Notes: generated by a model from the sequence alone, not told the origin. A stretch of DNA of 14,529 nucleotides from Candidatus Hodarchaeota archaeon (GCA_016839785.1 JAEOTQ010000122.1:1-14529), one strand, 5' to 3'. Numbered from the stretch's first letter, positions 1 through 14,529 are shown. Numbers and translations: made by a program.

Positions 1-1
1 A

Positions 2-1303
2 TCAGCAGGGATGGAAGTCGATGTTCAAACTAGGAAAACATTTGATTCAGTAGCTCATAGATTGATTATTGATAAAGTTAAAGGAAAAATGCTGAATAAA
101 GAAGATATGGATACTATTACTCAAGGTTTCATGAATGCCGAGATTTCTCCATCACATTCTTCAGCCTTCCTACTAAGTCAGCACTTTACAGAGTTTTCAC
201 TGGATGAAATAGAAGCGATGGCGCGTTCTTTTGCCGATTCAGGGAAAATTCATGATTTTGCGGCCCCTGTGTTTGATAAACACAGTATAGGAGGCGTTCC
301 AGGAAATAAAATTACTCTATTGATTGTTCCTATTCTTGCAGCAGCAGGTTTACTTATACCTAAAACCTCTACTCACGCGATTACTTCCGCGAGTGGTACT
401 GCGGATACCATGTCAGTTCTAGCTCCTGTAGAACTGAATGCTGATGAGGTTTTTGAGTTGGTCAAAAAAACCAAAGGATGTATTGTTTCAGGTCGTGATA
501 TGGGAATAGCTCCTGTAGTCGACAGAATTATCAAAGAAGCAGCATTTCCATTAGGTATTGACCCAGAATCATTATTTCTAGCAGGTATTTTAGCCAAGAA
601 ATTAGCTATGGGAGTTGATTTTATGTGTTTGGATATTCCTGTTGGTGGTGGAACGAAAGTGGAGAGTGAGGAAGATGGTAGAGCATTAGCACGTATGTTT
701 GTTAGTTTAGCTGCTAGACTAGGTATTAAAGCCGAGGCAGGTCTCACCTATGCTAATGTACCCGTTGGACATAGTATAGGTCCAACTTTGGAGGCTGCAG
801 AAGCGCTAGATGCCTTATCAGGAAAAGGACCTACCTCTTTAGTCGAAAAAAGTTGTGAACTAGCTGGGATTATTTTTGAACTGGCTGGTATGACTGGACG
901 TGGTCTTGGTAAACCATATGCTGCAGATATATTACATAGTGGAAGAGCATTAAAAAAGATGCGAGAAATAATCGATGGACAAGGTGGTAATCCCGATATA
1001 ACTTCTAAGGAACTTCGAGAGCAATTGAAGGACAAACCTTTTCTGTCTTATCTAGCTCCTGGAGATGGGTGGCCTCATACATGGAATAATTATGCATTGA
1101 AAGAGATTGCTCGAGCTGCAGGGGCACCAGGAGACCGATTAGCGGGAATCCAAATATTAACGAAGAAAGAATCCGTCCGTAAAGGTGAAGAAGTATTTCG
1201 TGTTTATGCATCCTCAGATTCAGCTTTGGACGAAGTTAGGGGGCTGATAGCAAAACTACGTCCCGTAATCGTTGAAAGTGTTCTTCTGGAAAGAATATCA
1301 TAA
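2..1303 (+). CDS. deoA: AMP phosphorylase (thymidine/pyrimidine-nucleoside phosphorylase family, archaeal type), 5'-truncated by window edge
   Basis: Contains DKHSIGGVPGNKITLLIVPILAAAGLLIPKTSTHAITSASGTADTM, AKKLAMG, LDIPVGGGTKV, GHSIGPTLEA and IARAAGAPGDRLAGI, all typical of archaeal AMP phosphorylases. The frame is open from position 2 (TCA GCA GGG ATG), and these enzymes are about 500 aa with an extra N-terminal domain, so the true start probably lies upstream of the window. Confidence 0.93.
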   Translation, partial: SAGMEVDVQTRKTFDSVAHRLIIDKVKGKMLNKEDMDTITQGFMNAEISPSHSSAFLLSQHFTEFSLDEIEAMARSFADSGKIHDFAAPVFDKHSIGGVPGNKITLLIVPILAAAGLLIPKTSTHAITSASGTADTMSVLAPVELNADEVFELVKKTKGCIVSGRDMGIAPVVDRIIKEAAFPLGIDPESLFLAGILAKKLAMGVDFMCLDIPVGGGTKVESEEDGRALARMFVSLAARLGIKAEAGLTYANVPVGHSIGPTLEAAEALDALSGKGPTSLVEKSCELAGIIFELAGMTGRGLGKPYAADILHSGRALKKMREIIDGQGGNPDITSKELREQLKDKPFLSYLAPGDGWPHTWNNYALKEIARAAGAPGDRLAGIQILTKKESVRKGEEVFRVYASSDSALDEVRGLIAKLRPVIVESVLLERIS

Positions 1304-1539
1304 CTTCATGATTACTTTTATCGACCGATCCATGATCTTCGATGTGACATTTGGTTGTGAATTTTAAGTCATAGAGACACCACGATAGAACTGTGATCTA
1401 AAAACCTAAGTGAGGAAGCTAGAATTTTCTTTAGTCAATCATTAGCAGTTCAAGAGAATTTATTTGACAATACTTTAAAATAACAAAACCATTAAAAACA
1501 ATACAACTAGATTTAACATAAGCCATTCAGGTGAACCGA

Positions 1540-1932
1540 TTGCTAGAGAATGATGACGCTGAAATAATGGATAGGTTGACAGAAATTGAACGGATTCTGA
1601 AAGATGTTCAAAGCAGGATACCAGACTTGGAAGGACTTGCGGTCGTAACCAGAGATGGATTACCCATTGCAAGTGCTCTTTACACGAATACCGACGAAGA
1701 TCGTATTTCTGCCATGACAGCAGCAAGTTTATCGCTCTCAGAAAGAGTGGTTGTTGAGCTAGAGAGAGGGATTATGGAACAAGTGATTATCACTGGATCT
1801 AATGGATTGGTTATCATTCGTGATTCTGGAGAACATGCCGTTCTAGTAGGCATTGCTCGAATCGATGCAAAATTAGGATTAATCTTGTTAGATATGAAGC
1901 GCGCAGCAAAAAAACTCGCCGCTATGATTTAA
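1540..1932 (+). CDS. Roadblock/LC7 (MglB/LAMTOR2-like) domain protein
   Basis: About 130 aa with the Roadblock pattern: helix, GLAVVTRDGLPIAS, DEDRISAMTAASLSLSERVVVELERG, QVIITGSNGLVII, AVLVGIA, KLGLILLDMKRAAKKL. Start is uncertain: GTG 1531, TTG 1540 (5 nt after AGGTGA at 1529-1534) or ATG 1567. Confidence 0.92.
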   Translation: MLENDDAEIMDRLTEIERILKDVQSRIPDLEGLAVVTRDGLPIASALYTNTDEDRISAMTAASLSLSERVVVELERGIMEQVIITGSNGLVIIRDSGEHAVLVGIARIDAKLGLILLDMKRAAKKLAAMI

Positions 1933-2090
1933 TTCTCCTTCTCCGATATATAACTTACTTTCCCAGCTTCAATTTAGATTGCTATTCTACCTGTCGAATT
2001 TGTCCGACAATTAGTATTCATATACAAAAATACTTGAAGCTATTTTCTACAATCTTGAATTAACTTTTAGAGTAAACACTGGGATTTCTT

Positions 2091-2873
2091 ATGAAGGATT
2101 CTACACATTTAATTATTGGTCTGGGGGAAGTGGGCACTGCAATTAAAGAGATTATCGAGGATGCTGGAAACAAATTTGATGTGCTTGATATCGACATTCG
2201 ACCTCAAACATCCACATCGTTCGATTTTCTTCATTTGTGTTTTCCCGATTCAACAGATTTTGCAATCATTGCTAATGAATATTTGAAGGAATACTCGTCT
2301 TCAAATTCGATCGCAATTATACATTCAACAATTAATCCAGGAACTACTCAAAAAATAGCTGAATTTTTCCCAAGAGTGGCATATAGTCCGATCCGTGGAA
2401 CACACCCGAATCTTAAACCTTATATTCTTCATTTTCAAAAATTTGTGGCAACTACTGATTCCGTGGTCGGAGCTACCGTAACAAAATTATATGAGTACTT
2501 AAATATCCCTATTACTCTCTTGGTTGAGGATCCTAAGTCACTTGAATTCGCTAAGAATTTGAATACTACTTTTTATATGCATTTAATTATCTTTACTCAA
2601 GCAGTGGCGAAGTTAGCAAAAGACAATGATTTGAATCTTACTACTATCACCGAATTTATTGAATCAACGGGAGATCGATGTCTTCTACCCTATGCTCAGG
2701 CAATCGGTGGTCATTGTCTAATTCCTAACGCAAAAACTCTATCAAAATATTTACCCTTAGCTGAATACTTGATAAAACATAATGAACAATTCACTGCGGA
2801 ATTCAAAGGCGAGAAAATTCGATTTAAAGAAGGATCGAAAGATCCTTACTTCCCTAAATGGAAAAGATGCTAA
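2091..2873 (+). CDS. Short UDP-glucose/GDP-mannose dehydrogenase-family protein (NAD-binding and central domains only)
   Basis: Rossmann motif IIGLGEVG, HSTINPGTT (family STxxPGTT), YSPIRG, EFAKNLNT (catalytic Lys region) and IGGHCLIPN (catalytic Cys motif GGxC). Only 260 aa, against about 390-450 aa for canonical members. Confidence 0.8.
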   Translation: MKDSTHLIIGLGEVGTAIKEIIEDAGNKFDVLDIDIRPQTSTSFDFLHLCFPDSTDFAIIANEYLKEYSSSNSIAIIHSTINPGTTQKIAEFFPRVAYSPIRGTHPNLKPYILHFQKFVATTDSVVGATVTKLYEYLNIPITLLVEDPKSLEFAKNLNTTFYMHLIIFTQAVAKLAKDNDLNLTTITEFIESTGDRCLLPYAQAIGGHCLIPNAKTLSKYLPLAEYLIKHNEQFTAEFKGEKIRFKEGSKDPYFPKWKRC

Positions 2874-2939
2874 AAATATCCATCATTGATGTATTATACG
2901 AGATTTATTCAAGAAAAGTTTTTCTTATCCTTGAAATTA

Positions 2940-2949
2940 TTTTATAAAA
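2940..2949 (+). promoter_or_regulatory. Putative archaeal TATA box (TTTTATAAAA) upstream of the membrane-protein gene
   Basis: TTTATA core in the 2874-3028 intergenic region. The background is AT-rich, so support is weak. Confidence 0.35.
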
Positions 2950-3028
2950 ACCTCTATAAGAGTGCTGATTGCTGAAAAGCTATCCTCTAAATTTCTCTTG
3001 TATCGGTTTATTAAGGAGTTTATGGTAT

Positions 3029-3469
3029 ATGGCAGAAAACAACAAAATGGCTTATTACGTTGGAACATTTGTATTTGTAATCGTTGGTTACTTCATTGCT
3101 TTATTTGTTCAGGATTTACTGTATAGTAACTTTCCCTCGGAACCCATTCTCGAAATATTTACTCTTGCTAGAGTGAGTGCGATATTTTCAGCCACTGTGT
3201 GGTTCATTTTCCTGTTTGTGGTCTACTGGGGTTCTACTCTGTTCATTGATTCTGGTGAAAGAACTGGATTAATTTCAATTACCTTTTTCATAACTCTTCT
3301 CATTGCTACATTTGGAATGGTCATGGCTTTTATAATCTTTGACTTAATCAATACCGCTTCAACAACTATAAATCTGGACTACATCCTAGACAGCTATTTC
3401 GGGGTTTTAAAGGAAAGTTTAGCTCCAGCTGTAGCAGCCACATTCGGTTATAGTAATAAATCGAAGTAG
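3029..3469 (+). CDS. Hypothetical integral membrane protein (about 146 aa, 3-4 TM helices)
   Basis: Hydrophobic segments YYVGTFVFVIVGYFIALFV, IFSATVWFIFLFVVYWGSTLFI and LISITFFITLLIATFGMVMAFIIF. ATG 3029 follows AAGGAG (3013-3018) and is preferred over TTG 2969 in the ORF track. Confidence 0.75.
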   Translation: MAENNKMAYYVGTFVFVIVGYFIALFVQDLLYSNFPSEPILEIFTLARVSAIFSATVWFIFLFVVYWGSTLFIDSGERTGLISITFFITLLIATFGMVMAFIIFDLINTASTTINLDYILDSYFGVLKESLAPAVAATFGYSNKSK

Positions 3470-3502
3470 AAATTTAATTCCTCCCTTTCTTTTTTACTCG
3501 TA

Positions 3503-3509
3503 TAGGTGA
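3503..3509 (+). promoter_or_regulatory. Ribosome-binding site (TAGGTGA) of the thiolase gene
   Basis: AGGTGA lies 9 nt upstream of ATG 3519 and matches the archaeal GGAGGTGA Shine-Dalgarno consensus. Confidence 0.6.
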
Positions 3510-3518
3510 AGATATCGA

Positions 3519-4703
3519 ATGAAAGACGTAGTCATTGTAGAAGCTGTTAGATCAGCAATAGGTACTTTTGGTGGTGCATTAAAAGATATGCAAGCCCCTG
3601 ATATTGCTGCCGACGTTATGAAGGCCGCAATTGCACGAACTGGATTGGAGAACTTAGCAGAGCAAATCAATGATGTTAGATTTGGGTGTTGCGTGGAGGA
3701 TAATCGCTATATGAATGTCACTCGGATTGCAGCATTACGAGCTGGAATTCCCAAAGAAGTACCTGCGGTTACCATCAATCGTGTGTGTACCTCCGCGATG
3801 GAAGCAATTGTTTCTGGGATGCATCAAATTCAAGCTGAACCTAGAAGCGAGATTATTCTTGCTGGCGGGGTTGAATCTATGAGTACTATCCCCTATTTAT
3901 CTTACGACATGCGTTGGGGTTCACGTTATTTTGATAAGGTCTTTGTTGATGGAGTCATGGAGGGCCTTAAGGCTGGGGGTAATAAACTCATGGGAATGAC
4001 CGCCGAAATTTTAGCTGCAGAATTTAAATTGACTAGAGAAGAGCTAGATGAAATTGCATATCGTTCTCATCAGAATGCATTAAAGGCTACATCTTCTGGC
4101 CGATTTAAGGATGAAATTGTGCCAATCGAGGTGAAAACTCGAAAAGGAACGACTAAATTTGAGGTAGACGAACATCCACGTGATTATACTCCAGAACAAT
4201 TAGCGAAGATGCGTCCAGTGTTCAAAAAAGACGGAGTCGTAACTTCTGGAAATGCTTCAGGGATTAACGACGGAGCAGCTGCAATCTTAATCATGAGTGA
4301 ATCCAAAGCTGAGGATCTGGGATTGAAACCATTAGCAAAAATTGTAGGGTATGGTATCGGTGGGGTTGAACCTGATCGTATGGGAATGGGACCAGTTCCT
4401 GCAACTAAAAACTTGTTTTCTAAAACATCAGAATATTCTTTTGATGATGTTGGACTTATTGAAATGAATGAGGCGTTCGCGGCAACTTATCTTGCTGCTG
4501 AACGAGAAATGGGTTTTGATAGAAAAATTGCTAATGTAAATGGTTCGGGGATAGGTTTAGGTCATCCTGTGGGTTGTACTGGCTCACGTATCACCGTTAC
4601 CCTAATACATGAGATGATTAAACGTCAGGAATCTGTCGGCTTATCCACATTATGTGGTGGGGGTGGACTAGGTATGTCTCTTTTACTCACACGAGAGAAA
4701 TAG
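3519..4703 (+). CDS. atoB: Acetyl-CoA C-acetyltransferase (thiolase), bacterial-type
   Basis: VVIVEAVRSAIGTFGG, INRVCTSAMEA (catalytic Cys), LAGGVESMS, VTSGNASGINDGAAA, EMNEAFAA, NVNGSGIGLGHPVGCTGSRI (catalytic His) and LCGGGGLG (second Cys); 394 aa. The symbol is family-level, and substrate chain length cannot be determined from sequence alone. Confidence 0.95.
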   Translation: MKDVVIVEAVRSAIGTFGGALKDMQAPDIAADVMKAAIARTGLENLAEQINDVRFGCCVEDNRYMNVTRIAALRAGIPKEVPAVTINRVCTSAMEAIVSGMHQIQAEPRSEIILAGGVESMSTIPYLSYDMRWGSRYFDKVFVDGVMEGLKAGGNKLMGMTAEILAAEFKLTREELDEIAYRSHQNALKATSSGRFKDEIVPIEVKTRKGTTKFEVDEHPRDYTPEQLAKMRPVFKKDGVVTSGNASGINDGAAAILIMSESKAEDLGLKPLAKIVGYGIGGVEPDRMGMGPVPATKNLFSKTSEYSFDDVGLIEMNEAFAATYLAAEREMGFDRKIANVNGSGIGLGHPVGCTGSRITVTLIHEMIKRQESVGLSTLCGGGGLGMSLLLTREK

Positions 4704-4987
4704 TCTTTTTCAAAGAAATCATCCAATGTGGGACGCGTTTCCCACTCCCTTCTCTTTTTCGAACTAATTTTAGTCAGTACATGCAGATTTCGCGAGGTAC
4801 TTCTGCTACAATCAAATTGAATTTTGAAACAGGCTTTATCAGGAGTACATTCACCCTCAAAGAGATAATTATCATCAGTTTGAATTTTTAATTGACCAAC
4901 TTTTGGATGGCGACAATAGCAGAGTATTCTTTCTTTTCCACTATTGTTGGTCTTTTCTAGTTCTCTGAAGAATGAATCAAAGGGCAT
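4625..4987 (-). CDS. Hypothetical small Cys-containing protein, convergent with and overlapping the thiolase gene
   Basis: 120-aa ATG-started ORF filling otherwise empty sequence 4704-4987, with protein-like composition. A TATA-like TTTAAATA lies on the minus strand about 50 nt upstream (near 5038-5045). The last ~25 codons overlap the thiolase 3' end. Confidence 0.55.
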   Translation of the reverse strand: MPFDSFFRELEKTNNSGKERILCYCRHPKVGQLKIQTDDNYLFEGECTPDKACFKIQFDCSRSTSRNLHVLTKISSKKRREWETRPTLDDFFEKDYFSRVSKRDIPSPPPPHNVDKPTDS

Positions 4988-5507
4988 TTGAAGTGATCCT
5001 ATGTCATCGCTACTGTAGTAGGAACAAAGTCATTCTTTATTTAAAAATGTATGATTTAAGTCGGCTTAAAAACTTATTTGTTTTCATTTCTTTTTTATCA
5101 ATTTATATTCTCAGGTTTGGTTCATTGATTGCCTGAGTAGTCATTGATGGAATGATTATTTTGAATGAAGACACGAAAGAACGATCTATTGAGGTAAATT
5201 AATTTACTGAATCAATCCTACATTTAAATAAGACCTAACGAGAAGTCTAATTGAAAAATAGATGTGACTGTAATTCCTGAGGGCTACCCCTAAATCATGG
5301 TCATCTTTGTTCCTTAATCCACTATTAATCAGAATTTAGAGATCAAATCTGTACTAATTCACTCCTTAATTAAGTTTGAATCGGCTTAATACTCTATTAA
5401 CCCTCGATTCTTTTTTATGAAGGAATGTTCTTGGTAAGAAGAAATGCAAGAAGAGAATTTCACTTGTTATACCAATTTTGGACATCCGAACATAGTCATC
5501 GAAGTGT

Positions 5508-5518
5508 AAACTTATATG
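5508..5518 (+). promoter_or_regulatory. Putative TATA box of the methyltransferase gene (AAACTTATATG), spacing consistent with a leaderless transcript
   Basis: TTATAT at 5512-5517, preceded by purines and about 26 nt before ATG 5543. No Shine-Dalgarno sequence is visible. Confidence 0.45.
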
Positions 5519-5542
5519 ACAAGTATTGAAAAATGATGTTTT

Positions 5543-6304
5543 ATGAGTAATTCCCTTTTATCTGGTGGAAACCATTATGATTTGCTGATTAATTGGGACA
5601 AAAGGTTAGCCAACGAGATTCCATTTCTTACTAATGCTTTTTCTGAACATTTACCAGCTAGAAGTTCAATCTTATCGGTTGGTTGTGGAACAGGAAGGCA
5701 TCTAGAAGAATTAAGTAAATCGTTCGAGAGTACCCTGATTGGCACTGATCTTGATCCTACTATGATTGAGGAGGCTAGAAAAAGATTTCCTGAAGCTGAA
5801 CTTATCGTAGGGGATTTTCTTGATCCTAAATTATTCCAAGGGAGAAAATTTGACGCTATCTACAGTTTAGGAAATTCAATCGGTTTGATTGCAGCTTCTT
5901 CTTTATCATTTAAGCCAGTTATAAACAAGCTCAGCTCTCACCTAAAAACTTCTGGAATCTTAGTATTTCAAATATTAAATACTATGAAGGAGCGAAACGG
6001 GTGGTCATCTCCGAGAAGTGTTCGGATGTCTGAAGGTGAATATGTTTTTCTAAGAGGATTTACGACTACAGAGAATTTCATCCATCCTGAAATCGTTACT
6101 CTTTTTCGCTCTTCAGAAGTTTCTGATTACGAATTAGTTACAACAGGGAAAACTAATATTCCACGAATATCTGTACAGAAGATGAAACAATTATTGGAAG
6201 AGGCTGACTTAAATGAAATTAAAGTGTATGGCAATTATCAAAAGGATTCATTTGATGAGTTCTCTTCACCTGATATGATATTTTCATGTGAGAAATCTGG
6301 ATAG
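5543..6304 (+). CDS. Class I SAM-dependent methyltransferase (glycine/sarcosine N-methyltransferase-like)
   Basis: Motif I ILSVGCGTGRH, motif II GTDLDPTMIEEAR, VGDF, FDAIYSLGNS and LKTSGILVF. The N-terminal YDLLINWDKRLANE and the LGNS motif resemble glycine/sarcosine N-methyltransferases. Confidence 0.9.
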   Translation: MSNSLLSGGNHYDLLINWDKRLANEIPFLTNAFSEHLPARSSILSVGCGTGRHLEELSKSFESTLIGTDLDPTMIEEARKRFPEAELIVGDFLDPKLFQGRKFDAIYSLGNSIGLIAASSLSFKPVINKLSSHLKTSGILVFQILNTMKERNGWSSPRSVRMSEGEYVFLRGFTTTENFIHPEIVTLFRSSEVSDYELVTTGKTNIPRISVQKMKQLLEEADLNEIKVYGNYQKDSFDEFSSPDMIFSCEKSG

Positions 6305-7603
6305 GTGAGTACCTTCTTCGTTGTCACAAACAAAAAACTAGAAAATATTGATCCTAATCTGTCTCACATCAATTTTGCTAATTCTTGGTCTATATATTAT
6401 GATAAAGGAATTATTAATGGTAAGAATTATTTATACACTGGATCAAATAGGAATCCTTATCTCAACGAAATTTTTCTGTGTGCAAGTCCTGAAGAAATAC
6501 GGTTGGAGGAATTTTTTGATGTTTCGGACGGGTATTGCATAATACTTTTTCTAGACTGCGAAATCATTGTTCTCACCGATCGATATGGAAAAATTCCCAT
6601 TTTTTATAGTAAATCAAAAGTTAGCATTATTCTTACCACAGACCTTGATGACGACTTTTCAGAAGAATTAATACTTCTAAATCCAAATAAGTATATTTCT
6701 ATTGATTTAAACTCTGATACTATTGAATTAACGGATAAACCTCCAATCGTTGCTTATTCTCATCAAACTGATGAAGCTGGATTCATTAAACATCTCTCTA
6801 GAGAAAGTGAAACTGCTGTTATGAATTCGATCGGGAAATACCGCAATATTGGCCTTCTCTATTCTGGCGGTGTTGATTCCTCCATCATTGCGTTGATTTT
6901 GAAGAAGAATAATGTTCCTTTCACCGCGTATGTAGTTGGAGTAGCTAACTCTCCAGATGTAATTATGGCACAAAGAGCTTCTAAAATATTGGATATCGAT
7001 CTTCAAATCGTGTTAATAGATGAATATCTAGTCGAGAGAGATTTGAAGGAAATTGATGAAATCATCCAGACTAAACTATTTTCTACTACAATAACCACAG
7101 TGCCTAGAGTTGTGTCACTAGAAGTAGCTATAGTTCTTTATTTTGGAATTAAAAAAGCCTCCGAAGATGAATGTGATGTCATTTTTTCTGCAATTGGGAC
7201 TGAGGAATTCTTTATAGGATTTTCTCTTGAATCACGACACTTAGACCAGAATAGAACATTATTAGATATTACTCTTAGAAAGATGGAATCAATCTACACT
7301 CGAGATATGTATAGAAATTATCGCTTATCATCTCACTTCAACATTGGATTGAAGACCCCATTTGTTTCAACTAAACTATATGAACTTGCGTTAGCTATTC
7401 CTATAAAGCTGAAAGTTCAAAATGAGATTAAAAAGTTTATTTGGAGAAGAACTGGCCTCTCAATGGGATTACCTAAAGAAATTGCTGACAGAAAAAACAA
7501 AGCAACCCAATTTGGTAGTTCATCTAGCAAATTGATCTCTAAATTGGCTAAAAAACATGGACACAAATACAAATCTGATTTTATTTTACAATTTCTTCCA
7601 TAA
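6305..7603 (+). CDS. Asparagine synthetase B-related protein (PP-loop ATP pyrophosphatase with degenerate glutaminase domain)
   Basis: TDRYGKIPIFY (AsnB RDxxGxKPLYY), PP-loop LLYSGGVDSS, VGVANSPDV, SAIGTEEFFIGF (cf. SGxGADELFGGY), LKTPF, KFIWR and LPKEIADRKNKATQFGS. The N-terminus is MSTFF, without the Cys2 nucleophile. Confidence 0.85.
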   Translation: MSTFFVVTNKKLENIDPNLSHINFANSWSIYYDKGIINGKNYLYTGSNRNPYLNEIFLCASPEEIRLEEFFDVSDGYCIILFLDCEIIVLTDRYGKIPIFYSKSKVSIILTTDLDDDFSEELILLNPNKYISIDLNSDTIELTDKPPIVAYSHQTDEAGFIKHLSRESETAVMNSIGKYRNIGLLYSGGVDSSIIALILKKNNVPFTAYVVGVANSPDVIMAQRASKILDIDLQIVLIDEYLVERDLKEIDEIIQTKLFSTTITTVPRVVSLEVAIVLYFGIKKASEDECDVIFSAIGTEEFFIGFSLESRHLDQNRTLLDITLRKMESIYTRDMYRNYRLSSHFNIGLKTPFVSTKLYELALAIPIKLKVQNEIKKFIWRRTGLSMGLPKEIADRKNKATQFGSSSSKLISKLAKKHGHKYKSDFILQFLP

Positions 7604-7651
7604 TCGGTTGATTGATGAAAAAAGATAAACAATCTGAACATTAATCAACGA
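7604..7651. repeat. Inverted repeat / stem-loop immediately after the AsnB-like stop codon
   Basis: GTTGATTGATG (7607-7617) pairs with CATTAATCAAC (7639-7649), 11 bp with one G-U pair. The stem extends by TC/GA across a one-base bulge. Confidence 0.5.
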
Positions 7652-7713
7652 AATTACGGCAAAAGTTAACGATGCGCAATGTTTATAAATGTTGAACAAC
7701 CGCAATAATCTGA

Positions 7714-7742
7714 TTTATATTATACATGCTAAATAAATTTAG
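7714..7742 (+). promoter_or_regulatory. Putative TATA box (TTTATAT 7714-7720) and downstream palindrome CTAAAT-AA-ATTTAG (7729-7742) in front of the surface-protein operon
   Basis: TATA box about 35 nt before ATG 7755. A 6-2-6 inverted repeat lies between it and the expected start site. Confidence 0.4.
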
Positions 7743-7754
7743 GGTTGTTAAAAG

Positions 7755-8621
7755 ATGAAAAAATCTGGAATTATGTTTTGTGGTTTCATTATCGGGTTTA
7801 TAATCATTCAATTTTGTATGACCAGTAATGTCTTTGCCGATGAGACTGTGTTTATAACAAGTTATTGGAATACTACTGATTATACAAGTAGCCTCGGACT
7901 GGATGATTGGAATGAAGCTGGAAGTGTTGGGTTCAGTATATCTGGTTATAAGGGTAATATTTATGTGAAAAACGACCATCAAAATCTATATTTAGGAGTT
8001 CTCATACTAGGAGAACTTAATAGTAGTGTCACCTGGAGAGTTAATTTCGACATTGACTCTGATGGCTATTGGGCTGAAGATGCGAAGGAATTAAGGGTAA
8101 TAGAGGATGGTATTAATGAGTACCAGCTTGAGATTGATGACCAACGCTATCTTCAAGGTGATCCTATTCCTTACAGTGACTCTCAACCAGACGATTTTAC
8201 CGCAAAATTGAGGAGTCTAGAATATTTTGGTGAAAATTACAGTATCTTTGAATTAACAGTGCCTCTACAATCTGATGATCTTCTCAATGATTTGCAGGTA
8301 ACAAATCCTGAAGAGAGTATAATTGGAGTCTCATTGGATGTTTTCAATGAAGATTTAGGTTTTAATGGGACATGGAAAGGAAATTCCTATCCAAATTATG
8401 CTAATTCTGTGAATTATGCACAGATTATATTTGCAGGACCTCAGGATCGACAAATTCCTATCTTTCAAGAGGAACCTCCCCTTGTTACAACAACAACGAC
8501 GGAGGATGAAGATAGAGTGCCACTAGAAGGTGGTGCAGCTGACGGGTTTGAACTATGGATTGGGTTACTTAGTATAGGATTTATATCTTACACTTTATAT
8601 TGGAGGAGGAGAAACAGTTGA
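7755..8621 (+). CDS. Secreted cell-surface protein, possible DOMON/CBM9-like beta-sandwich, with C-terminal PGF-CTERM-like sorting tail
   Basis: Signal peptide MKKSGIMFCGFIIGFIIIQFCMTSNVFA; acidic beta-rich body with IYVKNDHQNLYLGV, VNFDIDSDG and FELTVPL; TTTTT linker; DGF followed by a TM helix and RRR at the C-terminus. The fold call is tentative. Confidence 0.75.
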   Translation: MKKSGIMFCGFIIGFIIIQFCMTSNVFADETVFITSYWNTTDYTSSLGLDDWNEAGSVGFSISGYKGNIYVKNDHQNLYLGVLILGELNSSVTWRVNFDIDSDGYWAEDAKELRVIEDGINEYQLEIDDQRYLQGDPIPYSDSQPDDFTAKLRSLEYFGENYSIFELTVPLQSDDLLNDLQVTNPEESIIGVSLDVFNEDLGFNGTWKGNSYPNYANSVNYAQIIFAGPQDRQIPIFQEEPPLVTTTTTEDEDRVPLEGGAADGFELWIGLLSIGFISYTLYWRRRNS

Positions 8622-10300
8622 AAAAACAAACAATTTTTTCACTTGGAGTAATTATTCTTGTTTTTGGGTCAATCTTTCCATTATACACGACTCGTGCTTC
8701 CAATGATGATATGACTACATTTTATGGGAGTATTTATGATAATGCACTTGCGATTAGAAATCGCTATCTCCATAGTGGTTCAGGGGCGTTAAGAGAACAA
8801 ACTAGCGGTCAAATAATTAAAACCAAAACCAATTTGCTTATTGCTTCCACTTTATTAAATGAATTCAATCTTGGAGGTTCAATTGTATTTCGAGATATTG
8901 CTCAATCCATCATTCGGGCAAGTACACAATTTTTTGATGAAGCATATACCAGTGATAATGCAGGCTGGGTTAGTTATTACGATTTCTCAAAAGCTGAGAA
9001 TAGCTATGTAAAAAGCCAAAAGTTTACCCATGATCAATTTTTAATGATCCTGAGTCTTGCACTAAGTTATCCGAATTTAGCCTCTGATAATGAGTACAGA
9101 TATGATTATATTGAAGGTATATCTGAAACTTTGGGCTTTATTAATCGAAATTTACTGGGGAATGAAAATGGGTGGATTGATTCATTATTTACAGTTAATC
9201 GAACAAGTTATTCAAGAAATTACTTCCGAATAATCGAGAATGTTTGCTGGACTATCTGGACCATTCTTTCATTCCCTGGATCAATTGATTCTCCTTTTTC
9301 TACTAGCAGTATATCACAAATAATGAATTTAATTCATTCTAACGGGACATATAACGGCGCTGTATTTAATGTATTGTCTCCTGCTTGGGATTCCTCTGAC
9401 AATGTTATAAAACTTCGGACTAATGCCTTGTATGCAATCGTCAATCTCATGCTTTATGAAGAGACTAATAATACAGATTTTCTTGATCGAGGAAAAGCTG
9501 TTTTTGATTTTATTCGAATATATATGTACGATAGAGGTTTTGGAGGATTCTTTGATGTTGTAGATGAAGATGGGATGTTAGTAGTACAAAGGAAAAGTGT
9601 AATAGGGAATTCTTTGGCGTGTTTACTATCCAATAAATTACTAAAGTTTTTTCCAGCGAATAAGACATTAGAAACTACACTAGTTCGTACAAATAGATTC
9701 ATCGAAGAAAATCTTTTCGATAAAAGTTCAGGTTTGTATTATATTACAAGTGAACGAACTGGTTTGCCTTTGAAGCAGTATACTTTAATGAGTGATGTAA
9801 TTCGATTATGGCAGAGAGAAAACTCTTTACATATCATAAATGGATCGATGTTGTCAGAAGTTTCATTTGGAGAGAAGATAAAAATTGATTTACACCTTTA
9901 TAACCCCGACAACTTGAACTATACAATTTTCATTGAAGGAGAGGAAGTAAAATCACTAAATTTTACTTCAAGTGACTCTCACCATACAGTTTACTTAAAT
10001 CTAAAAGATGATGCCCGAATAGGATATTCTGATATACAGATGCATCTTAAAGTCTTATCAGGAATAATAGATCAAAGTGATTCCTTAACTATTAAAATAG
10101 GATCTGATCGACGCCTTCCACAAGGATTAGTTTATTTGATAGCTTTAGGAATCTTAGTGGGAATTGTCGTTGTCGTTCGTTATCCTCCTAGAAATCTTGA
10201 AGAGTTATTAACACGGATAAGTGCTATAAGCGCAATCGAAGAAGATTCAGGTGAATCCTCTGTAAGCGAACCGTCTCCAAATAAGGAAACCTCGAAGTGA
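8618..10300 (+). CDS. Type I membrane protein with extracellular six-hairpin (alpha/alpha)6-like domain (AGE-epimerase/GH76/YyaL-like) and a probable beta-sandwich stalk
   Basis: TTG 8618 overlaps the upstream TGA (TTGA) and follows GGAGGAGG, giving signal peptide MKKQTIFSLGVIILVFGSIFPLYTTRA. Helical-hairpin repeats LYEETNNTDFLDRGKAVFDFIRIYMYDRGFGGFFD and FIEENLFDKSSGLYY. TM segment GLVYLIALGILVGIVVVV followed by an acidic/Ser-rich tail. Confidence 0.75.
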   Translation: MKKQTIFSLGVIILVFGSIFPLYTTRASNDDMTTFYGSIYDNALAIRNRYLHSGSGALREQTSGQIIKTKTNLLIASTLLNEFNLGGSIVFRDIAQSIIRASTQFFDEAYTSDNAGWVSYYDFSKAENSYVKSQKFTHDQFLMILSLALSYPNLASDNEYRYDYIEGISETLGFINRNLLGNENGWIDSLFTVNRTSYSRNYFRIIENVCWTIWTILSFPGSIDSPFSTSSISQIMNLIHSNGTYNGAVFNVLSPAWDSSDNVIKLRTNALYAIVNLMLYEETNNTDFLDRGKAVFDFIRIYMYDRGFGGFFDVVDEDGMLVVQRKSVIGNSLACLLSNKLLKFFPANKTLETTLVRTNRFIEENLFDKSSGLYYITSERTGLPLKQYTLMSDVIRLWQRENSLHIINGSMLSEVSFGEKIKIDLHLYNPDNLNYTIFIEGEEVKSLNFTSSDSHHTVYLNLKDDARIGYSDIQMHLKVLSGIIDQSDSLTIKIGSDRRLPQGLVYLIALGILVGIVVVVRYPPRNLEELLTRISAISAIEEDSGESSVSEPSPNKETSK

Positions 10301-13300
10301 GGATTCGAAAAATGGAGAATTCAAAAGATACAATAAAATGTCCAGCCTGCAGAGCTGATATTCTTTCCCATGCAAAATTTTGTACAAAATGCGGAACAGA
10401 AATCGGGTTATGTCAGCCAGCTAGCGAACCTATTTCCCCTGACCCCCAGGAAACTAGACAGGAGGAACCTCAACCTCAAATTCCGTTTGTGAGGGAAAAA
10501 GTGGATATAATTCGAAATCTATGGATATTCTTCAGAACACATTTTTCTCAAATCTTTATCGGCGTGGGGGTATTGAGTCTTATTTCAGCGATCGCTTTTA
10601 TTCTTATCGCTTTAATTCCACAGGAATTCATAACAGATGTTGGTATTCCACCCGTAGAAGGCATTTTCTTTGACGTATTTGTAATTTTAAGTTTTATTCT
10701 AATGATTTGCAAAGAAATTACTTATTTTCTGGGGATTGTACCAAAAAAGAAGATTATCGACAAATGGTTTTCACTTATCATATTACTTCTCTTGTGGGTT
10801 AATCTAATCACTTTCGGGTTAGGTCTAGTAGAAACTAGTGTTTTTTATGATTTAGGTGGGACTTTACAACTAATATTTATTGTTTTTAGTGGAATAGACT
10901 TTACTATTGCATTCATTTATTTTGTACGGTATAGGAATCCACTTTTTTCCAGTACATTCGTGATTTCCATTATGACAATTATTTACCTTCAACAATGGAT
11001 AATCCCGGTAGAACCAGCCATATATACTGCGATAATTCTTATAGCTACAATCCTATTAATCTTAATCACTCTCATCACAAAAGATCTGATCCCCTCTATT
11101 GGAACAATGATTTTAGTTCCTATGATGCTTCTATCTCCCTATATTTTGAGTAATACATCGATTATTGCAATTTCAATTCTTTTGGGGTCATTCCCCCTTA
11201 TTGATGTTTACTTGAGTAACAGAGCGAGAAAAGAATCCTTGAATTTCAATAAAGGTCTGAGTGTTCTTTCTAATGTCTCCTGCTTATTTGGTATAATTAC
11301 TCTCGGATTTATGGTATTTTATGGGTATCTCGCAGAAGAATCATATCTCATTCTCCTTTCCACTTTAATATTGGTTTTATTACTTTTAAAAATGCGGTTT
11401 AAGCAAGCTCTCCTGTTTCCTTTTAGGGATTGGACCTTAATCTTGATTTTGATATTTTTCATTGCATTCTTTGATATGATTAGTATTGATCTAATAATTC
11501 TGACTGGGATAGCTGGAATATTAACTCTATTTGTGTCCTACAATTTTTTTGAATATACAAGCACTAAGAGACCAAACATTATCCAGTTTTCAGAATTTCT
11601 TCTTTTGACTGCGTTAGTAATCATATCAATAACAAAGATTGAATTTATTCCCAAAAGTAGTTTTTTTATCTTTCCTTTGTTAAGTTTGTTGATCTTACTC
11701 TACCGTGGAACAGATTTTGATCATTCTTCTATCAGATTATTTGTTTTTGGGTTTATATCCTTATTCATTCTAAGTTTTTTACTGCATCCCTCATATGATT
11801 GGATCTCAATCCCCATTTTCTCATTGATCGCGTTGGAAGGAACCTTATGCGTTACAATTTTCCATGAGATGGGAGAAAATGTAAGTTTTCATATTGATTT
11901 AAGTATTGTAACAATTTTATTAGAAATAGACTTACTTGTCCTAATGTTGGGAACGACAACAGCATTAGAAATGATATATCCTGTAATAATGCTCATTATT
12001 GTCATGTTACTGATTTGTGGAATTCAAGTGAGGAAACCTCTCAAAGAGAATTTCGTCTGGGTAAATTCGACTTATCTCATCACCTTTGGCCTAATGACGT
12101 ATTGGAACGAATTTGAGCCGATTTTAACGTTAATAATAGTTTTCATGACTTTAATTCCTCTGGTTTTAGAAAAACTTACCTTCAAGAAGATAGATGTTCG
12201 GGCACAATTAGAAAGAGCAAATCAGTCACATAATTTCAATATAGCGTTAACCGCGGTTGGGTTAACCCTTGTTATCCTTTTTGAAGAACTTAATCCAGTG
12301 AGTCATGCAATTTTACTTCTTCTGGGGCCTATTGTCTGGATTGTCGTATCCCTCAGAAATAAAATCGATAATTCTACAAATTTGTTGTTAATTGTAATTT
12401 CTCCAGGGATTATCTATTTATTTGAGTTGATTATCCATACTACAATCTTCACGCCTGTTACCGAGGTAATCTACTTATATTCAACATTGATCGTGATTGC
12501 AACTCCTGCGATTCTGCTTCAAAGTATAAAATTCTTCAAAAAAGGGAGTTTGACAGAAAGTAGAGTCAATCCCTTTATTATGATGACTGTTATCTATAGC
12601 GTCTTGATAACTTATTCTACATGGATTTACGAGCTTGATGTAGAGACTGTATCGCTTTTATACCTCGTCTTATTGGTAATTATCGTTATCTCATCATTCC
12701 TGATTACTTGGCAATATGAATCAACATTACTTGTGATAACTACGTTTTTACCCTCAGTAATGTTTTCTTATGATGTAGATTTTCCCCAATTGGTTTTATA
12801 CATATTACCCATAATCCCACTTTGTTTTAATATTGGTATAGCCTTCAAACGAATGAAATCTGTCCTTGCTGTAAAGCTTCATGAAACTCTAATGGTTATA
12901 TACCTGATCTTCTTCATTCTCATGTATCCTGTTAAAATACTTGAGTATACGATATTTCTTGCAACACTACTCCTAATTTCATGGCAAATTCTTGGAACAT
13001 TAAATCGAAAATTAGACTCTAGTCTTTTAGAAATCACTAGTTTTCTCAACACAATTTTGGTTCTAACTCTCGCAATCTTTATCGATTCTTATCTTCCAGA
13101 AACTATTCTTGTTGAGGGAAATATCATTTTGAACTTGAATGCCATTTTTCTCTTTCTTTCTTGTTTAATAATTGCTCTTTCAACTATTTTAGGTATTATT
13201 TATTGGCAGGTCAAACATGAATCGGTGAAACTCCCGATACTATTATCTGGATCCTTGGTGGCTAATTTCTTATCTTTACTTCTGGTTATAGTATCCCTAT

Positions 13301-13728
13301 TACTCCGGACAACAGATCTCACCCTTGTTGAGATTGCTCTTGGATTCTTAATTATCTCGAGTAGTTTACTATTCCTCGGTCTATTAACAAACTTCCGATT
13401 TACTAGATTAAATTCAGAGATAATTTCAAGTATAGCTATCTCCACTTCTCTCTGGGTTTTGATTACATCCACATTTTTCCATAATATTGAAGTTATTTTC
13501 CTTTGGATACTATTTGCACCCATTTTGGTTGCTCATTATTTACATAAAAAGGAATTTAGTTATCTCTCCGTTGGAATAGTATTCTATACTCTTACAAGCA
13601 TACGATTACTAGAAATTATCCTAGATTCGCTACAAACAGGAATCACAAATTGGCTAGGAATCTTAGGTTTAGTCCTTCTCGGAGTAGAGCTGCTATCAAT
13701 TGGGATTTATACCGTAATGGAAAGTTAA
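10297..13728 (+). CDS. Very large polytopic membrane protein with N-terminal zinc ribbon
   Basis: CPAC-x10-CTKC (10339-10392), then a Pro/Gln/Glu-rich linker, then about 1,050 aa of near-continuous hydrophobic helices (roughly 30-40 TMs by eye). Start is GTG 10297 (GTGA overlap) or ATG 10312 after GAGGA. Confidence 0.85.
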   Translation: MRIRKMENSKDTIKCPACRADILSHAKFCTKCGTEIGLCQPASEPISPDPQETRQEEPQPQIPFVREKVDIIRNLWIFFRTHFSQIFIGVGVLSLISAIAFILIALIPQEFITDVGIPPVEGIFFDVFVILSFILMICKEITYFLGIVPKKKIIDKWFSLIILLLLWVNLITFGLGLVETSVFYDLGGTLQLIFIVFSGIDFTIAFIYFVRYRNPLFSSTFVISIMTIIYLQQWIIPVEPAIYTAIILIATILLILITLITKDLIPSIGTMILVPMMLLSPYILSNTSIIAISILLGSFPLIDVYLSNRARKESLNFNKGLSVLSNVSCLFGIITLGFMVFYGYLAEESYLILLSTLILVLLLLKMRFKQALLFPFRDWTLILILIFFIAFFDMISIDLIILTGIAGILTLFVSYNFFEYTSTKRPNIIQFSEFLLLTALVIISITKIEFIPKSSFFIFPLLSLLILLYRGTDFDHSSIRLFVFGFISLFILSFLLHPSYDWISIPIFSLIALEGTLCVTIFHEMGENVSFHIDLSIVTILLEIDLLVLMLGTTTALEMIYPVIMLIIVMLLICGIQVRKPLKENFVWVNSTYLITFGLMTYWNEFEPILTLIIVFMTLIPLVLEKLTFKKIDVRAQLERANQSHNFNIALTAVGLTLVILFEELNPVSHAILLLLGPIVWIVVSLRNKIDNSTNLLLIVISPGIIYLFELIIHTTIFTPVTEVIYLYSTLIVIATPAILLQSIKFFKKGSLTESRVNPFIMMTVIYSVLITYSTWIYELDVETVSLLYLVLLVIIVISSFLITWQYESTLLVITTFLPSVMFSYDVDFPQLVLYILPIIPLCFNIGIAFKRMKSVLAVKLHETLMVIYLIFFILMYPVKILEYTIFLATLLLISWQILGTLNRKLDSSLLEITSFLNTILVLTLAIFIDSYLPETILVEGNIILNLNAIFLFLSCLIIALSTILGIIYWQVKHESVKLPILLSGSLVANFLSLLLVIVSLLLRTTDLTLVEIALGFLIISSSLLFLGLLTNFRFTRLNSEIISSIAISTSLWVLITSTFFHNIEVIFLWILFAPILVAHYLHKKEFSYLSVGIVFYTLTSIRLLEIILDSLQTGITNWLGILGLVLLGVELLSIGIYTVMES

Positions 13729-13843
13729 GCACTTTCGAACTGCATAATACCTTAGAGGACAGAAGTGGGTGGATTTATTATACATCCTAAGATGTAACAA
13801 TTCTACCTTTAATCTCGTCCTTATGCAAAGATAGCTGATTAAA

Positions 13844-14529
13844 ATGCCAGATAAATTTCAAAATAGACTTGATCCGACGGGTGAGCCAATACTAACGTTT
13901 ATAAATGCTATTTGTGATGAGGTAGGGCCGAGAATCAGTGGTTCTGAGGCAGAAAAAAAAGCAGGAGAAATTATTTACAACCAAATGGCTGGTTTTTGTG
14001 ATTCTGTTGAGAAGGAATACTTTTCTTGTAGACCTGGGGGATTTCTTGATTTCATCAAAATCACAGCACTCTTTTACTATATTGGTATTTTCTTTTATTT
14101 CTTTTACCCAATTCTCACTTCACTATTTCTATTCATGGGTCTAGCGATTTATTTCTTACAGCAGATTCTTTTGTATGAAGTAGTAGATTTTCTTTTCCCT
14201 GAAATATCAACCTTCCATGTTGTGGGGAAAATTAAACCAAAAAACCCCCCTAAGAAACTAGTTTTACTTTCAGGTCATCACGATTCGGCATACGAGTTTC
14301 CTCTCTTTGGGAAATTAGGAGAAAGATCAGCTTACCTTATTGTATTTACAGTAGTAATTGTGCTTATTAATTTTATAATAAGTCTGCTAAAAGCGTTTAT
14401 TCCAAACCAGGAGTTATTTCTGATCTTAGATCCAGCCCAAATTGCGTTCTCGTTTCTGGGAATAGTATTCGTTACAATTATCACTCTCTTTCTTAGGTCA
14501 AACAAGATAGTGATGGGAGCAAATGACAA
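13844..14529 (+). CDS. Membrane-embedded M28-family (M20/M28 clan) metallopeptidase, 3'-truncated by window edge; absent from ORF track
   Basis: Hand translation from ATG 13844 stays open to the window end: MPDKFQNRLD...ICDEVGPRISGSEAEKKAGEII...VVGKIKPKNPPKKLVLLSGHHDSAYEF...KIVMGAND. GPRxxGS, GHxDS and GAND(N) are M28 motifs. Hydrophobic hairpins are inserted before and after the HxD motif. Confidence 0.88.
   Translation, partial: MPDKFQNRLDPTGEPILTFINAICDEVGPRISGSEAEKKAGEIIYNQMAGFCDSVEKEYFSCRPGGFLDFIKITALFYYIGIFFYFFYPILTSLFLFMGLAIYFLQQILLYEVVDFLFPEISTFHVVGKIKPKNPPKKLVLLSGHHDSAYEFPLFGKLGERSAYLIVFTVVIVLINFIISLLKAFIPNQELFLILDPAQIAFSFLGIVFVTIITLFLRSNKIVMGAND

Follow-up and report, generated by a model that had tools for sequence, protein, structure and literature searches.

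Genes, start sites and expression signals

Three co-oriented genes, designated here A, B and C, lie on the plus strand of a 14.5-kb contig, the whole of which was analysed and is referred to as the window. Do they form a unit, and if so, what would their products do at the cell surface? To our knowledge, the cell surface of the Hodarchaeales and their kin, the archaea placed closest to eukaryotes, is almost unknown, and A-B-C would supply a defined, testable surface complex for this group. A preliminary description of the locus had added a fourth gene to the three and proposed a membrane complex that handles an extracellular glycan or glycopeptide and uses C to couple it to transport, export or signalling.

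The three open reading frames were found as described. Gene A (7755..8621, +) encodes 288 aa, gene B (8618..10300, +) encodes 560 aa from a TTG at 8618 (ORF bounds 8600/8618-10300), and gene C (10312..13728, +) encodes 1138 aa from an ATG at 10312, or 1143 aa from a GTG at 10297 (ORF bounds 10297/10312-13728). The TTG is the likely start of B, as homologues begin at the aligned position and a Shine-Dalgarno-like run, GGAGGAGG (8602..8609, +), lies inside the 3' end of gene A, 8 nt upstream; read from the sequence, this run would act as a Shine-Dalgarno-like signal. Use of this start gives the 4-nt overlap with the A stop codon (TTGA, 8618-8621) that had been reported and is present in the sequence, and the A/B overlap is also 4 nt at four other loci (L014, L016, L017 and L055). 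A second overlap, the GTGA at 10297-10300, had been placed between B and C. The GTGA exists, but the ATG at 10312 is more likely to be the start of C because Met6 is invariant in 9/9 homologues, a database protein of 98 % identity has a length of 1138 aa, and a GAGGA lies 8 nt upstream. With this start, B and C are separated by 11 nt and do not overlap. At the level of sequence, A, B and C are shown to be translationally coupled. A TATA-like AT-rich element, GATTTATATTATACAT (7712..7727, +), lies approximately 30-40 nt upstream of the start of A. It occurs once in the window and was matched in none of 200 shuffles, and is a candidate archaeal promoter for an A-B-C operon.

The 5' part of the fourth gene (13844..14527, +) follows C after the reported 115 nt (13729-13843) and is cut by the contig end. 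The products of all four genes contain hydrophobic signal or transmembrane (TM) segments, consistent with the claim that all are exported or membrane-bound. The 228 aa fragment of the fourth product ends before the peptidase domain and does not itself match Pfam. Its naming as an M28 peptidase is probably right, judged via a 55 % identical full-length orthologue (L027:1486-2745, 419 aa) that includes a PF04389 domain at residues 245-412 (E 1.1e-19). Its inclusion in the module is not upheld, because M28 orthologues are unlinked to A-B-C in relatives. They are located elsewhere in four of the five relatives searched, an orthologue was not found in G002, and at five loci the 6 kb that follow C gave no M28 match. 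The M28 peptidase is a mere neighbour, outside the module.

Conservation and linkage

Among 22 genomes of the genus, A was found in 10, full-length B in the same 10 and C in nine. The only one of the 10 without C is G019, whose contig breaks off within B. Synteny in relatives had been named as a check, and A, B and C were adjacent wherever contigs permit, namely in G002, G011, G010, G008, G012 and G021; loci at contig ends (G019, G015 and G013) contain the expected parts. Two other Heimdallarchaeia families also have the trio, with products of 295, 537 and 1100 aa in G085 and 313, 628 and 1241 aa in G023. The three genes are conserved and inherited together as a unit. Between subclades the identity is 37-48 % with gene order kept, a pattern that looks like vertical descent with loss. 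The flanks vary between clades, and integrase or mobile-element genes are not conserved in them. The conserved neighbours of the module include no glycosyltransferase, flippase or sugar-nucleotide gene, nor any ATPase, kinase or response regulator gene.

The patchy presence within the genus would suit a surface system for accessory defence or the exclusion of viruses, as would the fast divergence of C between lineages. The weaker fold matches of B also include the tail protein of an archaeal virus (7xdi_F). We consider this very improbable, as PADLOC returned no match for A, B or C, the clade-specific flanks are free of conserved mobility genes, and the level of identity with kept order is like that of vertical descent with loss.

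Protein A

A is predicted to be β-rich and secreted, and its stalk, rich in Thr, is followed by a weak Heimdall-CTERM anchor. A signal peptide (residues ~1-29) is followed by the β-rich ectodomain, which includes an invariant DxDxDG-like acidic loop (residues 97-111), then by the stalk and the C-terminal anchor. In total, 21 homologues were found, giving a family alignment of 22 members. The ectodomain had been described as a CBM9/DOMON sandwich, and this was not upheld. A has no Pfam match and zero matches in the PDB profile search, CBM9, DOMON and EB_dh are absent among the families matched by the 22 family members (E≤1), and genome-wide searches with CBM9/DOMON-like families (PF06452 and PF09459) did not reach gene A. 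The single pointer to such a fold is a sub-threshold lead from a language-model feature search (Atlas, 0.87-0.89).

The sorting-signal-like tail of A (8544..8618, +) is made up of a GAADGFE motif, a TM helix and RRR, and the A-family alignment shows a conserved tripartite pattern of AA-x-x-F-E, TM helix and basic cluster. The Heimdall-CTERM proteins (NF045529) likewise have a signal peptide, Thr-rich stalk, short motif, TM helix and Arg cluster. However, the tail of A in the window scores 15.4-19.7 bits, under the 24-bit cut-off. At E≤1, NF045529 matches 12 of the 22 family members, with 8.3e-6 as the best value. The term Heimdall-CTERM was not found in the literature search.

Given this tail, B and C could be the missing sorting machinery for Heimdall-CTERM proteins, with A as a substrate, and archaeosortase (PF09721) was not found in this 84.5 %-complete genome. 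However, five genomes of the genus without A, B and C still have 8-17 Heimdall-CTERM matches each, and the genome of the window itself (G000) has 32 such tails yet a single A-B-C module. The predicted contact between A and B (see below) also uses the folded domain of A, the tail having been left out of the prediction. The phyletic pattern brings the sorting explanation close to refuted, and we assign it next to no probability.

Protein B

B is predicted to be a type-I membrane protein, in which a signal peptide or N-terminal helix is followed by an (α/α)6 barrel, a β-sandwich, a TM anchor, a conserved cytoplasmic helix and an acidic tail. The structure model has a pLDDT of 78.7 and a pTM of 0.78. 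That B contains a six-hairpin barrel, as the preliminary description had it, is borne out by the model, the fold matches and the PDB profile search. The barrel (8723..9820, +; residues 42-407, numbering from 8600) is closest to enzymes of the AGE superfamily (PF07221), which includes cellobiose 2-epimerase, mannose isomerase, the sulfoquinovose isomerase YihS and N-acylglucosamine 2-epimerase; B residues 42-411 form the same barrel. VIA-align gave Z 30-32 for these enzymes (rmsd 3.1-3.7 Å over 341-361 residues) versus Z 21-23 for the next six-hairpin families, Foldseek gave E 3e-8, and the B profile produced a local match to the cellobiose 2-epimerase 5zig (E 1.1e-6). At the sequence level, B of the window matches no Pfam family at E≤0.1 and is below every threshold, including that of PF07221 (GlcNAc_2-epim), and the NCBIfam CE model gives E 0.052. 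The distant B-like protein of G085 exceeds two Pfam cut-offs, namely GlcNAc_2-epim (26.6 versus 23.4 bits) and C5-epim_C (27.2 versus 23.3 bits).

AGE-superfamily enzymes are soluble, cytoplasmic proteins with a catalytic histidine pair, and PDB titles name H247 (CsCE) and H248 (YihS) as the mutated active-site residue. B differs in being secreted and membrane-anchored, in having an extra β-sandwich, and in lacking the conserved histidines. Its N-terminal signal-like helix and C-terminal TM anchor are at odds with the soluble intracellular trait of these enzymes. When mapped by colinear ranges rather than residue by residue, AGE-type histidines are missing, with no His present in ≥30 % of 27 members within columns 255-295 or 385-407. 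Across the B family, His at this frequency is confined to columns 58, 117, 144, 214, 411 and 461.

The membrane-proximal β-sandwich (9830..10102, +; residues 411-501) has its strands modelled at pLDDT ~90. It is followed by a juxtamembrane motif and TM anchor (10103..10189, +), defined by invariant columns, hydropathy and a model helix at 508-527. In the 27-sequence alignment, G501, S502, D503, R504, P507 and G509 are invariant before the TM helix and R527, Y528, P529 and P530 after it, and the cytoplasmic helix is conserved (RYPP..NLEE).

In six-hairpin enzymes, the sugar site is on the loop face of the barrel. The conserved acidic and aromatic residues of B occupy the loops that lead into the inner helices, together with the N-termini of these helices, and the same regions contain scattered invariant Asp, Glu, Asn and Trp. 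The 27-sequence alignment also contains an invariant pair, D194-S195.

The GH76 α-1,6-mannanases, which use a catalytic Asp-Asp pair and include the fungal GPI-anchored cell-wall proteins Dfg5/Dcw1, have the six-hairpin fold in common with B (Z 21.7), with local PDB profile matches at E 3.2e-5 to 4e-4. B of the window was not matched by GH76 (PF03663) in Pfam, and the B-like protein of G023 scores 16 bits against a cut-off of 25.9 bits. According to PMC7902864, Dfg5 is an extracellular, membrane-tethered six-hairpin protein that acts at the cell surface. Unlike the GH76 proteins, B is anchored through a TM helix of the protein itself, and it has A and C as dedicated partners.

The predicted A:B complex

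Multimer prediction, also named earlier as a check, was run on A and B using the folded domain of A, and supports binding, with an ipSAE of 0.89 (0.87-0.90 in three runs) compared with 0.01 for the best control. Of 157 solved complexes, 116 reach this ipSAE mark, as do two of 215 mismatched pairs; the counts apply only approximately here because the A:B prediction used our own alignments. The runs have at least 91 % of contacts in common, with a pLDDT of at least 82 for the partners and 83-84 for A. A is predicted to cap the loop face of the B barrel, with an interface that involves all six loop regions before the B inner helices and includes invariant residues of both proteins (D128, N207, E213, D267, D319, S333 and G336 of B; D103, Q181 and D231 of A). 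Conservation of the interface set is not higher than in the rest of the ectodomain, a comparison set that includes buried core residues (permutations reaching the observed value: B, 2512 of 10000; A, 2542 of 10000).

This arrangement recalls the two-domain carbohydrate enzymes that combine an (α/α)6 toroid with a β-sandwich. Three of these are among the fold matches of B, namely 8k7y (a GH146 β-L-arabinofuranosidase), 8k7x and 6fhn (a multi-modular xanthanase); GH15, GH65, GH94 and the PL8-type lyases are further examples. The substrate site in such enzymes is at or near the domain interface, and the glycosidases and lyases of this type form a chamber between toroid and sandwich. The predicted A:B complex repeats the toroid-sandwich packing, but the capping sandwich here is a separate, separately anchored polypeptide without a family match.

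Should A fill the pocket of B, the residues conserved there may have a role in protein contact instead of sugar chemistry. A-B-C could then be a non-enzymatic structural or adhesive surface complex in which the B barrel is a socket filled by A, and the A:B head on the C platform would serve as an envelope scaffold, a receptor for cell-cell or partner contact, or a surface-layer anchor. This is a real possibility, though on balance unlikely. It would accommodate the predicted cover of the entire B loop face, with many invariant residues of both proteins in the interface, as well as the missing AGE histidines, the lack of linked sugar-metabolism genes and the resemblance of C to a helical-hairpin array without catalytic domains. 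Patchy presence (10/22 genus genomes) also suits an accessory surface trait. However, the pattern of invariant Asp, Glu, Asn and Trp in B is typical of six-hairpin sugar sites, and cultivated Hodarchaeales have different, homotetrameric S-layer proteins, according to the preprint bioRxiv 10.1101/2025.02.26.640444.

Protein C

C begins with a predicted cytoplasmic Zn ribbon (10336..10401, +), followed by a nearly loop-free membrane body (10537..13719, +) of 38 predicted TM helices, N-in and C-in, with loops of mostly 2-15 residues. The ribbon cysteines (C15, C18, C29 and C32) are invariant in 9/9 C sequences, and the match to PF13240 (Zn_Ribbon_1) is 24.1 bits (E 3e-5), against a cut-off of 25 bits. 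With the helices of the AF2 model and the N-terminus inside, the inner loops contain 40 K+R versus three in the outer loops, and 19 D+E versus 31. Five C orthologues or analogues have 36-39 hydropathy peaks.

When the Zn ribbon is left aside, C has no relatives beyond its own family among the best 150 matches in a search of 1.84 billion proteins, and most of the other listed matches cover the ribbon part alone. The structure model is of low confidence (pLDDT 64.5, pTM 0.50), and with it the best Foldseek match has E 1.9e-3 at a TM-score of ~0.1 and the best VIA-align match, Z 12.9, is to designed helical repeat proteins. By language-model features, C is nearest to bacterial Zn-ribbon polytopic proteins (DZR, DUF7575 and DUF2157; 0.88-0.90), with a DUF2339 cluster at 0.80, and both values are leads only. 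These proteins, like C, combine a Zn ribbon with many TM helices, but they are bacterial, mostly shorter and uncharacterised, and no HMM relation to C was found outside the ribbon.

C would be a transporter, exporter or signal transducer if, after capture by A:B, it coupled a glycan or glycopeptide to uptake, export or signalling. The obligate linkage of an extracellular head with a very large polytopic protein points in this direction, and the Zn ribbon, the RYPP..NLEE helix of B and the conserved polar residues in the C helices are possible signal relays. C also has an acidic, invariant first outer loop (D114, P118, P119, E121 and D126), which loosely resembles the acidic first-loop motifs of GT-C enzymes. 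We nevertheless found no evidence for transport or signalling by C and consider such a role improbable. Neither Pfam nor NCBIfam gave C a match to a transporter, GT-C, secretion or sensor family, and the best 50 Foldseek and best 50 VIA-align matches of the low-confidence model include none of these folds. C has no sequence-detectable internal repeats or pseudo-symmetry, no ATPase, and no extramembrane domain besides the Zn ribbon; the absence of an ATPase, kinase or response regulator among the conserved neighbours also weighs against this role.

A gene set similar to A-B-C is found in bacterial cellulose synthase, in which BcsB is a TM-anchored periplasmic, β-rich carbohydrate-binding subunit, BcsZ an (α/α)6 protein and BcsA a polytopic subunit. 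However, C has no GT2 or any other cytoplasmic catalytic domain, and BcsA, BcsB and BcsZ are absent from the Pfam, NCBIfam and fold matches, which reveal no sequence or fold relation.

A model for A-B-C

We give an even chance to the explanation that A-B-C is a lineage-specific cell-surface membrane complex of the Heimdallarchaeia, with an A:B head that handles a glycan and C as its mount. A would be secreted and tethered by its Thr-rich stalk and C-terminal anchor, capping the loop face of the AGE-fold barrel of B. The conserved juxtamembrane and TM segment and short cytoplasmic helix of B, as a type-I protein, are predicted to adjoin C, a 38-helix platform with both termini inside, an acidic outer face and the cytoplasmic Zn ribbon. 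The A:B head would bind or process a glycan, either extracellular or on the cell surface, within a chamber that lies between toroid and sandwich. Any chemistry would presumably be acid/base catalysis by Asp/Glu rather than epimerisation of the AGE His/His type, and C would act as a membrane mount or organiser, and not as a known kind of transporter.

A glycan-binding or glycan-processing role is plausible and, in our reading, probable, as B shares its fold with sugar isomerases and glycosidases and its conserved acidic and aromatic residues are on the face that A is predicted to cover. From the original proposal, we retain the linked unit, the predicted binding of A to B and, as plausible, the glycan role, but not the coupling through C, the M28 peptidase or the CBM9/DOMON assignment. 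A more far-reaching version, which we consider quite unlikely, is that A-B-C is a new archaeal envelope machine confined to Heimdallarchaeia, in which C, a platform of no known transporter, synthase or channel type, assembles, exports or holds a surface polymer and feeds it to a closed chamber formed by the B toroid and the trans-acting A cap, for envelope biogenesis or remodelling.

The preliminary description recognised no described system with this architecture, and none was matched in the Pfam, NCBIfam, PADLOC, fold or literature searches. The predicted A:B heterodimer, if true, would be an unusual use of a sugar-enzyme fold, capped in trans. Few polytopic proteins of prokaryotes would be larger than C. 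Its helix count is that of the Piezo channels, which also have 38 helices, but there is no fold likeness to these among the listed matches. As no relatives or recognisable fold were found among the listed matches, the structure of C would by itself be new. Strains of Hodarchaeales have been brought into culture and their transcriptomes and proteomes obtained (bioRxiv 10.1101/2025.02.26.640444), so that expression and localisation of the module can be checked.

Conservation and distribution of the A-B-C module

The three adjacent genes A (7755-8621), B (8618-10300) and C (10312-13728) encode a real, conserved and undescribed three-protein surface/membrane module that is restricted to Heimdallarchaeia and has a putative function. 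In this module, B represents a known fold in an unusual setting and C is a giant orphan membrane protein. No description of it was found in the titles and abstracts searched on the envelope or cultures of Hodarchaeales, Asgard surface proteins or six-hairpin proteins, and passages of one preprint (bioRxiv 10.1101/2025.11.06.686947) contain nothing bearing on it.

The 11 proteins of the window were compared with 11 fetched loci using tblastn. Six further genomes (G002, G008, G010, G011, G012 and G021) have A, B and C side by side in one orientation, and loci cut by a contig end retain the parts expected, namely A and B in G019 and G015, and B and C in G013. The genes flanking the module differ between subclades. 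Of the 22 genomes of the window's genus, 10 have A; the same 10 have a full-length B, and nine have the membrane body of C. The single missing C is that of G019, where the contig ends inside B. None of A, B and C was found in the remaining 12 genomes, which are 70-94 % complete; in two of these, the only match is short and local, a hairpin in an unrelated protein of 800 aa.

When 400 Asgard genomes were scanned, full-length B-like genes beyond the genus were found only in G023 and G085, which belong to other families of the same order and the same class, respectively. The other 12 matches to the B profile were local (54-213 profile positions), two of them in 800-aa proteins of two further genomes of the genus and 10 in 600-2500-aa proteins from nine genomes elsewhere in the phylum. 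In both G023 and G085, an A-like gene precedes the B-like gene (25 % identity in the alignment for G023; hhalign probability 98 %, E 5.6e-14 for G085), and the B-like gene is followed by that for a 1241-aa or 1100-aa protein, respectively, with 38-39 hydropathy peaks and a Zn ribbon. The ribbon of the G023 giant protein (6015-9740 in locus L019) is at the C-terminus (residues 1216-1240), whereas that of C is at the N-terminus; this is a permuted arrangement in which the same parts are kept. The membrane bodies of the G023 and G085 giant proteins did not align with C, and the Zn ribbon aligns alone. The 4-nt overlap of A and B recurs in four loci (L014, L016, L017 and the G085 module locus, L055). 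A wider search of genome contigs for related loci returned nine, all labelled Heimdall-, Hod-, Hermod- or Promethearchaeota.

As A, B and C are linked and co-occur across the genus and in G023 and G085, what was found is conserved linkage and not the scattered, unlinked homologues against which the preliminary description had weighed the module. The three genes were shown to be an obligately co-inherited, translationally coupled trio, with products that all go to the membrane or cell surface.

In one subclade, a divergently oriented cluster is found just upstream of gene A (L015 1769-4487, L016 1752-4428, L017 1921-4690 and L022 463-1713). It encodes a 139-143-aa protein, a 270-273-aa ParA/MinD-type ATPase and a 473-504-aa protein, the last counted where the contig reaches far enough (that of L022 is too short) and belonging to no Pfam family. 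This ParA-like cluster was rejected as a conserved part of the module because it is confined to that subclade and is absent from the subclade of the window.

Gene starts and genomic context

The genome containing the window, G000, is 4.04 Mb and 84.5 % complete, and the window is one whole contig (C77; 14,529 bases). Placement in the Hodarchaeales/Heimdall group of Asgard archaea is by the names on the closest database proteins and records. Every large ORF is on the + strand, and ORF calls recovered the three co-oriented ORFs as first described. The TTGA at 8618-8621 is present, and TTG 8618 is preferred as the start of B over the upstream TTG 8600, because homologues begin at the aligned residue and a GGAGGAGG run lies 8 nt upstream. 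The GTGA at 10297-10300, earlier read as a second stop/start overlap, is real as sequence. However, the start of C is more likely ATG 10312, because Met6 is invariant in nine of nine homologues, a 98 %-identical protein is 1138 aa long and GAGGA precedes this ATG. The spacing between B and C is at most 11 nt under either start.

Upstream of the module are genes for an AMP/thymidine-phosphorylase-family protein, a Roadblock/LC7 protein (1531-1932; PF03259, 6.6e-16), a nucleotide-sugar-dehydrogenase-like protein, with the Roadblock/LC7 gene between it and the phosphorylase, a 3-TM protein, a thiolase, a SAM methyltransferase (5543-6304, + strand) and a 432-aa Asn-synthase-domain protein (6305-7603, + strand; PF00733 at 2e-23, residues 179-312). 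The Roadblock/LC7 family is common in Asgard archaea. The start of the Asn-synthase gene directly abuts the stop of the methyltransferase gene, and its product has the PP-loop domain alone, no glutaminase-domain match being found. In the locus of the closest relative (L013), the methyltransferase gene is followed by gene A with no match to the 432-aa gene between them, so this gene was either inserted in the window or lost in L013.

A TATA-like AT-rich element, GATTTATATTATACAT (7712-7727), is found upstream of gene A, and a similar one, GGATTTATTATACAT (13771-13785), upstream of the gene that follows C, both approximately 30-60 nt from their gene starts. Judged by sequence, these may be a common archaeal promoter motif, and they suggest that the two genes are in separate transcription units. 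The 15 sequencing runs listed for the window are all sediment metagenomes of DNA type, with no RNA set among them.

This fourth gene (13844-14527), which is cut by the contig end, had been included in the module as a membrane M28 peptidase gene. The 115-nt gap separating it from C is correct. The fragment has no Pfam domain match of its own; its full-length orthologue (55 % identical, 419 aa) includes Peptidase_M28 at residues 245-412 (E 1.1e-19), and membrane segments are seen in the hydropathy of the product. Its membership did not hold up: the orthologue is located elsewhere in four of the five relatives searched, and in G010, the chromosome of which is complete, approximately 457 kb separate it from the module. 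No orthologue was found in G002, and there was no match to the fourth gene in the approximately 6 kb downstream of C in five loci. The M28 peptidase is outside the conserved unit and is to be dropped from the description of the module. In G085, an M20/M28-type peptidase gene (L055 2302-3492) on the opposite strand is located 1.7 kb upstream of the module; the presence of peptidase genes near both modules may be coincidence, and the two genes differ in family and orientation. A conserved fourth gene of another kind was also rejected, as the 343-351-aa ORFs downstream of the module in one subclade do not match the G085 neighbour; these ORFs have no Pfam family over the cut-off, with one weak sub-threshold match to DUF5752.

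Protein B

The six-hairpin barrel proposed for B was confirmed, with an AlphaFold2 model (27-sequence alignment; pLDDT 78.7, pTM 0.78) and fold searches in agreement. The model begins with a helix, probably a cleaved signal ending TRA/SN. Residues 42-407 make up the barrel, which has twelve helices, and residues 411-501 form a beta-sandwich; then come the TM helix (508-527), a short helix on the cytoplasmic side and, at the end, an acidic tail that is disordered. The barrel is closest to the AGE superfamily (Z 30-32, rmsd 3.1-3.7 Å over 341-361 residues with VIA-align; Foldseek agrees), including mannose isomerase 5x32, cellobiose 2-epimerases, YihS and N-acylglucosamine 2-epimerases, whereas GH76, GH15, GH88/105, terpene cyclases and others score lower (Z 21-23). 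In the PDB, the B family profile matched cellobiose 2-epimerase at E 1.1e-6 and mannanases of GH76 at E 3.2e-5, over single hairpins only. The window B reached no Pfam threshold; the B-like protein of G085 is above those of GlcNAc_2-epim and C5-epim_C.

AGE enzymes use a pair of catalytic histidines, one of which appears in PDB titles (H247 or H248); these histidines are absent from B. Columns with His in at least 30 % of the 27 sequences are 58, 117, 144, 214, 411 and 461 only, and none of these columns is in the regions that correspond by colinearity to inner helices four and six. The loops leading into the six inner helices, and the N-termini of those helices, carry invariant Asp, Glu, Asn, Arg and Trp residues (D119, D128, W192, D194, N207, E213, W217, W220, D267, N275, D311, D319, K332, N337, R402 and Q405). 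The segment flanking the TM helix is unusually conserved in the genus (G501, S502, D503, R504, P507 and G509; R527, Y528, P529 and P530), is partly kept in G023 and is not kept in G085.

Protein A and the predicted A:B complex

A begins with a signal peptide and an ectodomain of approximately 215 residues, continues with a Thr-rich stretch and ends in G-A-A-x-x-F-E, a hydrophobic helix and an Arg cluster. The CBM9/DOMON label originally given to it was not borne out. The ectodomain matched neither a Pfam family nor a PDB sequence, gene A was not hit when the genome was scanned with CBM9_1 and EB_dh, and the sole pointer is a language-model lead scoring below 0.9. This label should be dropped. 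An invariant N-F-D-x-D-x-D-G-x-W-x-E-D loop (residues 97-109) is presumably similar to the calcium-binding DxDxDG loop.

The complex of the ectodomains (B 33-505 and A 29-245) was predicted with an alignment for each. The ipSAE was 0.87, 0.89 and 0.90 in three runs and 0.00, 0.00 and 0.01 in three controls; solved complexes reach the mark applied in 116 of 157 cases and mismatched pairs in 2 of 215, and these counts are rough here, as alignments made for this analysis were used. At least 91 % of contacts were in agreement between the runs, with a partner pLDDT of at least 82. As a prediction, the model supports binding of A to B. The predicted contacts on B (72-76, 125-142, 197-214, 257-269, 319-336 and 382-397) are the six loop regions before the inner helices, and in six-hairpin enzymes the substrate site is on this loop face. 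A makes its contacts through the strand at its N-terminus (30-37), the acidic loop (100-105), residues 176-189 and the GPQDR segment (229-234), which is conserved. The predicted interface includes several residues that are invariant in A or in B; taken together, interface residues showed no higher conservation than the remainder of either ectodomain (permutation, 2512 of 10 000 for B and 2542 of 10 000 for A).

By analogy with six-hairpin enzymes of two domains, and from the acidic and aromatic residues conserved on the loops, we infer that the A:B head would bind or process a surface or environmental glycan between toroid and sandwich. In the main rival reading, the complex would be structural or a receptor, without catalysis, and the pocket of the barrel would be simply a socket for A; the missing AGE histidines and the predicted seating of A on the six loops bear on this choice, as do the invariant residues of those loops. 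According to a preprint, two Hodarchaeales strains have been isolated, one with an S-layer-like lattice of homotetrameric N-glycosylated proteins, and transcriptomes and proteomes exist for the isolates (bioRxiv 10.1101/2025.02.26.640444).

Protein C

C matched only a Zn ribbon in Pfam (24.1 bits; cut-off 25) and nothing in NCBIfam, and none of the three proteins matched PADLOC. A profile of nine C sequences searched against 1.84 billion representative proteins gave 1073 matches at E<=0.001. In the best 150 of these, family members or fragments account for 11, which align with the membrane body or with the first 120-240 positions (E<=1e-20). The matches of two short proteins extend to positions 138-168, and all others are within approximately the first 110 positions (ribbon and linker).

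The AlphaFold2 model of C is of low confidence (pLDDT 64.5, pTM 0.50), and the topology read from its helix boundaries is coherent. When the ribbon is placed inside, 38 TM helices are predicted, with 40 Lys and Arg in inside loops versus 3 in outside loops, and 19 Asp and Glu inside versus 31 outside. As the loops are mostly 2-15 residues, C has no extramembrane domain except the ribbon and linker. With this low-confidence model, Foldseek found nothing in the PDB at E<=0.001 (best E 1.9e-3, TM approximately 0.1), and the best Z in a wide VIA-align search, which is independent of Foldseek, was 12.9 (designed helical repeats), below the noise level that the tool states for helical proteins. The fold matches listed for this model (pTM 0.50) include no transporter, channel or GT-C enzyme. 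No convincing internal repeat was found in 28 block-versus-block hhalign comparisons (best E 5.6e-4 at 30 % probability).

The preliminary description had coupled glycan binding to transport, export or signalling through C. This version found no support and is given low weight, as neither C nor anything around it resembles machinery of this kind. The models predict a heterodimeric extracellular head, with A on B, and a 38-helix platform, and C would serve as the membrane mount of the head. The basic S-D-R-R stretch of B would then be placed at the acidic outer face of C, though contact between the two is speculation.

Heimdall-CTERM tails and other six-hairpin genes

The tail of A scored 15.4 bits against the NCBIfam model Heimdall-CTERM, or 19.7 bits in a genome scan (cut-off 24), and 12 of 22 A-family members matched at E<=1 (best 8.3e-6). 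The term Heimdall-CTERM had no mention in the literature searched. At E<=0.01, G000 has 32 of these tails, and 17 score over the cut-off; the archaeosortase PF09721 was not found in this 84.5 % complete genome. B and C were considered as the machinery that sorts these tails and were rejected in this role, as five module-less genomes still carry 8-17 tails each.

A second pairing of a Heimdall-CTERM tail with a six-hairpin protein was seen in G000 (L058, contig C89, 938-4875, minus strand), where a 478-aa multihaem cytochrome (MtrC/MtrF-like and cytochrome c7 domains) has the tail at its end; next come a GH76/AGE/GH88-like six-hairpin protein of 744 aa and a cytochrome c assembly protein. In contig C4 of genome G001, a Heimdall-CTERM tail is likewise approximately 1 kb from an 800-aa six-hairpin-like gene. 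G000 also encodes a 696-aa protein with Thioredox_DsbH (DUF255) and AGE-like parts (L059, contig C108, 1875-3965), adjoining a PIG-L family deacetylase and an EamA transporter; this is an ordinary YyaL-type protein with no relation to the module.
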